Shown here one piece after another: positions 1 to 52,782 of a stretch of 52,782 bases of DNA (positions are counted from its first letter, which is position 1; each line of letters begins with the position of its first letter). The translations under genes and the position numbers were made by a program. Below the pieces are notes generated by a model that saw only the letters and a program-made list of their open reading frames with translations, made no database searches and had not been told where the DNA came from. The DNA lies in the IMG/VR virus record IMGVR_UViG_2718218129_000002. The stretch is one strand, 5' to 3'. The stretch comes from a virus (lineage: Duplodnaviria > Heunggongvirae > Uroviricota > Caudoviricetes).

Positions 1-234
1 ATGAAATCAAAAGACACCCTAAAGTGGTTCCCTGCGCAGCTTCCTGAAGTAAGAATTATCCTAGGGGATGCTGTAGTGGAAGTAGCAAAACAGGGAAGAC
101 CTATCAATACCAGAACATTGCTTGATTACATTGAAGGAAACATAAAGAAAAAATCATGGCTGGATAACAAAGAATTATTACAAACAGCGATATCAGTTCT
201 TAAAGACAACCAAAATTTAAATGGTAAAATGTAA
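1..234 (+). CDS. hypothetical protein at window edge, possibly outside the prophage
   Basis: 77 aa ORF starting at base 1; lysine-rich, no recognised motif; may be truncated at the 5' end. Confidence 0.25.
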   Translation: MKSKDTLKWFPAQLPEVRIILGDAVVEVAKQGRPINTRTLLDYIEGNIKKKSWLDNKELLQTAISVLKDNQNLNGKM

Positions 235-550
235 TATAATAAACTTACTTTTTTATCATTTTTCCACTTTAACAACATTTTGCTCCACTTTTCCACGACC
301 AAACAACTTGAAATCTGGTTAAAATAACACGCAACACTATTCTTCTTCCTTGAGTCCGCCCGGAACTCGAAAAACAAACCGAGTTAAAGCCATTTTTCAC
401 AAAATCGATTTTGGGTCTCACCAAAATTACGGGGTTGCATACGCATTCGTTTATTTTCGAACGTGTACATACAAATATGCACAAAAATAATCATAATTAT
501 TTTCTGAGATGCATTATGATATGAACACCAATTTCGTATAGAGTCTCACT

Positions 551-1141
551 ATGTCTCGAATTTTTGCTTACTGTCGGATATCAACGCTGGATCAGACCAC
601 CGAAAATCAACGCCGGGAAATCGAAAGTGCAGGTTTTAAAATCAAACCTCAGCAAATAATCGAAGAACACATTAGCGGCTCAGCAGCAACCAGTGAGCGT
701 CCTGGTTTTAACCGGTTGCTTGCTCGCCTGAAATGTGGTGATCAATTGATTGTGACAAAACTGGATCGCCTTGGTTGTAATGCAATGGATATCAGGAAAA
801 CAGTGGAACAACTGACCGAAACAGGTATCAGAGTGCATTGCTTAGCATTGGGTGGCATTGACCTGACCAGTCCAACAGGAAAAATGATGATGCAAGTAAT
901 TTCAGCAGTCGCTGAATTTGAACGAGACCTTTTACTTGAACGCACTCATTCCGGGATAGTAAGAGCCCGCGGCGCAGGGAAACGTTTTGGTCGACCACCT
1001 GTGTTAAATGAAGAACAGAAACAGGTGGTATTCGAACGAATTAAGTCAGGTGTAAGTATAAGTGCCATTGCCCGGGAATTCAAAACCTCGCGGCAAACCA
1101 TTTTAAGAGCCAAAGCAAAACTTCAGACACCTGACATATAA
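551..1141 (+). CDS. pinR: serine recombinase (resolvase/invertase family), PinR-like
   Basis: 196 aa; N-terminal YCRISTLDQ catalytic-serine motif and C-terminal HTH; sits next to tail fibre genes as in Rac. Confidence 0.9.
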
Positions 1142-1238
1142 AAAATAATCTCGGTGTGAGATGCTTTACGTCTTCCAATCCCCCTTCCTTGCCGTAAATG
1201 GAAAGATACATCTAATTATAGAATTTATATGTTTTACC

Positions 1239-1814
1239 CTACGGCAGTGCTGGCCATTCAATATCCTGTGCAGTTGACGTATCAACACGGTTCAGCAATA
1301 CCCGATACTTTTTCCATGCTTCCAGCAACGAGATTTCTTCCTCCGTTGCAATTTCCAGATCTGCAGCATCCTGAAGCGGCGCAATATGCTCACTGGCTAC
1401 CTGCATCAGGTTGTTTTTTGTTTCTTCCGCCTCCCGGATCCGGAACAGTTTTTCTGCTTCCGTATCCTTCACCCAGGCTGTGCCGTTCCACTTCTGAAAC
1501 TCCCCTTCCGGCGATAACCAGGTAACATTTTCCGGTAACGGACCGAGTTCAGAAATAAATAACGCGTTGCCGGAAGCCACGTCATAAACCGTTTTACCCC
1601 GATGATCTTCAACGAGATGCCACGATGACTCATCACTGTTGAAAACAGCCACGAAGCCAGCCGGAATATCTGGCGGTGCAATATCGGTACTGTTTGCTGG
1701 CAGACCTGTATGAGGCGGAATATATGCATCACCTTCACCAATAAATTCATTAGTTCCGGCCAGCAGATTATAAATTTTTATGGTCCGTGGTTGTTCACTC
1801 ATTCTGAATGCCAT
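1239..1814 (-). CDS. tfaR: tail fibre assembly protein Tfa
   Basis: 191 aa ORF immediately downstream of stf with stop/start overlap; lambda Tfa-like position and size. Confidence 0.85.
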
Positions 1815-4800
1815 TATGCAAGCCTCACAATATAGTTAAATGCGATGTTTTTGACGGTGTTTTCCGCGTTACCAGCAGCGTTAACGGTGATGGTGTGTCC
1901 ATGTGAACCAATCGCAACGGAGTGCGTATGAGCACCAATACCGACAGTATGCGCGTGTGCACCTGCGCTTGCAGCAGTGCCGGACAGTGAGTGGGTATGT
2001 GCGCCAGCAGATGATGTTGCATAGTTTTGATTATGCACAACAGACAATCTTGTTGATGCACTACCAGCACCGGAGTTAGCACTAGCCGTGTTCACGTTGG
2101 CTAGTGAGTGTGTGTGTGCTCCAGCCGAGTTTGTAGAGCCGCTCACACTGTGTGTATGTGCCCCGGTGTTATTCGTGGATTTAGTGCCGTAATCAAACGA
2201 CGATGTGGTTTTCGTCCCCAAATCTGTACTGGATGCGCTGGCGCTGTGGGTATGCGATTTAATGCCGTCCTGTTCCTGAGACAATACGGCCCGACCACTG
2301 GCAGGTTTGCCCTTAATCGTCCAGCCACGCATATCAGGGATCACGCCTGACGGATAAGCGGCTGCAAGTTTCGGGTAAGCAGATTTGTCAAAAGCCTGCC
2401 CCTGCATCAGGGCATAACCAGACGGAACGGTATCTGATGGCCACGGGATTGGTGCGCCGACTGGGTAGCTTTCTGGTGGAAGATTTTTCGAGGTATAAAC
2501 TTCTGCCCAGTCTTCCTCAAAACCATAACCGTCTCTTGAAGAACGGTAGAACAGACCACCATTTCTGTAATGCGCCTTCATCTGCAGGGTCCGGCAACTT
2601 CCGACTCCGGTATAGAAGTTAACCAGAATATAGCTGTCGCCAGAGCGGGTGACATTGTAAGCGCCTGATTCGGCATTCCATGGAACGCCACCATCCGCAT
2701 CGGCATATGTATCCGTTGCCCTTCTGGCAAAAGCAGCCACATGCGCGGCGGTTAAAGTAATATCTTTGGAACCATCAAACTCAACACCAGAAACCCGTCT
2801 TGGCGTTTGCAGCTTTGTTGCTGTTAATGCATTACCGTTCAGACTTGCGGACAGTTTGGTTCCAATAACCAGTTCGCCGGTTGCGTTATCAATAGCAAAC
2901 GGTCTTAATGTATTCCAGCCACCATAAACATCACCTTGATTGGTAAGCAGCAGGTAAGTTTTAGCGCCATCATTACGCCATAATGCACCATACTCCCCAC
3001 CTATCATTCGAATCTGATTACCACCACGCGCTACAATTTCGTCTGTGGCAAAAAGTTTTTTGCACGACAAGTTATCGTTAACGATTAACGAATGAGACTC
3101 ATAAAAACCACGCCCACTCTTAAAATCAAGGATAACGTCCGCCGCGATACATTCAGTCGCCGGATTTGTTGCCCCAAACTTATAGGTCGTATCATTAACA
3201 ACGAGATCAGCACCAGGTGCGGATATTGACAGGCCATCTTCAATAAACGCAAAAACAGGGAAAGCAGCGCCATCAACATAGAACACAGAGCGCAAATCAT
3301 CGCCCTTATTACTCATCATTATTGAGTGAATGGCTCGTTCATTGTTTTGATATTGCCAGAACATGCCATAAGCATAACGCCCCCTGTCAGTCCAGCCACC
3401 AGGCATAACAAATCCGTTAAACTCGCAGTTATTCATCGGATCGCCTGCGGTTCGCGTTGCCGTGGTGATAATGACTCTTGATGCCAGTTCGCTTACTGAG
3501 CCAGCAGAACGCATAACAACAACAGGGTAATATTTTCCAGATGTTGCACCTGCAGGAGCGTTAACCCGCACATAACGCATACCACGCTTATCAGCAAAGT
3601 CTGTTTTACTGACCGCGTTAATGTTGTTCAGGAAGCGTCCCTTATCGGGTATATCAGCGCCGTTCTGGTCTTTCTGCAGACGTTTCTCTGCATTGTCATA
3701 GGCTGATTTTACTGCCTTTGGCGTTGCCGCCAGCGTTTCAGACGTACTGTTGGTCGCACTGCTGAGCTGTACTATCCCCTTTTTCGTCGTACTTGCATCC
3801 TCAAGCGCCACGGCGGATGCAATATCCTCTGCCCGTTTTGCCGCTGTCTCGGCGCGCGTTGCCGCGGATTCCGCCGTACTTTTGCTCTGTGCTGCCGCCG
3901 TCGCACTGCCAGCTGCCTCTGTCGCCTTCGTGGATGCTGTCGTGGCGCTGCCCTTCGCTGCGGACGCTTGTCTGGTCGCCTCATCTTTTGAAGCAGACGC
4001 CGATGATGCCGATGACGCCGCCGAACTGGCGGACGATGCGGCAGCCGTTTTTGAGGATTCTGCGCTGGTTTCCGACGCTTTCGCGTTCGTCTCGGATGTC
4101 TTCGCTGCGGAAGCAGACCTCGCTGCTGCGCTGGCCTGTTCAGTGGCTTCGCCAGCCTTCGTTGTGGCTGTTGAAGCAGACGATGCGGCACTTTCTGCCG
4201 ATTTTCCGGCGGCGGTGGCACTGGCTGAGGCCTGCCCGGCACTTGTTGACGCGGCACTGGCAGACGACGCAGCCGCTGTTTTTGAGCCTGCCGCAGCCGA
4301 GGCGCTCTGTCCCGCTGCCGTTTCAGAAGACCTGGCGTTTGTCTCAGACGTCTTTGCCGCCTTCGCGGAATTTCCTGCCGCCGTTGCCGAGGAAGCTGCA
4401 CTACTGGCGCTTGATGATGCGTTCGTTTCTGATGATTTTGCCGCTTCTTTTGAGGCCGCCGCATCCCGGGCCGAGGTCGCAGCTTCTGATGCCTTCGTGG
4501 TCGCGGTGGATGCAGATGTGGCTGCTGATTGTTGTGACGCTGAAGCATTCGTTTCTGACGTTTTCGCCGCACCGGCACTGGTGGCCGCCGCGCTTTTTGA
4601 GGACTCTGCAGCGGCAGCACTTTTTGATGCTTCAGTGGCCTTTGTTGATGCCGTTCCTGCGCTGGAAGACGCTGACTGAGCCGACGACGCGGCCTGTCCG
4701 GCTGACGTGCTGGCTGCGCGTGCTGAGTCCGCAGCATCAGCCGCATGGGTTGCCGCCTCACGGGCTGATGTGCTGGCATCACTGGCTGACTTCTTCGCGG

Positions 4801-5176
4801 CTGCCGTGTTCTGTGCCACCACGGACGCGTTACGCGCCACCTCTTCCACCATCAGTTCAAAACGGCGCAGTGCCTCAGGACGGGCATCATCCTCCGTCAT
4901 GGCACCGAGAAAATCATTCAGCGTACCGGGTCGGGAATCTTCATACACGGTGATGGTCCCGGCATGTGACGGCGGGAATCCTTCCACCAACAGAATAACG
5001 CTGTACTGACCGTACTCAACGTCCATGCTGTAACGCCCGGCTTCATCCGGATTTTCTGAGGCCAGCGTGTTCACCACCACCGTGGTGCTGTTACGTTTTG
5101 CTTTCAGCTGGATTGTGCAGTTCTGTACCGGTTTTCCTGTGCCGTCTTTCAGTACACCTGAAATCTTTACTGCCAT
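1814..5176 (-). CDS. stfR: side tail fibre protein Stf
   Basis: N-terminus [25 protein letters not shown]... matches lambda Stf as recalled; long Ala/Ser/Thr repeat region; C-terminal GAHTHS repeats ending [11 protein letters not shown]; start set at second Met (5176) by analogy to lambda. Confidence 0.9.
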
Positions 5177-5185
5177 ATTCACCCC

Positions 5186-5213
5186 ACAAAAAAGCCCGCC
5201 TGAACCGGCGGGC
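5186..5213 (-). terminator. rho-independent terminator candidate between lom and stf
   Basis: GCCCGCC-tgaacc-GGCGGGC hairpin followed by a U-run on the minus-strand transcript. Confidence 0.4.
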
Positions 5214-5240
5214 TGTCATAACACTGTGTTACCTGGCTAA

Positions 5241-5840
5241 TCAGAACTTATAACCGACACCCACGATGAAACCGTCAGTGCGCCAGTCGCCACTGCCGGA
5301 GCCTTCATAAGCAATATCAATGGCCACGGATTCGGTCGGGTTAAACTGCACGCCAGCTCCCCACGCCAGAGACGTGTTGCTGTGGCGACCGTCATCACTT
5401 CCGGTCAGCACGTCGTGCGTTTTCCCCTTGTTGTCAGTTACGCGGAGATAATCCCCGGAGAAAGTCGACACACGGCTGTAAGCCATACCCGCCATCGCAT
5501 ACGCGCTGAACCATTCATTCACGCGCACAGACGGCCCCACCATCACGCTGAACCAGCGGTTACGCACGGAATCTTCATGCCAGCGGGTATCGCTGTAACG
5601 GGTAAGCTGGCGATTCTTGTCTCCTGCATAGCTGAATGACGTCACCAGCCCCAGTGTGTCCGTAAACTCATAACGGTATTTCACGTTAATCCCGTTAAGA
5701 TCATCGCTGCCGGGAACGTTCGTCGAGGCATGAAGATACCCCGCGCTCAGCGTGGACTGATGTTCAGATGCCCATGCAGGCGCACCGGATACGGCCAGAC
5801 AAATGGCTGCGGACAAAATGGCGGCATAAAGTTTACGCAT
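5241..5840 (-). CDS. lomR: outer membrane protein Lom (Ail/Lom family)
   Basis: 199 aa; signal peptide; ends in ...GVGYKF beta-barrel terminus; lies between J and stf as lambda lom does. Confidence 0.85.
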
Positions 5841-5909
5841 AATTACCTCTCGCTTTTCTGCAATAAAAAAGGCACCATTTCTGGTGCCCTTATATGGGTT
5901 ATAACAATT

Positions 5910-8900
5910 TCAACGAATACTGATGCCGGAAGCGGCTTTTTTGGTCACAATCACCGTACAGTCGGTGATATTGCCTGCCCCCTGATTGCCTTTCTGGAAA
6001 ATCTTAAACTCCAGAGTGACGCTACCACCACCACTAGGCATATCAATAACTGCACTGTAACTACCGGGAATGGCCCCTTTAGTTTCTCTGGATGCGATTA
6101 ATACGCCGTTTTTGCGAACTTCAAAACCATAACCCGTGTATCGCGTGCCTCCTGGGTTATTTCCGCTCCCCGGATCGTCATACGCTATACCGTTAAAAAT
6201 AATGGGCGGAATAATAATCTGGCGGTCAAAGTTATGATCATCGCTGATGGTGACTGTAACCGTACCGTTTGGTGTTTCCGTGTTACCCCACGTACCGACT
6301 TTTTTCGGGAAGGCTTTTGATACAGCTTTAACGAAATCCCCTCTGACCTGGGTCGCCTCCAGCATGCCCTTAATCGTACAGTTCTGGTTAATCGTGACAT
6401 TGTTGAGCGTTCCTGAGTTCGCATTCACACTACCACTGATATCCGCATTTTTAGCGGTCAGCTTTCCGTCTGATGTCAGGGAAAATACCGGAGGACTGCC
6501 ACCGCTGGTAATGGTGGGGGCTGTCAGGCGCTTCAGGAACACGTCGTTCATGAATATCTGGTTGCCCTGCGCCACAAACATCGGCGTTTCATTCCCGTTT
6601 GCCGGGTCAATAAACGCGATACGGTTAGCGGCAACCAGAAACTGGCTCAGCTTGCCTTCCTCCGTGTCCTCCATGCTGAGGCCAATACCCGCGACATAAT
6701 GTTTGCCGTCTTTGGTCTGCTCAATTTTGACGCCCCACATGGCATTCCATTTATCGTTAGCGTCCTTCCACTCTTTCGAAAACTCATCCAGTCTGCTGGC
6801 GTTATCCTCCGTCAGATCAACTTTTTCCAGCAGCTCTTTACCGAGATGGGATTCGGTTATCTTGCCTTTGAAAAAATCCAGGTAACCTTCCGCATCATCG
6901 CTCGCCCGACCGACGGCCTCCACGAATGCCGATTTGCCAACGGTGTTCACACTGCGGATATAAAAGTAATAATCATGGCCCGGTTTGATATTGATACTGG
7001 CGGCTATCCAGTACAGCCCCGTGCCAAGGTAGCGGGCTGTGGTTTCAACCTGCCTGATATCGGTAATCCGCTTTTCCGAGAACCAGAACTCAAACTGTAC
7101 CGTCGGATCATAAACGGCAAGATGCGGCGTTGCGGTTATCTGAAAATAGCCCGGCGTCAGCTCAATCCGCGACGGTGCTGCCGGTGCGGCAATCCGGAAC
7201 GATACCGACGCCGGATCGCCCTGCTGCCCCCAGGCATTTGCCGCCCGGACTGTCAGCCTGTAGTTCCCCAGCGCCAGTTGCGTGAAGCGGTATGTGGTTT
7301 CCGTCGTCCGGGCCGTGCTGACCAGCCGCTCACTGCCGTCATCCGCTGCCACGGTCAGGCGAAGCATAAAGCTCACGCCCTTCACCACCTTCGGCGTGTC
7401 CCAGCGGGCCAGTACCTGATACTCCCCGCTGTCTGCGGTGACTTCGGCAGTCAGGTGCTGCACCGCTGGCGGCGTGACACCATTCACCGTGCCGCTCTGG
7501 TCGCCGTCAAAGTGCGCCCCGTTATCCACGATGGCTTCTTTTTCCGGTACATGCTGCACGGCAGTGATGGCATACGTGCCGTCATCGTTCTCACGGATAC
7601 TCACACAGCGGAACAGGCGCTGGCGCAACGTCGGCAACTTCAGCCCCCATACGCTGTATCCGGCAACGCCGTCAGGAACACGGCTCACTTTTACCTTCAC
7701 GCCGTCGGTGACGGACTGGACCTCCACGCTGACCGGATTGCCACTTCCGTCAACCAGGCTTATCAGCGTGGTACCGGAGGATGGCAGCGTGATTTCACGG
7801 TCGAGCGTCAGCGTCCGGCTCTGGCTGTTCACCGCCAGCACGCGCCCGCCGGTGCTGATACCGGCATAGTCATCATCGCAGATTTCAATGACATCGCCCG
7901 GTACATGGCGAAGCCCTTCAGCACCCACGCTGAAGTCCACGGTCTGCGTTTCCAGCAGCTCCGTTTTAATCAGCCACAGCCCGGCTCGGTGTGCCTGCCC
8001 CCGGCTGGTACAGCCAAAGGCATCCATCTTCGTGACGTTACGACCATAACGGGCAATGGCCTGCGTGTCCTCCACAAGCTCTGTCGCCGTCTCCCAGCCG
8101 TTATCCGGGTCAATCCAGTTCACCTCAACGGCATTATGGCGGTCCTTCAGGGCGCTGAAGCTGTAGCGGAACGGCGCGCCATCATCCGGCATCACCACAT
8201 TACTGCGGTTATAGGTCCACACCTTATCCGACGGTCGGTCCTGCACGAACGTCAGCGTCTGCCCGTTCCATACCGGCATACAGCGCATCGCCGAGCAGAA
8301 ATCACTGAGCACATCCCACGCCTTGCGCTGTGTGGTCAGGTACGCATTACAGGTGATGCGCGGCTCCGTGCCGCCAAAGCCGTCCGGCACTGACTGGTCG
8401 CAGTACTGGCCGATGACATACAGCGCCCATTTGTCCACATCCGCCGCACCAAGACGTTTCCCCATGCCGTAGCGTGGATGGGTCAGCATATCCCACAGAC
8501 ACCAGGCCATGTTATTGCTGTATGCTGGCTTAAACGTTCCGTCCCAGATACCGCTGTATTGCCGCGTCTGCGGGTTATAGTTCGACGGCACCTGCAGAAT
8601 ACGCCCGCGCAGATGATAATTACGGCTCACCTGCTGGCTGCCGAACTGCTCCGAATCCACCTGTACGCCGACCAGTGCCGTGTTCGGGTAGCACTGTTTC
8701 ACATCGATGATTTCGGTGTATGACGACCAGAGCGTTTTGTTCTGCAGCTGGTCTGTGGTGCTGTCCGGCGTCATCCTGCGCATCCGGATATTAAACGGGC
8801 GCGGCGGCAGGTTATCCACCACCACCGAGGCCAGATACTGCGAGGTGGTTTTGCCCTTAATGGTGATGTCTTTTTCCGTCACCCAGCCACCGTTACGTTG

Positions 8901-9323
8901 TATCTGAACCAGCAGGCGGACTTCCGACGGATTCCTGTCCCCCTTAGAGGTGGTTTCCACCAGTGCCTGCACGCCGAAAGTAAAACGCAGACGGTCAATG
9001 TTTGCCGACGTGATGGTCCGGGTGATCGGCGTGTCATATTTCACTTCTGTACCGAGCACCGTCTCGGAGCCGGAGGATTCAAATCCCTCCGGCGGTGTCT
9101 GCTCCTGCTCACCGGCCCGGAACACCACCGTGACGCCGGATATATTGGTATTCCCCTCACTGTCCAGCACCGGCGTACTGTTCAGCAGCACGCTTTTTAA
9201 TCCATCCACCGGACCTTCAACCGGCCCTTCGCTGATGGCATCGATCACACTCAGCAGCTGCGTGGACTTCAGGTTGTCCTTCGCTTCGCGCGGGGTATGC
9301 CCCTTACTGCTGCCTTTACCCAT
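5910..9323 (-). CDS. J: tail tip / host specificity protein J
   Basis: 1137 aa; N-terminus [34 protein letters not shown]... matches lambda J as recalled; C-terminal about 150 aa diverge. Confidence 0.9.
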
Positions 9324-9383
9324 TCGTCATGCTCCATAAACGATAAAACCGCCCGGAGGCGGTTTCACATAAAACGTTTTTCA

Positions 9384-10031
9384 TCAGCGACCAATCACCA
9401 CAACCTGACCACCATCCCCTTCGTCTGCCGTGCTGATCTCCTGAGAGACCACCCGCGACCCCACGCGCATTTCACCGTACAGAACGGGCAGAACATTGCC
9501 CTGGGCAACCATGTTATCCAGTGACGAGAAATACGTGTTCTGTTTGCCGTTATCTGTACTGGCTGCCGTGGGCGTCCTGGCTTTCGGTGCCAACATCTGC
9601 GCCACACCGCCCAGGATCATACTGGCCCCTGCCGCATACATACCCGATACAGCCGTGGCCCCCAGCCAGCCCACAGGGTTCCACCATGCAACCGCAATCA
9701 GCGCCGCCCCCAGCACTGCCTGAAAAATACCGCCACTTTTAGCACCCGCCGGACGCGGTACGATGTGGATCACGGCACCATTTTCCAGCGGCTCATTAAG
9801 ACGGGCAGACAATTCAGTTTCACCTGCATCACGCCCGGCAATGCGTACCTGGTACCAGCCGTCGCTCAGTTTCTGACGAAATGCCGGGATCTGCATGGCC
9901 AGCGCCCGGATGGCTTCGGACCCCGTTTTCACTCGAAGGTCGATGCGGCGGCCAAATCGTTGTAAATCCCCGTAAAGGCAGATGCGTGCCATGCCCGGTG
10001 ACGCCAGAGGGAGTGTGTGCGTCGCTGCCAT
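9384..10031 (-). CDS. I: tail assembly protein I
   Basis: 215 aa; MAATHTLPLASPGMARICLYGDLQRFGRR... matches lambda I as recalled. Confidence 0.85.
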   Translation of the reverse strand: MAATHTLPLASPGMARICLYGDLQRFGRRIDLRVKTGSEAIRALAMQIPAFRQKLSDGWYQVRIAGRDAGETELSARLNEPLENGAVIHIVPRPAGAKSGGIFQAVLGAALIAVAWWNPVGWLGATAVSGMYAAGASMILGGVAQMLAPKARTPTAASTDNGKQNTYFSSLDNMVAQGNVLPVLYGEMRVGSRVVSQEISTADEGDGGQVVVIGR

Positions 10032-10672
10032 TTGTCGGTGTACCTCTCTCGTTTGCTCAGTTGTTCAGGAATATGGTGCAGCAGCTCGCTGTCACCACAG
10101 TAAATGGCGGCATGATTCGGCACCGATGAACCAAAACAGCACAGCAGCACATCGCCCGGCTGCGCCGCTGACAACGGCACCTGATACAGCCCTGTGGCCT
10201 CCAGATTATCCAGATAGAGATTCTGACCGTTACGCCACCAGTTATCCCCGCGATGAAAATCCGGCATCTCAATTCCCGCCAGATGGTAAGCGTCCCGGAA
10301 CAGCGTGTAACAGTCCGTCACCCCGTGCTCAAAGCGCCGCCCGGTGAGATGCGGCACACAGCGGAATTTATGAATCGCCCCCCGGCAGACCAGCCACCAC
10401 GGCAAATCACTCTGTACCTGCAGCCGCCGGTCGGCCTCACTCAGCCAGGGCAGACCACCGGGGTGGCTGTGGACCAGCGCCACAATCTCTCCCTGCATTT
10501 CTGCACTCAGCCAGTCCTCCGGCGACATCCGGAAATACGCCTCCGGCTCACCGGAGATATTCACGCAGGGAAAATATCTTTCCTCCTCCGGCGTTCTCAC
10601 CACGAAGCCGCACGACTCCGCTGGCGCACATCGCCGGGCGTGCGCCAGAATCGCTGATTCTGTCTCTGTCAT
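9929..10672 (-). CDS. K: tail assembly protein K (JAMM/MPN plus NlpC/P60 domains)
   Basis: HSHPGGLPWLSEAD fits the JAMM HxHx7Sx2D motif; DCYTLF cysteine of an NlpC/P60 fold; overlaps I by about 100 nt as in lambda. Confidence 0.85.
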   Translation of the reverse strand: MTETESAILAHARRCAPAESCGFVVRTPEEERYFPCVNISGEPEAYFRMSPEDWLSAEMQGEIVALVHSHPGGLPWLSEADRRLQVQSDLPWWLVCRGAIHKFRCVPHLTGRRFEHGVTDCYTLFRDAYHLAGIEMPDFHRGDNWWRNGQNLYLDNLEATGLYQVPLSAAQPGDVLLCCFGSSVPNHAAIYCGDSELLHHIPEQLSKRERYTDKWQRRTHSLWRHRAWHASAFTGIYNDLAAASTFE

Positions 10673-10677
10673 GGGAT

Positions 10678-11376
10678 TTACTGCGAAAGTTTGTTAATGG
10701 AAAGGAAGCTGCCAAAGTTGCCGACATTATTGCGAAACTTACAGCCACTCAGGCATTTGCTGCATTTATCCTTCGTGATATCGGACGTCGGCTGGTCATA
10801 TTCATCCGCGACCGCCGGACCGCTATAACCGCACTCATCGCCGCGATAGGTCCAGGTGCAGGTGTTGGCCAGCATGATACGTCCCGGAAAAACAGCGCCA
10901 TCCGTTTCAGTCGGCGTGGACAGTACAAAAGAGGCACTGACCGCGCTCAGTTCGCTGCACTGCTCGATGCGCCAGCGGCTGATCACCTCCTGCTCCGGAT
11001 CGGCTTCGCTGTTTCCGTTGACGAAGTTCACCGCATCCAGAAAGCGGGCGTAAACCTTACGCCGGACCACCGTTCCGCCGACCAGACTCTGCAGATCTTC
11101 CGCCATCCCGGTGATCATGCCGTGCAGGTTAGAGACCGTCAGTGTCGGACGGGCAGCACTGCCCTTGCCGTTCATCTCAAATCCACTCCCCTGAATGGGA
11201 TAGGCCTGATACTGCCGACTCTGCCAGGTGACAGACTCACCTTTTTCGTTCTGCTCATTACAGAAAAAGTAGCGATCCCCGTCTACCTCGGTCAGGTCGA
11301 TTTCCCAGAGCACCACGCTGGCCGACTGCTCCGCACGAATGCATTCATTCAGCGTTTCCTGTTGTATGTCCTGCAT
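10678..11376 (-). CDS. L: minor tail protein L
   Basis: 232 aa; lambda L-like with C-terminal Cys cluster CSKCLSGC; position after M. Confidence 0.85.
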   Translation of the reverse strand: MQDIQQETLNECIRAEQSASVVLWEIDLTEVDGDRYFFCNEQNEKGESVTWQSRQYQAYPIQGSGFEMNGKGSAARPTLTVSNLHGMITGMAEDLQSLVGGTVVRRKVYARFLDAVNFVNGNSEADPEQEVISRWRIEQCSELSAVSASFVLSTPTETDGAVFPGRIMLANTCTWTYRGDECGYSGPAVADEYDQPTSDITKDKCSKCLSGCKFRNNVGNFGSFLSINKLSQ

Positions 11377-11714
11377 CAGATCACCACTTCGTCAAACTGA
11401 CACGAAAAATCGGTATAGGTGATATGTTCTGTCGCTGACCACGTTCGACACACCACTCTGATTTTTCTGTTAATACCCGGCGGGCGCCAAAAAAAAGATT
11501 TATAGCCTTCATGCCGGGCTAAAAATTTTTCAAATGAATCACGTTCATTCGCCTCAACTTTGAAATCACAGGTGAAAACGCGCAGAGAATGATTAAGTCC
11601 ATTTGGACTTCGTTGCTCATAACCATCGCCAAATCTTACAGTTTTTATCGATGGTTTATTTTCTGTTTTCATTCCATCCTCTGGTAACCAGTGAAATTCT
11701 TCCGTATTAGCCAC
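11376..11714 (-). CDS. minor tail protein M-like
   Basis: 112 aa; [12 protein letters not shown] motif similar to lambda M; sits between tape measure and L. Confidence 0.7.
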
Positions 11715-14700
11715 TTAACATTCCCCCATCACGTCGCATATTTAACAGATTGCCCTGCACCCGCTGATCAACCATCCCCATAAGTGCTTTTATTGCCTGA
11801 GGGCCAATCTCTCCATTCTGGCCGTCATTTTGAATAGTGATTTGGTATACAGGGGCATAGGTAATATCTCCGCCTCCATTACCACTTTTACTATTAATAG
11901 CTCTGACACCAAGAGAACCATCGGAAGTTCGTGTTAATGGCATAATGGCTTCCGGTCCAGCCTCACCAAAAACACCAGCCCCTCTTGCAAAAGCAAAAAA
12001 TTGCGGGGAATCATAAATACCGTTCGAATACGTGTTCAATGACGGAGACTCATAAACACCGCCCTTTGCATTCGGAATAAATTTACTAATAGCACTCCCG
12101 ATAGTTCCTAAAATCCCCCCAGAAGAACTGTTACTAATGCTGTCGAAAATCCCAGTAATTGAAGCCTTTAATGCTATTCGACTAAGATCCGAAATCACGG
12201 AAGTAGCGAAAGAACGAAAATTTGCCTTGCCTGTCGTGACAAAATCACCCAGCGCATCGGTCATTCCATCAAACATCTGAGTCGTGGTTGATTTTATCTG
12301 CTCACTGATATCCTTAGTGTCATCCAGCCAGTTATTGAATCCCTGGGAGGCACCACTAACCCAGTCTCCTGCCTGAATATCGAGCTGCTCGTTTTTCTGT
12401 CTGACAATTTCTTTTTCTCGTTCCAGAGCATCATTCAGAGCCTGCATTTTCTCCTGAAAAACATGATTTGACATCCCACGGGATTTATCTGCATAGTCAC
12501 GTTCAAGTTGCAGACGCTGATTGTTATATCCATGTTCAATCCGCAGTAATTCCTGCTGGCGTTGCTGATTTTTATCGCCAACCCCATAACCAGCAATCTG
12601 AATATCATACCCCTGCTGACGATTATCAATCGAAGCCTGCAATGAATCACGCCATGCTGTTATTTCTGCGGATTCCTTGATTAGCCTGTTATTCTTTTCA
12701 ATCGCAACATTTTTCTCCATCAACGCGGTTATTTCTTCCCGGTGTAAGAGAAGCGATTTCTGATCCTGGGTTAATTTCGATGATGGTCGTGACTCTAGGT
12801 CGGCAATCCGCTGACGCCACTTAACCAGTTCCTGTTCAGAGGAACTTAATTTAACGGTCAACTCAGCTTGTGAACTTAGTAACGCATTCTGTTGATTCAG
12901 ATGATCAATCATTCGTTGGGCTGCATCATCAGAATAACCTTTCGCCTTTGGTTGCTTTGGATCTTTATAACGCTCATTTATTTGAGCGATAAGATTATTA
13001 TATTCTTCCTTTGAATACTGATTCTTTAGCTTTTCCAGTTTTGCAAGTTCACTAGCTCTCTGCTGCTCCCGGGTCTGATATTGTTTTGAAAAGGCATCTG
13101 CTCTCTGTCTGAGTTCAATTCCTTCCTGTTGTCGCTTGTTGTAATCGTTTATTGATGAATTTAGTACGTCCTGAGCAATTTTTTCTGCTTGAAGTACGCC
13201 CAATTGCTGCTTTAATCGTGCCAGCCTTTTATTTTGAGCTCCGCCATCTCCAATGCCACCTAACCCGAAAACTCCGGGTCGGGTATTTTTTTCTATTTCA
13301 TCAATTTGACGGAGAACATCTGAGATTTTTTGATCAAGGGAGGCCTCACGGCCAATATCCAGCATGGAATCCCATGCCCATTTTGCGGAGTCTGCGACAG
13401 CTTTCCATGCAGTCTCAAGATAACCAAGATTTTCTTTAATCTGGTTGGTGCGCTGGATCATTGAGGATGAGTATTCTTCTGTCGCAATGCGGGCGGCCTC
13501 CTGCTGGTTCCCTTCATCCTGTAGCGCCTTAATCTGGTTATAAGTCGCAAGTGTCAGAAAATGGTACTGATCATTAAGTTTTGATATGGCACTGACAGGA
13601 TCCTTTGCAATTTCATTGAAGTCATTAACCAGTTGTTCGGTTGATATTCCTGTTACTTCGCTCGTTTTTACTATCGCTGTCGTCACTTGCTCCAGCGAAC
13701 TGCTCGCTACCTTTCCCGAACGCACAAGCTGATTTAATACTGCCGCCGCAGCACCAGTTGTCGAATCAGCCGCATTCCCGGCACGTTGAGCTATATCGCC
13801 CAATTGCCCGCTGGTTGTCCCCAACTGATTTCCGGTAAGAATAAGAGATTTATTAAATTCGTCCTGCTCCTGAGAGCCTTTATAGTAAGCCAGTCCTAAG
13901 ACCCCAACGGCTGCTGCGGCCAGGGTAAAAGGATTAATTAATCCCAGCACATAAGAACCTACACCTTTGATCGCCGGGCCAATCCCACCGAACATATCTT
14001 TTAGCTGGCCGCCCTGCTGCATTAACACCATAAATGGCGACTGACCAGTGGACAACCCAACAACAATATCCGTCATTTGTGCAGGCAACATGCGCATAGC
14101 AAAAGCCGTTTGTTTTGCCGACATTCCGGTTTTGCTTAATTGTGATTGAGTAACCTCAAGCTCACTCCGCATAGCACGAAGTTTTCCAGAAAGCTCCTCA
14201 TACATTTCAGGAGAAAGCATCCCCTTAGCTTTTGCTTCATTGAGCTGTTTCTGTTGTTCTACCAGACGATTAAAAGCAGTTCCGACAGGATCAAGTTGAG
14301 CAATCAGACGTTGCAAAGCAACAACCTGTTCATCATGCGCTTTTGCTGCTTCTCGCTCTGCCTGAGCCTCTCCGGTAAGCTCTCGCCGTGTTTCCTGTAT
14401 TTTTCGGCTATAATTCTCAAACTGAGAACCATTTATTTTCCCGGATGCAAACGCAGCATTAAGTTCATCATGCTGTTGTTCAAGATTTCTTAGCGCCGCA
14501 GCCAGAGGGTCGATCTTGTCCAGCATTCTTTGAAAGGCCTGAGCCTGCGCTTCCTGCTGGGCGGCAGCAAGTTTTCCGGCCTTCTCGGCTTCTCTCTGCG
14601 CTTGCGCAACCCCGCTCAATTCCTCTGTGGTTTCATTAAGTTTACGGACAAGAAATTCATATTCTTCTTTATCAATAAGCCCTTTATCGAAAAATTTCTT

Positions 14701-14940
14701 TAATTCAGAATAGCGTCGACCGACAGTATCAATTGCGGCACCAACTGGATCAATAGCTGCTTTTAATTTTGCGAGCGCGTTCTTCTCATCTTCTGTTGCC
14801 TTAGTCACTTTCCCTGCGCTATTTGCAGCAGTTTCCCCAGCCTGCGTCATTTTGACTAATGAGGAGGTCAGATTGTCAGCATTATTTTTCGCTCCAGTGC
14901 TATCAATAATTATTGCGAGACGCGAGGTTTGCTCTGCCAT
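11707..14940 (-). CDS. tail tape measure protein
   Basis: 1077 aa; coiled-coil-rich N-terminus, Gly-rich transmembrane-like centre; follows G/T; Rac tmpR is a remnant of this gene. Confidence 0.85.
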
Positions 14941-15105
14941 TTATTAAAACTCCTGACAACAAAAAACCCACCGCGAAGTGGGTTTCAGGCGACATAATAG
15001 TAGATATAGCGATTACGAGGCCACGCAATGCTTTTCTCCAGGAGCATCATCGATTTAATTAAAGACACCATCACATCTCTGTAATAGAGTGTACGTAATT
15101 AACAA

Positions 15106-15875
15106 CTACACACACTGCTCCTGAAAATACTGGTCATCCAGTGCAAAGATCACTGCTTCAAATTCATCGCGCTCAATCAATACCGGATGAGTGGCTAAAT
15201 ATTCATTTATCTCTGTCAGAGATAAAGGCAAAGGCACCCCAGCCATTCCAGCATAACGTCGGGCACGGGATATTACCGAATAGGCGTACAACAACTCCTT
15301 AAGCACCGGGTCTATTTCTGGTTCCGGTATCGGTGGCAACCTGAGTTTTTCTCGCTTCCATCTTGCCTTTTCCCCCCTTTCTCCCCCGAACTCCGATAAC
15401 CACCGCTGGGCAGCTATGGCTTTTTTATCGTATCCTGCTTCTGCTGCTCTTTACCCTGGGCGATGCTGGCTGCTTCTGCAAGGATCTGCCAGTACAACTC
15501 TGGATTCTGCTTAAGCAGCGCGATCCCTCGTTCTGCCGTATATTCCAGTGCAACCTCAACACCATTAACCAGTTCACCAACCCCTTTCCAGTCTTTCAGC
15601 AGATAACGAGCGGCATTATCAATGAGTAAATCATCAACAGAATCCACCTCGGAAACCTTTGAAATATCAAACTCCTTCGTTCCGACGTGCAAACTGGCAT
15701 CCATTTTCTCAATGTGGCGACGGATTAATGCATTACGGGAGCGATACTGATCGTTATCGCTGCTTGCCACCAACAGTTTTAACCCGTCTACAGGTTTTAA
15801 GTCCTTCATTGGCGTAAACCAGCGTTCTCCACCAATGATAATTTTCTGATTAAGAATAAACATCCATAACCTCAT
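15106..15875 (-). CDS. tail assembly chaperone GT fusion, made by programmed -1 frameshift
   Basis: The -1 frame stays open from the slippery site at the G 3' end through the 15106..15339 ORF; frame arithmetic checked by hand. Confidence 0.6.
15414..15875 (-). CDS. tail assembly chaperone G-like
   Basis: 153 aa ORF between major tail protein and tape measure; ends ...DTIKKP with A AAA AAG heptamer just before the stop. Confidence 0.6.
   Translation of the reverse strand: MRLWMFILNQKIIIGGERWFTPMKDLKPVDGLKLLVASSDNDQYRSRNALIRRHIEKMDASLHVGTKEFDISKVSEVDSVDDLLIDNAARYLLKDWKGVGELVNGVEVALEYTAERGIALLKQNPELYWQILAEAASIAQGKEQQKQDTIKKP
15420..15426 (-). other. slippery heptamer A AAA AAG for the G/GT -1 frameshift
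   Basis: Minus-strand sequence GAT ACG ATA AAA AAG CCA TAG read directly. Confidence 0.55.
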
Positions 15876-15923
15876 TCAATGCGTCCCCCTGTAGGGCAGT
15901 ACCACAGGAGGAATAACGGAAAA

Positions 15924-16886
15924 TCAACTAATCGCCTCAGCACTGGCTTTTGCGATCACGGCAGCCGGGGAATTTTTTTTTCTGGTTATCGTAGGTGCTT
16001 CATCTGCTGCGGTAATGCTCAATTGAACCTGGATAATGTCGCTATTACCCCCATCAGGCCATTCACCTGACACCTGAACCTTCGGGAAACTGAAAGTGTA
16101 TGCCCCCTCTCCATTCGAAAGCGTGAAGCTGAACGGAACTGTTTCTCCAGTCAGTGTTTTACTCCAGATTTCCCACGCGGCTTTAGACCATGAAAGCGTC
16201 ACCGTACCGGACGGTGTAAAAGTAGTCGGAATATTTGCTCCTGCATAAGGCGAGCCAGTCCCGATACAACGCTGTGTCTGGAGTTTGTTATCGAACTGAA
16301 TATCAAAACTGTCGATACAAAAACCGTTACCTCCGGCAACACCATTCAGGCTTACTGCTGAAACCTCCTTAAACGAATAACGTAGCTTTCCTGCACTATC
16401 CACAGGTTCGCCTTTGATAAAATTCGTATCATCGGCCTTTGATTCCCAGTCCAGTCCGGCAAAGGTTACGGTCGCTGTAATATCGCCGTCGTTAGGGATC
16501 TGCATTTTCCATGAGCCAACCTGCGCTCCTCTGACGACAGAGGCAATTCCGACATCGGACGCATAGGTCGCCAGAGAAAATGTTATTCGCTCATTCCCCA
16601 TTGTCAGAGAATCGCCTGACCATTCCGCGCCGAAACAGGATGCAAGAAAATCATCATGTTGACCCCAGCGAAATTTGGTACCAACATCACCGCCGACATC
16701 CACAGTGCCAGGCGTCGCCCCCTGAGCCATCCGGGAGCCACCAATCTCATTATTTTCGCCTTTATTCTGGGTGGGTTTTACTCCCCAGCTTGTGCGTTTT
16801 AATAAACTCCAGTCACCACTTGCTGGCGTAGTGCCTGCAACCGTCTCCCGGATAAATGCCGAGATAACCTTTGCACCTGAACTCAC
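15924..16886 (-). CDS. major tail protein (V-like, with C-terminal extension)
   Basis: 320 aa ORF directly upstream of G/T, the position of the major tail subunit. Confidence 0.65.
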   Translation of the reverse strand: MSSGAKVISAFIRETVAGTTPASGDWSLLKRTSWGVKPTQNKGENNEIGGSRMAQGATPGTVDVGGDVGTKFRWGQHDDFLASCFGAEWSGDSLTMGNERITFSLATYASDVGIASVVRGAQVGSWKMQIPNDGDITATVTFAGLDWESKADDTNFIKGEPVDSAGKLRYSFKEVSAVSLNGVAGGNGFCIDSFDIQFDNKLQTQRCIGTGSPYAGANIPTTFTPSGTVTLSWSKAAWEIWSKTLTGETVPFSFTLSNGEGAYTFSFPKVQVSGEWPDGGNSDIIQVQLSITAADEAPTITRKKNSPAAVIAKASAEAIS

Positions 16887-16912
16887 AGGAGCCTCCTATG
16901 TCATTAATTGCG

Positions 16913-17305
16913 CTAGAGCGCGCGATATGGAATTTGAAGATTAAGCTGGAACCAGCCATTCTTTTCGCCAACGGCTATTGAGGAAACAGCCTGGTAACTG
17001 AGACGATCGTCATCCTGAAACTCAAACAGTTCCCGCAATTTATCGGCTGTCTCAGTAATGAGTTTTGAACCAGAACCTGCGGGGACAAATAACTGAATAA
17101 TGATTATCCCCGTGCGATAAACAATCGGCCCCGCGCCAATTTCATTAACTCCAGCCTGCCCGGGAATATTACTTAACCGCGCCCAGATTAACTTACCGGA
17201 AGGATCGAACGTTGGCGCGTTCGGATACAATACGTCTTTTCCATCAATAATCGTCTGTGCCGTCATTCTGGAAATAACCGTATTTCTGATTTCAGTAAAC
17301 GTCAT
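16913..17305 (-). CDS. tail terminator-like protein (U analogue)
   Basis: 130 aa; assigned by position between tail completion protein and major tail. Confidence 0.5.
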   Translation of the reverse strand: MTFTEIRNTVISRMTAQTIIDGKDVLYPNAPTFDPSGKLIWARLSNIPGQAGVNEIGAGPIVYRTGIIIIQLFVPAGSGSKLITETADKLRELFEFQDDDRLSYQAVSSIAVGEKNGWFQLNLQIPYRAL

Positions 17306-17682
17306 TTGTAAGCCTGTAAAACACCATGAAAAGCGTTGGCATACACGCCAGTTGGCGCTTGTTGTGAATGACCGTTTTCAAGAGCCTCTGCATAAGGAAG
17401 GTTATTCTGGATATAAATAACTCCGTAATTTGCAGCTTTCGAAATAACCCCGATCCCACGCTGAACAGCAATCGTACCGTTCGGATCCACGTTATCAGAT
17501 ATACCAAAATCGGGATGCTGTAACGACACCAGGTTGTTATTTCTGAAACGTCCGGTATCAACCGGAGCAGCAATATCAATAGCAGTAAGAATCTGAATAG
17601 CGATGTAGCGAATCTTCAGCCCTACATCTTCCTCAATCATCCCGGCAAATATTGACGGTTCTATATCCCATGCCTTTGCCAT
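17302..17682 (-). CDS. tail completion protein (HK97 gp10-like)
   Basis: 126 aa; C-terminal ENGHSQQAPTG motif recalled from the HK97 gp10 family. Confidence 0.55.
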   Translation of the reverse strand: MAKAWDIEPSIFAGMIEEDVGLKIRYIAIQILTAIDIAAPVDTGRFRNNNLVSLQHPDFGISDNVDPNGTIAVQRGIGVISKAANYGVIYIQNNLPYAEALENGHSQQAPTGVYANAFHGVLQAYK

Positions 17683-18066
17683 TTACGCTCTCCTTAACTG
17701 GATAGAGTAAACTGATGCGGAAGGATCTACACTTGCTGTAATTACCTCGTATCGTTGTAACTGCCTTGATACAGGATCATAAATCTCAATAATATGGTCG
17801 ACAGCTGGTTTATCCGTAACCTCGCATACCAGAGCGGTTAATTTAAGGTCACCATGCAAAATATTAATCCCATCAATTCTGCCCAGCTTATAACGTGTCA
17901 ACACGCCTCGCCCGGTATAGATTGCGGTGGATTCGCCGCCAGTTTCCGTCACAGGATCCCAGTGCCGGTGCGTAACGTAAGAACCAGAAAAATCACTCAC
18001 GGCGTCCGCTAAATCCTCATCAAAAGCAGCGGCAACCTCTGACTGAATCTCTTCACGAAGCCCCAT
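17683..18066 (-). CDS. head-tail joining / head closure protein
   Basis: 127 aa; assigned by position in the connector module. Confidence 0.45.
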   Translation of the reverse strand: MGLREEIQSEVAAAFDEDLADAVSDFSGSYVTHRHWDPVTETGGESTAIYTGRGVLTRYKLGRIDGINILHGDLKLTALVCEVTDKPAVDHIIEIYDPVSRQLQRYEVITASVDPSASVYSIQLRRA

Positions 18067-18461
18067 TATCCCCCCCTCACAACCCTGACTTGTGAGCGAC
18101 TAAGTCCGTACGGTTTCAGCAGTGCTATCGCAAGCTGTAAATCGGGTTCAAGCAATGCAGTGCTGTTTGCTGGCAACTCAGAAAATGATTTCGATACACT
18201 GACCCCGTCAGCCGACACGGCTTTACTGATAACAACGCCAGAATCATTTTTCTGCTGAAACAACTTACCGAATGAGGCAATTCTGGCTGCATATGCTCCC
18301 GCAAGTTTTACCTCTTCCGGAATACGGGATGGGTTAATTTTCAGGTTGAAGCCATTAAGCCAGGCATTAGCCATTAAAACAGCTTTATTTTTAGCGTTCT
18401 CACTCGTCCAGGCGTTCCCAAACGCATTATCAACGTCATCACAGGTCACGTAAGTGATCAT
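18066..18461 (-). CDS. head-tail connector protein
   Basis: 131 aa; assigned by position immediately after the capsid region. Confidence 0.45.
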   Translation of the reverse strand: MITYVTCDDVDNAFGNAWTSENAKNKAVLMANAWLNGFNLKINPSRIPEEVKLAGAYAARIASFGKLFQQKNDSGVVISKAVSADGVSVSKSFSELPANSTALLEPDLQLAIALLKPYGLSRSQVRVVRGG

Positions 18462-18473
18462 GTGTTACTCCTG

Positions 18474-18641
18474 AGTTTTCCAGCCCATAGCCTTCCAGTT
18501 GTCAACTTCATCAGGATGAACATTAGCGATAGTTGGTGCGCCGGGAAACATCTGATAATCGGTCACCATAACCACTAACTCAATTTGCGTTTTTTGTGCG
18601 GCTTCACGCTGTGCTCTTTGCTCTTTAGTTAATCCGGCCAT
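18474..18641 (-). CDS. small hypothetical protein (55 aa)
   Basis: Hand-translated MAGLTKEQRAQREAAQKTQIELVVM...; fills the gap between capsid and connector genes; below the ORF-track size cutoff. Confidence 0.3.
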
Positions 18642-18683
18642 ATGCCCCCCATTAAAAATGGGGCCGAAGCCCCGTTTGAATGT

Positions 18684-19823
18684 TTAACCAAGAATCAGAC
18701 AACCATGTGCCGGCTTCACTGATGAAACACCCCATGCCAGTCCAACTTCATAGCGCACCTGGCGATACTGACGATACAGTGCAATCTGGAACGTAATCCC
18801 TGAAATCGGGTCCGTAACATTCATTACATCATCAGCATTATCGCCACCTTCCGGCATTGCCGGAGTACGGGATGCCAGCAGAAACGCGTTGCGATCAAAC
18901 GCCATATTTGCCGTAAAGGCCCCAACAACTGTGATGGCAGTATCATCGGCCAGATCCTGACGCAGTCCGGGCGCTGCAAGAGTAATCAGATTGCTGGTCG
19001 CTGCTGCCACAACATACTGATTCGGATCACCAGCGAACGTAACAATCTGACCTGCAGAAATACTCCCCGAACCAGTATCAATGGAAATAAGAACATCGCC
19101 TTCTTTTTTCTCTCCATTCACGAGATAACCAGTTGCAGCAACCTTTGGCGCTCGTTTCACACCTGCCGAACTGTGAATATTGAATCCCTCCAGACGCCCC
19201 AACACGCCCTCACGCAGTAGCTGTTCAGTGCCGGATTCATTCACTTTAAACAATACAGACTGTTTTCCGCGCAAATTAGCAATGGCAGTGGAGCCAAGCA
19301 CCATCTGCAGATCGGTTGTCGGTGCGCCGTTATCCTCCAGAACCTGACGAGCCAGAGCAGCATCAGAAAGATCATCTTTAACACCAAACGGCGTTGTCCC
19401 TGCGGTTCCCACGGCGCGGGAAGCACCGAAATACAACGCACCAAGATCAGCCTCAACCTCGTTTGCAAGGGCGCGAAAAGCCTGCTTGAACTGATCAGCC
19501 AGAATGGTGTTGTAAGTCCCTGAAGGGCCAAGAGCCAGTTGTTCTTCACCATTCCATTTAACCGGTGCCATTTTGGATTTAGTAATTTTTACATCAACAG
19601 TGCCAATATTTTGATCACCGGTATTCGGAGCTGACGGCCCCGGTACGATATCTTCGGTTTTCGCCTCAGGCGCAACTGGCGCGGTTACCGTCTGATCTTT
19701 TGCTGCGGCGTCAGCTTTTGCGTTTTTTGCTACCGCAGGGATAAAACCTACCTGCTCACGGGATACAACATCCAGGGCGGTATAAATAGTCGGGATCAAC
19801 CCGGTCAGGGTATTTCCAGCCAT
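18684..19823 (-). CDS. major capsid protein
   Basis: 379 aa from MAGNTLTGLIP... with AAGGAA Shine-Dalgarno; the longer ORF-track start overlaps the upstream gene. Confidence 0.8.
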   Translation of the reverse strand: MAGNTLTGLIPTIYTALDVVSREQVGFIPAVAKNAKADAAAKDQTVTAPVAPEAKTEDIVPGPSAPNTGDQNIGTVDVKITKSKMAPVKWNGEEQLALGPSGTYNTILADQFKQAFRALANEVEADLGALYFGASRAVGTAGTTPFGVKDDLSDAALARQVLEDNGAPTTDLQMVLGSTAIANLRGKQSVLFKVNESGTEQLLREGVLGRLEGFNIHSSAGVKRAPKVAATGYLVNGEKKEGDVLISIDTGSGSISAGQIVTFAGDPNQYVVAAATSNLITLAAPGLRQDLADDTAITVVGAFTANMAFDRNAFLLASRTPAMPEGGDNADDVMNVTDPISGITFQIALYRQYRQVRYEVGLAWGVSSVKPAHGCLILG

Positions 19824-19921
19824 AATTAAATATTCCTTAAAAATTTGCGTAATTGTGAATAGATGGAGTAATGAGCTATCCAGCCCTGACACCAGCTCCC
19901 ATCCGGAAGCTGACAAATGTG

Positions 19922-20686
19922 TTAATCAACGATTGTGATACCGTCTTTCAATGCGTTTTGCTTACCTGCAACATCCAGTGCATCAAAAGCAGAGCGTTTC
20001 ATCGTTTTCTGACCAATATCATGCTGTGTCGGACGGGAGCCGCCGCCATTGTTGCCACTGGCTTTCAGGATGTAGTCTTTCTGAGGGTAATTTTCGACAA
20101 GGAACTCCAGCGCCTCATCAAACTGCGCCAGTTCGCCAGGCTTCGCGCGGGAATAAATTTTGTTGCCGGAAGCGTCATAAGCAACGATCCTCCCTTCTTC
20201 CACTTTGAATGCCTGCCCGAAGCGGGCTTGTAATAAATCTGCCGGGATCGCAATTTTATCGGCAATATATTTTGAACCCGCAAAACTACCGCCAATCATA
20301 GAATCGTAAAGCTGCTTCTCCAGCATCTGAGAGCGTTGCTTTTCTTCATCTAATTGCTGCTGAAAATTTTTCGTAATTTCTGCCTTAACCTGGTCAACCT
20401 GTCCCGCATCGAGCAGCTTTTTCTGGTCGATTTTTGACAGCATTTCCAGTGCCTCGATCGCCTTCTTCGGGTCTTCGATAGCGGCAAACTTAGCCAGTTT
20501 TTCCTCTGCAGCTTCTTTAGCCAGGCGATGATTTTTTGCCTCGCCATTAAGCTCTGTAATTTTTTTTGTCGCCAGCGGTGCATCGAAGCCAATTTCTTTA
20601 CCATCGTCGTGCACATAAACTGGCAGGCCAGCAGTATCAATTTCTGCGTATTGTTTTCCGTTAATCTCGACCGTTTTCAGTTTCAT
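19922..20686 (-). CDS. scaffolding protein
   Basis: Start set at MKLKTVEING...; charged coiled-coil-rich centre; between head morphogenesis protein and capsid. Confidence 0.6.
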   Translation of the reverse strand: MKLKTVEINGKQYAEIDTAGLPVYVHDDGKEIGFDAPLATKKITELNGEAKNHRLAKEAAEEKLAKFAAIEDPKKAIEALEMLSKIDQKKLLDAGQVDQVKAEITKNFQQQLDEEKQRSQMLEKQLYDSMIGGSFAGSKYIADKIAIPADLLQARFGQAFKVEEGRIVAYDASGNKIYSRAKPGELAQFDEALEFLVENYPQKDYILKASGNNGGGSRPTQHDIGQKTMKRSAFDALDVAGKQNALKDGITIVD

Positions 20687-20790
20687 ATTAGTACCTGGTT
20701 TAAGTCTTCCGACAGTTACGCTGCTCACCATCCGGATCGCAGCAATAAAAAAGGCCACCCGAAGGTAGCCTGTTGTAATAAATGATTTAT

Positions 20791-21906
20791 TTAAATCCCT
20801 GCTTTTCTGAATACCTGTGCATCACGCTCACGGAGCTGCTTCAGCGTCAGCCATTCGCCTTTATCGGTGTAAAATTCATCTGGCGACATACCACCATCCC
20901 GAATCAGCTTTGCTCGGGTTTCCCCCACAATCTGTTTTTGTCTGGTGTAAGGCTGACGCAAAAACCATTCCCTGTAGGTTGTATCTCCGGCCACCACTCC
21001 ATCCATGCTGGCCCGCTCAGCCGGGGAAATATCGCGAACATCAATACCCAGTTCCTTCGCTGATTTCAGAATGAACGTTTCCGTTGAGCGGCAGCAGAAA
21101 TGAATTTTTCCCGGCCCCTGCAAATAAGGCACGCTGTGACCTACAGGTTTATTATTCAGCGTATATTTGAGGCGATCCCTGATTCGACATTGTGGCGTAG
21201 TACGATTATCAAGCGTTGATAACCATTGCTTACCCTTAATCAAATCATTATTCGCGCTGGCAAAACTCTCACGGGCAGTAGCAGCAAGATGTCCAACCGC
21301 TGTTTTTGCAATGCTGGCCGCATTAGCCCGGCTCATCTGCAATGCACCATCCTGAAATCCCTTACTGACATGTCCCCGAATTTTTCTTGCGATCTGCTCA
21401 TTGGTATCCCCCAGCAAAAAACCCTGACGCACTGTATTTGTTATGCGTCTGAGCCGATCCGCCTCAAGATCTGAGGCCCACTCACTGAGCAGTCGTCCCT
21501 GGAATGGTCGCGCCATTGCAGCGGCATAAAGTGCATCAGGAGAGATACCAACCAGAGGGTGAACATCAGCAACAAAATCAGGTAGCATAGAATCAAACAG
21601 ACTTAACTGATAACCAGCCTCATAAATTGCCAGCTCGTTCAGCTCTCCGGAGAGACTGGTAAACATGCTGTTAATAGCAGTGCGGTTAACCTTTCTGACG
21701 CTCGCCAGAAGTGACTCCAGGCGCTTAACGGTAAAATTACCTGGATCGAGGCTGTCCAGTGCTATCAGCAGGCGAGCAGTAAGTTCCGCATCGCTGTCAT
21801 TCAGTATTTTCACCATTCTGGCAGCCACGCCAGTGCTATAGCGGGATATCCAGACTGCATGAGCAATTGATTCATCACGCAGCCGTTCATTCACGGTTTG
21901 CATCAT
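20791..21906 (-). CDS. head morphogenesis protein (SPP1 gp7 / Mu F-like)
   Basis: 371 aa directly after the portal gene; family assigned by position and size. Confidence 0.7.
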   Translation of the reverse strand: MMQTVNERLRDESIAHAVWISRYSTGVAARMVKILNDSDAELTARLLIALDSLDPGNFTVKRLESLLASVRKVNRTAINSMFTSLSGELNELAIYEAGYQLSLFDSMLPDFVADVHPLVGISPDALYAAAMARPFQGRLLSEWASDLEADRLRRITNTVRQGFLLGDTNEQIARKIRGHVSKGFQDGALQMSRANAASIAKTAVGHLAATARESFASANNDLIKGKQWLSTLDNRTTPQCRIRDRLKYTLNNKPVGHSVPYLQGPGKIHFCCRSTETFILKSAKELGIDVRDISPAERASMDGVVAGDTTYREWFLRQPYTRQKQIVGETRAKLIRDGGMSPDEFYTDKGEWLTLKQLRERDAQVFRKAGI

Positions 21907-23293
21907 TGATTTCCATCAGCATTACACTCTGATTTTTTAATTCATCGATCACTTCCTCTGGACGGGAATCCTGATCGATAAATTTCAACGCCTGCAACAC
22001 CCGAACCGCATCAATCTGACGTATATCACCGCCCTGACGCAATGACTGAACAGCCAGCGCGGAGGATGAGTCAAACACCTGGGCAGATACATCCAGTTCA
22101 GTGCGCACATCCACATTGCCACCGCAACTCTCTCCGCTCCATTCCGCCATTATCTGGAGAATATTATCGAGGGCATCTTCGAGGGAGTTCGCCATTGTAT
22201 AAAGCGGCGAGTGTTCCTGCATCCGCTCTTCATTAGTCTGATCAACAGATTTGGTGGATGTATTTTCAGCCCGCAGAAGTTTAGCGCCGGCATGACGCAT
22301 CTGATTTTCCAGCTTCTCAAGTGATGTTTCGCCAGATTCTATCGCTGCGCCACTATGTTCAACATATTCGAGGCCATTTTTTGTTCTGTCCTCAAAAATC
22401 GTAGCCGTGGATGCACCAACCGTCAGTTCTTCATTCCTGTCCAGCCCGTAGGCCACCAGCAATGGAACGCGGGCAACATGAAGAATATTGTCCTGCTCGC
22501 TCTGGCTTTGCCAGTGCTTGATATTCAGCAAGCCAAGATTAAGCAATGGCGGTGTACCACGCATAAACCCTGTTTTCTTCGTATACAGTGTTACCAGAGG
22601 AATATCATCACGGCTGGTATTCCATGACTCATGAAGCATCCAGACAGATTCGCCATTAGTACCTTCGCTGCGTCGATAAATTTCTACTCGACGGGGCATA
22701 ATATGGCGGATCTGCTCCACCTTCTTCTGCCCGAAATCATCACCATCAATAATGATGACCTCTTTTATACGCAAATCAGTGAGAACAACTTTCCCTTTTT
22801 CAACTTTCGATTTCCATCCAATAACCTGGCGTGGATTCAGCATCGTAACGTACGGGCGACCACCGGCCGCGTTTTCATCGGCTTTTGTCCGAATCTCGTT
22901 CATATCCGTTCGTGGATAGTCCACCAGCGCATGTGCCACACCATACTGAAATGCGAGACTGAAAAATTGCTGCGCCCACACATCCAGTCGGCTCCCCTCC
23001 ATGTCGATATTTTCTGCATATTCCCTGATTTTTTCCGGCGTTTCCTCACTCAATACTGTCGGCTCTGCAAATATGCGCCCAATATTTTGTTTGATGCTTT
23101 CTTCATACACAGGAAGTAACGTAGCCACAGACAGGCGTTTTTTATAAGCGTCTTCATCTTCATTAGGCCATTTGGGGAGATAATTTTCCCCCTGCCTGCG
23201 CATTTCAAGCGTACCGCCCATCAATGCGTCGTTAATATCCCACGCCTCCAGCATATCGTTATAGTCGAGGTTGGGTGTTGATATATCAGCCAT
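21887..23293 (-). CDS. portal protein
   Basis: 468 aa ORF immediately after TerL. Confidence 0.8.
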   Translation of the reverse strand: MADISTPNLDYNDMLEAWDINDALMGGTLEMRRQGENYLPKWPNEDEDAYKKRLSVATLLPVYEESIKQNIGRIFAEPTVLSEETPEKIREYAENIDMEGSRLDVWAQQFFSLAFQYGVAHALVDYPRTDMNEIRTKADENAAGGRPYVTMLNPRQVIGWKSKVEKGKVVLTDLRIKEVIIIDGDDFGQKKVEQIRHIMPRRVEIYRRSEGTNGESVWMLHESWNTSRDDIPLVTLYTKKTGFMRGTPPLLNLGLLNIKHWQSQSEQDNILHVARVPLLVAYGLDRNEELTVGASTATIFEDRTKNGLEYVEHSGAAIESGETSLEKLENQMRHAGAKLLRAENTSTKSVDQTNEERMQEHSPLYTMANSLEDALDNILQIMAEWSGESCGGNVDVRTELDVSAQVFDSSSALAVQSLRQGGDIRQIDAVRVLQALKFIDQDSRPEEVIDELKNQSVMLMEINDANRE

Positions 23294-23295
23294 AA

Positions 23296-24606
23296 TTAAA
23301 TCCGAAGTGATGTGACTCTTCCGGTCGGTTTGACAATAGGGAATTGCTTAACGATGAAATAACCTCCGGCATCATTCGGGTGATCATTGCCAGATTTTTT
23401 ATCAGGCTCCCCCTTATCATCCCAGACCTGTTGCTCCAGAGATTCGGCATATACCGGACAACGCTTCACATTAACTTTATAGCGACGCTCACCATTGGCA
23501 TTGCAGAACATTGCATTCATTGAGTTAACGCGATCTTTTACTGGCGGGTTCGAGCTGTTCACCACAACGTTAAAACCTGCCTGCTTAAGCTGGGCTATAT
23601 CCGTCGTACTTGCGTTACTTGATTTTCTGGAATCTCCGGAAGCATCTGGATAAATATAAATCTCCCTCACTTTCCGGTAATCATGCCCGTCATACAGCCA
23701 GAAGCGTTCTTTAATGAGGCGGATCATATCCGGCGTATCGTAGGCATTGATGATTTCAGTTACCGCACATGGAAGCCCCAAACGCAGCACATGGACGATT
23801 CCCGCCATCTTTCCAACGTTAAAATCCATCCCAATATAAATCGGCTCCCCTGGCTGCTCCACTTCTTCGCAATTATTCAGTTTCCGGTCAAACTGATGGT
23901 AAACAGTACCACTTGTCAGGTTAGTAAACTGTCCTCGAAGATAGGCTTTAATCAGCTCTGGAGGGTATGATTCAAGAAGCGAAGGAATGTAATCTGCTGG
24001 CAGGTTCTTTTCATTATCGAAAGTAGATGCCTGCACCAGACCATACAGTGAGGCCAGCTCTGTTTTTTCACGCACGGCTTTAACAAACTGCTCGTAGACA
24101 AATTTGAATCCTTCCGGCGTGGTTGTAACGTCAATACCGTTGCGAAGTCCATCAATCTTATAACGCATACGTGCAATTATCTTGCGCCACGCCGTTCTGG
24201 CTTTTTCCTTCGGCAAAATGTCCAGTTCATCCACCAACGCATTACCAATTTTGAAACCGACGATCGTTTGTGGCTTCTCCATCGATCTGCAGATAGTGGT
24301 TCCCCGATACTGGCGTCCGTAATAAAAGTGAACCTCTTTATTTCCCTCATTAATTTTTACGTTCAATCCCCAGTCAGCAGCAACTTCTTCCACTGTAGGG
24401 TAAAAAATATCGCGAATTTGGGGATACGTTGGCGCAAAATATCCCTGATTTATACCTGGATGCTCCCAAATCCCCTTGCATATGCCGCCACACCCAACCC
24501 ATGTTTTGCCCGAGCCAAAACCAGCAATATAGGCTTTAAATTTATGGGGCATTGAAAGAAATCGCGCCTGAGGCACATTAAGCGTCGGAGAGATCATCTT
24601 CATCAC
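23296..24606 (-). CDS. terminase large subunit
   Basis: 436 aa; Walker A GFGSGKT near the N-terminus; overlaps the TerS stop. Confidence 0.9.
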   Translation of the reverse strand: MMKMISPTLNVPQARFLSMPHKFKAYIAGFGSGKTWVGCGGICKGIWEHPGINQGYFAPTYPQIRDIFYPTVEEVAADWGLNVKINEGNKEVHFYYGRQYRGTTICRSMEKPQTIVGFKIGNALVDELDILPKEKARTAWRKIIARMRYKIDGLRNGIDVTTTPEGFKFVYEQFVKAVREKTELASLYGLVQASTFDNEKNLPADYIPSLLESYPPELIKAYLRGQFTNLTSGTVYHQFDRKLNNCEEVEQPGEPIYIGMDFNVGKMAGIVHVLRLGLPCAVTEIINAYDTPDMIRLIKERFWLYDGHDYRKVREIYIYPDASGDSRKSSNASTTDIAQLKQAGFNVVVNSSNPPVKDRVNSMNAMFCNANGERRYKVNVKRCPVYAESLEQQVWDDKGEPDKKSGNDHPNDAGGYFIVKQFPIVKPTGRVTSLRI

Positions 24607-25672
24607 TCCTTACTCTGGCATCAACCACATTAATATTGATCGCCACAGGCTGGGGATGTTCATTATCTTCCACCGTTTCGATCTCTTTGCGCAGCTTCTG
24701 GTTTTCCATTCTGCGCCGTTCAATTTCCAGTTCCTGTAGCCGTTTATCTGCACATAAAGCCCCGCCAGCAGAAAACAAACGCAACAATTCACGCCGGGCG
24801 GCAGCCTTATCCTCCAGCAGGATCTCAACGCCGAATTTTCCGAATTTTGCCCCTGCATATAATTGCCGCGCATCCCCATCAAGCAGAGTGGTATCAGCCA
24901 TATAAAGCTGTCCCGTTCCCTCACCGCAGCACTTCGGGCAGTCCGGATTGGGTATGGCGTTATCAACAAAGCCGAGGCCTCCATATTCCGGTTCGGGTTT
25001 GCCATCTCTGGAAGCCTGCGCCGCTGCCTTGTCGAATTCTGCTATATCGCGCCACTGGTAGAGATGATTCTCGCCCCAGCAATAACGGCAGTTAACACGG
25101 CGAAATTGTGCAAGCTGATTGGGGTCGGCTAGGACAATAGCCATCAACTGACTCACTAGTAAATCCAGGTCTGCGGTATAGCGTTTCTGGTACTGATTGC
25201 GGAAGTAGCTGATAGCGCGAAAAACCCTGGCATTTCTAAGCATACGACTGGCGTTGCTGTTAGCTGTCGCACCTTGCCCCTCATAACCGGCTAGTCGGTA
25301 CGCCTCTGTCGGCTTTTTACCCTGAGCAACAAGCATCGCAAACTTAGCCTGCTGGTCAGAAATGCCGAATTCATCGGGACAGAACGAAAATTCCTCCGCG
25401 TCGCCCTCATTCAGGCCCGCATCGAATACTGGCTTTTTTTCCTGAGATTTTTCGTTCCGCTTTTGTGCAGTCTGCGCAGATTTTTTCTGCGCACTTTTTT
25501 GCGCAGTTTTGCACATTTCTGTCTGCGCATTTTTCGGAGTTTTTTTGATGTAACGACGGGCTGTTGCGTAATTCAGTCCCCTTGCTTCACACCATGCCAC
25601 CGGAGATATACCGGAGCGGGTGTATTCAGCAATATACTCCTGCTGCAACGCCCCCCAGTCCGGTCTGCTCAT
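24578..25672 (-). CDS. terminase small subunit
   Basis: 364 aa; N-terminal HTH-like segment; directly upstream of TerL. Confidence 0.7.
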   Translation of the reverse strand: MSRPDWGALQQEYIAEYTRSGISPVAWCEARGLNYATARRYIKKTPKNAQTEMCKTAQKSAQKKSAQTAQKRNEKSQEKKPVFDAGLNEGDAEEFSFCPDEFGISDQQAKFAMLVAQGKKPTEAYRLAGYEGQGATANSNASRMLRNARVFRAISYFRNQYQKRYTADLDLLVSQLMAIVLADPNQLAQFRRVNCRYCWGENHLYQWRDIAEFDKAAAQASRDGKPEPEYGGLGFVDNAIPNPDCPKCCGEGTGQLYMADTTLLDGDARQLYAGAKFGKFGVEILLEDKAAARRELLRLFSAGGALCADKRLQELEIERRRMENQKLRKEIETVEDNEHPQPVAININVVDARVRSDEDDLSDA

Positions 25673-25675
25673 CAG

Positions 25676-25927
25676 TTAGTCCTGATTTTTATCCACCCTG
25701 AGTAGTTCGCGCAGAGCAAAGGCATCCCCTTTTCTGGCAAGCTTAAACAATGCCGCTCGTAACTCGGCTTCACCTTTCGCTCTGCCCTTACGGATGGCCG
25801 CATAAAAATCTGTCATTGCTTCCCGATTTTCTTTCAGTCGGTTCAGATCAACATCCAGAACGTCAGCGATTTGTTGTGCAGTCATCCGGCACGCTGCCAG
25901 AGACTCGACTTTCGAATACGGAATCAT
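25676..25927 (-). CDS. hypothetical small protein
   Basis: 83 aa ORF between the unknown enzyme and TerS; true start may be an internal Met. Confidence 0.4.
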   Translation of the reverse strand: MIPYSKVESLAACRMTAQQIADVLDVDLNRLKENREAMTDFYAAIRKGRAKGEAELRAALFKLARKGDAFALRELLRVDKNQD

Positions 25928-26816
25928 TTGTCACCCCCATTGATATGCAGGGTGTCTTCTTCCTGTATTTTTCGTGAAGGATTTTTACTGCAGCGTTGTT
26001 CCAGGTGACCTGATGGTGAATGCGTTTATGGCTGGCACCCATCAGTGAGATTTTTACGCACGACGGCGCATACATGACGGAGTAAAAACTTTTAACGTAG
26101 GTTCCGGAATCCAGATACAGCTCGGTCATTCCGCCGCTGTTTTTCTGCGTCTGTTTCTGCCCTAACTGGACAGCACCGATCGTCATAAACAATTCACCAC
26201 AGCGACCGAGATTCGTGTACGTATTCACATCCTCGTTAATGCGCCCCATGAATGAGAACGGTCGATCAACCGAACAGATAAAGCTGTTCATTGCCTTGCG
26301 TTTCACCCACGAAGCATGGCCGCCATTGTCACCAAGAAAATCCCCGCCCTGCGACATAGCGATGGAAAGAGCAGGTATTGATTCGTAGTACGCCAGCATT
26401 TCAGAAAGGATCGCATCCAGTTTCCTTATCGGAAAATAGGCCTGGTCATAGTTGCGATCCACCCGAAACTGGAACTCGTGATAATCATCATCGAGCTGAA
26501 TGAAGTATTTACACCCGACCAGTTTTGCCAGGTCGAAACAGGCATTACGGGCGTAAAAAATTGAGCGGCGGTCACAGAAATTATCGGCTTCGTCAAAACG
26601 ACTGGCGATATCGGCTTTGGAAAACACCAGCACCTGTTCACCAAATTCAGCCATGTACTGATTCCGTGTCTTATCTTCATCATCAACAACGATAAAAATT
26701 TTCCCGGTATAGCCAGCACGACGCAACGTCCGGTAAGTCAGAACTTTGTCCGGTCGCCCGTGAGTCAGAATAAAGGCGCAAAAATCATCACGCATATTCC
26801 TCCTCCTCACCACCAT
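25863..26816 (-). CDS. uncharacterised enzyme-like protein with acidic DxD-type motifs
   Basis: 317 aa; motifs VVDDEDK and QLDDDY; Rac ydaY is probably a remnant of this gene; function not resolved. Confidence 0.5.
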   Translation of the reverse strand: MVVRRRNMRDDFCAFILTHGRPDKVLTYRTLRRAGYTGKIFIVVDDEDKTRNQYMAEFGEQVLVFSKADIASRFDEADNFCDRRSIFYARNACFDLAKLVGCKYFIQLDDDYHEFQFRVDRNYDQAYFPIRKLDAILSEMLAYYESIPALSIAMSQGGDFLGDNGGHASWVKRKAMNSFICSVDRPFSFMGRINEDVNTYTNLGRCGELFMTIGAVQLGQKQTQKNSGGMTELYLDSGTYVKSFYSVMYAPSCVKISLMGASHKRIHHQVTWNNAAVKILHEKYRKKTPCISMGVTNDSVFESRVSGSVPDDCTTNR

Positions 26817-27579
26817 GCATGATCTCCACCATGCGCTGCGTCATCCGGACAAATCCATTTTCAATAGCCTGCTGATAATCAATGATCACCAGCGCCGACT
26901 CCTCGAAAAAACACTGAATTTCAGAGGGGGCGTGAGCGTAATAGTCCGCAATTCTGCTGAAATTAAACACCGTGTGACGTTCTGCCGCACACAGGAGGAA
27001 TTTCTCAATATCAGGCTCAAGGGACGCCGAACGTATCCGGCTGATCAGCTCCTGAGTTTTCGTATCGTCGTACAGTTCACTGATATCCGGTTTACCGCCC
27101 GACGGCTCATAAACAGGCGTATCAATTTTCGTCGTATACGGCTCCTCCTCATTTCCTGTACCGGGCAAAACATCCGTCAACAGTTCATCAATTTCTGTCG
27201 GGATGAAGCCTGTCAGGGAGACATCAAAATCAGCATTGATTAGGTCCGACAGCTCCATCCGCAACAGATCTTCATCCCAGCCAGCATTCATCGGCAGGCG
27301 ATTATCTGCCAGGCGGTACGCCTTTTTCTGCTCATCCGTCAGGCCAGACAGAACAATGACCGGAACAGAATCCATTTTGAGCATTTCAGCCGCCATAACA
27401 CGACCGTGACCCGCAATAATTTCGCCCTTTTCGTCAATCAGCACCGGATTAGTCCAGCCGAATTGCTTAATACTTTCTACCAGTTGTGCCACCTGCTCAG
27501 GGCTGTGCGTCCTGGCGTTGTGCGCATACGGTGACAATTCTTGTAATGGGCGATAGACTATCTTTAATTTCTCGCTCAT
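26788..27579 (-). CDS. ynaK: ParB-like nuclease domain protein
   Basis: 263 aa; N-terminal ParB/sulfiredoxin-like motif IIAGHGR; acidic C-terminus. Confidence 0.7.
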   Translation of the reverse strand: MSEKLKIVYRPLQELSPYAHNARTHSPEQVAQLVESIKQFGWTNPVLIDEKGEIIAGHGRVMAAEMLKMDSVPVIVLSGLTDEQKKAYRLADNRLPMNAGWDEDLLRMELSDLINADFDVSLTGFIPTEIDELLTDVLPGTGNEEEPYTTKIDTPVYEPSGGKPDISELYDDTKTQELISRIRSASLEPDIEKFLLCAAERHTVFNFSRIADYYAHAPSEIQCFFEESALVIIDYQQAIENGFVRMTQRMVEIMHGGEEEEYA

Positions 27580-27716
27580 ACAGCCTTGCTTTATGAATAA
27601 AACGCACCCCAGCAGCCAGTGCTACTGGGGACGGAGGGGTTGCTGGTAAAGTTAGGTATTGGATCAATGAGTGAGTCAACATAATATTAAACTCACAATT
27701 ATAAATCAGCCATATA

Positions 27717-29192
27717 TTAGGAGCGCCAAAAAAAACCTGAAAACAATATAATAACAGGATAAATTTCAAGGCGACCAAGAATCATAGCTATGCACATTAA
27801 ACATTTTGCAATGTCATTAAGCACTCCGAATGACGATGCAGTAGCCCCAAAACCTAATCCCATATTATTAATACATGCAGCCACTGTTGCAAATGATGTA
27901 AGAAAATCATATCCCATACCATTTAACACCAGTATAAAAAACACCGTGAAGAGAGTATAAAGAAAAAAGAAACTCCATACAGACCTCATTACACGATCTG
28001 TAACTATCTTCCCTCCTACATTTACACTCAACAACGCTCTGGGATGAGAAAGCTGATTTATCTCGTGTTTGCTTTGTTTGAAAAGTATAAGAAATCGAAG
28101 TGACTTAATTCCACCACAAGTTGAACCTATACATCCCCCAAAGAAACTTGACAACAGCAAAAACACTATCGTGTGCGTGGGCCAACTTGCATAATCCTGC
28201 GTAGCTAAACCATTATCAGTGAGCATGGAGCTGGCAAGAAAAAACGAATGAATAAAACTTCCATGCAAGTCATACATACCTATATGCCAGACCTGGAAAG
28301 AGGTAACAATGATCACCCCTAAGGCTATTAACAGAAAGAAACGAAGTTCAATATCTCTGATTAAAGGTTTTATCGTTTTCCTGCTAATAACAATATACCA
28401 AAGAGTGAAGTTGAAAGCCGATAGCAGGGAAAAAGAACCAGCCACCAGCTCAACCAAATAGTTATTAAAATATCCGATACTCTCGCTATGAGTTGAGAAA
28501 CCACCAAGCGAAACTGTGGAAATCCCGTGACAAATAGCATCAAACAAAGGCATTCCTGCAAGTCTATAACAGACAATACAAGCAATACCTAATAAAGAAT
28601 AAGTTATCCACAGTGTCCGTGACGTATCGGCCAGGCGGGGAGTGAGTTTGTCATCCTTAAATGGCCCCGGCATTTCTGACTGATAAAGCTTTGCACCACC
28701 AATACCCAATAATGGCAATACAGCAACCGCCAGAACAATAACTCCTAAACCACCTATAAAATTTAACTGTGACCGATAGTACAAATATGCCCGAGGTAAT
28801 GAACTAACATCATCAATTACAGTTGCTCCTGTTGTTGTTATTCCAGAAACCCCTTCAAACAGAGCATCAATGAACGTTAAATTAAGTTCTGAGTCAATCC
28901 ATAAAGGGAATGCACTAATAACAGAAAACAAAATCCAAAACATTACAATTATAATAAACCCATCACGGGTACGTAATTGAATGCCAGATTTCTTAGTTGT
29001 ATACCACGCTCCGCCACCAATGCAAAAAAATATAACGAAAGTTATAAAGAAAACGAACAGGCTTTTTTCTTTATAAAACAATGCTACAACCATTGGTGGC
29101 AACATTGAAAGACTATAGAGCCAAACCAGGAACCCACACATATGAGTAACAACTCTTACATGAGATGTATTCATATCTAAATATTCTTTCAA
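27717..29192 (-). CDS. trkG: TrkH/TrkG-family potassium uptake membrane protein
   Basis: 491 aa polytopic membrane protein; visibly AT-rich gene with AT-rich flanks. Confidence 0.9.
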   Translation of the reverse strand: MKEYLDMNTSHVRVVTHMCGFLVWLYSLSMLPPMVVALFYKEKSLFVFFITFVIFFCIGGGAWYTTKKSGIQLRTRDGFIIIVMFWILFSVISAFPLWIDSELNLTFIDALFEGVSGITTTGATVIDDVSSLPRAYLYYRSQLNFIGGLGVIVLAVAVLPLLGIGGAKLYQSEMPGPFKDDKLTPRLADTSRTLWITYSLLGIACIVCYRLAGMPLFDAICHGISTVSLGGFSTHSESIGYFNNYLVELVAGSFSLLSAFNFTLWYIVISRKTIKPLIRDIELRFFLLIALGVIIVTSFQVWHIGMYDLHGSFIHSFFLASSMLTDNGLATQDYASWPTHTIVFLLLSSFFGGCIGSTCGGIKSLRFLILFKQSKHEINQLSHPRALLSVNVGGKIVTDRVMRSVWSFFFLYTLFTVFFILVLNGMGYDFLTSFATVAACINNMGLGFGATASSFGVLNDIAKCLMCIAMILGRLEIYPVIILFSGFFWRS

Positions 29193-29311
29193 TTATAACC
29201 ACCTTGCTGCAATATTATGATTATACTGTATAAAATTTAACTCCTCTTAGATCTTACTTCACTGTTCCTTATGAAACAATCATCAAAATGAATCATATTG
29301 TAGTTAAGATT

Positions 29312-29788
29312 TTACTTTAAACACTGCTCGGTTATGTATTGCTGAGCACCTTCAAGTTGGGCCTGCATCATTACCAGTCGTTCCCGGAGGGTGAAATAAT
29401 CCCGTTCAGCGGTGTCTGCCAGTCGGGGGGAGGCTGCATTATCCACGCCGGAGGCGGTGGTGGCTTCACGCACTGACTGACAGACTGCTTTGATGTGCAA
29501 CCGACGACGACCAGCGGCAACATCATCACGCAGAACATCATTTTCAGCTTTCGCATCAGCTAACTCCTTCGTGTATTTTGCATCGAGCGCAGCAACATCA
29601 CGCTGACGCATCTGCATGTCAGTAATTGCCGCGTTCGCCAGCTTCAGTTCTCTGGCATTTTTGTCGCGCTGTTCTTTGTAGGCGATGGCGTTATCACGGT
29701 AATGATTAACACCCCATGACAGGCAGACGACGATGCAGATAACCAGAGCGGAGATAATCGCGGTTACTCTGTTCATTGCTGACCCCAC
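29312..29788 (-). CDS. Rz i-spanin
   Basis: 158 aa; N-terminal transmembrane segment, coiled-coil body; overlaps the endolysin 3' end. Confidence 0.8.
29371..29556 (-). CDS. Rz1 o-spanin lipoprotein embedded in Rz
   Basis: 61 aa in the +1 frame inside Rz; lipobox VVGC; proline-rich. Confidence 0.75.
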
Positions 29789-30270
29789 AAACAGATTTCA
29801 CGCTCAATCTCACGACGAGTCATGAGACCTTTCCATTGCTTACCGCCAGCATATGTCCAGCGACGTAGCTGATCACATGCGCCTTTGATATCGCCCTGGT
29901 TTATTTTGCGAAGAAGCGTCGATGTTCTGAAATTGCCAGCACCCACGTTGTAAACGAATGAGTAAAGAGCGCCGCGCGTTGTTTCCGGTATATCGACTTT
30001 GATGTACGAGTTAATTTGTCTGGCGACCGTGGCAAGGTCTTTATTCAGGAGGGCTTTGCATTCTGCTTTGGTATACGTTTTACCGAGCATGATGTCTTTT
30101 CCTGTATGCCCGTGACATACAGTCCATACACCAACAATATCTTTGTATGGTATGTAGCTGACACCTTCCAGACCATCGTTACCACTTGGGCCAGTGATTA
30201 ACACTGATGCTATAGCAATTGCTCCGCCACCAATAGCAGCAGCAACGACTTTTCGTAATGATGGAGGCAT
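29773..30270 (-). CDS. SAR endolysin (T4-lysozyme-like muramidase)
   Basis: 165 aa; N-terminal signal-anchor-release segment [18 protein letters not shown]; resembles phage 21 R. Confidence 0.85.
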
Positions 30271-30485
30271 TATTCACCTCTCGCAGCCTTGCGCTTATCT
30301 TCTTTAATCTTGAAATAAAGGTTTGTCAGGTACGTCAGCAGGCCAAATACCAGACTACCCAGCACACCGATTGCAGCCCACTGTGACGGAGTTACTCTAT
30401 CGAGCAACTGTAAAAACCAGTAGCCAGCACTGCCTGCGGAGGTGCCGTAGGCAATGCCTGTTGAAATTTTGTCCATGGATTTCAT
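30270..30485 (-). CDS. pinholin (phage 21 S-like) with dual-start motif
   Basis: From [26 protein letters not shown]...; matches S21 as recalled; stop overlaps the endolysin start. Confidence 0.8.
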
Positions 30486-30583
30486 AGCCTCACCTCCGCA
30501 CGGAACGGATGGCATAGTTATTATGTGTAGGCTTTCAGACACATCAATCAGAGCCTTATTGATATATATGCTGGAGACGATGC

Positions 30584-30610
30584 AATATAAAAAGCTCGCC
30601 GTAGCGAGCT
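30584..30610 (-). terminator. rho-independent terminator candidate after the lipoprotein genes
   Basis: AGCTCGC-cgta-GCGAGCT hairpin followed by a U-run on the minus-strand transcript. Confidence 0.35.
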
Positions 30611-30735
30611 AATAAAATGTATTTCTCTGATATTATGTTTATTTGTATTAGCTCAGACTTGACATCACAGGTTTCGTATATAGAACATCATCAAATCTGT
30701 CAGTTTGCTATGAATGAGATATAGTAATTGAAGAG

Positions 30736-31131
30736 CTAACCTCGCATGTCAAAGCCAGATTTCTGAAAATCTCTGTAGACTTCCGGATTGTTGAAGGCCG
30801 GAAATTTGGCTTTATGAGCTGCGGACTTTATCGCTTCGCAATAGGCTTTATCACCGTTACTGGTAGATATTTTTAACGCCGTGCCATCCTGAGAGAATTC
30901 CATATGCAACCTGCATTTTTTCCCTTTCCAGTTATGCGGCTCATCAAGTTTGGCATTAATTGCAGCTCTGATTCCCCGCGCTTGCGCCCCCCATTCATCC
31001 TGATCATCCCAGCGTCCTGAACTGCAACTACCTGTAGCAGTAGTTTTGTGGCAATCTGAAGGGTGTAAAGGTGTGCATCCCGCAACAAAACCGACCCAAA
31101 AAGTCAACATAACGATTTTCTTTAATCCCAC
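30736..31131 (-). CDS. lipoprotein with TolA C-terminal-domain-like fold (paralogue 2)
   Basis: 131 aa; signal peptide with lipobox VAGC; C-terminus keeps the KxC...G...C...VY..FQ..G.D pattern of paralogue 1. Confidence 0.65.
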   Translation of the reverse strand: MGLKKIVMLTFWVGFVAGCTPLHPSDCHKTTATGSCSSGRWDDQDEWGAQARGIRAAINAKLDEPHNWKGKKCRLHMEFSQDGTALKISTSNGDKAYCEAIKSAAHKAKFPAFNNPEVYRDFQKSGFDMRG

Positions 31132-31281
31132 TTCTTGCTCCTCAATCCATTAAAATCTCAGCAATAGTAGTTGTTACGTCCGCCACTGGCTCAGAGCTGA
31201 CTATCCGCTAAATTTAGCTCAGTGCCGTAGCTGTGTCAGAACAAACCTAAGCCGAAACCGTTTATTACAAAACAATAAATA

Positions 31282-31710
31282 TCAGGGTTTAAAATCCAGC
31301 ACCCCATTTTGAAATACTTTATATACATCCGGCGAAGGGGGGGCAGGTATATCAGCATTCTTTATCGCATTCATCGCTTCACGACATAAATCGAGGTCTC
31401 CACTTTCTCTTTTAACCTCCAGTAGAAGGCCATTCGGGGCCATATGCATTCTCAGTGTACACTCTTTTCCTGAATACTTACTCGCATCCCCGAACTGTTT
31501 TTCGATGGCGCTCTTGATTTGATGGGCATACAGACGGATATCCTCACTAACATCAGAAGTACGTTCAGATGAACTCACATACTGTGTCTCTATTGCTTTA
31601 TCGGAGTAATATGATGTACGGTCATGATAATTTGTCGATACAGCATCAGTGCACCCGATAATAATCCCACTAATAATCAACGTAAGAATTGATGCGCTAC
31701 GAAAACCCAT
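31282..31710 (-). CDS. lipoprotein with TolA domain-III-like C-terminus (paralogue 1)
   Basis: 142 aa; lipobox IIGC; C-terminal about 85 aa closely resemble E. coli TolA domain III as recalled. Confidence 0.7.
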   Translation of the reverse strand: MGFRSASILTLIISGIIIGCTDAVSTNYHDRTSYYSDKAIETQYVSSSERTSDVSEDIRLYAHQIKSAIEKQFGDASKYSGKECTLRMHMAPNGLLLEVKRESGDLDLCREAMNAIKNADIPAPPSPDVYKVFQNGVLDFKP

Positions 31711-32647
31711 TTTTCCTCACATATGTCATATAGTAAAGGATTATATATACCGTTGTTTTGGACGCTCAAACAGCGAATCAGATCAAATAAAACGCACATT
31801 TGTTAACATTTACACAAAGTCTGCGTGGGATATTCTGAAAGAATATCCATAATGTGGAGAGAATCTATTGAAGTGCATGGTGCCGGGTGCCTCCCGGTGA
31901 ACAAAATGTTCGTGATACCTGTCGGCGACAGAAAAGGTTAATGGTATCACCCCACCGCACAGGGGGATTCACCATGCAGGAGTTTTCTTAGCAAACTCAC
32001 TGCGCGCCCGGCAACTCCCAACCACATAAAATGCGGAGTTTGTGGTATTTATGCATATAACTCGCAGGAATTATCTTAAAAAACTGATGTCGATCCGGAT
32101 TAAAAAGAAGCAGGTCATCATCAGATGACTGGAAAAAAGGAAAACAAAAAATACTCATCATACAGTTTTGATTGCAGGGATGAGCCTGCTATGCACAATA
32201 TGCAGAATATAAGCAAGATAAAAATATGCAGGCATATTATTTCGGATTTTGTTATTAACACAACCTTTTTAATAATCATTTGGCATACAATAAACCAGCC
32301 CAAAAAGAACCGCCTAAACAGGCGGTTGGTCAATACAAAGGATGCTTCGTCTTTATTATAGTAATCTGAGGCGTCGGGTGTCTTGTATCAGACAACATAT
32401 TGTCCCGCTAAACAGCGAATTACAAACCACCCTGCAATGATCTCTCATCTCATTTTATATGAGTTGACGACATCAGGATAACGCATCATCAGCCCCTGCC
32501 AAGAAATATCAAAACTCCCGCCAGCAATGTGTTATCACAATATTGTAAAAAAAACACAGCACCGAAACTATAACTGGTCTCTGTTATAATTTGGAGCAGA
32601 AAGACCAGTTGCCCAACTAGCAGCATTCTCCCCTGCTTTCCTGACGT

Positions 32648-32674
32648 AAAAAAACCGCATTAAGCGGTTTTTTT
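32648..32674. terminator. perfectly palindromic bidirectional terminator downstream of the Q-like gene
   Basis: AAAAAAACCGC-atta-GCGGTTTTTTT; reads as hairpin plus U-run on both strands; position fits a tR'-like late terminator. Confidence 0.5.
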
Positions 32675-32754
32675 ACGATGTCCATGTCTGCAATCCGCCT
32701 CGCGATACAGCTTTGCGAAGCATAGCAAAATTGAAGCAGTTTATACGTAAGAAA

Positions 32755-33297
32755 TCAAGCCATTTTCTCAGCAAATGATTCACGCATGGGAATATATAGG
32801 GCATACTCAGCAACAGCTAACCAATTAGCAATCCGTTTTTCGCATGTGCTAAAACACCACTCTGGGTGTGCATCATTTAGCAATTCAGCCATTTTGCGCT
32901 TAGTCATCCCCCGCCCTTCATAGCGTTGCCGGAGAATGCAAATCAATCCTGGATGCTCTGCCAGCACCTCACTTATGACTCGATCAATACATAACGCCTC
33001 TGCATCAGTACAATGCGCCAGCCAGCTCTTTTGCTTGCCGTTGATCATCTCTCGCAAAAACGCTTCCAGCTCAGCTTTCTCTATTCCCGCTTTTTTCATT
33101 CTGCGCAGGGCTTCATTAATGGCTGTTTTCGTCAGTTTTTTGGATGCCAACAACTGATTGAACATATTCCCTGACCTGCCACCGCCAATATACGACCAGC
33201 GCCCCCACATACGTAGTTTTCCCTGAATCCAGACACTTTCCAGCGTGGTGAGGCGAAGGTGTTCTCCGCTTTTTCCTGTATTCGTTGGGTAAATCAT
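32755..33297 (-). CDS. late gene regulator, Q-like antiterminator candidate
   Basis: 180 aa; last nin-region gene before the terminator and lysis cassette; HTH-like segment near the C-terminus. Confidence 0.5.
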   Translation of the reverse strand: MIYPTNTGKSGEHLRLTTLESVWIQGKLRMWGRWSYIGGGRSGNMFNQLLASKKLTKTAINEALRRMKKAGIEKAELEAFLREMINGKQKSWLAHCTDAEALCIDRVISEVLAEHPGLICILRQRYEGRGMTKRKMAELLNDAHPEWCFSTCEKRIANWLAVAEYALYIPMRESFAEKMA

Positions 33298-33584
33298 AAA
33301 TGACCTTTCTTTCTCCAGATTTCTTGTGTGCGAAAAACCCCTTCAGCATGCATCAGGCGCAATTCTTCTTTGGTGTAATCGCTGGTTTTTACCCGCCCGT
33401 CGATTAGATCGTGGCATGAGCTACAGGCTATCGCCGCCTGCATAACGTGTGGTTTTGTCGCTGTTCCGCACGTCCCCGCCAGCCTGTAATGCGCCAGCAC
33501 AGAGGTTTCGGGATTGTGATTGCAGTAGCCAGGGATTCTGATCTGGCACATCTGGCCTTTAGCCGCTTTACGTAAATTCACCAT
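33294..33584 (-). CDS. YbcO-like (DUF1364) protein
   Basis: 96 aa with a cysteine cluster; nin-region position. Confidence 0.55.
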   Translation of the reverse strand: MVNLRKAAKGQMCQIRIPGYCNHNPETSVLAHYRLAGTCGTATKPHVMQAAIACSSCHDLIDGRVKTSDYTKEELRLMHAEGVFRTQEIWRKKGHL

Positions 33585-34183
33585 TACGCAAACTCCAGTA
33601 GTTGTGCGGCCACATTTTCAACTTCCTCCTGAGAGGAGAATTTACGGAACAGAATCCAGTTCCACAGCACATTCAGTACAGATTTATAAACCTGCTGAAA
33701 CTCGACTTCGTCCATATTCGCAAAAGCGATGGATTTTGCCCGACGCCCACGGCTACCGTCCGGATAAATATGCTCGGTGTAAAATCCGGCCTGAATGGTT
33801 ACCCACTCGCGGAAAGCCTCAAACGACTTTAGCAACGCCGTATCCCGGGTTCTACGAGTCGCAACGGTGTTAAGGTATTGCTCTGCAGCATCACTCAGGG
33901 CTGGCGTGTGTTCCCGACCAACTGATTCGCACAGGTAATCAACGAAACCAGACAGCAGTTCTCGTTCGCGAGGCGTGATCGCCCCACCGACCGGAGTCCA
34001 GTAATCGAATCCCAGTTGCAGGAGTTTGAAAAAACGCTTGTGGAATGCGTAGTTACGCACACGCTTAAAGTCTGCGTGTATCCACTCACCTATTTTGATT
34101 TGATGCAGAAAATCGCAACTCTCCGGCGTCGCCGGGAGAAGTAAACCAGAAGAAGTTTGTTTGACCAGTTGTATATGCGCCAT
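33584..34183 (-). CDS. nin-region protein (DUF1367-like)
   Basis: 199 aa; assigned by position and recalled family resemblance. Confidence 0.45.
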   Translation of the reverse strand: MAHIQLVKQTSSGLLLPATPESCDFLHQIKIGEWIHADFKRVRNYAFHKRFFKLLQLGFDYWTPVGGAITPRERELLSGFVDYLCESVGREHTPALSDAAEQYLNTVATRRTRDTALLKSFEAFREWVTIQAGFYTEHIYPDGSRGRRAKSIAFANMDEVEFQQVYKSVLNVLWNWILFRKFSSQEEVENVAAQLLEFA

Positions 34184-34611
34184 TTCTCAATCTCTCGATG
34201 GCGCAGTGCAGCAGATGCCAGTTGTTCAGGCTGACGTATAAAGTATAAATAAACTGGTTCCAGTGTAAAGCCCCCACCTTAATGGAATAAAAACCAAACA
34301 ACAGATTGCTGGGATACAAACAACGCTTATTATTAAAAGCGGTTAAACAAATTAAATTTTAATGTTATGCAAATTTGTCAGATCACCATAATATCTCATT
34401 TGAAAACCGCTGAAATAACAGCCCTATCAGGGTTAATCATATTAAGGTGAGTAAATATGGAAAACAACAAATCTGTACATTACGTTCCTTTTTTATCTGT
34501 AATACTTTTTGTTTTATGCTGTGCGTGGGCATTATTTTTATAAAAATATTTACAGATGAAGTAAACCCGCCAATCAGGTTAACTGTGGCTGCGTTGAGGA
34601 TGCATAATACA

Positions 34612-34860
34612 TCAGAGGTTGCGGGGATTTCTCCCCGCTGGTCCTCTTACTCCCCAAGTTCGTAAGCTGTGAAGACAGCGACCTCCGTCTGGTCGGTTCG
34701 GATTCGTACCTCGCAGAGGTCTTTCCTCGTTACCAGTACCGTCACTATAACGGTTAAACAGATGACGATCAGGGTGATTAACATCGCCTTTTGCTGCTTC
34801 ATAGCCTGCTTCTCCTTGACCTTTTGGTCGGTAAGAGGCTAATCTACGTATGCAAAGCAT
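34612..34860 (-). CDS. mok-like overlapping reading frame
   Basis: 82 aa frame covering hok, as mok overlaps hok in characterised hok/sok loci. Confidence 0.4.
   Translation of the reverse strand: MLCIRRLASYRPKGQGEAGYEAAKGDVNHPDRHLFNRYSDGTGNEERPLRGTNPNRPDGGRCLHSLRTWGVRGPAGRNPRNL
34621..34638 (-). terminator. hok mRNA 3' hairpin
   Basis: GCGGGGA-ttt-CTCCCCGC perfect hairpin just after the hok stop; no clear U-run. Confidence 0.4.
34647..34802 (-). CDS. hok: Hok/Gef-family type I toxin
   Basis: Hand translation MKQQKAMLITLIVICLTVIVTVLVTRKDLCEVRIRTDQTEVAVFTAYELGE; Hok-like transmembrane toxin, 51 aa. Confidence 0.8.
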   Translation of the reverse strand: MKQQKAMLITLIVICLTVIVTVLVTRKDLCEVRIRTDQTEVAVFTAYELGE

Positions 34861-34925
34861 AGATGTGGCCTCAGATTAATGTTAAGCGTCTTGCCGGACG
34901 CGTAATGTTAACTGGGGCTTTTCTC
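34850..34925 (+). ncRNA. Sok-like antisense RNA (approximate position)
   Basis: TTGACC -35 and TAATCT -10 candidates on the plus strand opposite the mok start; boundaries not determined. Confidence 0.3.
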
Positions 34926-35298
34926 TATCTGCCTTTGGTGTTCATGCCCGAGGCAGACAGCCTCAAGCACCCGCAGCTATTCTACTTAACTCCCGTTACC
35001 TCGCCAATATGAAATCAATCAGAAAGGTGATCCATAAGAGCAATAGCAAGACCATAGATTGCCATTACAGCCGCTATAGTTTCTCTGATTTATTCTGTGG
35101 AAATGGGACACAACACCCCGTCACCACCACCACTTCCTTAAATGCGCTAAGTCAGTCACAAGCCAACACTTTAGTCCGCTTTGAGCGAAAAGCTGACAGG
35201 AGTTTAAATAATCAGTTAAGGCATTACAAAAAGCATGTGCTAATAGAGATAACCAGAGTCAATATATAATCTCTTAGCTCTATTTACACTTACGTACA

Positions 35299-36003
35299 TT
35301 ATTCTTGCTTTTTGGGAGGTCTTGGATATTTCGCAGGTAATTTTTCTGTAATCTTAAATATATCCTCATTTTTTAGTATTGTTCGCATTACAAAATTTTC
35401 TATAATTACCAAAAGCGATTTAAATTCAGTTTCGTTCGGTGCCCATGTCCTGTGTGCAGCTGAGTTGCCAGCTTCGGTTACAATTTTAAGTTGGCTCCTT
35501 TCTGTTTCCCCAATAAAACCTTCCTCTTTAAGAATGTCAACCTTCTGGCCTAATGTATATCCTGGATGAATATTTAGAACCTCAACTGTTCTGTCAAAAA
35601 TAGTTCTAAGTCCAATCGCCGCTAAAATGAATGATTTATTTTGAAATGCGATGTACATTTCGTTCATTATTACATACAGCTGACGATCTTTGTTTAATAT
35701 CTCACCAAACCAAGTTGGTCTAATCTCTTCTTGCTCTTGAGTGGGATATGTTGATATATGATAGTTATATACCATACAATCATAGCCTGACTCATCTCTT
35801 TCAATGTCGTAATCTTCACTGTGACGGGATTTAATATATGTAAATATTCCGTCGCACCCCATACACTCTAATAATTTGTATTCACTTTCAGCCCAAAAAT
35901 AGTTGCCCCCATCATCCTCACTCCATTCTCTTTTTTTATGGCCTATTATGTGGCAATTTTTTTCACCTTTACAATATGGACAAGGAGCTTTAATTTTTTC
36001 CAT
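35299..36003 (-). CDS. zinc-ribbon protein with HEPN-like (DUF4145-like) C-terminal domain, candidate defence protein
   Basis: 234 aa; CPYC...CMGC zinc ribbon; C-terminal helical domain with GNSAAHRTW; AT-rich gene; the domain family is uncertain. Confidence 0.55.
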   Translation of the reverse strand: MEKIKAPCPYCKGEKNCHIIGHKKREWSEDDGGNYFWAESEYKLLECMGCDGIFTYIKSRHSEDYDIERDESGYDCMVYNYHISTYPTQEQEEIRPTWFGEILNKDRQLYVIMNEMYIAFQNKSFILAAIGLRTIFDRTVEVLNIHPGYTLGQKVDILKEEGFIGETERSQLKIVTEAGNSAAHRTWAPNETEFKSLLVIIENFVMRTILKNEDIFKITEKLPAKYPRPPKKQE

Positions 36004-36717
36004 GGTAATTATTCTGCCATTTAAATTAAAATTGATATAACATATATGCTATATGATTTATAAATGATGAACTTACGGCTCACTTTACTACAATAATTTT
36101 CATATGAGTAGTGATATGCCTCTCATTTTCTTTGTCGTTGATTGATCTGCTCTACATTGATTAACACCGAATGGGAGTAACTCCCGCTTTTGGCAGAGTG
36201 CGAACAAGCTGACCAAACCTTAGGTCCGCAGTGAGCGAGGAGCGAGCATTGGCCTTATAAGGCATCGGAGCTGTTCTCCGGAGATCCTCTGAAAGCGAAC
36301 TGTTCGGTTAAGCAGGACGCTTACAAGGCAAGCTTAGCGTGTTGTCTTGTGATGGGTTGCTTAAACCTTTTGTGAAGGTATTTTTCTATCGAAAGATAAT
36401 TAACTGAGGTTGTTATGTCATACATTCGCGTCGAGAAAGATGACCTTCAGCATTAATCAGATTATTTCTGTGAAGAGGATATGGTTACAGTCTGTAGAAC
36501 TTAGGGGATTGTAGTCCAGTGTGGTTGTTAATGAGATGGCAGAAGTAGCTGCTGTTCGTACTGCGTTGCGAAATCTCATTAGAGAAAATCGGGTTGATCC
36601 TCTAACTGATTGAATATACATTCCTATTGCTCACGAGTTGGAATGAGCTGTGACTTTTTAGCTTTAAACTTAACTTTAAGACAATTTTATGATCACGTTA
36701 GGGTGTAAGAAGGATAT

Positions 36718-37944
36718 ATGAGCGGAGAAGTATTTCATAAAAGATTGTTTCCCGTTGGCCAGGGTGGATTTAGTTTAGGCGGACTGAGGGGAAGGGATGG
36801 TAGTTTGCTTTACAGTTATGTGTATGACTGCGGAAGTGACCAATTAAATGCGTTGCGTAGGGAGATGGATGTGGCTAAATCTCTCTTTAATATTGATGAG
36901 AAATATATTGATGTGGTATACATCTCTCATTTGGATTCAGACCATATAAATGGATTTGACCATTTATGTCAGCTTGTAGATAACAAAATACGCAAGGTTG
37001 TATTACCATACCTAGATATCCATGATAGCTATTACTTAATTGCATCGGAGCTATGCTCTAATTCTACGTCAGGTCTTTTTATGGAATTTCTCATTGATCC
37101 TGTCAAATGGATAAAATCAAGGTTGCCTGAGGCAGATATATCTTTGCTTTACCCCAGTGATATTGATGATAATTTTGACCCTCCTATATTTAATAGTGAA
37201 AACATTAAGGGTAGCGCTGTAAGCTTACCAATGAAAATATCTGACTCCAAAGGAGATGTTGAATGTAACCGTTGGTTGGTTAAAAGGATTGGGGAAAACA
37301 AAACTGATACACTAATGTCATTTATTTCTTGGATACCGCCCCGTTCACGTAAGAAAATTGAAATTTTCAGTCAGCAGTTAATAGAAAATGGTTTTACTGA
37401 GTTAAGTAAGAAAAAAATGCTTAAAATATTAACTAGCACGGGGGAAAGAAAGAAATTACGCGAGTGTTATTTAAAACTTGCTGGCGATCATAATGTAATA
37501 TCAATCAATCTCTTGATTATTAATAATCAAGAAGCTGAGATGAAAATTGTTAATGAGCCTTCTCGTGAGTGGTTTAGTTTTAGAAATAGTCGGGTTGAGC
37601 GACATTTTCTCTTTGATAGAGATAAAGGAATTAGATCTGTTTTATTAACAGGTGACTCAAAGCTTAATACATCATTGTATTATAATAAATGGGCTGAATT
37701 CTATTCAAAAGTGATTAAAACGGTAAGGGTGATGACATTACCTCATCATGGTTCGGAATTAAATTTCAATCAAAAAATAATTGCGGATTTTGATAATGTT
37801 TTGTTTATAGCTCAGTCGGATGGTCATTCACATGGACACCCATCACAATCAGTAATCGATGCTATAAATTCAAGTCATGGACATAGCGTTACTTTAGTTG
37901 ACAATAATGCTAAAAATTGGGTTGATATAAAATATATATTTTAA
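36718..37944 (+). CDS. metallo-beta-lactamase-fold protein
   Basis: 408 aa; ISHLDSDHINGF resembles the MBL HxHxDH motif; C-terminal LPHHGS as in ComEC-type MBL domains; AT-rich. Confidence 0.65.
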   Translation: MSGEVFHKRLFPVGQGGFSLGGLRGRDGSLLYSYVYDCGSDQLNALRREMDVAKSLFNIDEKYIDVVYISHLDSDHINGFDHLCQLVDNKIRKVVLPYLDIHDSYYLIASELCSNSTSGLFMEFLIDPVKWIKSRLPEADISLLYPSDIDDNFDPPIFNSENIKGSAVSLPMKISDSKGDVECNRWLVKRIGENKTDTLMSFISWIPPRSRKKIEIFSQQLIENGFTELSKKKMLKILTSTGERKKLRECYLKLAGDHNVISINLLIINNQEAEMKIVNEPSREWFSFRNSRVERHFLFDRDKGIRSVLLTGDSKLNTSLYYNKWAEFYSKVIKTVRVMTLPHHGSELNFNQKIIADFDNVLFIAQSDGHSHGHPSQSVIDAINSSHGHSVTLVDNNAKNWVDIKYIF

Positions 37945-38069
37945 ACATTAGTTGTATTAATAGCATTTAAATAAATTAAGTTTGTTGGTATGTTAAAAGT
38001 TTTTGCTAGATAACCAGGTCTTTTTTGACCGATGATACAGTCTTTGTTCCACGGTGACGTGTTCACACT

Positions 38070-38100
38070 CAAATCTCCTGCAATGTGGGAGATTTGAGTA
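38070..38100. terminator. bidirectional hairpin between convergent genes
   Basis: CTCAAATCTCC-tgcaatgtg-GGAGATTTGAG, an 11-bp perfect stem. Confidence 0.4.
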
Positions 38101-38184
38101 TGGTTGTCCCTGATGTGCGATAAGCGGACCTAACATTATTATGTTTTGAATAATAAGAGACAGTCAGTTGGCTGTAAGTCTGAC

Positions 38185-39078
38185 TTAGTTATCCAAAACA
38201 GCTTTTCTTTGTATTATTGTTCTAATAAATGCTGCTGATATATGCAACACGAATTCAGCATCGTATTCCAAGACAGAAGAAACCTTGTTGCTACCATGTC
38301 TTACTGCTGGCTCTGCATTTGTATAAGCGTAAAATTTCTCTATCACCGTTAAAAGCATAGGTGAGATAGTGTTTTCTTTTCTCATCAGTTTTAATACATC
38401 GCCCAAGGTTGAGGCTGAAGGATAATAAGTCCGACACATGCTTTCTATTGCACTTATTGATTCTTTTATGGAATTTTCTGGATCCTTATGCGCACCTAAT
38501 GCAAAAGCCCGGGCTTTCACATAGTGCCTCCTTGCAGGTTCAAACTGGTCTTGCAATAAGTTGTTAGTTTCATCGATTTTTTGTTCTAATTCATTTGGTA
38601 GTGGTGTTTCTAACCTACCAGCAGAATTCATTTTCCAGTCAATATTTCGAGATGCGAATAACTCGTTCAATTTCTGACGATATGATGTAAAAGTAATGTC
38701 TTCTAATGCCTTCTTACCCCAAGTATGGCCTCTTTCTACATCTCTTTTTCTTAATAGATCTCCGATAATCTCAACAGCATCATAAAATTGAAACCAACGC
38801 ATATGTTGCAAACGCGCTTTCAAAGCATCATAGCAGTACCATGAATCGAAATCCTCATGATCTGTTTCTTGACCATTCTCTGCGCAAAGTCGCTCGATCA
38901 AAGCCTTAATACCCAACGGCTTGTTCTCATCATTCGTAATGCGGCTATCACCATCAATGTACAAAAAATTATCGAGGACAGTTACAAAAAATAAAGAGCG
39001 AAGCCACTCTGGAGCATCTTCCCGTATCGGCTTTTTATTATACTCAGGATCAAAACCATGTCTGTACGAGAACTTCAT
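38185..39078 (-). CDS. hypothetical protein, candidate defence-associated
   Basis: 297 aa from MKFSYRHGFDPEYNKK... with GGGAG Shine-Dalgarno; AT-rich; no motif recognised with confidence. Confidence 0.55.
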   Translation of the reverse strand: MKFSYRHGFDPEYNKKPIREDAPEWLRSLFFVTVLDNFLYIDGDSRITNDENKPLGIKALIERLCAENGQETDHEDFDSWYCYDALKARLQHMRWFQFYDAVEIIGDLLRKRDVERGHTWGKKALEDITFTSYRQKLNELFASRNIDWKMNSAGRLETPLPNELEQKIDETNNLLQDQFEPARRHYVKARAFALGAHKDPENSIKESISAIESMCRTYYPSASTLGDVLKLMRKENTISPMLLTVIEKFYAYTNAEPAVRHGSNKVSSVLEYDAEFVLHISAAFIRTIIQRKAVLDN

Positions 39079-39488
39079 CCCACATCTCCCATTCAACTGT
39101 ATGAATATTAGGTAATTATACAACCAACACAAATCCCTTTGCGAATACAAAAAAATCAAAAAATCACAACAAATTTAAGAACTGATCGCTTATTTCTCTA
39201 TGGATGTCCGCTTCTGGCACGAAGCGGACAAGTTACCGTAGCTGAAGGTCACTAATACTGGGGGCAGGTCAGTTCGCGTTTGTTCTCATAACGGAGTAAG
39301 ACGCTAATGGTATTAAGGTGTATTAATGATCAATGTAGATCAACGATTATTGGCGTTTAACGCTCAGATGAGAACGTTCACCGATTCTGCACGAACAAAT
39401 TCAGAATGGGGGGATTTGATATCCCCCTGGTAGATGCCTTGGTTAATGTTTATAGGTCAATTGAACTCAGAGCATCATTCTTGCCGCA

Positions 39489-40850
39489 TTAGAGATGGTC
39501 AAAAATAGACCCTTTGCGTGGAATAAGGATCTTCTCATAAAGCTTTGTTGCATAGTCATCAGTCATCCCTGAAACATAGTCGCAAATGACTCGCATACCA
39601 GCCTTCTCGTCCAAGCTAGTCTGCCGCTCGTAAATTTCCCTCGTTGATGCCGGTAGAAACCGACACGGATCGTTAGCCAGCACACCGAAAAGCTCAACAA
39701 TCAACTTTTGTCCCTTGAATTCAAGCTGCTGTACATTTTCATGCTTAATTACTTTATTTTTGACCAGTTTGAAAATTTTCAACCGTAGTGCTTCGACCGC
39801 TTCCGGAAGGACCGCATTATATTTGAGCATGCCACATTCGAATGCTGGATTCTTTGTAATAAGCTCAACGCTTGTAATCATCAGGTGAACCAGCATCCCG
39901 ATGCACTCTTTTCTCTTGTAACTTTCACCAAAAAGGCTATCCGCGACAGATTCACATGTTGCGGAAAATGTTTCTCCATGGCAGTTAGTAAATAGGGTTT
40001 CATATTCACTGAAATGCTCCATCCACATTTCTCGTGTCACCATTCCGAGAGAAATAGCATCCTCCAAATCGTGCAGCGAATACGAAATTTCATCGGCAAG
40101 ATCCATGATGGTTGTATCGAGAGCTTTATAAGAAGCTTTTTTATGATCGGATTTAGTTTGACCATCTTCAACGGAAGTAAAAAGCCTCCGATCCTGTTCA
40201 GTAAATGGTGAAAGAGCAAATTCTACAACATCGCATTCTGAATCTAGATAGCATTTTGGAGGTTTAAAATCAGATGACTTAAAGAGCCAGTTCGGCGATC
40301 CGATAGTGGCCGGGATTCTGTCTTTTGTAACCACTAGATCCGAGTATTTAACCGGATATTTCAGTATGCCTAGCAGAAGTCTGCGTGTAGGATCGAGTCC
40401 GTGTTCAACGGTATACTTATCTAGTTTCGAGAGAATGCGAAGTGTCTGACCGTTTCCTTCAAAACCACCGTAATCCTGCATACAGTAGTTAAGAGCTACC
40501 TCACCGCCGTGACCAAATGGAGGATGTCCAATATCATGTGCGAGACATACTGCCTGCATAAGATCGTTATCTGGTAAAAATTGCTCTTGCTCTTTACCTT
40601 TATATTTTATTTTCAGCTTAGCAAGAAGACCTGAACCGATTTGTGCGACTTCCATAGAATGAGTCAGTCGTGTGCGGTAGAAATCACTTTCACCCAGACC
40701 AAGAACCTGTGTTTTGGATTGCAATCGTCTGAAAGCAGACGAGTGAATCAGTCGAGAAAGGTCGTGCTGAGCTTCAGATCGAATCTCCTCCACACGATGA
40801 CTATTGGTGCCTCGTCTCTTATCCCAGACGTTTATTTCACTCCGAGTCAT
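39489..40850 (-). CDS. dGTP triphosphohydrolase (HD domain, Dgt family), likely anti-phage dGTPase
   Basis: RTRLTHSMEVAQIG and HDIGHPPFGHGGE HD-domain motifs; start set at MTRSEINVW by GAGGAA Shine-Dalgarno; about 453 aa. Confidence 0.8.
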   Translation of the reverse strand: MTRSEINVWDKRRGTNSHRVEEIRSEAQHDLSRLIHSSAFRRLQSKTQVLGLGESDFYRTRLTHSMEVAQIGSGLLAKLKIKYKGKEQEQFLPDNDLMQAVCLAHDIGHPPFGHGGEVALNYCMQDYGGFEGNGQTLRILSKLDKYTVEHGLDPTRRLLLGILKYPVKYSDLVVTKDRIPATIGSPNWLFKSSDFKPPKCYLDSECDVVEFALSPFTEQDRRLFTSVEDGQTKSDHKKASYKALDTTIMDLADEISYSLHDLEDAISLGMVTREMWMEHFSEYETLFTNCHGETFSATCESVADSLFGESYKRKECIGMLVHLMITSVELITKNPAFECGMLKYNAVLPEAVEALRLKIFKLVKNKVIKHENVQQLEFKGQKLIVELFGVLANDPCRFLPASTREIYERQTSLDEKAGMRVICDYVSGMTDDYATKLYEKILIPRKGSIFDHL

Positions 40851-41059
40851 ATTATTCCTCATTTTTACTTTGTACACTGCGGCATTCTAACGTAACTAAA
40901 TTATCAAAATAACCTATTTATTTCTGACCTAATCTTCAATAATCAATGTTGTGTGAACTTAGTTAGGCCCGCCCCTGGCACAAAACAGACAACCACGCTA
41001 GCCGTATCCTGTGCCATGAAACTGTCAATTCACATATGAATTAATGGTCTTTAATCTCG

Positions 41060-41482
41060 TCACTTCAATAAATACCGAACATTTCCCTGATAGAATGCTA
41101 ATACACGCTGCATAACTTCACTCTTCCGGCACTCACGGCAAATTATGTTCAGACGCCTGTCGTAGCGACGTATTTCTCCGTCTGGTAATGACCAAATAAG
41201 GTCCAGATCAACCACAACTGGTTTCTTCACCTTTGCCCTCGATAGTTTTTTGCGGGCGTTTTGCCAGTCTTGACGTGCCTGCTCAGACGGAAATAACCCA
41301 TAGCCAGAGTTGTATACATCACCATTCGCAACCAACTCCCTAGCAAGAGCGCTTATCAGATATCTTGTCGCCCCCGTTTTAGCTTCCAGTTGTCGTAACG
41401 TCTCTCGCCCGCTCTGGCGTACAAGATCAACAATCTGCCCTTTAATTTTTTCTCGCTCTTCCTGTGTAAATACTTTTGCCAT
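41060..41482 (-). CDS. hypothetical phage protein
   Basis: 140 aa from MAKVFTQEEREKIKG... with GGGGAGGG Shine-Dalgarno; C-terminal CRECRK. Confidence 0.5.
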   Translation of the reverse strand: MAKVFTQEEREKIKGQIVDLVRQSGRETLRQLEAKTGATRYLISALARELVANGDVYNSGYGLFPSEQARQDWQNARKKLSRAKVKKPVVVDLDLIWSLPDGEIRRYDRRLNIICRECRKSEVMQRVLAFYQGNVRYLLK

Positions 41483-41498
41483 AAGCCCTCCCCAGGAA

Positions 41499-42224
41499 TC
41501 ACTTTTCCGACACAATACGACTGGAGGAATCGACAATCTGACGGACAATATCCTGGTGCTTGTTCAGCTCACGCAGCGCGGCGCAGACTCGCTCCCACTT
41601 CTGGACATAACTTTTCGCCCGGCGCAGTTCGCGGTTTGCCATTTGCAGCGATGGTATAATCAGGTCATTGGCTCGCGTTTCAGTGAACGATGGTAGTGAC
41701 TGCACAATGTCCCCCACAGTATCTGTTTTAATTTCTTCCTGTGTTGCCGCTTCCTGTACTGGTAACGCAACACCGGCTGGCTGAGGAAAGCCTTTACCAG
41801 GTGTTTTCACTACCGATACAACTTTCGGCTCTGCTGGTAAATTACCGTCCGGCAGGCAGTAACGAAATTTACCGTTCTGATTTACGCGAATCAGACGACC
41901 TTTGCTGATGGCCATAGCCAGCGATGAGTTCACCCTGCGGGAAGTAATTCTGAATATCAGTGCAAGTTCATCAGCCGCTTTAGGGCCATGCTGTTCAATC
42001 GCCTCGATCAGCATTTGCGCTGTCACTTTAGAAGCCTGTGCTACAGATGCGTTTTCGTCGGTTTGAGTCAACCACCACATCGGGCCCTTGTTATCAGCTT
42101 CCCCACGACGCTTCAGTTTCCACAGCTCGTTAATCGCCTCATCCCGGGTCATTCCCAGACGTGCTGCCACTTCCTGGGAAGAGGCTTTTCCCATTGCTTT
42201 CAGTGCGTCAAAAACGGTCTCCAT
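41499..42224 (-). CDS. hypothetical phage protein, YdaW-like position
   Basis: 241 aa from METVFDALKAMG... with GGGAGGAA Shine-Dalgarno; N-terminal winged-helix-like segment. Confidence 0.5.
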   Translation of the reverse strand: METVFDALKAMGKASSQEVAARLGMTRDEAINELWKLKRRGEADNKGPMWWLTQTDENASVAQASKVTAQMLIEAIEQHGPKAADELALIFRITSRRVNSSLAMAISKGRLIRVNQNGKFRYCLPDGNLPAEPKVVSVVKTPGKGFPQPAGVALPVQEAATQEEIKTDTVGDIVQSLPSFTETRANDLIIPSLQMANRELRRAKSYVQKWERVCAALRELNKHQDIVRQIVDSSSRIVSEK

Positions 42225-42246
42225 TAAAATTTCCTCCCGGTAAAAA

Positions 42247-42993
42247 TTACTTCTCAATTCCTGGCTGACCAACATTCGGGCGCCAGCTCTCCCAGTTAAA
42301 ATTCACCCATCGCCCGCCGTTCATGGTCATCCGATCCATAATCCTCTCGCCGAGCAATGTTTTCATGGCCTCATAGTTCAGGTTTGTCAGCATCCCCACG
42401 CTGCGGATCGACGCTGTCCGGCGATCAACAATCTGGTGCAGTACCACCTGCTCGTTTTTTGTCTCGCGCTGAATGCCAATTTCATCAAGAACCAGCAGAT
42501 CCACTTCGCACAGTTCCCGCAAAAATTTTTCGCCTGATTGCCCGTCGTCATAGCTGGCGTGTAGAGCACTCATAACATCAGCCACGGTAACCACAATCAC
42601 TGTCTGACCGTTTTTCAGCAGGCGATTCCCGATAGCCGCCGCCAGATGGTTTTTTCCGGTACCAGGTTTTCCGCTAAACGCAAAATTTGTACACCCGACC
42701 ATCAGTTCATCGGCGATGAATTTCGCCTGGCTCAACGCGTATCGCTGGCCGTCGTTCTGCACCTGGTAATTCGAAAACGAGCATTTGCGGTGCAACGGCT
42801 GGATGCCGGAGCGATTCAGAATTTTTTCCACCCGCAACTGACGATTCTGGCGATTGATCTCCTCGCAACGTTTCTGGCCTTCTGCAAGTTGCCACTCGCG
42901 CCACTCCGCCACCGTCCTGAATGGCGCGGTTACATGTGGCGGGGCCAGTCTGCGGATACGTTCCAGAACGCCGCCTGTCGCAATATTTTTCAT
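42247..42993 (-). CDS. ydaV: DnaC-like helicase loader (IstB-like AAA+ ATPase)
   Basis: 248 aa; Walker A GKPGTGKNHLAAAIG; Walker B LLVLDEIG. Confidence 0.85.
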   Translation of the reverse strand: MKNIATGGVLERIRRLAPPHVTAPFRTVAEWREWQLAEGQKRCEEINRQNRQLRVEKILNRSGIQPLHRKCSFSNYQVQNDGQRYALSQAKFIADELMVGCTNFAFSGKPGTGKNHLAAAIGNRLLKNGQTVIVVTVADVMSALHASYDDGQSGEKFLRELCEVDLLVLDEIGIQRETKNEQVVLHQIVDRRTASIRSVGMLTNLNYEAMKTLLGERIMDRMTMNGGRWVNFNWESWRPNVGQPGIEK

Positions 42994-42999
42994 GGTCAG

Positions 43000-43788
43000 T
43001 TACCCCCTGAAGCCTGGCGGGATCGCACTGTCCGGAAACGAGACAGTGTTAACCTGTCGGAGCAACGTCTCAGGCCGAACACTTTTCGGCGCGAACAAGC
43101 CCTGGTATTCATTGGCGATGCTGTGTCGAATCACCTGCTCAGGGGTAAAACCCTGCTGGCGGAATTTTTCCAGTTCCCGTATCGCCCCGTTAGCGCCCTG
43201 CTCCGTTCGAATCGGTTTTCGCAATGCCTGCCTGAACTGGACCCACTCATTCCAGAGTGTTTCTGGCAACCAGTCGGGCAGAGCAATGGCCTCCGGCTCG
43301 AATTGTTTAGACGCTCGTTTTTGCCGAGGGGGATTTAGGGGGAGATCAGTATTTATATCTTCCTCTTCCTCTTCCTCTGGTAACGCTTTTTGATCCGTTT
43401 GTGTAACGCTGGCAGCGTTACCTTTTCGCTTCAGTTCGCGTATTTTTGTAACTCTCTCGTTTGTAACCGCCCGTTTTTTCGAGCTTTTTCCGTTATGACG
43501 CTCAAAGTTTGGTAGTGAAAGCACTCCATCACTTTCGACCAGCCATCCAACCTGAATTAACGCATCAGCAAAACCAGCCATAAAAGTGATACGGTCTATT
43601 GCACTTTTTGTAACGCCTCGAGCGTTACACTCTGCGTTACCGTCTATCATTTGTTGATCCGCCCATGCCCAGAAGCGAATGACTTTCCCTAATGCGGCAT
43701 CTGGATCAATATTCAGAATCTCAGCAAGCCTGAATATTTCCGGCTTATCCGGCGTAATAACTTCGAGCTTTATCCAGTTTGAAGCCAT
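43000..43788 (-). CDS. ydaU: replication initiation protein (O / DnaT-like)
   Basis: 262 aa directly upstream of the DnaC-like gene; acidic EEEEEED linker. Confidence 0.6.
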   Translation of the reverse strand: MASNWIKLEVITPDKPEIFRLAEILNIDPDAALGKVIRFWAWADQQMIDGNAECNARGVTKSAIDRITFMAGFADALIQVGWLVESDGVLSLPNFERHNGKSSKKRAVTNERVTKIRELKRKGNAASVTQTDQKALPEEEEEEDINTDLPLNPPRQKRASKQFEPEAIALPDWLPETLWNEWVQFRQALRKPIRTEQGANGAIRELEKFRQQGFTPEQVIRHSIANEYQGLFAPKSVRPETLLRQVNTVSFPDSAIPPGFRG

Positions 43789-43865
43789 TTGTTTTCACCT
43801 TGTAACGCTCGCAGCGTTACATTTAACTGATACCGAACAAAACAGTTCGGTACGATTAATTTCAA

Positions 43866-44288
43866 TCAATGCACTACGACAGAATCGCTAGGAGAACCGC
43901 CGCCGCTGAAATGTGCTTTACGGTAAACGGCCTGGACTGCATCATCATGCGCATCAATTGCCGTACTCAGTGCATCCTGTGCCGCCAGTAATGCACGGCG
44001 TTCCAGGGTATCGAAGATGCAGAGTCGGTGACGCAGCTCGCGAGGAAGAATTGCCAGAACCGCAGGGATCAGTTTCTGAATTTTTTCCCTTTGCGCATTC
44101 GTTTCACCTTTCAACCAACGATGATAGATATTCTGCTGATTGTTCCAGTCCTTGCCTGGTACCAGGGGCAATTCGCCGCCCCCCTGGCGCAGATATTCTT
44201 CAGTAATTGCGTTAGCGACCCACGCCTGCCCTTTTTCGGCTGCCAGGGCTAACAACACTGATTCGATGTGCTCATGCTTGATTTTCAT
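43866..44288 (-). CDS. ydaT: YdaT-like protein (cII-position early gene)
   Basis: 140 aa, the size and position of Rac YdaT. Confidence 0.6.
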   Translation of the reverse strand: MKIKHEHIESVLLALAAEKGQAWVANAITEEYLRQGGGELPLVPGKDWNNQQNIYHRWLKGETNAQREKIQKLIPAVLAILPRELRHRLCIFDTLERRALLAAQDALSTAIDAHDDAVQAVYRKAHFSGGGSPSDSVVVH

Positions 44289-44539
44289 GAATCAACTCCC
44301 ATCAGCTTTTTCGTAGTAGTTTTATTTCTGCCAATAGTTAAAATTGCATCGGCAGAAAATAATCCGTTTGATGCATGAGCGATTTTTTCAGCGTAATTTG
44401 TTTCGCCGGTATATTCTGTGCGAGGCAATTTTCCGTTATCCATCCATTTGTAGATTGCTCTTTGGCTGACACCACAAACGTCGGCCACAACAGAAACGCG
44501 AACAGTTTTGATTACATCTTCAAGTGTTTTCTGGTTCAT
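44285..44539 (-). CDS. ydaS: Cro-like HTH regulator YdaS
   Basis: Start set at MNQKTLEDVIKTV...; HTH segment VCGVSQRAIYKW; divergent from the repressor gene. Confidence 0.6.
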   Translation of the reverse strand: MNQKTLEDVIKTVRVSVVADVCGVSQRAIYKWMDNGKLPRTEYTGETNYAEKIAHASNGLFSADAILTIGRNKTTTKKLMGVDS

Positions 44540-44554
44540 ATCATCCTCACAATG

Positions 44555-44594
44555 TGAACTTTGAGTACATGCTATAACAGAACTGACAGTACAT
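44555..44594. promoter_or_regulatory. candidate operator repeats in the divergent repressor / ydaS region
   Basis: TGAAC-N4-AGTACAT at 44555-44570 and AGAAC-N4-AGTACAT at 44579-44594. Confidence 0.4.
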
Positions 44595-44618
44595 TCAAGA
44601 GCGAATATCATTGAACTT

Positions 44619-45038
44619 ATGGTTCATGAAGATAAAGCGCGTAAAGAGTTCGCCAGTAGGCTTGCGCTAGCCTGTGAAAACGCTGGTTATGAACAACATG
44701 GAAGGCAGGCAGAAATTGCCCGTCGAATGAAATTAACACCAAAAGCGGTTAGCAAATGGTTTAATGGTGAAACAATTCCTCGCCGAGAGAAATTAAGGGA
44801 ATTAGCAACACTCATTGGAACAACACCAACCTATCTTTTGGGAGAGGATACAGAAGAAAGTGGACAGATACGTTTCTATCAGGAGTTAAATCCAAGACAA
44901 AAAATCATCATTGACCTTCTGGACGAGCTCCCTGACAGTGAGACAGATGAACTTTTAAAAACTCTTGAGGAGAAAAAACAGAAGTACAATGCAATTTACG
45001 AAGAGTTAGCACGAAAGAAAAAACAAAAAGCCTCTTAA
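44619..45038 (+). CDS. racR: prophage repressor (XRE-type HTH), RacR-like
   Basis: 139 aa; N-terminal HTH; no LexA/S24-like C-terminal domain seen; divergent from ydaS. Confidence 0.65.
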   Translation: MVHEDKARKEFASRLALACENAGYEQHGRQAEIARRMKLTPKAVSKWFNGETIPRREKLRELATLIGTTPTYLLGEDTEESGQIRFYQELNPRQKIIIDLLDELPDSETDELLKTLEEKKQKYNAIYEELARKKKQKAS

Positions 45039-45104
45039 ACCAGCATAAATCCGGTAGCGTCCCCCTCCGGGTTTGTGCTTCACTTTATCCCGTCTCATTT
45101 TTTT

Positions 45105-45154
45105 ATACATAAAATGTACTTAAAGTACTTTACAATAATGAACACAAAGTACAT
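45105..45154. promoter_or_regulatory. second operator-like repeat cluster downstream of the repressor gene
   Basis: Palindrome ATGTACT-TAA-AGTACTT plus TGAAC-ACAA-AGTACAT at 45139-45154. Confidence 0.4.
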
Positions 45155-45325
45155 TATATACCTACCAACCCACCCCGCCCCACAGAACGCCGGGCAATAC
45201 TTCGAGTTACCAGGCAGTGGTCAGGGGTTAAGTAGCCAGCCCGAGGCGTATGAACATGACGGCGGGATTCAAATTTTGCAGTGCAGCAGTTAGTTCCGCC
45301 ACCCGGCGTTAAGGGGATAGATAAG

Positions 45326-45460
45326 ATGGTGCATTACGAAGTAGTTCAGTATTTGATGGATTGTTGCGGTATCACTTACAACCAGGCTGTGCAGGCTTTA
45401 CGCAGCAACGACTGGGATCTCTGGCAGGCAGAAGTCGCTATACGTAGCAACAAGATGTGA
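45326..45460 (+). CDS. ydaG: small protein, YdaG-like
   Basis: 44 aa hand-translated MVHYEVVQYLMDCCG...; strong AAGGGGA Shine-Dalgarno. Confidence 0.45.
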   Translation: MVHYEVVQYLMDCCGITYNQAVQALRSNDWDLWQAEVAIRSNKM

Positions 45461-45470
45461 GATTCGCAAA

Positions 45471-45626
45471 ATGCAAAAAATCGACCTCGGCAACAACGAA
45501 TCCCTGGTGTGCGGCGTGTTCCCCAACCAGGATGGAACGTTCACTGCCATGACGTATACCAAAAGCAAAACATTTAAAACCGAAACTGGTGCGCGCCGAT
45601 GGTTGGAGAAGCACACAGTAAGCTAA
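45471..45626 (+). CDS. ydaF: small protein, YdaF-like
   Basis: 51 aa hand-translated MQKIDLGNNESLVCGVFPNQDG... Confidence 0.45.
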   Translation: MQKIDLGNNESLVCGVFPNQDGTFTAMTYTKSKTFKTETGARRWLEKHTVS

Positions 45627-46234
45627 CGATTAAAACGTCTACTCCTGCTGTTCCAGAATAACTTCATAAAATGGGAGTATTTTTCGGTGACGAGATAATA
45701 AGAACAGTTTGCGCTATCACTCTGATGTTGAATGATGCCCTTCCGTTCTAATTTTTTCATAACCGGGTTACGGCAAGGAGAAGTGATAATAAGATTTCCT
45801 GTTTTAAGGAAATCTTTAAATACAGCGATTTCTTTCTCAGATAAACGAAGCAATACTCGTTGCTCTGGTAGTAATGAATAATGCTTTTGAATATGTGCTC
45901 GCAATCTTGAGAAGGAAATGGCGACCACGAAAGAAAAGGCAAAAACGATAATCTGAAAGAGCCAAGGTATTTCAGTATAAGCATTGAATGCGACAGTAAA
46001 CTCTTTCGGTATCAGCCAGAGAGTGAGACCAAAAATGATAATCGTATACATAAGTCTTTCGAGTGGCTCGTTAGCAAAAAGTTTCAACAATGGAGTAAAT
46101 ACATCCAACGTATCAATAACTCTCAACTGTAAGGGTATTGAAATGTTAACACAAGCTCTCGCTGTAGGGGTATAGCCGAGACCACCGAAGCCCGGAGGTG
46201 GTGAAATAAAACCGGGCACAACACGAAGGCGCAT
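45623..46234 (-). CDS. sieB: superinfection exclusion protein SieB-like membrane protein
   Basis: Hydrophobic segments; lies between the repressor region and kilR as sieB does in Rac; true start may be the internal Met MYTIIIFGL. Confidence 0.55.
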   Translation of the reverse strand: MRLRVVPGFISPPPGFGGLGYTPTARACVNISIPLQLRVIDTLDVFTPLLKLFANEPLERLMYTIIIFGLTLWLIPKEFTVAFNAYTEIPWLFQIIVFAFSFVVAISFSRLRAHIQKHYSLLPEQRVLLRLSEKEIAVFKDFLKTGNLIITSPCRNPVMKKLERKGIIQHQSDSANCSYYLVTEKYSHFMKLFWNSRSRRFNR

Positions 46235-46552
46235 TTCCGATATCCATAAAGAGTCGGTCTTGTCTGTTAAATTTAAATGGTGGGAGTGCGCCTCCGGTTG
46301 TAAATAACGACATTGCTGTGTGTAGTCCTGGCGGCATCAGTTTTTTTCTTGAAGTTCGGCTGATGTCCGCCCTTTTTAAAGTGAATTTTGTGATGCGGTG
46401 AATGCGGCTAAGCGCACGTGGCACAGTTAAAAGTCATGTTAGTCCTTATTGGTTTGGGTGGGAAAGCCGACTTTAATTGTTAACTGGTTGCAGTCACCTG
46501 GAGGCACCAGGCACCGCATCAACAAAGTTCATTTGTAAAAATGGAGATAATT

Positions 46553-46774
46553 ATGATTGCACATCACTTCGGAACTGATGAAATACCACGTCAGTGTGTG
46601 ACTCCTGGCGATTATGTTCTTCATGAAGGCCGGACATATATTGCCTCGGCAAACAATATTAAAAAGCGAAAACTATATATTCGTAACCTGACCACAAAAA
46701 CATGCATTACTGACCGCATGATTAAAGTCTTCCTCGGTCGTGATGGTTTACCTGTAAAGGCGGAGTCATGGTGA
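46553..46774 (+). CDS. kilR: Kil protein (FtsZ inhibitor)
   Basis: 73 aa from [15 protein letters not shown]...; GGAG Shine-Dalgarno six nt upstream. Confidence 0.65.
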
Positions 46775-46944
46775 TGACTAAGAAAATAAAATGTGCTTAC
46801 CACCTTTGCAAAAAAGACGTTGAAGAAAGCAAAGCTATTGAAAGAATGCTTCACTTCATGCACGGGATTTTATCAAAAGACGAACCGAGAAAATATTGCA
46901 GTGAAGCTTGTGCCGAAAAAGACCAGATGGCACATGAACTTTAA
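46774..46944 (+). CDS. ydaE: small Cys/His-rich protein YdaE-like
   Basis: 56 aa hand-translated [20 protein letters not shown]...; start overlaps the kilR stop. Confidence 0.5.
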   Translation: MTKKIKCAYHLCKKDVEESKAIERMLHFMHGILSKDEPRKYCSEACAEKDQMAHEL

Positions 46945-47018
46945 TTAATTGACTATTCGAAACTGAATTTATGCCAGAAATGGCAGGTATTCGCTCAACT
47001 TTAATTAAGGAGAAAAAC

Positions 47019-47294
47019 ATGATTACCAATTATGAAGCCACTGTTGTAACTACCGATGACATTGTTCACGAGGTGAATCTGGAAGGAAAGCGCATTGGCT
47101 ACGTAATTAAAACAGAAAATAAAGAAACCCCATTCACTGTGGTTGATATCGATGGTCCATCAGGCAACGTAAAAACACTTGATGAAGGTGTCAAAAAAAT
47201 GTGCCTGGTGCATATCGGAAAGAATCTGCCCGCAGAAAAAAAAGCCGAATTTCTGGCAACTCTAATTGCAATGAAATTAAAAGGTGAAATCTGA
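47019..47294 (+). CDS. racC: RacC-like protein
   Basis: 91 aa from MITNYEATVVTTDDIVHEV...; immediately upstream of recE. Confidence 0.6.
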   Translation: MITNYEATVVTTDDIVHEVNLEGKRIGYVIKTENKETPFTVVDIDGPSGNVKTLDEGVKKMCLVHIGKNLPAEKKAEFLATLIAMKLKGEI

Positions 47295-47395
47295 AAGAAA
47301 TAGCCTGCGTATGGCGCAGGCTATGAACAGTGTGTATCCGGCAAGATCATTCACTGAACAAAACGAATTTTAATCTGAGTTGAGGTTAAAAAACA

Positions 47396-49996
47396 ATGAG
47401 CACAAAACCACTCTTCCTGTTACGGAAAGCGAAAAAATCATCCGGTGAACCTGACGTCGTCCTGTGGGCAAGCAACGATTTTGAATCGACCTGTGCCACT
47501 CTGGACTACCTGATCGTTAAGTCAGGTAAAAAACTGAGCAGCTATTTTAAAGCTGTTGCCACGAATTTTCCTGTCGTTAATGACCTGCCCGCTGAAGGTG
47601 AGATCGATTTTACCTGGAGTGAACGCTATCAACTCAGCAAAGACTCCATGACATGGGAACTAAAACCGGGAGCAGCACCAGACAACGCTCACTATCAAGG
47701 CAATACCAACGTCAACGGCGAAGACATGACTGAGATTGAGGAGAATATGCTACTCCCAATTTCTGGCCAGGAACTGCCCATTCGTTGGCTTGCTCAACAC
47801 GGCAGCGAAAAACCGGTAACGCACGTTTCACGCGACGGACTCCAGGCATTACACATTGCTCGGGCTGAAGAACTACCGGCTGTTACTGCCCTGGCTGTTT
47901 CCCACAAAACCAGCCTGCTCGACCCGCTGGAAATTCGCGAACTCCACAAACTGGTTCGTGACACTGACAAAGTTTTCCCTAATCCTGGTAATTCAAACCT
48001 GGGACTGATAACTGCTTTTTTCGAAGCATACCTGAACGCTGACTACACCGATCGAGGACTGCTGACAAAAGAGTGGGTGAAGGGTAATCGTGTTTCACAC
48101 ATCACTCGCACGGCTTCCGGTGCTAATGCTGGCGGCGGAAACCTCACCGATCGCGGCGAAGGTTTCGTACACGATCTGACGTCACTGGCGCGCGACGTAG
48201 CCACTGGCGTACTGGCCCGTTCAATGGATCTGGACATCTATAACCTTCATCCGGCACACGCTAAACGCATTGAGGAAATTATCGCTGAAAATAAACCGCC
48301 CTTTTCTGTTTTCCGCGACAAATTCATCACCATGCCTGGCGGGCTGGATTATTCCCGCGCCATCGTGGTTGCGTCCGTAAAAGAAGCACCAATTGGGATC
48401 GAGGTCATCCCCGCGCACGTCACTGAATATCTGAACAAAGTACTGACTGAAACCGATCATGCCAACCCTGATCCGGAAATCGTGGATATTGCCTGCGGTC
48501 GCTCCTCTGCCCCGATGCCGCAGCGAGTAACAGAAGAAGGAAAACAGGATGATGAAGAAAAACCGCAACCATCTGGAACAACGGCAGTTGAACAGGGAGA
48601 GGCTGAAACAATGGAACCGGACGCAACTGAACATCATCAGGACACGCAGCCGCTGGATGCTCAGTCACAGGTAAATTCTGTTGATGCGAAATATCAGGAA
48701 CTGCGGGCAAAACTCCATGAAGCCCGGAAAAACATTCCATCAAAAAATCCTGTCGATGCCGATAAATTGCTTGCTGCATCACGTGGTGAATTTGTTGACG
48801 GAATTAGCGACCCGAACGATCCGAAATGGGTAAAGGGGATCCAGACTCGCGATTGTGTGTACCAGAACCAGCCAGAAACGGAAAAAACCAGCCCAGATAT
48901 GAATCAACCTGAGCCAGTAGTGCAACAGGAACCGGAAATAGCCTGCAATGCCTGCGGCCAGACTGGCGGGGATAACTGCCCTGACTGTGGTGCGGTGATG
49001 GGCGACGCAACATACCAGGAAACATTCGCTGAAGAGAGTCAGGTTGAAGCTAAGGAAAATGATCCGGAGGAAATGGAAGGCGCTGAACATCCGCACAATG
49101 AGAATGCTGGCAGCGATCCGCATCGCGATTGCAGTGATGAAACTGGCGAAGTCGCAGATCCCGTAATCGTAGAAGACATAGAGCCAGGTATTTATTACGG
49201 AATTTCGAATGAGAATTACCACGCGGGTCCCGGTATCAGTAAGTCTCAGCTCGATGACATTGCTGATACTCCGGCACTATATTTGTGGCGTAAAAATGCC
49301 CCCGTGGACACCACAAAGACAAAAACGCTCGATTTAGGAACTGCTTTCCACTGCCGGGTACTTGAACCGGAAGAATTCAGTAACCGCTTTATCGTAGCAC
49401 CTGAATTTAACCGCCGTACAAACGCCGGAAAAGAAGAAGAGAAAGCGTTTCTGATGGAATGCGCAAGCACAGGAAAAACGGTTATCACTGCGGAAGAAGG
49501 CCGGAAAATTGAACTCATGTATCAAAGCGTTATGGCTTTGCCGCTGGGGCAATGGCTTGTTGAAAGCGCCGGACACGCTGAATCATCAATTTACTGGGAA
49601 GATCCTGAAACAGGAATTTTGTGTCGGTGCCGTCCGGACAAAATTATCCCTGAATTTCACTGGATCATGGACGTGAAAACTACGGCGGATATTCAACGAT
49701 TCAAAACCGCTTATTACGACTACCGCTATCACGTTCAGGATGCATTCTACAGTGACGGTTATGTAGCACAGTTTGGAGTGCAGCCAACTTTCGTTTTTCT
49801 GGTTGCCAGCACAACTATTGAATGCGGACGTTATCCGGTTGAAATTTTCATGATGGGCGAAGAAGCAAAACTGGCAGGTCAACAGGAATATCACCGCAAT
49901 CTGCGAACCCTGTCTGACTGCCTGAATACCGATGAATGGCCAGCTATTAAGACATTATCACTGCCCCGCTGGGCTAAGGAATATGCAAATGACTAA
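47396..49996 (+). CDS. recE: exodeoxyribonuclease VIII RecE
   Basis: 866 aa, the size of RecE; acidic central linker; stop overlaps the recT start. Confidence 0.9.
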
Positions 49997-50798
49997 GCAA
50001 CCACCAATCGCAAAAGCCGATCTGCAAAAAACTCAGGGAAACCGTGCACCAGCAGCAGTTAAAAATAGCGACGTGATTAGTTTTATTAACCAGCCATCAA
50101 TGAAAGAGCAACTGGCAGCAGCTCTTCCACGCCATATGACGGCTGAACGTATGATCCGTATCGCCACCACAGAAATTCGTAAAGTTCCGGCGTTAGGAAA
50201 CTGTGACACTATGAGTTTTGTCAGTGCGATCGTACAGTGTTCACAGCTCGGACTTGAGCCAGGTAGCGCCCTCGGTCATGCATATTTACTGCCTTTTGGT
50301 AATAAAAACGAAAAGAGCGGTAAAAAGAACGTTCAGCTAATCATTGGCTATCGCGGCATGATTGATCTGGCTCGCCGTTCTGGTCAAATCGCCAGCCTGT
50401 CAGCCCGTGTTGTCCGTGAAGGTGACGAGTTTAGCTTCGAATTTGGCCTTGATGAAAAGTTAATACACCGCCCGGGAGAAAACGAAGATGCCCCGGTTAC
50501 CCACGTCTATGCTGTCGCAAGACTGAAAGACGGAGGTACTCAGTTTGAAGTTATGACGCGCAAACAGATTGAGCTGGTGCGCAGCCTGAGTAAAGCTGGT
50601 AATAACGGGCCGTGGGTAACTCACTGGGAAGAAATGGCAAAGAAAACGGCTATTCGTCGCCTGTTCAAATATCTGCCCGTATCAATTGAGATCCAGCGTG
50701 CAGTATCAATGGATGAAAAGGAACCACTGACAATCGATCCTGCAGATTCCTCTGTATTAACCGGGGAATACAGTGTAATCGATAATTCAGAGGAATAA
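49989..50798 (+). CDS. recT: single-strand annealing protein RecT
   Basis: 269 aa from [13 protein letters not shown]...; coupled to recE by ATGA overlap. Confidence 0.9.
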
Positions 50799-50854
50799 TT
50801 CAGCCTGGCGGTGTAATGCACCGCCAACTTGAAATATTTTTTATGAGAAAAATT

Positions 50855-51049
50855 ATGAGATATGACAATGTTAAACCATGTCCATTTTGTGGTTGTCCAT
50901 CAGTAACGGTGAAAGCCATTTCAGGATATTACCGAGCGAAGTGTAACGGATGCGAATCCCGAACCGGTTATGGTGGAAGTGAAAAAGAAGCACTCGAAAG
51001 ATGGAATAAACGAACCACTGGAAATAATAATGGAGGTGTTCATGTGTAA
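50855..51049 (+). CDS. ralR: restriction alleviation protein RalR/Lar
   Basis: 64 aa from MRYDNVKPCPFCGCPSVTVKAISGYYRAKCNGCESRTG...; zinc-ribbon-like Cys pairs. Confidence 0.75.
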   Translation: MRYDNVKPCPFCGCPSVTVKAISGYYRAKCNGCESRTGYGGSEKEALERWNKRTTGNNNGGVHV

Positions 51050-51251
51050 AATTACCGCCACTATTGAAAAGGAAGGTGGCACTCCTACTAACTGGACAAG
51101 ATATTCAAAATCTAAACTAACGAAATCAGAATGCGAAAAAATGCTCTCAGGTAAAAAAGAAGCAGGCGTTTCCAGAGAGCAGAAAGTAAAACTGATAAAT
51201 TTTAATTGCGAGAAACTTCAGTCCTCGAGAATTGCATTGTATTCAAATTAA
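51042..51251 (+). CDS. ydaC: YdaC-like small protein
   Basis: 69 aa from MCKITATIEKEGG...; GGAGGTG Shine-Dalgarno. Confidence 0.55.
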   Translation: MCKITATIEKEGGTPTNWTRYSKSKLTKSECEKMLSGKKEAGVSREQKVKLINFNCEKLQSSRIALYSN

Positions 51252-51329
51252 AACTTCATAGCTGATTATTAATAATCAACATCGGGCGTCAATTTCAGTC
51301 TAACATTGGCGCCTGCCAGAGGTGATGCG

Positions 51330-51545
51330 ATGGCACAAGTAATCTTTAATGAAGAGTGGATGGTTGAATACGGCCTGATGCTTCGCACTGGTCTGGGGGC
51401 CAGACAAATTGAAGCATACCGCCAGAACTGTTGGGTGGAGGGCTTCCACTTCAAACGAGTATCTCCTTTAGGTAAGCCAGACAGCAAACGAGGGATTATC
51501 TGGTACAACTATCCAAAGATAAATCAGTTTATCAAAGACTCATGA
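51330..51545 (+). CDS. xisR: excisionase-like protein
   Basis: 71 aa from [15 protein letters not shown]...; directly upstream of and nearly abutting the integrase. Confidence 0.6.
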
Positions 51546-51546
51546 T

Positions 51547-52782
51547 ATGTCTAAATTACCAACAGGTGTCGAGATTAGAGGTAGATACATTCGCATCTGG
51601 TTCATGTTTCGAGGAAAACGATGTCGGGAAACATTAAAAGGCTGGGAGATTACAAACAGTAATATTAAAAAGGCCGGAAATTTAAGATCGCTGATAGTTC
51701 ATGAAATAAACTCCGGTGAATTTGAGTATTTAAGACGTTTTCCCCTGTCCAGCACTGGGGCAAAAATGGTGACAACGAGAGTCATAAAAACGTTCGGAGA
51801 GCTTTGTGATATCTGGACAAAAATTAAAGAGACAGAGTTAACAACAAACACAATGAAGAAAACGAAATCACAATTAAAAACACTCAGAATAATAATTTGT
51901 GAAAGTACCCCGATATCACATATTCGTTATAGCGATATCTTAAACTACCGGAATGAACTGCTGCATGGAGAAACGCTTTACCTGGATAATCCAAGATCCA
52001 ACAAAAAAGGAAGAACCGTGCGCACAGTTGATAACTATATCGCCCTGCTCTGTTCGCTGTTGCGTTTTGCGTATCAGTCGGGATTTATATCAACTAAACC
52101 ATTTGAAGGAGTAAAAAAATTACAGCGAAACAGAATAAAGCCTGATCCTTTATCTAAAACAGAATTCAATGCATTAATGGAAAGTGAAAAAGGACAGAGC
52201 CAGAACTTGTGGAAATTTGCCGTTTACTCAGGACTTCGTCACGGGGAACTGGCAGCTCTGGCGTGGGAGGATGTGGATCTCGAAAAGGGAATAGTGAATG
52301 TCAGAAGAAACCTGACGATACTTGATATGTTCGGTCCCCCAAAAACAAATGCCGGGATCCGAACAGTAACACTACTGCAGCCTGCTCTTGAAGCACTGAA
52401 GGAGCAATACAAACTGACCGGGCATCATCGCAAAAGCGAAATCACCTTTTATCATCGGGAGTACGGCAGAACCGAAAAGCAAAAACTGCATTTTGTTTTC
52501 ATGCCCAGGGTGTGTAACGGAAAACAAAAACCTTATTACTCGGTAAGCAGTTTGGGGGCAAGGTGGAATGCAGCAGTAAAACGTGCTGGTATTCGCCGCC
52601 GTAATCCGTACCATACGCGGCATACTTTTGCCTGCTGGCTGTTGACGGCAGGAGCGAACCCGGCATTTATAGCCAGCCAAATGGGGCATGAAACTGCGCA
52701 GATGGTGTATGAAATTTACGGTATGTGGATTGATGACATGAACGACGAACAGATAGCCATGTTGAATGCGCGGTTATCGTAG
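51547..52782 (+). CDS. intR: tyrosine integrase IntR
   Basis: 411 aa; C-terminal catalytic region with RHTFACWLL and HETAQMVYEIYG motifs; ends at the window edge. Confidence 0.9.
   Translation: MSKLPTGVEIRGRYIRIWFMFRGKRCRETLKGWEITNSNIKKAGNLRSLIVHEINSGEFEYLRRFPLSSTGAKMVTTRVIKTFGELCDIWTKIKETELTTNTMKKTKSQLKTLRIIICESTPISHIRYSDILNYRNELLHGETLYLDNPRSNKKGRTVRTVDNYIALLCSLLRFAYQSGFISTKPFEGVKKLQRNRIKPDPLSKTEFNALMESEKGQSQNLWKFAVYSGLRHGELAALAWEDVDLEKGIVNVRRNLTILDMFGPPKTNAGIRTVTLLQPALEALKEQYKLTGHHRKSEITFYHREYGRTEKQKLHFVFMPRVCNGKQKPYYSVSSLGARWNAAVKRAGIRRRNPYHTRHTFACWLLTAGANPAFIASQMGHETAQMVYEIYGMWIDDMNDEQIAMLNARLS

Follow-up and report, generated by a model that had tools for sequence, protein, structure and literature searches.

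Introduction

Several described systems offer points of comparison for the short palindromic repeat considered here. In T4-type phages, promoter-early stem-loop (PeSL) cassettes combine a sigma-70 promoter with a functional terminator, and mini-circles have been documented (Arbiol et al. 2010, PMC2839356; Comeau et al. 2014, PMC4122927). MITE pairs of IS3-family type that bracket cargo are also known, as in the structures of the IMU and TIME-COMP type (PMC13367494). Elements of the IS407 group make 4-bp target-site duplications, and the inverted repeats of IS407A itself are TGACCTGCCCCCT/AGGGGGCAGGTCA (PMC2877748); the IRL of ISPa32 reads TGACCTGCTCCCCG... (PMC7378034).

The window, by which we mean the whole stretch of 52,782 nucleotides that was analysed, is a rac-type E. 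coli prophage, and the gap at 36004-36717 lies within a run of defence-like cassettes. E. coli RM9513 and WGI31CT are among the strains that carry this prophage. An initial annotation made from the sequence proposed that this gap could encode a structured ncRNA that acts together with its neighbouring genes, or else could hold the remnant of a degraded gene. We now consider it likely that the gap is a mosaic joint of two accessory-gene cassettes, occupied by a decayed copy of a dispersed repeat that we call E and by a pseudogene, and is not a functional RNA locus. The gap itself is ordinary mosaic DNA, and the E family is the interesting by-product of its study.

Organization of the gap

The following features were assigned to the gap and its two flanking genes.

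35299-36003, minus strand: DUF4145 gene, cargo of the left-hand cassette (Pfam DUF4145, phrog_1305)
36004-36142, minus strand: AT-rich region upstream of the DUF4145 gene (GC 0.24-0.30), with a putative promoter
36143-36319, plus strand: decayed E copy (MITE-like, IS407/IS1222-type termini) that constitutes the GC-rich core (nhmmer and direct reading)
36173-36185, no strand assigned: hairpin GGGAGTAACTCCC of the initial annotation (direct reading)
36182-36205, plus strand: remnant of E hairpin 1, TCCCGCTTTTGGCAGAGTGCGAAC (consensus GTCCGCTTCTGGCACGAAGCGGAC; alignment of 58 members)
36224-36251, plus strand: remnant of E hairpin 2 plus ATTG, GTCCGCAGTGAGCGAGGAGCGAGC-ATTG (consensus GTCCGCTnnGAGCGAGGAGCGGAC-ATTG; family pattern matches)
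36266-36280, no strand assigned: hairpin CGGAG-ctgtt-CTCCG of the initial annotation (direct reading)
36320-36414, plus strand: conserved region upstream of a small ORF, with a promoter-like TTGCTT (36357-36362; putative promoter function) and the RBS GAGG (36406-36409)
36415-36613, plus strand: pseudogene of a conserved 65-aa protein family (homology to intact members, disabling lesions)
36614-36717, plus strand: region upstream of the MBL-fold gene, with predicted promoter and RBS (direct reading)
36718-37944, plus strand: MBL-fold gene, the right-hand cargo (Pfam Lactamase_B)

Much of what had been read from the sequence was borne out. The flanking genes are indeed divergent, with a DUF4145/zinc-ribbon-like protein encoded on the left and an MBL-fold protein on the right, and the gap is, as had been remarked, bigger than a divergent promoter requires. 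No intact ORF of at least 60 aa is present; the longest, of 54 aa, occupies 36457-36621 on the minus strand and is followed in size by fragments of 30-38 aa. The centre is GC-richer as claimed: in 100-nt windows, 36150-36349 has a GC content of 0.51-0.55, whereas the values are 0.24-0.30 for 36000-36149 and 0.30-0.45 for 36350-36749. Both quoted hairpins are found by direct reading. Two descriptions hold only in part. The core was called structured, and its hairpins exist, but 36143-36319 folds much as dinucleotide shuffles do on either strand (z = -1.0 and -0.5). The gap was also called non-coding; it holds no intact ORF, but the label fits only in part, since a genuine small-protein family has left a pseudogene at 36415-36613. 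A scan for tRNA and tmRNA genes found nothing.

The two ends of the gap belong with the genes that they adjoin. The left end, 36004-36142, is conserved along with the DUF4145 gene in two further prophage contexts (loci L159 and L160) that carry the same cassette, and a promoter consensus scan of this segment returned no match. In strain E1, where an IS3 has inserted near 36284, the right end (36614-36717) is still attached to the MBL gene. Both IS1 and IS3 insertions occur in the gap of other strains, and thus the gap tolerates damage. The C-terminal region of the MBL-fold protein gives PADLOC matches to LmuA, an RT-associated MBL and Avs1a.

The pseudogene at 36415-36613 is disabled by a TAA stop at codon 14 (36454-36456) and by a G inserted at 36494, which shifts the frame by +1; it is 83% identical in nucleotides to an intact gene at L005:5097-5294. 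Its family comprises 34 cluster representatives in Enterobacterales, the intact members being 65-98% identical. WP_021560858 is one intact copy, and the neighbours of the small ORF include ABC-3C systems, GIY-YIG and MBL genes. Matches to the pseudogene stretch occur in 113 E. coli genomes and, among the matches listed, lie under an annotated 'hypothetical protein'. The preceding segment, 36320-36414, is conserved with L005, L063 and L065, where it is upstream of intact ORFs. An obligatory association of the small ORF with E was rejected, given that E is upstream of it only in the window and in L005; a possible decayed trace of E is seen upstream of the small ORF of L065.

The E copy in the GC-rich core

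The E family profile matches 36150-36255 (nhmmer E-value 1.7e-21), and when read against the consensus the copy extends from a left terminus TGATCTGCTCTACATTGATTAACA at 36143 to a right terminus AAGCAGGACG at 36310-36319, a length of 177 bp. Homologous copies are present in loci L005, L004 and L007. The arms of hairpin 1 are damaged (alignment row L001_9951 is identical to the window), and the motif GAGCGAGGAGCGAGCATTG is located at 36233-36251. As for the hairpins that had been quoted, GGGAGTAACTCCC is restricted to copies of the window's lineage and is absent from the family alignment, with a related GGGGGAGTAGCTTCC in L159. The other, CGGAG-ctgtt-CTCCG, occupies the place of a short and sequence-variable third hairpin of the family, whose counterparts in other copies include ACAGCGTTCTGT, CCTCAAC..GTTGAGG and GTTAAC..GTTAAC. 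In the window copy, each of the four hairpin arms carries mutations, and the copy is therefore probably an inert relic. Its central 91 nt fold with z = -1.6 relative to shuffles, and intact E copies give z = -5.2 and -2.95.

Searching the window with the family profile (nhmmer) revealed six E-like sites between 31.1 and 41.0 kb and none elsewhere in the window; the best match in the reversed window, used as a control, had an E-value of 0.87, and sites with E-values near 1e-3 should be regarded as weak. The five sites other than the core are as follows.

31163-31225, no strand assigned: E remnant, hairpin-1-like ACGTCCGCCACTGGCTCAGAGCTGAC plus left extension (E-value 3e-4)
35171-35198, plus strand: E remnant of hairpin-2 type, GTCCGCTTTGAGCGAAAAGCTGAC, on the 3' side of the DUF4145 cassette (E-value 6e-4)
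38098-38152, minus strand: weak and tentative E remnant, the weakest site (E-value 0.0026)
39204-39250, plus strand: E copy with perfect hairpin 1 (39205-39229) and linker (E-value 1e-10)
40940-41003, plus strand: E remnant of hairpin-1 type (E-value 4e-4)

These sites separate cassettes of the hok/sok, DUF4145, MBL, PDC-S32/AbiJ and dGTPase types. The first sits between two TolA-C-terminal-domain genes, and its strand is ambiguous because the element is palindromic. The counterpart of the second in L159 is a fuller E copy (E-value 3e-16), and the tentative third lies between the convergent MBL and PDC-S32/AbiJ-like genes. The copy at 39204-39250 has lost hairpin 2 by deletion and retains a ...CAGGTCA terminus at about 39265-39271; within it, CGCTTCTGGCACGAAGCGGAC matches exactly at 39209-39229, with 0 matches in 100 shuffles. 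The last site abuts the conserved prophage backbone past the dGTPase cassette, and its right flank is common to many viral loci with different cargo on the opposite side.

Structure, distribution and likely origin of the E family

E is an imperfect palindrome of about 150 bp (approximately 140-180 bp) with two central hairpins that share the arms GTCCGCT/AGCGGAC, and its consensus was assembled in this analysis from alignments. The termini, TGACCTGCyCCC...GGGrGCAGGTCA, are those of the IS3 family (IS407/IS1222-type), and full-length copies of 133-149 bp start with TGACCTGCTCCCC and end with GGGGAGCAGGTCA. Neither the full-length copies nor the window copy contains a conserved ORF. Exact hairpin motifs were found at 17 and 83 viral loci and in about 27 Enterobacterales genomes, with unrelated flanks, although the sample of E is biased by two exact search patterns. 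The consensus matches 2,517 of the 5,426 complete E. coli genomes, at 1-6 places each and mostly in mobile DNA, as well as 1,185 plasmids, with up to 8 blastn places per Pantoea plasmid; by profile matches, two Pantoea plasmids hold 11 copies each per 40 kb. Intact copies adjacent to one another occur on the Pantoea plasmids L156 and L157, and L156:20007-20145 is an example of an intact E. Among the matches listed for E. coli genomes and plasmids, no annotated feature coincides with E. Copies with both termini intact are very few overall, and the search for them gave one true E copy (L007), the three other matches being unrelated GC-rich coding sequence. Matches of a 19-mer in Streptomyces and in MAGs were likewise set aside as coding-sequence or chance matches.

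The first 12 nt of E are identical or nearly identical to the inverted repeats of IS407A and ISPa32, and an IS1222-like element in L013 resembles E over about 45 nt at each of its ends, a similarity that is significant past the first 12 nt (0/1000 and 6/1000 shuffles). Literature searches by terminus sequence retrieved IS407A and ISPa32 and nothing else, those by hairpin sequence retrieved no paper, and we found no named element with the E sequence. On these sequence resemblances, the simplest interpretation of E is that it is a non-autonomous (MITE-like) element derived from an insertion sequence of the IS407/IS1222 type.

Other observations fit less readily with this reading. None of five full-length copies (L007, L155, L156, L157 and L158) is flanked by matching 3-4 bp sequences, and this lack of target-site duplications could reflect age or the exchange of flanks by recombination. 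Among the matches to the L155 locus there is no empty site, since every partial match breaks inside E, and E is thus only putatively mobile. Copies within one locus are highly diverged, so that any transposition would be old. No transposase or recombinase was found to be consistently adjacent across E copies, and although IS3-family elements co-occur with E in L013 and L156, no cognate partner was identified. The strong co-orientation of E copies also differs from what random MITE insertion predicts, and E may be transcribed or may have a regulatory role (insulator or terminator).

E copies mark the junctions of accessory cassettes

In the prophages, islands and plasmids of enterobacteria, copies of E separate one unit of accessory genes from the next. 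Of 122 pairs of adjacent sites, 118 are co-oriented; the median spacing is 1.6 kb, and the cargo between sites is diverse (82 clusters among 115 units), with matches to defence models for 4 of 10 sampled phage cargo proteins. Homology between genomes starts or stops in the conserved centre of E, and E loci have one flank in common, with divergence starting at the hairpins. At the L155 locus, both flanks are common to only 58 of 428 matching genomes, and the remainder break inside E. For the DUF4145 cassette, homology with the two other prophage types ends at E sites, and in the window it stops at the hairpin 1 remnant (36182-36205).

Given this pattern, we can outline how the locus might have been assembled. 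E would have spread, now or formerly, by means of a trans-acting IS3-family transposase, and its conserved centre would provide portable homology, possibly a recombinase site, for the exchange of cassettes. Cassettes may be excised as circles and then re-inserted at E; such re-insertion at a resident E would produce, and thus explain, the co-oriented arrays. In the window, the E copy joins the DUF4145 cassette to a small-ORF/MBL cassette, of which 36320-36613 represents the putative promoter region and the 65-aa-ORF pseudogene, and the AT-rich ends of the gap are the upstream regions of the flanking genes.

A bolder proposal is that E copies are the recombination sites of an undescribed cassette-exchange system of Enterobacterales, with co-oriented, integron-like arrays located in prophage hotspots, islands and megaplasmids. 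An enzyme supplied in trans, either a transposase of the IS3 family or some recombinase, would act there on the paired central hairpins and so capture, excise and move accessory, often defence, genes among unrelated phages and plasmids. We offer this as a speculation that is unlikely to be correct as it stands.

Alternative explanations

The proposal that the GC-rich core encodes a structured ncRNA, either an sRNA or a cis-regulatory leader that acts with the DUF4145 or MBL defence-like genes, draws on a GC-rich segment with local hairpins, and the wider E family lends it some further features. Intact members fold far beyond shuffles as RNA (the z of -5.2 given above), compensatory changes are in excess in the central stems (12 versus 5.4 expected, 0/500 shuffles), and some copies are placed at a fixed distance of about 35 nt upstream of a gene start. 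The covariation is confined to two of four stem sets, with none in the hairpin 1 stem or the outer cross-stem. However, E is palindromic and matches both strands, and G.T wobbles do not exceed A.C mismatches on either strand across the family; an early impression that wobbles favour the plus strand, as for an RNA, was rejected by counting. The Rfam covariance-model scan that the initial annotation had suggested gave no match at gathering thresholds, either in the window or in 17 loci with intact copies, and at relaxed thresholds only noise for 35900-36800 and for the intact copy L057. A promoter and terminator scan of the gap yielded a single weak antisense match, fewer than in shuffles, and leaves the core unframed; moreover, the neighbouring genes are unrelated across E copies, and the window copy is mutated in all four arms. 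Shuffle-like folding, the missing Rfam match and the missing strand asymmetry together leave the ncRNA reading unsupported, and we regard it as very improbable. Still harder to credit is the idea that the entire gap derives from decayed protein-coding genes, one or several, and contains no repeat element. The expectation of a degraded gene is correct for the roughly 200 bp of 36415-36613, and the IS1 and IS3 insertions in other strains show damage tolerance, but the GC-rich core is a decayed dispersed palindromic repeat that matches a non-coding family (at the E-value of 1.7e-21), whose members lack a conserved reading frame and are scattered over hundreds of intergenic locations unrelated to one another.

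E could instead be a site-specific recombination site, similar to attC or a dif module, at which a trans-acting recombinase would work on the paired hairpins GTCCGCT/AGCGGAC and for which the IS-like termini would be incidental or ancestral. The near-complete co-orientation (118/122 pairs), the regular arrays around units of 1-3 genes on either strand, the homology breakpoints at the hairpins and not at the E termini, the lack of target-site duplications and the tendency of the four arms to change jointly (e.g. L152_3331, L056 and L158) are all consistent with such a site. The arms of E form inverted repeats of 7-8 bp with spacers of 8-10 bp, which is the typical geometry of a recombinase core site, and the arms CGTCCG/TGTCTG presumably resemble gamma-delta resolvase half-sites, as in a res-site. 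No recombinase gene is consistently near E, however, and this includes serine recombinases. The R''/R' motifs of attC are absent from the consensus on direct reading, and cargo units differ from integron cassettes in that they occur on both strands and often include regulators of their own. Furthermore, breakpoints at the hairpins are also predicted by homologous recombination, because the hairpins are the longest identical stretches among diverged copies. We therefore judge a dedicated site of this type to be unlikely, and retain the view that the gap is a cassette joint with a decayed E copy and a dead small gene.

Significance

With a relic repeat and a dead small gene accounting for the gap, the window loses a candidate ncRNA. 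The analysis also brings to light E as an unannotated repeat of about 150 bp that close to half of the complete E. coli genomes and more than 1,000 plasmids carry, and that marks joints between accessory and defence cassettes. E sites could serve as a practical marker to delimit cassettes and, in prophage hotspots, to predict where new defence genes begin and end. If the exchange proves to be driven by an enzyme and not by homologous recombination, E would represent a new route of gene flow among lambdoid, P2-like and other prophages and plasmids.

Comparison with known systems

Like MITEs of the IS407/IS1222 group, E is small (MITEs being shorter than about 300 bp) and non-coding, has TG...CA termini, is dispersed in many replicons and brackets accessory genes. 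Unlike these elements, E lacks observed target-site duplications and empty sites and has few copies per genome; its copies are old, diverged and strongly co-oriented, and its points of exchange are central and not terminal.

E also shares its general form with ERIC/IRU (RU-1), RU-2/YPAL and RU-3, as all of these occupy intergenic DNA of enterobacteria as imperfect palindromes with lengths of 100-170 bp (Delihas 2007, PMC2759123). Short motifs are common to ERIC and E (GTGAATC..AGGAGC, GTGAGCGA), but homology to the 127-bp ERIC consensus was rejected, given that the E profile finds nothing in a locus with a 100%-matching ERIC core. The distributions differ too: practically all E. coli genomes contain ERIC, at 2-15 places, and fewer than half contain E, mostly in mobile DNA. 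RU-2/YPAL and RU-3 were rejected as well, their sequences being unrelated.

The co-oriented arrays recall those of integrons, in which attC sites are likewise imperfect palindromes of about 60-150 bp between short cassettes of diverse cargo. E is nevertheless not attC, for the RYYYAAC/GTTRRRY boxes are absent on direct reading from the consensus and from full-length copies, and neither a recurring integron integrase among E neighbours nor a nearby attI was found. E-delimited units, in contrast to integron cassettes, may contain several genes, in either orientation, along with regulators that belong to them.

PeSL elements differ from E in that the window copy has no promoter or terminator consensus and the E hairpins have no T-tracts on direct reading, and in that E has IS-type termini and occurs also on plasmids and chromosomal islands of many Enterobacterales. 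Both, however, are short, conserved, intergenic stem-loop motifs that punctuate hyperplastic accessory regions of phage genomes, and just as recombination between PeSL copies shuffles, deletes and replaces accessory genes, shuffling is observed at the copies of E.

Composition of the gap

The gap between the divergent DUF4145 and MBL-fold genes (36004-36717) had been described in the initial annotation as free of any sizeable ORF, with a GC-richer centre carrying short hairpins. This description is accurate: the longest ORF is 54 aa, GC content is 0.51-0.55 over 36150-36349 versus 0.24-0.45 in the surroundings, and the two quoted hairpins lie at 36173-36185 and 36266-36280. The proposal of a structured ncRNA fares poorly. 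When compared with dinucleotide shuffles, the GC-rich core (36143-36319) gives z = -1.0 (plus strand) and -0.5 (minus strand), and its overall foldability is not unusual; the repeat found there, which we call E, matches no Rfam family. The alternative of a degraded gene remnant holds for 36415-36613, but not for the core, which is a member of a dispersed repeat family. The gap is an ordinary mosaic joint, composed of a relic repeat, a pseudogene and two upstream regions, with no ncRNA locus.

The right half was traced through a distant blastn search of E. coli genomes with the gap as query, which returned matches at 36320-36618 (81%) and 36406-36618 (72%) beneath genes annotated as 'hypothetical protein'. 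These belong to a family of small ORFs in other retrieved loci:

L005:5097-5294, intact 65-aa ORF
L006:5010-5207, intact 65-aa ORF
L068:4001-4198, family member
L070:4001-4201, family member

Window positions 36415-36613 share 83% nucleotide identity with the intact L005 ORF and carry two lesions, GAA->TAA at codon 14 (36454-36456) and an additional G (+1) at 36494. The right half of the gap is a dead small gene, a pseudogene of the 65-aa family. The family itself is real: its 34 cluster representatives are 65-98% identical across E. coli, Klebsiella, Enterobacter, Citrobacter, Providencia and Xenorhabdus; Pfam, PHROG and PADLOC gave no match. Intact copies are located in islands, several directly before or after ABC-three-component systems; in other cases the ORF has a nuclease-type gene downstream, which is GIY-YIG in L005 and MBL in the window. 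Approximately 95 nt 5' of the ORF are conserved in four of seven loci, the window included, and in L005 this stretch contains TTGCTT-17-TATCAT.

Among other E. coli strains with the prophage (L002, L003 and genome match H5), IS3 is inserted near 36284, inside the E copy, and IS1 near 36375, in the small-ORF promoter region; one strain has both. In strain ET490, the MBL side is missing beyond the IS1.

A dispersed palindromic repeat

The first clues to the core came from blastn, with weak hits in a Klebsiella phage and in a Pantoea plasmid, the latter copy exhibiting two clean hairpins with identical arms. The exact hairpin-2 19-mer GAGCGAGGAGCGGACATTG occurs in 17 viral contigs and in genomes of ~27 Enterobacterales species, and a hairpin-1 pattern search yielded 83 viral loci. 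Flanks are unrelated among all loci found by either pattern, with divergence beginning at the hairpins. The full unit, derived by aligning long copies, is an imperfect palindrome of ~140-150 bp that runs from TGACCTGCTCCCCGTTGATTAACA...AGCAAC through hairpin 1 GTCCGCTTCTGGCACGAAGCGGAC, a ~20-nt linker, hairpin 2 GTCCGCTnnGAGCGAGGAGCGGAC, then ATTGCTAACA and a short variable hairpin to its end GAATCAACGGGGAGCAGGTCA.

An nhmmer search with the family profile matches the window at 36150-36255 (E-value = 1.7e-21), and direct comparison extends this copy from TGATCTGCTCTACATTGATTAACA (36143) to AAGCAGGACG (36319). All four of its hairpin arms are mutated, and the copy is degenerate. Of the intact copies, L057 folded as RNA far better than shuffles (z = -5.2), and L156 as ssDNA gave z = -2.95 versus shuffles. 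Klebsiella phage GArcari-2022b (L004; CP101896, a 110-kb record without annotation) carries the right half of E at ~4001-4100, immediately following a GFA-like zinc-cysteine ORF (3570-3998); an ~80-nt extension is common to the L004, window and L005 copies.

ERIC was rejected as the identity of E, the E profile missing a genuine ERIC copy, as were RU-2 and RU-3. E shares its termini with the IS407 group of IS3-family elements: in IS407A these are TGACCTGCCCCCT/AGGGGGCAGGTCA, with 4-bp target repeats (PMC2877748), and the ISPa32 IRL begins TGACCTGCTCCCCG... (PMC7378034). An IS1222-like element in L013, recognised by the Rfam IS1222 frameshift element, has ends that resemble the E terminus over ~45 nt; past the first 12 nt, the observed score was reached by 0/1000 shuffles (IRL) and 6/1000 (IRR). 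Given these termini and this ~45-nt likeness, E has the anatomy of a MITE derived from an IS407/IS1222-type IS. Because target-site duplications were found at none of five full-length copies and no empty site was found, we consider E MITE-like rather than a proven MITE.

The E consensus is matched in 2,517 of 5,426 complete E. coli genomes (1-6 places each; a near-full-length copy in only 71) and in 1,185 plasmids (Klebsiella 658, Enterobacter 192, Pantoea 129). None of the matches listed for these genomes and plasmids coincides with an annotated feature, and we found no published description of E in the literature. The family is widespread and unannotated, and merits follow-up of its own.

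The prophage setting

A few E. coli strains carry window 35200-38200 in their chromosomes at 100% identity, and the entire stretch is present in only 8 of 5,426 complete genomes. RefSeq annotation of one such locus, L001, places it in a Rac-type lambdoid prophage, flanked by replication genes (ydaV, DUF1627, DUF977) and nin/Q-side genes (DUF1367, DUF1364, DUF1133), in the order anti-phage dGTPase, hypothetical protein, MBL-fold hydrolase, gap, DUF4145 protein, Hok/Gef. The window features are:

1273-1471, IS009 (Rfam)
31821-32007, STnc100 (Rfam)
34797-34972, sok antitoxin RNA (Rfam), adjoining the annotated Hok/Gef gene
35299-36003, minus strand, DUF4145 protein, phrog_1305
36718-37944, plus strand, MBL-fold protein, C-terminal region like LmuA, RT-associated (DRT-associated) MBL and Avs1a (PADLOC/Pfam)
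38185-39159, PDC-S32/AbiJ_NTD4-like protein, 'hypothetical' in L001 (PADLOC/Pfam)
39489-40877, anti-phage (defence) dGTPase (PADLOC/Pfam)
51048-51226, RalA antitoxin RNA (Rfam)

The four Rfam matches are usual Rac/lambdoid prophage features. On the basis of the PADLOC/Pfam identities of its neighbours and the L001 gene order, the gap sits within a defence-like accessory island.

E copies as cassette joints

The E profile was also run on the window alone with a reversed-sequence control, whose best match had an E-value of only 0.87. Six E-like sites were found, all within 31.1-41.0 kb and none elsewhere, each between accessory gene units:

31163-31225, E-like site
35171-35198, E-like site
36150-36255, E site of the gap
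38098-38152, weak E-like site
39204-39250, E site with a perfect hairpin 1 at 39205-39229
40940-41003, E-like site abutting the backbone flank

In the copy at 39204-39290, hairpin 1, the linker and the ...CAGGTCA terminus persist and hairpin 2 has been lost. The backbone flank beside the 40940-41003 site is common to many viral loci with differing cargo on the opposite side. Based on these sites and the shared flanks, the accessory region reads as an E-delimited cassette array: hok/sok, E, DUF4145, E (gap), small-ORF pseudogene plus MBL, (weak E), PDC-S32/AbiJ, E, dGTPase, E, backbone. The weak site between MBL and PDC-S32 suggests that these are separate cassettes, not a two-gene system.

The DUF4145 gene and its upstream region recur in strain EC11 (L159, 4058-4762), beside pinE and an integrase and again bracketed by E sites, and in E. 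coli O121 strain 201805972 (L160, 4099-4803), between the tail-fibre-assembly and tail-sheath genes of a P2-like prophage. Homology to the window stops at ~35202/35242 and ~36195/36201, coinciding with the E remnant at 35171-35198 and the hairpin-1 interior of the gap copy. Its presence in three unrelated prophage types (Rac-like lambdoid, pinE/integrase-bearing, P2-like) provides direct evidence for transfer of a moron from one phage family to another. Similarly, 428 genomes match the L155 locus and only 58 share both flanks; the others have either the left flank and E as far as hairpin 2, or E from the linker/hairpin 2 onward together with the right flank.

Two Pantoea plasmids each carry 11 profile hits per 40 kb, parting units of 1-3 genes on either strand, with 21 of the 22 hits in one orientation. 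Across all retrieved loci, 118 of 122 adjacent pairs are co-oriented, the median spacing is 1.6 kb, and 115 units fall into 82 distinct cargo clusters. In a sample of ten phage cargo proteins, four have hits to defence models (Tmn, PD-T7-1, PDC-S33, PDC-S49). E copies mark off accessory cassettes, breaks in homology lie within the conserved centre of E, and arrays are co-oriented. Pantoea megaplasmids carry dense co-oriented arrays, about one E per 2-3 kb, with metabolic, regulatory and toxin/immunity genes between copies; those of Pantoea sp. BRR-3P (L156, 17-39 kb) and P. agglomerans pSUH1_A (L157, 17-32 kb) would be the best material for mobility tests.

Symmetry and proposed mechanism

In subsets not fixed by the search patterns, and relative to partner shuffles that ignore phylogeny, double changes are in excess between the hairpin-1 right arm and hairpin-2 left arm (12 versus 5.4 expected, 0/500 shuffles) and in hairpin 2's own stem (6 versus 1.9, 0/500); the remaining two stem sets have no excess. 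Because of this disregard of phylogeny, the covariation carries modest weight. G.T mismatches are as frequent as A.C mismatches, so neither strand is singled out. The symmetry of E appears to be a property of the DNA (protein sites, cruciform, or arm-to-arm conversion) and not of a folded RNA.

E, a dispersed palindromic repeat bounded by IS407-type termini, may have originated through the trans action of an IS3-family transposase and perhaps spreads in that way. The conserved centre of E could provide portable homology on which RecA or phage recombinases act or, alternatively, could be a recombinase site. A circle of one E plus a cassette would re-insert at any resident E, and co-oriented arrays would therefore arise automatically. 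The documented analogue of such shuffling is the PeSL cassette of T4-type phages: there, conserved intergenic stem-loop motifs recombine with one another, which reshuffles accessory genes and gives mini-circles (PMC2839356).

Follow-up and report, generated by a model that had tools for sequence, protein, structure and literature searches.

ComEC-like proteins of the metallo-beta-lactamase (MBL) fold that are encoded together with trypsin- or caspase-like proteases are DNase zymogens, found in the Hachiman, AVAST, Lamassu, DRT and canu systems, in which the active site is closed off by two short insertion loops until a sensor-controlled protease cuts both; the freed enzyme then degrades DNA in a Zn-dependent manner, leading to abortive infection (PMC12799240; PMC12642450; 10.1101/2025.09.03.673762). 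Examples are HamM of Hachiman-MBL, the MBLs paired with Avs1, Avs2 and Avs4, CanC, the Lamassu- and DRT-linked MBLs and the PADLOC family PDC-M48B (PMC12799240; PMC12642450; 10.1101/2025.09.03.673762). ComEC/Rec2 itself has a C-terminal beta-lactamase-like nuclease domain (PDB 9ic4 and 9vcb; Silale et al. 2021, as cited in PMC12799240). The window analysed here, which is the whole 52,782-nt stretch of the IMG/VR virus record IMGVR_UViG_2718218129_000002, is a Rac-like lambdoid prophage of Escherichia coli, and at 36718..37944 on the plus strand it carries a gene for a 408-aa soluble hydrolase of the ComEC-type MBL fold.

This gene starts with ATG and its product is recorded in RefSeq as WP_024238817.1, 'MBL fold metallo-hydrolase'; a literature search found no paper that mentions this accession. 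The open reading frame was found exactly as given in the initial annotation, as were the two motifs quoted there, ISHLDSDHINGF at residues 69-80 and LPHHGS at residues 341-346. The same annotation had reported the absence of a signal peptide and this was borne out: the N-terminus is not hydrophobic and the Kyte-Doolittle mean over 19 residues peaks at 1.14, so that the protein has neither a signal peptide nor a membrane segment and is predicted to be soluble and cytoplasmic. The gene has a GC content of 34% and is situated in a patch of 32-39% GC at about 35-39 kb, the rest of the window being mostly 45-60%. Three features described below were absent from the initial annotation, namely an insert of 160 aa within the protein, a pseudogene upstream of the gene and the partners of distant relatives.

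The profile and structure-prediction searches that had been proposed as checks both supported membership of the fold. Pfam Lactamase_B was matched at 25.0 bits against a cut-off of 22.7, a narrow pass which covers the N-terminal part only. In spite of this, the assignment is firm because the motifs are conserved, the AlphaFold2 model is confident and its structural matches agree. The model, built from the family alignment, has a pLDDT of 86 and a pTM of 0.90 and is confident throughout save for a loop at residues 282-296; it shows the alpha-beta/beta-alpha sandwich of the metallo-beta-lactamase superfamily, and its top structural match is the MBL domain of ComEC. All five metal-binding motifs of the superfamily (D; HxHxDH or a variant; H; D; H) can be found in the sequence. 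The N-terminal ones (36820..36951, plus strand) comprise Y36-D37-C-G-S as motif I and H71-x-D73-x-D75-H76, the HxDxDH form seen in ComEC, as motif II, and those in the C-terminal part (37486..37842, plus strand) comprise D257-H258-N259 (motif III), G312-D313 (motif IV), P342-H343-H344-G345 (motif V, of the ComEC-type PHHGS form) and H374-P375. In the HMMER alignment to the ComEC domain 9ic4, motif II falls on STHPDADHIGG and motif V on VPHHGS. The form of motif II, the form of motif V and the closest fold all place the protein in the ComEC-type subgroup.

In an alignment of 43 family members with identities down to 25%, every metal-binding motif is invariant or at least 90% conserved, including H258, D313 and H343/H344; H71, D75 and H76 are invariant and D37 and D73 are at least 90% conserved. 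The protein is thus predicted to hold an intact two-metal site of ComEC type. Motifs II and III are separated by an insert specific to the family, about 160 aa long (residues 98-256; 37009..37485, plus strand), with conserved residues Y98, W131, R135, F217, R244, C250 and Y251, which is structured in the AlphaFold model and has no known fold. The loop at residues 282-296, between motifs III and IV, is disordered in the model (pLDDT < 50), and in the same 43 sequences it varies in both sequence and length and has no conserved cleavage motif.

The family to which this protein belongs is large, with 375 matches in a 90%-clustered database. A profile search of 1.84 billion representatives yielded 5,795 proteins at E <= 1e-10 and 2,252 at the stricter E <= 1e-30; the latter, each standing for a 50% cluster, are with few exceptions full-length, at some 400 aa. 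No model in Pfam, NCBIfam or PADLOC covers it. The sole specific matches in PADLOC and NCBIfam are partial, motif-level matches to defence-associated MBLs, all far under their cut-offs: in PADLOC, an LmuA-type model (2e-12), PDC-M48B (2e-6) and Avs1a (3e-6), in NCBIfam, Avs1a (NF041809) at 31 against 420 bits and 6A-MBL (NF058524) at 23.6 against 220 bits, and in addition an RT-associated MBL. Avs1a and 6A-MBL are defence-associated MBL-fold proteins and in this resemble the protein described here; besides the shortfall in bits, however, the island has no STAND gene such as would be expected for AVAST type 1, and no ubiquitin-like, E1, E2 or JAB neighbours such as would be expected for 6A-MBL, so that the protein belongs to neither system.

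The reading that we favour, and to which we would give about an even chance, is that the gene encodes a soluble, two-metal phosphodiesterase of ComEC type, probably a DNase, which acts as a single-gene anti-phage effector of the prophage. The effector would be latent in the lysogen, or kept from the host DNA, and on infection would degrade DNA and so either abort the infection or destroy the incoming DNA, the 160-aa insert and the disordered loop 282-296 being candidates for a gate or sensor. This agrees for the most part with the initial annotation, in which MBL-fold nucleases were held to be plausible effectors of abortive infection. DNase activity would be the most likely one, by analogy with ComEC and the protease-gated defence MBLs, and we infer that the gene protects the lysogen against other phages and that the insert, the loop or both restrain or target the activity. 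A role in defence is supported by the neighbouring genes for a dGTPase and a PDC-S32/AbiJ_NTD4 protein, by the position in a defence hotspot of a Rac-like prophage, by the sporadic distribution and low GC content of the gene, by the fact that the PADLOC and NCBIfam matches are all to defence MBLs and by the defence genes linked to distant family members; location in a defence island or hotspot of a mobile genetic element, together with a sporadic and mobile distribution, is what is generally looked for in a defence gene, and both are seen here. Against it, no curated model ties the family to defence, as the matches are at motif level only. Known MBL DNases of defence systems need a partner protease, and that none adjoins the MBL gene counts against a lone effector.

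How the activity of such an enzyme might be controlled is best approached by comparison with the zymogens. Both have a ComEC-like core with the C-terminal GD...PHHG...HP motifs, both are found in defence islands, and in both, stretches that ComEC lacks stand between the catalytic motifs. It could be imagined, therefore, that this protein too is a latent zymogen like HamM and the Avs-associated MBLs, whose DNase would be unleashed in trans by a protease of the host, of the resident prophage or of the invading phage that cuts loop 282-296, the insert or both. Compared with ComEC, the protease-gated MBL DNases have insertions by which the active site is blocked (PMC12799240; 10.1101/2025.09.03.673762), and the protein described here also differs from ComEC by two additions, the insert after motif II and the disordered loop between motifs III and IV. 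The resemblance does not extend further, however. No protease gene adjoins the MBL gene in the window or in the five other stand-alone contexts; the cleavage residues of the zymogens are conserved, whereas loop 282-296 is variable, with no cleavage motif conserved; and where the zymogens have two short inhibitory loops this protein has a single structured insert of 160 aa. Homology to a protease-linked MBL is confined to the C-terminal motifs, the hhalign comparison giving a probability of 89% over 88 C-terminal columns only. Activation in trans is thus unlikely. The protein also has no full-length model match, whereas a true member of PDC-M48B scores 2.8e-153 against its model; that member is found in an operon (L074) which comprises a trypsin-like protease gene, the bona fide PDC-M48B MBL and, as a second MBL, a member of the family described here. 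Since one member of each is found there side by side, the two families must be distinct.

The differences from ComEC/Rec2 are plain: that protein is a polytopic membrane DNA channel, also with an OB/DUF4131 domain, and has the MBL domain fused to it, whereas the protein in the window is soluble and stands alone, has no competence domains (ComEC_Rec2, TIGR00361, at 15.8 against 190 bits), carries the insert of 160 aa and is encoded on prophages and islands. On the sequence comparisons it is best described as one of a sister family within the ComEC-like MBL nucleases, with no genetically linked partner in enterobacterial prophages.

The substrate of a phosphodiesterase with this fold need not be DNA, and the protein might act instead on a small molecule or signal, either as an Apyc1-like anti-defence enzyme that would break down cyclic-nucleotide signals of immunity to the advantage of the prophage or as a Pce-like hydrolase of phosphocholine or other phosphoesters which would be a moron for lysogenic conversion. 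That other phosphoesters are possible substrates can be seen from Pce/CbpE, the phosphorylcholine esterase of Streptococcus pneumoniae (PDB 1wra and 2bib). Pce/CbpE, however, is secreted, has choline-binding repeats and acts on teichoic acid, whereas the protein described here has no signal peptide and a Gram-negative host. As for Apyc1 (PF23023), the match was below the Pfam gathering threshold and an Apyc1-like fold was not the best match of the model. A small-molecule substrate in either form appears distinctly unlikely to us, and DNA is retained as the favoured one.

The MBL gene is one of four in an island that lies between replication and nin-type genes. In RefSeq genomes that are 100% identical over 34900-41000, one flank has kilR, sieB, ydaT, ydaV and DUF1627/DUF977, and the other has hokD, DUF1367, DUF1364, DUF1133 and lysis genes, followed by trkG. 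To the left of the MBL gene is a zinc-ribbon DUF4145 module (35242..36195, minus strand; gene at 35299..36003, Pfam DUF4145 3e-11), and to the right is a block (38018..40981, minus strand, assigned by Pfam, PADLOC and NCBIfam) made up of an AbiJ_NTD4/PADLOC PDC-S32 gene (38185..39159, minus strand; Pfam and PADLOC) and an anti-phage dGTPase gene (39489..40877, minus strand; NCBIfam, 560 bits against a cut-off of 400). The MBL gene is on the strand opposite to all surrounding prophage genes, those of the neighbouring defence modules included, and this suggests that it is transcribed on its own. It is divergent from the zinc-ribbon gene, as had been noted in the initial annotation, which went on to suggest that the two may share a regulatory region.

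The second part of that suggestion was not upheld, since each module moves separately. The mobile unit to which the MBL gene belongs is a cassette of 1.8 kb at 36222-38017, consisting of the gene with about 490 nt upstream (36222..36717, plus strand) and about 70 nt downstream of the stop (37945..38017, plus strand). When the window was compared by blastn with other copies, which are 84-90% identical, homology began at 36222-36232 and ended at 37961-38017 every time (the right-hand limit being seen in L062, L063, L067 and L069), and the upstream region was found to be co-mobilised with the gene in four independent contexts. These contexts are the Rac-like prophage, an Enterobacter prophage (L062/L067), a Proteus prophage (L063) and an island of CP4-57 type (L069-71). 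The Enterobacter copy is preceded by tail-fibre genes and followed by umuDC and an AIPR gene; that of Proteus occupies the slot from Q to lysis, with Q antiterminator/CSD/HSP20 genes on one side of it and lysis genes on the other; and that of the CP4-57-type island is between an HNH gene and a gene for a YfjP-like GTPase. The cassette is also found without its island neighbours in IMG/VR contigs, and P2-like prophages (Serratia and one metagenome contig) have homologues of 39-44% identity, again alone, at their ogr end. As the boundaries are constant amid wholly different neighbours, the functional unit in this clade is the single gene with its flanks. From these alignments the cassette appears to have spread by recombination from one cargo slot to another in the prophages and integrative islands of Enterobacterales. 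The gene was not found, as DNA or as protein, in 50,697 sequenced phage genomes, and the plasmids that were searched yielded only distant relatives, mostly from Rhizobium.

The neighbouring modules are likewise independent of the MBL unit. A copy of the DUF4145 module (35242-36195) that is 91% identical stands by itself in strain EC11, within an e14-like prophage, and the AbiJ-like and dGTPase block is found at 97% identity, without the MBL gene, beside an integrase in other E. coli strains, its left breakpoint (window 38017) being the right end of the MBL cassette. Loci of the ET490 type were rejected as proof that the DUF4145 module is independent, as these are IS1 deletion derivatives of the same prophage. 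These breakpoints bear on whether the MBL protein is one part of a multi-gene system with the DUF4145 protein, the AbiJ_NTD4/PDC-S32 protein, the dGTPase or some combination of them. The four genes do share one low-GC patch, about 6 kb long, which as a whole is conserved in 8 E. coli genomes, and the MBL and DUF4145 genes are divergent. However, the MBL cassette, the DUF4145 gene and the PDC-S32-like and dGTPase block each occur without the others, the homology breaks exactly between the genes, and dGTPase and PDC-S32 are separate single-gene entries in PADLOC; a joint system is thus very improbable. The intergenic region which the MBL and zinc-ribbon genes were supposed to share is, for its greater part, MBL cassette and a pseudogene relic; moreover, the cassette is found in four other contexts without DUF4145.

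The conserved 5' region of the cassette presumably contains the promoter of the MBL gene; consensus scans for a sigma-70 promoter and an intrinsic terminator performed no better than on shuffled controls. The final ~30 nt before the gene, which include the ribosome-binding site, are nearly invariant. They are among the few short stretches of the region that look constrained, and the region diverges at 0.6-1.0 times the rate of fourfold sites, with 1-nt indels scattered across it in the alignment of copies. At 36415..36613 on the plus strand it contains the remains of a 65-aa ORF, recognised by tblastn (E 1e-19 to 2e-27) through intact homologues at L080:5097-5294 and L081:5010-5207. In-frame stops at codon 14 (TAA) and codon 33 (TAG) are common to the E. 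coli, CP4-type island and Proteus cassettes, and the Enterobacter cassette keeps the first of these. Frameshifts and losses of the start codon are lineage-specific: the E. coli copy carries a frameshift as well, and the ancestral start codon has been lost from the Enterobacter and Proteus copies. Among intact copies of the ORF the differences by codon position are 7/6/27, with 22 synonymous against 13 non-synonymous codons, whereas among the MBL-linked copies they are 13/11/12, with 4 synonymous against 28 non-synonymous codons. The lack of any third-position bias and the near-neutral divergence mark the upstream ORF as an old pseudogene. Its inactivation preceded the spread of the cassette, and it is now decaying as a hitch-hiker.

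Several other interpretations of the upstream region were considered and rejected. A structured RNA or riboswitch does not fit a region that diverges in a near-neutral manner and is a pseudogene, and a search of Rfam gave no match at E <= 1. A functional small leader ORF at 36521..36613 was rejected because this ORF is frameshifted in a copy of 90% identity, and because the ancestral 65-aa ORF has lost its start codon in Enterobacter and Proteus and shows no codon-position bias. Recoding or read-through as the cause of the shared stops was ruled out by the 4 synonymous against 28 non-synonymous codons. When the upstream region alone was used to search the E. coli genomes, partial homologues were found in about 100 genomes that are free of the MBL gene, annotated as a 65-aa hypothetical protein. 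In one of these, a lambdoid prophage has the ORF ahead of a GIY-YIG nuclease gene, the slot between replication and nin genes being the same as here, and in Nissle 1917 it is found after an ABC-three-component system and before a gene for a 441-aa unknown protein. The intact protein family is narrow (34 clusters, all from Enterobacterales), and prophages and CP4-57-like islands repeatedly carry the ORF among their cargo, beside conflict systems. A role as dedicated partner or regulator of a variable effector, the MBL included, was also rejected, as the downstream gene varies and is sometimes convergent.

The MBL gene itself has had a different history from its pseudogene companion. Homologues that are 82-90% identical at the protein level are present in Enterobacter cloacae, in Proteus and in an integrative island from gut metagenomes, and the divergence among these copies is 0.04-0.11 at codon positions 1+2 against 0.18-0.33 at fourfold sites. 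As divergence at the first two positions is so far under that at fourfold sites, the gene is under purifying selection, and it is a real gene and more than a chance ORF. Within E. coli it was found in nine of the 5,426 complete genomes, always at least 99.9% identical and in the same prophage; one of the nine copies is split by an IS1, which could reflect chance or a fitness cost. The idea that the gene is decaying cargo which hitch-hikes with no present function, to which its rarity, the IS1-split copy and the pseudogene already upstream of it might point, is most improbable, given that the ORF is intact in every lineage, that divergence at non-synonymous sites is 3-5 times under that at fourfold sites whilst the adjoining pseudogene decays neutrally over the same period, and that no catalytic residue varies in a family numbering thousands.

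In the wider family the association with defence recurs in other forms. Among 41 loci from GTDB species representatives, whose neighbours were clustered by blastp, there was no universal neighbour and nothing was found in more than 6 loci. Many members are nevertheless in tight linkage with genes for nucleases or sensor-like proteins. A NucS-like protein that matches PADLOC PDC-S11 is encoded by a gene which overlaps or adjoins that of the family member in 6 loci, and PHP-SMC ATPases like Ppl and PD-lambda-3_A are encoded nearby in 5. DEAD/ResIII helicases are also linked to family members, one of them with an MrfA zinc-binding domain; a gene for a STAND-like ATPase is directly upstream of one homologue of 39% identity; and a family member from Gilliamella is linked to a 562-aa unknown protein. 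Other neighbours include type I R-M, SIR2-pAgo, DarT and a KAP NTPase. The description of the protein as a stand-alone one in the initial annotation therefore holds in enterobacterial prophages and does not hold for many of the more distant relatives, which do have partner genes. Judged from gene neighbourhoods, the family appears to behave as a modular effector of defence islands. It is possible, and we put this forward tentatively, that it is a very large and so far unrecognised family (thousands of 50%-identity clusters) of self-contained ComEC-like nuclease immune effectors in which the insert is a built-in sensor or gate, and that elsewhere its members are wired to STAND, SMC/PHP, helicase and NucS-like partners. 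If this were true, one polypeptide would do the job of the sensor, protease and zymogen of Hachiman and AVAST.

ComEC-like MBL nucleases were shown to be immune effectors only in 2025, and only as zymogens that are cut by a protease; the gene described here represents a much larger sister family that has no model in Pfam, NCBIfam or PADLOC. The pattern seen in its cassette is that of defence hotspots assembled from independently mobile modules of 1-3 kb with sharp, reusable junctions. If the gene does defend its host, a one-gene system would be added to the prophage arsenal of E. coli, and the question would then be how a lone and potentially lethal DNase stays silent, for which the insert would be the obvious place to look.

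Upstream of the MBL gene, within its cassette, lies a pseudogene (window 36415-36613, plus strand) homologous to a 65-aa ORF that is intact at two comparison loci (L080:5097-5294 and L081:5010-5207) and whose product reads MSYIRVEKDGLQYEAEYF...NQVDPLTD. In-frame stops at codons 14 and 33 of the pseudogene are common to the MBL cassettes of E. coli, the CP4-type island and Proteus, and the Enterobacter cassette retains the first of the two, at codon 14. The intact 65-aa proteins form a tiny family of 34 clusters, found in Enterobacterales only, which is under purifying selection and was matched by neither Pfam nor PADLOC. Prophages and CP4-57-like islands repeatedly carry the ORF in their cargo regions, where its neighbours include GIY-YIG, FRG and ABC-three-component systems. 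The MBL gene itself is present in nine E. coli genomes, and in one of these (NZ_CM136166.1, 607535-609538, hit H66) its ORF is split by an IS1A element.

On one side of the MBL cassette, the gene for the zinc-ribbon and DUF4145 protein (window 35299-36003, minus strand), annotated in RefSeq as a shorter, 158-aa version, had no match in PADLOC or NCBIfam; it is also found alone in an e14-like prophage, beside pinE. Just beyond the island, with the DUF4145 module to one side and the nin-type genes to the other, is a Hok/Gef-type toxin ORF (window 34647-34802, minus strand), hokD in RefSeq.

On the other side, a block that moves as one unit (window 38017-40981) contains the genes for an AbiJ_NTD4/PADLOC PDC-S32-like protein (window 38185-39159, minus strand; E 6e-34) and an anti-phage dGTPase (window 39489-40877, minus strand; NCBIfam, 560 bits). 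Other strains of E. coli have this block beside an integrase. The intergenic region between these two genes contains a perfect hairpin, GTCCGCTTC-TGGCAC-GAAGCGGAC (window 39206-39229, plus strand), related copies of which occur at cassette junctions of the CP4-57-type island (L069:4148, 5465 and 7568), one of them directly preceding the MBL cassette at its left end. The hairpin was matched in approximately 179 E. coli genomes, in every case in unannotated intergenic DNA; its possible roles are that of a junction or recombination element and that of a terminator.

Elsewhere, members of the MBL family occur with linked genes. In an operon of five genes (L074:1104-7242; NCBI GCA_040384145.1), the products are, in order, a 518-aa lipoprotein, a 452-aa trypsin-like protease, a 259-aa protein without assigned function, a 360-aa PDC-M48B MBL and a 413-aa member of the window MBL family, so that a single protease is followed by two distinct ComEC-like MBLs. 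In Gilliamella (L065:6312-9305 and L003:1143-4148), a 33%-identical MBL homologue lies directly 3' of the gene for a 562-aa protein, with zero intergenic gap, and a VasX-type T6SS effector is found near the pair. The 562-aa protein has no Pfam match and a weak Cas4-like match in PADLOC (E 2e-3); together with the MBL homologue, it may constitute a two-gene system.

What the first reader, a model, noticed from the sequence alone, without database searches (positions are those of the whole stretch)
38185..39078. Unknown 297-aa protein downstream of the dGTPase
A well-formed gene (good Shine-Dalgarno, AT-rich codon usage, terminator hairpin after the stop) with no motif I can assign. It lies in the same orientation as the dGTPase but about 330 bp away, so it may be a separate single-gene system or an accessory or regulator of the dGTPase.
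Basis: seen in the sequence. Interest (0 to 1): 0.5.

Follow-up and report, generated by a model that had tools for sequence, protein, structure and literature searches.

The report
Single-gene HEPN candidate phage-defence cassette
The "unknown" 297-aa gene belongs to a very large, catalogued but untested family of candidate phage-defence proteins (AbiJ-NTD4 domain plus an atypical HEPN nuclease-type domain); it sits as its own 1.1-kb mobile cassette in a cargo hotspot of the E. coli Rac prophage and is not tied to the neighbouring dGTPase.

Summary
The ORF is real: minus strand 38185-39078, 297 aa, good Shine-Dalgarno, 38% GC, dN/dS about 0.14. It does have assignable family matches. It hits PADLOC candidate PDC-S32 over its full length (E=1.6e-33) and Pfam AbiJ_NTD4 marginally (34.4 bits against a cut-off of 34). 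NCBI names homologues "AbiJ-NTD4 domain-containing protein".

DNA homology to Pseudescherichia and Dickeya covers only window 38113-39230. That is the gene plus about 150 bp upstream with a conserved TATAAT. None of the 37 homologue loci outside E. coli has a dGTPase nearby, and 6 of 16 E. coli genomes with this dGTPase lack the gene. Neighbours elsewhere are integrases, prophage ends and assorted defence systems.

A lytic Rhizobium phage carries a truncated copy of its host genus's version of this gene.

Most likely this is an autonomous, prophage-borne, abortive-infection-type HEPN effector. Defence activity and RNase activity are both untested. It is a new member of a known candidate kind, of moderate interest.

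The parts
38185..39078 (-). CDS, 297 aa: AbiJ-NTD4 / PADLOC PDC-S32 family protein (RefSeq WP_021554375.1)
   Evidence: dN/dS 0.13-0.15
38551..39078 (-). N-terminal domain (residues 1-176), AbiJ_NTD4: helical bundle plus a small beta element; presumed sensor/regulatory domain
38185..38550 (-). C-terminal HEPN-fold domain (residues 177-297 plus stop): helices 177-194, 200-218, insert, 240-255, loop, 271-296
38296..38301 (-). Codons of R260-H261 (AGA CAT): near-invariant Arg-His dyad in the helix-3/helix-4 loop, the predicted catalytic centre
   Evidence: R is present in 374/378 and H in 376/377 family members; only 6 of 387 have an Arg at the canonical position 253-256. Sequence read.
38431..38445 (-). 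Codons of E212-S-M-C-R216: Ex3[KR]-type motif in HEPN helix 2
   Evidence: E212 in 380/383; position 216 is R or K in 283/383. The motif is defined in PMC3710099.
39086..39090 (-). Shine-Dalgarno GGGAG, 7 nt before the ATG
   Evidence: identical in three genera
39115..39120 (-). Perfect -10 hexamer TATAAT, conserved in E. coli, Pseudescherichia and Dickeya; candidate own promoter (no good -35)
   Evidence: not called by the consensus scan
39206..39229 (-). 24-nt palindromic hairpin GTCCGCTTC-GTGCCA-GAAGCGGAC at the 5' edge of the cassette
   Evidence: It is unique in the window. In Pseudescherichia two copies bracket the gene, with a compensatory stem change.
38113..39230 (-). Extent of the horizontally shared single-gene cassette
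   Evidence: blastn: 95.4% identity to P. vulneris over 38113-39230 and 83.6% to Dickeya over 38129-39197; nothing beyond these limits
38142..38200 (-). Long AU-rich hairpin overlapping the stop codon (no U-tract)

Best explanation
The gene is an autonomous, horizontally mobile single-gene module carried as cargo in a variable slot of the Rac prophage. It encodes a two-domain protein of the AbiJ-NTD4 / PDC-S32 family. Shown here: family membership; a C-terminal HEPN fold; a near-invariant H185/E206/E212/R260-H261 residue set with the Arg-His dyad where the HEPN active site normally lies; cassette autonomy; independence from the dGTPase. Inferred: in the lysogen the protein is made from its own promoter and kept inactive by the N-terminal NTD4 domain. 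An incoming phage component engages NTD4, relieves that inhibition or drives oligomerisation, and the HEPN domains cut RNA without a metal ion. Translation stops and the infection is aborted. This is the mode proposed for AbiJ-type proteins and demonstrated for SadR and HepS. The shifted arginine suggests an altered active-site geometry or substrate.
For: Family and fold:
- PADLOC PDC-S32 matches over the full length at E=1.6e-33.
- Pfam AbiJ_NTD4 matches the target and all 31 aligned homologues.
- 128 close homologues were found, and 4874 representatives at 50% identity, nearly all about 280-300 aa with the same architecture.
- The model has pLDDT 88.9 and pTM 0.80.

Active site:
- R260, H261, E212, E206 and H185 are each conserved in at least 97% of 387 sequences.
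- The family motif [SNC][DA]E-x-[GA][VI]RH lines up with SadR's experimentally essential RNEYGDAH at E, G and H.

Autonomy:
- The cassette limits are 38113-39230, with a conserved TATAAT and SD.
- No dGTPase lies near any of the 37 non-E. coli homologues.

Conflict context:
- The same Rac slot carries AAA+DUF4435 in another strain.
- Homologues lie next to Hachiman, Shedu and Mrr, in a type ISP RM/integrase island, next to SIR2-TPR, and at the end of a P2-like prophage.
- Integrases and resolvases are the commonest neighbours.
- A lytic Rhizobium phage carries a C-terminal copy 88% identical to proteins of its host genus.
- PDC candidates were derived from genes embedded in BREX, DISARM and type I RM loci.
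Against: - No member of this family has been shown to defend against phage; no paper in the library mentions PDC-S32.
- The canonical Rx4-6H motif is absent: position 254 is N/S/C.
- Pfam Abi_C does not match the protein, and among the 41 family members scanned here the only Abi_C match was 14.7 bits against a cut-off of 24.
- Several homologues sit among housekeeping genes with no defence island.
- The promoter has no recognisable -35 and was not called by the scan.
- Expression, trigger and substrate are all unknown.
Confidence: 0.55

Rival explanations
1. The HEPN domain is non-catalytic. The protein acts by binding a nucleotide, nucleic acid or protein, as a regulator, scaffold or decoy, as in MtlR, sacsin or nucleotidyltransferase-associated HEPN domains. 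It may still act in a conflict context.
Against: An Arg-His pair conserved at about 99%, plus conserved E206, E212 and H185 across phyla, is typical of a catalytic constellation. PMC3710099 describes HEPN families in which a relocated basic residue or histidine is proposed to rebuild the site. The motif lines up with SadR's essential H.
Confidence: 0.2
2. It is a toxin or addiction-type module, or a prophage-benefit gene, that stabilises or favours the mobile element carrying it. Examples would be post-segregational killing or competition between prophages. On this view it is not a general anti-phage defence.
For: It is found on an ICE, on plasmids, in prophages and next to integrases. The ICE locus in Dickeya is rich in toxin-antitoxin genes.
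Against: There is no cognate antitoxin gene, no room for one in the 1.1-kb cassette, no tandem-repeat RNA antitoxin and no Rfam match. Copies also sit in plain chromosomal contexts.
Confidence: 0.12
3. It is an accessory or regulator of the upstream dGTPase, forming a two-gene system.
For: Same orientation, adjacent, and always together in the 9 E. coli genomes that carry the intact gene.
Against: Those 9 genomes share one clonal island at 99.8% or higher identity. Six E. coli genomes have the 97.5%-identical dGTPase without it. None of 37 loci in other taxa pairs it with a dGTPase. Cassette homology stops at 39230, and the dGTPase block shared with E. coli 1303 starts at 39271. The gap is 410 bp and contains a hairpin and a TATAAT.
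Confidence: 0.04
4. It is a type III toxin-antitoxin system like AbiV or ToxIN, with an upstream repeat-RNA antitoxin.
For: AbiV, another HEPN Abi protein, is reported to be a type III TA toxin (PMC13064643). A hairpin lies upstream of the gene.
Against: There are no tandem repeats in 37900-39600 beyond trivial 8-10 nt runs, and no Rfam hit. Only about 150 bp upstream is conserved between genera.
Confidence: 0.03

Closest known systems
PADLOC phage defence candidate PDC-S32 / Pfam PF18863 'AbiJ-NTD4 domain-containing protein'
   Same: Full-length HMM match at E=1.6e-33, NTD4 hit, same length and architecture as thousands of homologues, and a single-gene organisation.
   Different: Nothing structural. 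The family itself is only a prediction, made by guilt-by-embedding, and the searched literature holds no experimental test of it.
AbiJ (Abi-859) of Lactococcus lactis and Abi_C-domain RNases such as SadR of S. aureus (PMC13590631)
   Same: Single protein of about 270-300 aa with a variable N-terminal domain and a C-terminal HEPN domain. NTD4 was originally defined as an AbiJ-associated N-terminal domain (PMC3710099). The motif region aligns with SadR's RNEYGDAH at E, G and H.
   Different: The Abi_C model does not match it. The canonical Arg and the polar residue after it are replaced (N254, A/D255), and an invariant Arg sits next to the His instead. The N-terminal domain differs from those reported for most Abi_C proteins, which have none or NTD3. 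No BLAST-level similarity to lactococcal plasmid proteins was found.
HepS of Salmonella prophage Gifsy-1 (PMC13043305)
HEPN families with a non-canonical active site (AbiV, AF0298-like HEPN-T, Parep1/8, c2405; PMC3710099)
   Different: Here the His is retained and the Arg is moved to the immediately preceding position. That arrangement is not described in that survey.

Membership tests
PADLOC PDC-S32 (candidate single-gene defence) | Significant full-length match to a PDC-S32 HMM | tested here: met
   PDLC04997 at E=1.6e-33, residues 1-291 on profile 7-280/285; PDLC04996 at E=2.7e-26
PADLOC PDC-S32 (candidate single-gene defence) | Functions as a single gene (no obligatory partner) | tested here: met
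   No family recurs among 146 proximal ORFs of 30 loci apart from integrases (7) and resolvases (3). The shared cassette holds only this gene.
PADLOC PDC-S32 (candidate single-gene defence) | Protects against phage | not testable with these tools
   No experiment is reported in the searched literature
Pfam AbiJ_NTD4 (PF18863) | N-terminal domain scoring at or above the gathering cut-off of 34 bits | tested here: met
   34.4 bits, residues 1-170 on profile 1-148/152, which is marginal. All 31 aligned homologues match, best 5e-18.
AbiJ / Pfam Abi_C (PF14355) HEPN RNases | Abi_C model match at or above 24 bits | tested here: not met
   No hit at E<=1 for the window protein. 0 of 31 homologues hit at E<=0.1. 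1 of 10 hit at 14.7 bits. Only 'faint' precomputed hits exist in 4 of 120.
AbiJ / Pfam Abi_C (PF14355) HEPN RNases | R-polar-x(3-5)-H (Rx4-6H) catalytic motif | tested here: not met
   The position equivalent to the Arg is N/S/C. Only 6 of 387 family members have an Arg at 253-256. R260-H261 are adjacent instead (motif definition).
AbiJ / Pfam Abi_C (PF14355) HEPN RNases | Detectable sequence similarity to L. lactis AbiJ itself | not tested
tblastn of the target against plasmids gave no lactococcal hit.
HEPN superfamily | Four-helix up-down bundle with an insert between helices 2 and 3 | tested here: met
   [not shown]
HEPN superfamily | Conserved acidic residue in helix 2, typically Ex3[KR] | tested here: met
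   E212 in 380/383; position 216 is R/K in 283/383. Definition.
HEPN superfamily | RNase activity | not testable with these tools
   Requires biochemistry
Death-fold superfamily (CARD/PYD/DD/DED), for the N-terminal domain | Six-helix Greek-key bundle superimposable on death-fold domains with significant scores | tested here: inconclusive
   [not shown]
dGTPase-associated accessory gene | Conserved co-occurrence with an anti-phage dGTPase across taxa | tested here: not met
   0 of 37 non-E. coli loci. The dGTPase occurs without the gene in 6 of 16 E. coli genomes.
Type III toxin-antitoxin (ToxIN/AbiV-like) | Tandem-repeat antitoxin RNA upstream of the toxin gene | tested here: not met
   No such repeats and no Rfam match

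The most novel reading that the evidence does not exclude
PDC-S32 proteins are a widespread, uncharacterised class of single-protein immune effectors. On this reading a death-fold-like N-terminal bundle senses a phage product and drives higher-order assembly. That assembly switches on an atypical HEPN nuclease whose catalytic arginine has migrated next to the histidine. Phages counter it with captured, sensor-less C-terminal copies acting as dominant-negative decoys, as Rhizobium phage RHEph01 gp056 suggests.
Probability: 0.1. Interest if true: 0.7.

Novelty: new member of a known kind. Interest (0 to 1): 0.4.

Why it matters
The family is very large: at least 4874 clusters at 50% identity, spanning Proteobacteria, Cyanobacteria, Acidobacteriota, Chloroflexota, Actinomycetota, Saccharibacteria, plasmids and phage contigs. 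It is listed only as a computational candidate.

This E. coli copy is a compact 1.1-kb cassette with its native upstream region, in a genetically tractable host. That makes it a convenient entry point for testing three things:
- whether the family defends against phage;
- what triggers it;
- whether an Arg-His dyad can replace the canonical Rx4-6H HEPN site.

The phage-borne truncated copy gives a ready hypothesis for a counter-defence. For annotation, the result separates four adjacent cargo genes of the Rac hotspot into independent modules rather than one system.

Tried and rejected
- **dGTPase partnership.** Rejected by tblastn of the dGTPase, MBL and DUF4145 proteins against all fetched loci and by E. 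coli genome counts.
- **Abi_C membership by HMM.** No hit. A second homologue search seeded with the divergent phage C-terminal protein, intended to bridge to Abi_C, returned only NTD4-family proteins and none with PF14355.
- **Sequence search of PDB with the family profile.** Zero hits at E<=10.
- **NCBIfam.** No model matches. **PHROGs:** only a marginal hit at E=0.0096.
- **Type III TA, a small RNA, or a riboswitch in the flanks.** No tandem repeats and no Rfam match.
- **Canonical sigma-70 promoter and intrinsic terminator.** Scans were at chance level and missed the conserved TATAAT because the -35 is poor.
- **Integron-cassette idea.** The 3' junction with Dickeya falls after GTTAGG, but I could find no matching inverse core site or 5' site by eye, and Rac is not an integron. 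Dropped.
- **afdb50 fold search.** Unavailable.
- **IS3-truncated copy in strain 1919D3.** It is a deletion artefact and says nothing about modularity.

Full report
**Observation.** The window holds an ORF on the minus strand from 39078 (ATG) to 38185 (stop), encoding 297 aa.
- RefSeq annotates the identical gene as WP_021554375.1, 'hypothetical protein'.
- A GGGAG Shine-Dalgarno lies 7 nt upstream of the ATG.
- The gene has 38.1% GC against 46.7% for the window.
- dN/dS against the Pseudescherichia and Dickeya orthologues is 0.145 and 0.133, so it is a protein-coding gene under purifying selection.
- The gap to the dGTPase (39489-40877, same strand) is 410 bp, not about 330.
- The RNA downstream of the stop is strongly structured (z = -6.3). 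Neither hairpin has a U-tract, and the terminator scan called none there.

**Setting.** The window is the Rac prophage of E. coli, with recE, recT, racC, kilR, ydaV and trkG. A four-gene AT-rich island (38.3% GC) lies between the DUF977 gene and hok. It holds an anti-phage dGTPase (NCBIfam 560 bits), the target, an MBL-fold protein, and a zinc-ribbon/DUF4145 protein. In another strain the same slot holds an AAA ATPase plus a DUF4435 protein, so this is a variable cargo hotspot.

**Identity.** The protein matches the PADLOC candidate PDC-S32 over its whole length (E=1.6e-33). It matches Pfam AbiJ_NTD4 at the threshold (34.4 bits against 34, residues 1-170).
- 128 close homologues were found, many named 'AbiJ-NTD4 domain-containing protein'. 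They range from 86% identity (Dickeya) down to about 40% (cyanobacteria, Chloroflexota).
- An exhaustive profile search gave 4874 representatives at 50% identity (3586 at E<=1e-10). Nearly all are 280-300 aa and match end to end.
- Hits that seemed to match only the C-terminal part also carry NTD4.
- PDC systems are 'phage defence candidates' derived from genes embedded in BREX, DISARM and type I RM loci (bioRxiv 10.1101/2024.01.29.577857).
- No paper in the library mentions PDC-S32. AbiJ-NTD4 appears in only two papers, both as bioinformatic mentions.

**Structure.** AlphaFold2 with a 31-sequence alignment gave pLDDT 88.9 and pTM 0.80.
- The C-terminal domain is helices 177-194, 200-218, an insert, 240-255, a loop, and 271-296.
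[quoted passage not shown] It also describes a second Ex3[KR] motif in helix 2.

**Active-site residues.** In this family E212-x3-R216 fits the Ex3[KR] motif. The loop carries a nearly invariant adjacent R260-H261 (R in 374/378, H in 376/377).
- The position where the canonical Arg should be (254) is S, N or C. Only 6 of 387 sequences have any Arg at 253-256.
- SadR, an Abi_C-domain RNase of S. aureus, needs R225, N226 and H232 of RNEYGDAH for RNase activity and for defence (PMC13590631).
- The family motif [SNC][DA]E-x-[GA][VI]RH lines up with RNEYGDAH at E, G and H. I therefore read H261 as the canonical His, with the Arg relocated to the neighbouring position. This is an inference from motif alignment and secondary structure, not from coordinates.
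- An alternative register, with R260 as the canonical Arg, H261 as the polar residue and the His lost, is not excluded. Under either register the canonical motif is not intact.
- Pfam Abi_C does not match the protein. One homologue reaches 14.7 bits against a cut-off of 24.

**Autonomy.** DNA homology to Pseudescherichia vulneris (95.4%) covers window 38113-39230 only. Homology to Dickeya (83.6%) covers 38129-39197.
- The shared unit is the gene, about 70 bp downstream, and about 150 bp upstream. The upstream part holds an identical SD and a perfect TATAAT (39115-39120) preceded by an invariant stretch.
- Its 5' edge is a 24-nt palindromic hairpin (39206-39229). In P. vulneris two copies bracket the gene, with a compensatory change in the stem.
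- The dGTPase block shared with E. coli 1303 starts at 39271.
- In complete E. coli genomes the intact gene occurs in 9 of 5426, all at 99.8% or higher identity and all in this island.
- This dGTPase allele occurs in 16 genomes. Six of them (97.5% identical) carry it in a type I RM/DarTG island without the gene. One has the gene truncated by an IS3-associated deletion.
- Across the 37 loci from other taxa, no dGTPase, MBL or DUF4145 homologue lies within 10 kb.

**Contexts elsewhere.**
- A Dickeya ICE rich in toxin-antitoxin genes.
- A small islet in Klebsiella.
- Next to Hachiman, Shedu and Mrr, or in an integrase island with a type ISP enzyme, in Pseudomonas lundensis.
- Next to SIR2-TPR in Pseudoalteromonas.
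- At the end of a P2-like prophage beside the portal gene in P. aeruginosa.
- Alone among housekeeping genes in P. vulneris.
- On plasmids of Rahnella, Yersinia, Enterobacter, Pantoea, Piscirickettsia and Leptospira.
- Among 146 proximal ORFs of 30 loci, the commonest families are phage integrase (7) and resolvase (3). Hachiman, IetS, type II RM, BrxH-like and other PDC hits are scattered, and there is no recurrent partner.
- No tandem-repeat RNA or Rfam family flanks the gene, which argues against a type III toxin-antitoxin layout.

**Phage copy.** The lytic T7-like Rhizobium phage RHEph01 encodes gp056, 165 aa. It is 88% identical to the C-terminal 165 residues of 284-aa AbiJ-NTD4 proteins of Rhizobium, its host genus. 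It keeps the H185, E206, E212 and R-H equivalents and lacks the N-terminal bundle. This shows recent gene flow between a host and its phage. It is compatible with a decoy or dominant-negative role (inference) and adds indirect support for a role in phage-host conflict.

**Mechanism.** Most likely (0.55) this is an autonomous, prophage-carried, single-protein abortive-infection effector. NTD4 would hold the HEPN domain inactive until a phage component is sensed, and the HEPN domain would then cleave RNA. This is the scheme proposed for AbiJ-type proteins (PMC3710099) and demonstrated for SadR and HepS (PMC13043305).
- Shown: family, fold, conserved residue set, cassette autonomy, independence from the dGTPase.
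- Inferred: expression from its own promoter, sensing by the NTD, RNase chemistry, and defence itself.
- Rivals: a non-catalytic HEPN protein (0.2), an element-stabilising or prophage-competition toxin (0.12), a dGTPase accessory (0.04), and a type III toxin-antitoxin (0.03).

**Verdict.** This is a new member of a known but experimentally untested candidate family. The family-wide shifted-arginine HEPN site and the phage-captured truncated copy are worth a specialist's attention. Interest 0.4.

Noticed in passing
L016:454-951 (Rhizobium phage RHEph01, JX483873 42494-42991, gp056): A lytic T7-like phage encodes a 165-aa protein that is 88% identical to the C-terminal half of the 284-aa AbiJ-NTD4 proteins of its host genus (P0268, P0269). 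It keeps the Arg-His dyad and lacks the N-terminal bundle, so it may be a captured decoy or anti-defence gene. C-terminal-only versions also occur in Rhizobium chromosomes (P0270, P0280, P0301).
   Followed up: partly
window 39206-39229; L019 9857-9880 and 10990-11013: A 24-nt palindromic element (GTCYGCTTYGTGCCAGAAGCRGWC) marks the 5' edge of the cassette in E. coli. Two direct copies bracket the gene in Pseudescherichia vulneris, with a compensatory stem change. It could be a recombination or insertion site or an insulator hairpin.
   Followed up: partly
window 38017-38115 (hairpin arms 38064-38078 / 38088-38102): A 99-bp element with a 15-bp-stem hairpin lies downstream of the cassette. It recurs at 94% identity in E. 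coli 1303, beside an integrase fragment on the other side of that strain's dGTPase (L002 9293-9391). It looks like a small repeated or mobile element of unknown nature.
   Followed up: no
window 35299-36003 (-): A 234-aa protein with an N-terminal CxxC zinc-ribbon and a DUF4145 domain (E=3.2e-11), which PMC3710099 classes as a HEPN family. It matches PHROG 1305 at E=9.6e-30 and has no PADLOC hit. This is a second HEPN-type cargo gene in the same island.
   Followed up: no
window 36718-37944 (+): A 408-aa MBL-fold protein, transcribed divergently. It has only weak C-terminal similarity to the MBL components of Lamassu (LmuA), Avs1a and DRT-associated MBL proteins (E 1e-12 to 1e-6). It is an unassigned candidate defence gene.
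   Followed up: no
window about 34650-41060 (between hok and the DUF977 gene); L042: This slot of Rac-like prophages is a cargo hotspot. Strain T-HYM1 carries an AAA ATPase plus a DUF4435 protein there instead of the four genes seen here.
   Followed up: partly
L018 (E. coli 1919D3) 4773-6133: An IS3 element sits at a deletion that removed everything from rrrD up to codon 44 of the target gene and left the dGTPase intact.
   Followed up: yes
[not shown]
   Followed up: partly
L002 (E. coli 1303) 437-8581: A 97%-identical copy of the dGTPase sits in a different island, next to a type I RM system and a DarTG module whose darT is frameshifted. This shows that the dGTPase is itself a mobile single-gene module.
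   Followed up: partly

Follow-up and report, generated by a model that had tools for sequence, protein, structure and literature searches.

Prophage setting and gene organization

The DNA analyzed here, termed the window, is a single stretch of 52,782 nucleotides (IMG/VR record IMGVR_UViG_2718218129_000002) that represents a full-length Rac-like prophage. Its genes include intR, xisR, rcbA, ralR with the RalA sRNA, recET, kilR, and sieB, along with a ydaS/T/U/V-like replication module, lysis genes, trkG, and head and tail genes. Between hok/sok and a DUF977 gene lies a variable, low-GC cargo island of 5.8 kb (approximately 35188–40975, with no strand assigned), which was delimited by alignment to sibling prophages. 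The island contains a DUF4145 gene, an MBL-fold gene, an AbiJ_NTD4/PDC-S32 gene, and a dGTPase gene, the last of which is the subject of this analysis. An initial sequence-only reading had described the dGTPase as AT-rich prophage cargo, and base composition bears this out, with a GC content of 0.43 in the gene and 0.39 across the hok–DUF977 island as compared to 0.50 for the adjacent replication and structural modules. In some strains, the island has been eroded by IS elements.

The dGTPase coding sequence occupies 39489–40850 on the minus strand and encodes 453 amino acids plus a stop codon. It lies within the only long open reading frame of the region, a minus-strand frame at 39489–40877 that would yield 462 amino acids from a GTG. 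The best-supported start is the ATG at 40850, 6 nt downstream of a minus-strand GAGG ribosome-binding site (40857–40860) read from the sequence. AAGG or GAGG is kept at this position in the homologs of Serratia, Enterobacter, Cronobacter, and Klebsiella. An identical protein in RefSeq, WP_021554374.1, also begins at the ATG at 40850, while a second RefSeq record of the gene places the start four codons earlier, at the ATG at 40862.

Sibling Rac-like prophages possess the same flanks around this slot with other cargo in between, PARIS (AriA/AriB) in one case and NsnABC in others. Because the siblings carry alternative defense cargo, the position from hok/sok to DUF977 is a defense hotspot. Two neighbors of the dGTPase gene also match models of defense candidates, namely the PDC-S32 gene (E-value of 5.8e-34) and the LmuA/Avs1a-like MBL gene.

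Family assignment and active site residues

The protein consists of an HD domain (PF01966, residues 61–133) and an HD_assoc domain (PF13286, residues 348–439). The HD motifs recognized in the sequence-only reading, RTRLTHSMEVAQIG and HDIGHPPFGHGGE, correspond to residues 59–72 and 105–117, and the TIGR01353 dGTP_triPase model scores 346 bits (cutoff 152). E-values reach 1e-168, so the family match is not a product of chance. Higher scores are obtained with the NCBIfam model NF041026, named “anti-phage deoxyguanosine triphosphatase” (560.1 bits, cutoff 400), and with NF003701 (557.7 bits, cutoff 383), and the PADLOC dGTPase model PDLC02374 matches at 5.7e-144. In contrast, the Dgt-type equivalog NF003429/PRK04926 gives 149.3 bits, which is below its cutoff of 405.

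Members of the anti-phage dGTPase family are single polypeptides of ~440–485 residues with an HD domain followed by HD_assoc, as is the window protein. Tal et al. drew the line for the defense-associated set at an identity of at least 45% to Sp-dGTPase over at least 90% of the length, and the window protein lies above this line with 55.7% identity over residues 10–453. All characteristics of the anti-phage family that can be assessed from sequence are found in the protein, while those that define Dgt and Clover CloA are not. The passed NF041026 cutoff and the occupation of the same slot by other defense systems in sibling prophages support the earlier proposal of a defensive dGTPase.

The family is also encountered in phages. 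A full-length PHROGs family, phrog_21998, matches the dGTPase and indicates recurrence in phage genomes. A DNA search of a phage collection gave no match, and the only close match by protein was in a P1-like phage, where a G177-type allele is split by a frameshift.

Catalytic residues established in E. coli Dgt (PMC6511015) were mapped onto the window protein through a multiple alignment, and all are present. His64, His105, Asp106, and Asp253 are the metal ligands, and His114 and Glu117 form the catalytic dyad. Tyr257, Gln48, and Asp261 correspond to residues that handle the deoxyribose, and Glu377 to a residue that contacts the guanine. Asp106 is the equivalent of Asp101 in Sp-dGTPase.

The solved structure closest in sequence is 9P8W (E-value of 9.5e-152), followed by V. 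cholerae VC1979 (7LWZ), whereas the E. coli Dgt structure is matched at 1e-27 only. An AlphaFold model of the window protein likewise ranks 9P8W first by fold, with a TM score of 0.85. The model is of moderate confidence (pLDDT of 74 from an alignment of 13 rows) and served only to confirm the fold ranking of PDB structures.

Phylogeny and distribution

In a neighbor-joining tree rooted on Dgt, the window protein falls within an Enterobacterales subclade together with homologs from Serratia, Enterobacter, Cronobacter, and Erwiniaceae at 81–86% identity. The sister group of this subclade is the validated E. coli G177-type, and both belong to a clade with Sp-dGTPase. The sequence-only reading had named a firm phylogenetic placement with housekeeping Dgt as a finding that would speak against a defensive role; the tree puts the protein outside Dgt, in a clade with two validated defensive dGTPases. 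The alignment proposed as a check points the same way, with 26% identity to Dgt versus 55.7% to Sp-dGTPase and ~67% to the G177-type.

The gene is accessory, being found in 16 of 5,426 complete E. coli genomes (0.3%), while the housekeeping dgt is present in 5,424 of the same set. The G177-type allele occurs in 72 of the 5,426 genomes, with 64 of its 73 copies on plasmids. A separate clade of the tree at 40–46% identity, which includes sequences of Shewanella, Alteromonas, Marinomonas, Pasteurellaceae, and others, has flanking genes that are conserved within genera. In this they resemble chromosomal genes with vertical inheritance, and the wider NCBIfam subfamily includes syntenic chromosomal genes. 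The 40–46% comparison group was drawn from a scan of species-representative genomes, in which the matches listed are mostly 40–55% relatives.

These data bear on whether the gene is a housekeeping-type Dgt paralog that acts in dNTP-pool maintenance or mutation avoidance and has no immune role. That is extremely unlikely. The Dgt fold and catalytic residues are common to both kinds of enzyme, and the subfamily has syntenic chromosomal members in other genera, but the window protein has only 26% identity to Dgt and scores below the equivalog cutoff (149 versus 405 bits). The gene is, moreover, confined to 0.3% of E. coli genomes, as opposed to a dgt that is missing from just two, and is always located on mobile or defense islands with unrelated neighbors.

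The neighborhoods of the close homologs are diverse. At ten other loci, no neighbor is held in common with the window, and neighbors recur only among the Citrobacter, Brenneria, and Yersinia loci and in one pair, Erwiniaceae and Pantoea. Across these ten loci, the gene adjoins ubiquitin-like, retron, Gabija, R-M, or GAPS4 genes or lies within a prophage. The Serratia homolog adjoins a ubiquitin-like defense system, the Enterobacter homolog lies in an integrase island at smpB, and the Cronobacter homolog sits at a prophage end beside a retron-like RT plus PRTase. In Yersinia, the gene is near Gabija-like genes and a QueC/Ogg/methylase module, and the same module is near the Brenneria and Citrobacter plasmid homologs. 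The Erwiniaceae and Pantoea homologs are near a lambdoid prophage Q antiterminator with HNH and methylase genes, and the Erwiniaceae locus additionally has a GAPS4-type nuclease. The E. coli 1303 allele, 98% identical to the window protein, is contained in Table S2 of Tal et al., where it is given 54% and flagged as being beside defense systems. The variety of these defense and mobile neighborhoods supports a single-gene, self-contained defense function.

The mobile cassette and its flanking DNA

The unit that moves is smaller than the island. The dGTPase cassette spans 39271–40981 (1.7 kb); besides the gene, it comprises an upstream flank of 131 bp and a downstream flank of 218 bp. In E. coli 1303 as well as five further genomes, a 97% identical copy adjoins a type I R-M system, DarTG, and a fragment of an integrase. 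Alignment to the E. coli 1303 island stops at 40981, and homology with other Rac-like prophages resumes at 40976–41020. In strain 1919D3, an IS3 element has taken the place of the rest of the island, and the cassette is intact with both flanks. A small Klebsiella plasmid likewise carries the gene together with this 131-bp upstream flank. A transposon or integron structure was considered for the cassette and rejected, as a search for direct or inverted repeats that bracket it found none that were meaningful.

The cassette is informative as to whether the dGTPase operates with its island neighbors, as part of a multi-gene system with the AbiJ_NTD4/PDC-S32 gene and/or the MBL-fold gene in the manner of CloA/CloB. 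In at least eight genomes, all four island genes are inherited together at ~100% identity, and the neighbors match defense-candidate models. Yet the cassette exists without these neighbors in E. coli 1303-type islands and in 1919D3, and they are absent from the Serratia, Enterobacter, Cronobacter, Erwiniaceae, Pantoea, Brenneria, and Yersinia loci that were read. Gaps of 330–410 bp with hairpins separate the island genes, the MBL gene is on the opposite strand, the validated relatives act as single open reading frames, and no nucleotidyltransferase partner is present. A multi-gene system is accordingly very unlikely.

Upstream of the gene is an intergenic gap of 209 bp (40851–41059), in agreement with the initial claim that the gene has an upstream region of its own. 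The part that belongs to the cassette, the minus-strand flank at 40851–40981 (131 bp), is the presumed promoter region. A consensus scan of the gap found no sigma-70 promoter, so the location of a promoter within 40851–40981 is inferred; by eye, a weak candidate −10 element, TAGAAT, is seen at 40884–40889 with a poor −35. Downstream, the minus-strand flank at 39271–39488 (218 bp, bounded by the cassette alignment) is the 3′UTR and terminator region. The hairpin reported earlier is found at 39409–39427, 62 nt past the stop codon, with a G+C-rich stem of 7 bp (GGGGGAU/AUCCCCC), and a second hairpin is located at 39359–39378. The scan did not call the first hairpin a terminator, and a proper T-run is absent. 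The gap and hairpin that had been taken to suggest autonomous expression therefore exist, but the scan called no consensus promoter and no canonical terminator, and support for autonomous expression is weaker than first implied.

The orientation of the gene raises another explanation, in which the dGTPase serves the lytic program of the prophage itself. After induction, read-through from the early-right promoter would produce the enzyme for lytic-phase exclusion or pool manipulation. The gene is co-oriented with the replication genes directly upstream (ydaU/ydaV-like, DUF1627, and DUF977), the 209-bp gap has no consensus promoter, and phrog_21998 documents recurrence in phage genomes. Against this, depletion of dGTP during the replication of its own DNA would be self-defeating for the prophage, and the gene with its 131-bp flank is found at non-prophage sites that lack an early-right operon, namely the R-M/DarTG island of E. 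coli 1303 and the Klebsiella plasmid. A role in the lytic program is for these reasons improbable. The co-orientation with the early-right genes and the absence of a called promoter also count against the main reading, in which expression in the lysogen is presumed.

A related concern is that the gene is a silent or decaying passenger that is intact yet unexpressed, for example through silencing of the AT-rich island. The open reading frame is intact with all catalytic residues, and comparison with Serratia indicates purifying selection, with an identity of 0.92 at codon positions 1 and 2 and 0.79 at position 3. The IS3 event in 1919D3 also took the neighbors and spared the gene and both flanks. 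Set against these observations, the lack of a called promoter, the AT-richness of the island, and its erosion by IS elements in some strains leave a silent passenger barely plausible.

The flanks were also considered as a conserved non-coding element. Both align across genera, and RNAalifold gives eight pairs with compensatory changes in the 3′ flank. A structured 3′ flank of ~140 nt accompanies the gene in E. coli, Klebsiella, Serratia, and Enterobacter and is more divergent in Cronobacter. Flank identity to the window is 0.81 for Serratia, 0.74 for Enterobacter, and 0.51 for Cronobacter, which tracks the identity at third codon positions (0.79, 0.78, and 0.65, respectively). The homologs of the Erwiniaceae MAG and Pantoea, 84% identical, have a different and unrelated 3′ flank. 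An Rfam search with the dGTPase flanks gave no match, and the 3′ region folds no better than shuffled sequences (z = −0.93). On these grounds, the conserved element was rejected, and the flank is treated as an ordinary 3′UTR/terminator inherited with a recently spread cassette.

Comparison with known dGTP-depleting systems

The closest characterized system is Sp-dGTPase of Shewanella putrefaciens CN-32 (Tal et al. 2021/2022; PDB 9P8W, Yamaguchi et al. 2025), which is likewise a single-gene HD plus HD_assoc enzyme. It shares 55.7% identity with the window protein along with identical catalytic residues, including Asp101/Asp106, and both genes reside among defense genes. Sp-dGTPase is slightly longer (461–463 versus 453 residues), and the carrier of the window gene differs in being a Rac-like E. 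coli prophage. The E. coli G177-type, validated by Tal et al., is the sister group at ~67% identity. Both it and the window gene are accessory in E. coli and located on elements derived from temperate phages. The G177-type nonetheless forms a separate allele family, and its carriers differ too: the two loci read are on a P1-like IncY phage-plasmid and on a Punavirus phage. In both, the gene is between ssb and hxr, and its non-coding flanks are unrelated to those of the window.

Housekeeping E. coli Dgt (b0160; PDB 4X9E/6OIY) has the same HD triphosphohydrolase fold, metal ligands, and His/Glu dyad. It is 505 residues long, 52 more than the window protein, with insertions and an identity of 26%, which agrees with the original remark that the prophage protein is the shorter of the two. 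The trans-acting Arg433 and Arg442 of Dgt are not aligned with the window protein. Dgt is a core gene, whereas the window gene is accessory. Dgt can also restrict T7 when the phage lacks its inhibitor Gp1.2. A complex of Dgt with Gp1.2 (7U67) is listed among the structure matches.

Other HD enzymes are more distant. Clover CloA/CloB (Yamaguchi et al. 2025) includes an anti-phage HD enzyme that depletes dGTP, as is proposed for the window protein. CloA differs in being an octamer that depends on the nucleotidyltransferase CloB and on dTTP/p3diT signals. A domain search found no nucleotidyltransferase (Pol-beta-type NTase) partner beside the window gene, whose neighbors are the DUF977 gene and the AbiJ_NTD4/PDC-S32 gene, and CloA chains match the window protein distantly (E-value of ~1e-22). 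The 402-residue chains 9VWA and 9VWC, which we take to be Vdg chains, match at 1e-42 in two stretches, as compared with 1e-152 for the hexameric Sp-dGTPase. The octameric Vdg-type dGTPases are anti-phage, dGTP-depleting HD enzymes as well (Shi et al. 2026). Human SAMHD1, also an HD triphosphohydrolase, follows the same antiviral logic of depleting dNTPs, but its relationship to the window protein is remote and it carries a SAM domain. SAMHD1 is a tetramer with broad dNTP specificity that is allosterically regulated by dNTPs and GTP.

Tal et al. cloned six dGTPases, of which four were protective (Ec G177, Ms, Pl, and Sp). According to Table S5 of that work, the other two clones were derived from Psychrobacter and from Enterobacter sp. 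ODB01. No tested enzyme is closer to the window protein than the ODB01 clone, which is 92% identical over the 133 available residues. This clone is not one of the four protective ones; its insert starts at the equivalent of Met98 and thus excludes His64 and Gln48. Its failure says little, since the clone is without the metal ligand His64. The only clone made from the Enterobacterales subclade of at least 80% identity is N-terminally truncated.

Proposed mechanism and implications

The window gene very probably encodes a defensive enzyme of the Sp-dGTPase family, a dGTP triphosphohydrolase that works on its own, and is carried as cargo by a Rac-like prophage. At the level of sequence, the interpretation of the gene as an anti-phage dGTPase is supported. 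The finding adds an ordinary case to a known system, and the protein is already labeled an anti-phage dGTPase in RefSeq. A literature search, which included the three RefSeq accessions, found no study on the window protein.

The expected mode of action follows from the relatives. Sp-dGTPase protects E. coli and depletes dGTP, and in T7-infected cells with the validated relatives, dGTP falls and dG rises (Tal et al.). Defense is lost in the Asp101Ala mutant of Sp-dGTPase (Tal et al.). The enzyme is a hexamer that on its own hydrolyzes dGTP in vitro and is constitutively active. By analogy, the window protein would assemble as a hexamer and hydrolyze dGTP to deoxyguanosine and triphosphate. The gene would be expressed from its own 131-bp upstream flank, independent of the neighbors. 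In the lysogen, dGTP would be removed at the time a superinfecting lytic phage needs it, and replication of the phage DNA would stall.

Full activity probably depends on interference of the phage with host transcription. T7 mutants that escape Sp-dGTPase carry changes in two factors acting on host RNA polymerase, gp5.7 and gp0.7 (Tal et al.), and the trigger is thus probably tied to the shut-off of host transcription. The carrier prophage, being lambdoid, would not trigger its own enzyme because it depends on host RNA polymerase. The constitutive in vitro activity of Sp-dGTPase counts against the reading of the gene as a defensive dGTPase. One conceivable link to transcription is that the 3′ flank is a labile cis- or trans-acting RNA that ties the expression or activity of the dGTPase to ongoing host transcription. 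If true, it would offer a physical basis for T7 escape through mutations in inhibitors of host RNA polymerase. Such an RNA is highly improbable: conservation of the flank does not exceed that at third codon positions, the Erwiniaceae MAG and Pantoea homologs have another 3′ flank, and relatives also protect when expressed from pBAD, with stored inserts that, read at their 5′ ends, start at the ATG.

The finding holds no new mechanistic lesson. It provides a clean example of a temperate phage that arms its host with a nucleotide-depletion enzyme, and it marks the segment from hok/sok to DUF977 as a replaceable defense slot in Rac-type prophages. Strains that carry this prophage may be protected from phages used in therapy or typing, in a manner that depends on the supply of dGTP.

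A replaceable defence slot in Rac-like prophages

Rac-like prophages have a replaceable defence slot bordered by hok/sok and the DUF977 gene; in the window it spans 35188-40975. The slot of the window contains genes for a DUF4145 protein, an MBL-fold metallo-hydrolase, a PDC-S32/AbiJ-like protein, and the dGTPase. It was compared with loci from other genomes, L004 (3109-6181) and L005 (3104-7118). PARIS (AriA/AriB) occupies the slot in strain T-HYM1, and NsnABC is its content in strain E62. The annotation of strains W and LY180 shows the same three genes as E62, encoding a DUF262 protein, an AAA ATPase, and a hypothetical protein.

Outside the slot, Rfam places four RNA features on the minus strand of the window: the RalA antitoxin sRNA (51048-51226), sok (34797-34972), STnc100 (31821-32007), and IS009 (1273-1471). 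The trkG gene (27717-29192, minus strand) lies between the prophage lysis and packaging genes, as it does in K-12 Rac.

Island neighbours of the dGTPase gene

The 297-aa PDC-S32/AbiJ-like protein (38185-39078, minus strand), called hypothetical in RefSeq (WP_021554375.1), clearly matches the PADLOC defence-candidate model PDC-S32 (5.8e-34) and is borderline for AbiJ_NTD4, at 33.9 bits against a cutoff of 34. The protein is a candidate single-gene defence. The MBL-fold metallo-hydrolase (36718-37944, plus strand; 408 aa, GC 0.34) is encoded on the strand opposite to the dGTPase gene. In the C-terminal part it is similar to MBL proteins associated with defence, namely the LmuA model (2.4e-12), Avs1a, the DRT-associated MBL, and PDC-M48B, with none of these defence-model matches reaching a curated cutoff. 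The first gene of the island adjoins hok/sok and encodes the 234-aa DUF4145 protein (35299-36003, minus strand), which belongs to phrog_1305 ("DNA binding protein") and has no match in PADLOC.

Flank and start of the dGTPase gene

The 3′ flank of the dGTPase gene (39345-39488, minus strand) contains 3-4 hairpins, with compensatory changes at 8 base pairs among E. coli, Klebsiella, Serratia, Enterobacter, and Cronobacter. Its counterparts lie at 9363-9500 in both L007 and L009 and at 4363-4500 in L092. Overall conservation of the flank is not above that of third codon positions, and other close dGTPase homologues lack the flank. Strain 1919D3 of E. coli has an IS3 element (L001 6419-7581) immediately downstream of the dGTPase cassette. 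The element has taken the place of all other island sequence and of some of the lysis region, where rrrD is truncated; the dGTPase gene and its two flanks are intact.

RefSeq gives two starts for the one dGTPase gene, yielding forms of 453 aa (WP_021554374.1) and 457 aa (WP_350337806.1). Among the candidate starts considered, at 40850, 40862, and 40877, the 453-aa form is favoured because of a GAGG site.

Tested relatives of the dGTPase

The founding study synthesised an "Enterobacter sp. ODB01 dGTPase" (Tal et al. 2021, Table S5). Compared over residues 98-230 of the window protein, this clone begins with MQAVCLAHDIG at the equivalent of residue 98 and is therefore without the first metal-binding histidine. 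This loss is probably the reason that the clone gave no protection.

The G177-type allele, the E. coli dGTPase for which Tal et al. showed protection, is carried by P1-like (IncY/Punavirus) phage-plasmids between ssb and hxr (L093 4001-5356, L095 4001-5354). Complete E. coli genomes contain 73 copies of the allele, of which 64 are plasmid-borne. The G177-type gene is broken into two ORFs in phage vB_EcoM-673R5.

A guanine-analogue module beside dGTPase relatives

Relatives with 67-74% identity from a Citrobacter plasmid, Brenneria, and Yersinia are adjoined by a recurring module (L094 1-3575, L096 653-4626, L097 1-2744). Its genes encode a PfkB/nucleoside deoxyribosyltransferase fusion, QueC (7-cyano-7-deazaguanine synthase), an Ogg-type glycosylase, and a Dam-like methylase. 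The position of a guanine-analogue pathway beside a dGTPase may be no coincidence.

Follow-up and report, generated by a model that had tools for sequence, protein, structure and literature searches.

Putative operators of the HK022/933W specificity class around the repressor gene of a Rac-like prophage

With a probability of about 0.9, the repeats that flank the repressor gene of the prophage analysed here, a full-length one of Rac-like type beside ttcA, serve as operators in a bistable, lambdoid switch with the specificity of the HK022/933W class. The window, that is, the whole stretch of 52,782 nucleotides that was analysed, has a counterpart in a 99.9% identical E. coli genome, where a full-length prophage that includes terminase, lysis and Q genes lies beside ttcA. 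An OR/OL arrangement of lambdoid type had been suggested for these repeats in an earlier note on the same DNA, and this reading is supported by the positions of the repeats, their overlap with promoters, their linkage to the repressor/cro module and the homology to HK022 and 933W.

The earlier note was built on a 16-mer, WGAAC-N4-AGTACAT, and a palindrome. All three copies of the 16-mer are present where it had placed them (TGAACTTTGAGTACAT at 44555-44570, AGAACTGACAGTACAT at 44579-44594 and TGAACACAAAGTACAT at 45139-45154), versus 0.01 expected, and 0 of 100 shuffles reached three; the palindrome, ATGTACTTAAAGTACTT at 45114-45130, is present as well. An independent repeat finder recovered both repeat families, together with a 24-bp-spaced pair at 45113/45137. 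AGTACAT alone is not enriched over the whole window (5 copies versus 3.8 expected), four of its five copies lying inside one 600-bp stretch. The functional unit is not the 16-bp direct repeat that had been put forward. The sites are better described as a 15-bp dyad, TGWAC-N5-GTWCA, an imperfect inverted repeat whose half-site centres are 10 bp apart, and the A and T that AGTACAT has in addition are part of the spacer and of the promoter -10 elements.

When the dyad was searched with at most one mismatch, 17 matches were found window-wide versus 4.7 expected, a number reached by 0 of 100 shuffles. Five dyads are packed in 600 bp (44555-45153), a length for which about 0.05 would be predicted from the window-wide rate. 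At two mismatches no enrichment was seen (74 versus 63 expected window-wide), so that weaker additional sites cannot be claimed. An exact dyad at 35652-35666, which sits in a DUF1133 coding sequence, was taken as a chance match; a weak match within cro (44376-44390), considered as a possible extra operator, was not distinguishable from chance. The five dyads, the neighbouring genes and the candidate promoters are listed below.

43866-44288, minus strand: ydaT (PF06254, E 6e-11; 92.5% DNA identity to K-12 ydaT)
44285..44539, minus strand: gene for a Cro-type lytic repressor of 84 aa ('ydaS' in the earlier note)
44555..44569: candidate operator OR1, TGAACTTTGAGTACA, exact match to TGWAC-N5-GTWCA, at -64 from the repressor ATG
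44571..44598, minus strand: PR candidate for cro-ydaT-replication genes, -35 TTGAAT (44598-44593), 16-bp spacer, -10 TATAGC (44576-44571)
44579..44593: candidate operator OR2, AGAACTGACAGTACA, one mismatch, at -40 from the ATG (all loci), 24 bp from OR1
44583..44611, plus strand: PRM candidate for the repressor, CTGACA-17-TATCAT (consensus scan 10/12)
44612..44626: candidate operator OR3, TGAACTTATGGTTCA, exact match, perfect palindrome across the repressor ATG (44619)
44619..45038, plus strand: gene for the immunity repressor, 139 aa (Pfam HTH_3)
45115..45129: candidate operator OL2, TGTACTTAAAGTACT, one mismatch, abutting the PL -35 with a 1-bp overlap
45129..45157, plus strand: PL candidate for ydaG-ydaF-(kilR-racC-recE-recT), TTTACA-17-CATTAT (consensus scan 9/12)
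45139..45153: candidate operator OL1, TGAACACAAAGTACA, exact match, in the PL spacer with a 2-bp overlap with the -10

The gap between the repressor and cro genes is 79 bp long (44540-44618), and three dyads lie in it or adjoin it. Only two had been counted before: OR3 was overlooked because its right half is GTTCA and not GTACA. The start-to-start spacing is 24 bp between OR1 and OR2, 33 bp between OR2 and OR3 and 24 bp between OL2 and OL1. The start expected for PR falls within OR1, which begins 2 bp downstream of the PR -10, while OR2 occupies the PR spacer and includes the PRM-like -35 (CTGACA). PR is a predicted promoter, read by eye and from the alignment to HK022 TTGACT-16-CATAAT; it was not called by the consensus scan because TATAGC, a poor -10, lacks T6. 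Since OR2 lies atop the predicted PRM -35 (about -40 to -26), it may activate PRM, as reported for 933W, or repress it. The PRM -10 ends 8 nt before the repressor ATG and no Shine-Dalgarno sequence is found, hence a leaderless repressor mRNA is expected; such mRNAs are described for CP-933P paaR2 and lambda cI (PMC8630535). A TAnnnT hexamer immediately 5' of OR3 was observed in 9/9 loci. The distance from the start of OR3 to the ATG is 7 bp, a value shared by the annotated 933W-type OR3 and by its counterparts in all related loci; by the predicted promoter positions, OR3 also covers the PRM start. It lies where the autorepression site of the repressor gene would be expected.

A second set of repeats had been correctly located downstream of the repressor gene and upstream of the early-left genes: OL2 and OL1 lie on the TTTACA-17-CATTAT of PL. 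OL2 is the former 'palindrome', and its half-sites are 100% conserved in eight loci. OL1 and OL2 are 24 bp apart in 8/8 loci and vary only in the central 5 bp (for example TGAACAGATAGTACA in related locus L012); the PL -35 TTTACA is invariant across eight loci. Taken alone, the promoter hexamer matches are not significant (2 versus 2.5 expected in shuffles). No dyad was found at 45062-45076, which is the position of HK022 OL3 (53 bp from OL2), nor, at up to one mismatch, left of OR1 as a counterpart of O_FR. No intrinsic terminator was found in the stretch from the repressor gene to OL, and the PL leader (45164-45330), searched for a structured or put-like RNA, gave no Rfam match and a non-significant fold z-score of -1.53.

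The repressor, ydaG, ydaF, kilR, ydaE, racC and recE are on the plus strand, and cro, ydaT and the replication genes on the minus strand. OL/PL faces the early-left genes ydaG, ydaF, kilR, recE and recT. The sieB gene lies on the strand opposite to the repressor-recE series. The first pair of repeats had been placed between the repressor gene and a divergent 'ydaS'. Its location stands, but the gene is an HK022-type cro: the 84-aa product shares 62% identity with HK022 Cro (E 1e-34) and about 47% with a 933W-type Cro, while its similarity to K-12 YdaS is limited to E 0.028 and the YdaS Pfam (PF15943) was not matched. The 'ydaS' identity was thus rejected, the gene being unrelated to K-12 YdaS. 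The Cro helix SQRAIYKWMDNG resembles the recognition helix of the repressor, which would fit a reading of the same sites by the two proteins.

The 139-aa repressor consists of an HTH domain (about residues 1-75), a disordered linker and a helical C-terminal hairpin. Its identity to HK022 CI is 46.5% (residues 4-102), and that to a 933W-type CI is 50.7% (residues 1-73). The recognition helices (TPKAVSKWFNGE in the window, TPKAISKWFNGE in HK022 and SSKGVSKWFNAE in 933W) are nearly unchanged, and the short repressors do not vary from T40 to R56. A structural model of the 933W repressor predicts Lys42 and Lys46 as DNA contacts, and a K46A mutant was made (PMC3317979); both lysines are kept here. 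The tail is homologous to DicA (E 8e-15, with 28% identity across residues 30-137). The NCBIfam DicA model (NF007257) scores 56.4 bits, under its curated cut-off of 101, and close likeness to DicA is confined to the C-terminal half, which is conserved in Salmonella homologues. The structure model shows the helical hairpin following the disordered linker, with a pLDDT of 80.8; a sequence search of the PDB and a fold search returned generic XRE-type HTH domains only, and no match for the tail. By these comparisons, the repressor is a composite, with a DNA-binding domain of HK022/933W type followed by a helical tail of DicA type. A Peptidase_S24 domain was not matched in the 139-aa protein. Hence RecA-stimulated self-cleavage is not expected, and induction would need another route.

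In order to evaluate conservation, eight further loci whose DNA-binding domain is 62-89% identical were gathered by protein search and contig look-ups: they come from genomes or phages of E. coli, Salmonella, Klebsiella, Citrobacter and Raoultella, plus HK022. A single-protein genome scan gave one near-identical Shigella locus only. Three sites at -64, -40 and -7 are present in all loci; the -64 offset of OR1 is common to HK022 and seven other loci, its half-sites being conserved between them. The 24-bp OL pair was found in every locus reaching far enough, even with cargo genes between the repressor and OL (in some loci a HigB-type toxin with its partner, or an AAA ATPase). Over the nine loci, pairwise column identity is 0.96 in the OR half-sites and 1.00 in those of OL, versus 0.55-0.69 in central and inter-site columns, and no variation occurs at positions 2, 4, 5, 11, 12 and 14 among 22 distinct sites. 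OL3 is absent in 4/4 short-repressor loci and present 53 bp from OL2 in 4/4 S24-type loci, these groups being small and non-independent.

The linkage of the sites to the repressor/cro module is also seen against the Rac prophage of K-12. By blastn versus the Rac region of NC_000913, the immunity cassette (44295..45162: cro, OR, repressor and OL/PL) has no DNA homology to K-12 Rac, whereas its flanks are 92.5% identical on the ydaT side and 99.7% identical from the PL leader onward. The homology ends at 44294, at the ydaT start, and restarts at 45163, six bases past the PL -10, with the break just after OL1, so that cro, OR, repressor and OL were exchanged together as one block. In about 2,700 E. 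coli records, the match covers only the part from 45157-45163 rightwards. No TGWAC dyad was found in the K-12 Rac cassette and no match to the RacR operators in the window, and the similarity of the window repressor to RacR is confined to a 33-aa HTH stretch (E 1e-4). In K-12 Rac, OR is made of RacR dyads, WTAGGC-n3-GCCTAW, the third lying across the racR ATG (PMC9638921); downstream of racR, a TTGACA-17-TATAGT stands at the PL-equivalent position, flanked by RacR-type repeats. In these sequences, the operators co-vary with the repressor/cro module and travel with it across mosaic boundaries. An identical immunity region is carried by Escherichia phage vB_EcoS-673R7, whose genome is deposited, and the region was detected in 1046/5426 complete E. 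coli genomes, including the O157 Sakai prophage Sp10. The module is nearly invariant in E. coli, 962 records showing at least 99% identity.

We infer that the repressor and Cro bind the dyads and regulate PR, PRM and PL; the evidence of such binding is homology to HK022 and 933W. In the proposed mechanism, where the partner at each site, the order of affinities and the transcription starts are predictions, dimers of the 139-aa repressor would bind the 15-bp dyads, whose half-sites are one helical turn apart, through the recognition helix T40-PKAVSKWFNGE. Occupation of OR1 and OR2 would switch PR off (cro, ydaT and replication genes) and that of OL2 and OL1 would switch PL off (ydaG, ydaF, kilR, racC, recE and recT). 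OR3, over the start of the leaderless repressor transcript, would mediate negative autoregulation at high repressor, and the 84-aa Cro, binding the same dyads, would turn off PRM and later PR and PL. In 933W, the affinity of the 15-bp symmetric operator is set by positions 2-5 (G, A/T, A, C), and at position 3 binding to T is more than 3-fold tighter than to A (PMC3317979). If this preference holds here, one may speculate that OR3, with two A-type halves, is the weakest site and OL2, with two T-type halves, the strongest, which would give the usual order in which the lytic promoters are repressed before autorepression sets in.

Could the repeats instead be targets of the neighbouring YdaT, a CII analogue, and not of the repressor and Cro? 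K-12 Rac YdaT does footprint inside the racR-ydaS intergenic region (PMC11879457), and at the DNA level the ydaT genes of the window and of K-12 are 92.5% identical. Known YdaT sites are however of the form TTGATT-N6-AATCAA (PMC9986795; PMC11879457), and a perfect box of this kind exists apart from the dyads, at 44278-44295. Moreover, K-12 Rac is devoid of TGWAC dyads despite a nearly identical YdaT, and HK022, which has the dyads and carries a gene annotated CII, has no YdaT box at the locus. We consider YdaT as the cognate protein highly improbable. An origin by chance or composition, or by duplication of promoter sequence without a dedicated binding protein, seems every bit as improbable. 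The region is AT-rich, AGTACAT alone is unenriched in the window and the 3' end of the 16-mer partly overlaps -10 hexamers; yet the counts observed for the 16-mer and the dyad were not reached in 100 shuffles, the half-sites are kept over five genera while central bases and flanks drift, OR3 falls on a start codon and not on a promoter hexamer, and the homologous sites in HK022 and 933W are known repressor sites.

Slightly less remote, though still quite unlikely, is that operators of HK022 type were inherited by a switch that is altered or partly decayed, with cooperativity and looping lost or with only one of the two proteins using the sites, so that regulation would be materially unlike that of HK022 or lambda. 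The swapped C-terminal domain devoid of S24, the loss of OL3 in four short-repressor loci and of O_FR, and the non-cooperative 933W repressor with an equal 3+2 layout (PMC5977221) all point that way. On the other hand, half-sites are intact at all five sites, and the homologues of the repressor show no variation in the HTH. In E. coli the module is widespread with hardly any variation (962 records reach at least 99% identity), and it is found as well in the genome of a deposited phage; this speaks for purifying selection acting on a functional switch.

This is an ordinary prophage switch, set apart only by the tail swap in its repressor combined with its smaller number of operators, and no new kind of regulation is revealed by it. 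We put forward tentatively, at somewhat below even odds, that the protein is a natural domain-swapped repressor, made of an HK022/933W-specificity domain and a DicA-type oligomerisation tail, acting on a reduced set of 3+2 operators and for which RecA cleavage is impossible. If this is true, about one fifth of sequenced E. coli, including O157 with Sp10, carry a prophage that is non-inducible by repressor self-cleavage; the host might be immune to phages of HK022 immunity, and an incoming HK022-type CI might repress the prophage. The locus is also a natural experiment in which the HK022 DNA-binding domain and operators are kept, the oligomerisation domain is changed and two accessory operators are gone, bearing on how far cooperativity, looping and the induction route depend on the C-terminal domain. 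The switch has a bearing, too, on the cross-immunity of cryptic prophages and free phages. The present map gives five candidate operators and three candidate promoters for a very common type of Rac-like prophage, distinct from the RacR and PaaR2 switches already studied.

The backbone of the prophage is shared with K-12 Rac and CP-933P, which have three OR dyads (the third over the ATG of the repressor gene), repeats on a PL-like promoter downstream of the repressor and YdaT as CII analogue in common with the window, together with the leaderless repressor mRNA predicted for it, whereas their repressors, cro genes and operator sequences are unrelated to it; the CP-933P PaaR2 operators are repeats of the GTTTAGTAA type (PMC8630535). 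The dicA/dicC region of Qin has the same layout, including a DUF1391 gene downstream, but uses its own repeats: the recognition helix of DicA and its operators (TTAGY-N4-RCTAA-like, read by eye) differ from those of the window.

The half-site had been described as unrelated to that of lambda, which is correct, but it is of a known kind: the window operators are of the HK022/933W type and not a new half-site. HK022 has TGAACTTATGGTTCA, GGAACTGATAGTACA and TGAACTTATGGTTCA at -64, -40 and -7 from the cI ATG, offsets equal to those of the window, and the OR regions of the two, like their OL regions, align almost base for base. HK022 OR1 and OR3 are identical to OR3 of the window (TGAACTTATGGTTCA), and GGAACTGATAGTACA stands where the window has OR2. 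At the OL2 position HK022 carries TGTACTATTGGTACT, with TGAACTTTAAGTACA 24 bp off, on TTTACA-17-CATCAT (CATTAT in the window). The two systems differ in their repressors, HK022 CI having 235 aa with an S24 LexA-like domain and the window repressor 139 aa with a DicA-like tail; in accessory sites, since OL3 and O_FR are present in HK022, the former 53 bp from OL2 and the latter beyond cro, and both are lacking in the window; and in their neighbours, which are nun/put and a lambda-type cII in HK022 but the Rac genes ydaT, ydaG and ydaF in the window. HK022 CI binds cooperatively to adjacent operators and loops OL to OR, according to PMC8053113, which cites Carlson & Little 1993. Because the C-terminal domain of the window repressor is unlike that of HK022 CI, this cooperativity and looping are not simply transferable.

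The 933W repressor binds non-cooperatively to three OR and two OL sites, and OL3 is lacking (PMC5977221). A GenBank record of a 933W-type immunity region annotates 15-bp OR1-3 and OL1-2 in the layout of the window, with OR3 7 bp before the ATG. The 933W OL is 2.3 kb away, beyond stk, unlike that of the window, and at position 1 of its sites 933W has a preference for C (CGTAC or CGAAC), whereas the window dyads read TGWAC. Its repressor has S41 and an S24 domain, that of the window P41 without S24. Both systems nevertheless share the 15-bp dyad xG(A/T)AC-N5-GT(A/T)Cx, the 3+2 layout and residues K42 and K46 of the repressor.

A perfect binding box for YdaT, the CII analogue, lies exactly at the left mosaic junction of the immunity cassette with respect to K-12 Rac. 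The K-12 counterpart reads ATGATTCATGAAAATCAA on the ydaT strand, and the sole difference is the base on the non-homologous side of the junction. The upstream gene is an HK022-type cro in the window, unrelated to the ydaS of K-12, where the YdaT box serves activation of a reverse, PRE-like promoter within ydaS (PMC11879457). When the whole window was searched for YdaT-box-like dyads with at most one mismatch, 4 matches were found against 0.33 expected. The junction box and two dyads located elsewhere are the following:

44278-44295: perfect YdaT box, TTGATTTTCATGAATCAA, spanning the cro stop codon and the ydaT ATG
51262-51279: YdaT-box-like dyad, CTGATTATTAATAATCAA, between rcbA and xisR
37513-37530: perfect YdaT-box-like dyad, TTGATTATTAATAATCAA, adjoining a hok/gef-like gene

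The dyad between rcbA and xisR is located upstream of xis/int, in a PI-like position; it is also carried by K-12 Rac.

Two RacR-type dyads, TTAGGCATAGCCTAT and TTAGGCATTACCTAT, were detected downstream of racR in K-12 Rac (L001 6643-6683), the counterpart of window 45115-45157. They flank and fill a TTGACA-17-TATAGT promoter, and this arrangement constitutes an OL/PL for RacR. The operators described in the part of the RacR papers considered here are OR sites only (PMC9638921).

Outside the immunity region of the window, 12 sites match the operator pattern of the switch with at most one mismatch, compared to about 4.7 expected. One exact match is found far from the switch and is probably due to chance:

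35652-35666: operator-pattern match, TGTACATTTCGTTCA, within a DUF1133 coding sequence

Two sub-threshold Rfam matches were obtained upstream of kilR, in a region where the sRNA kilS is annotated in K-12:

46317-46372: DicF, 39.1 bits (gathering score 48)
46374-46560: STnc100, 38.6 bits (gathering score 47)

The non-K-12 immunity cassette of the window is also present at 99.5% identity in NZ_CM135829.1, a 4.83 Mb assembly labelled E. coli DH5alpha. Since this cassette is unexpected in a K-12 derivative, its presence suggests that the assembly is mislabelled or contaminated.

In related immunity regions from Salmonella (L009 and L010), Raoultella (L014) and a Klebsiella phage (L006), inserted cargo genes separate the repressor gene from OL; they code, for example, for a HigB-type toxin and its HTH partner or for a 480-aa AAA/SMC-like ATPase. 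The corresponding position is occupied by rexAB in lambda and by paaA2-parE2 in CP-933P.
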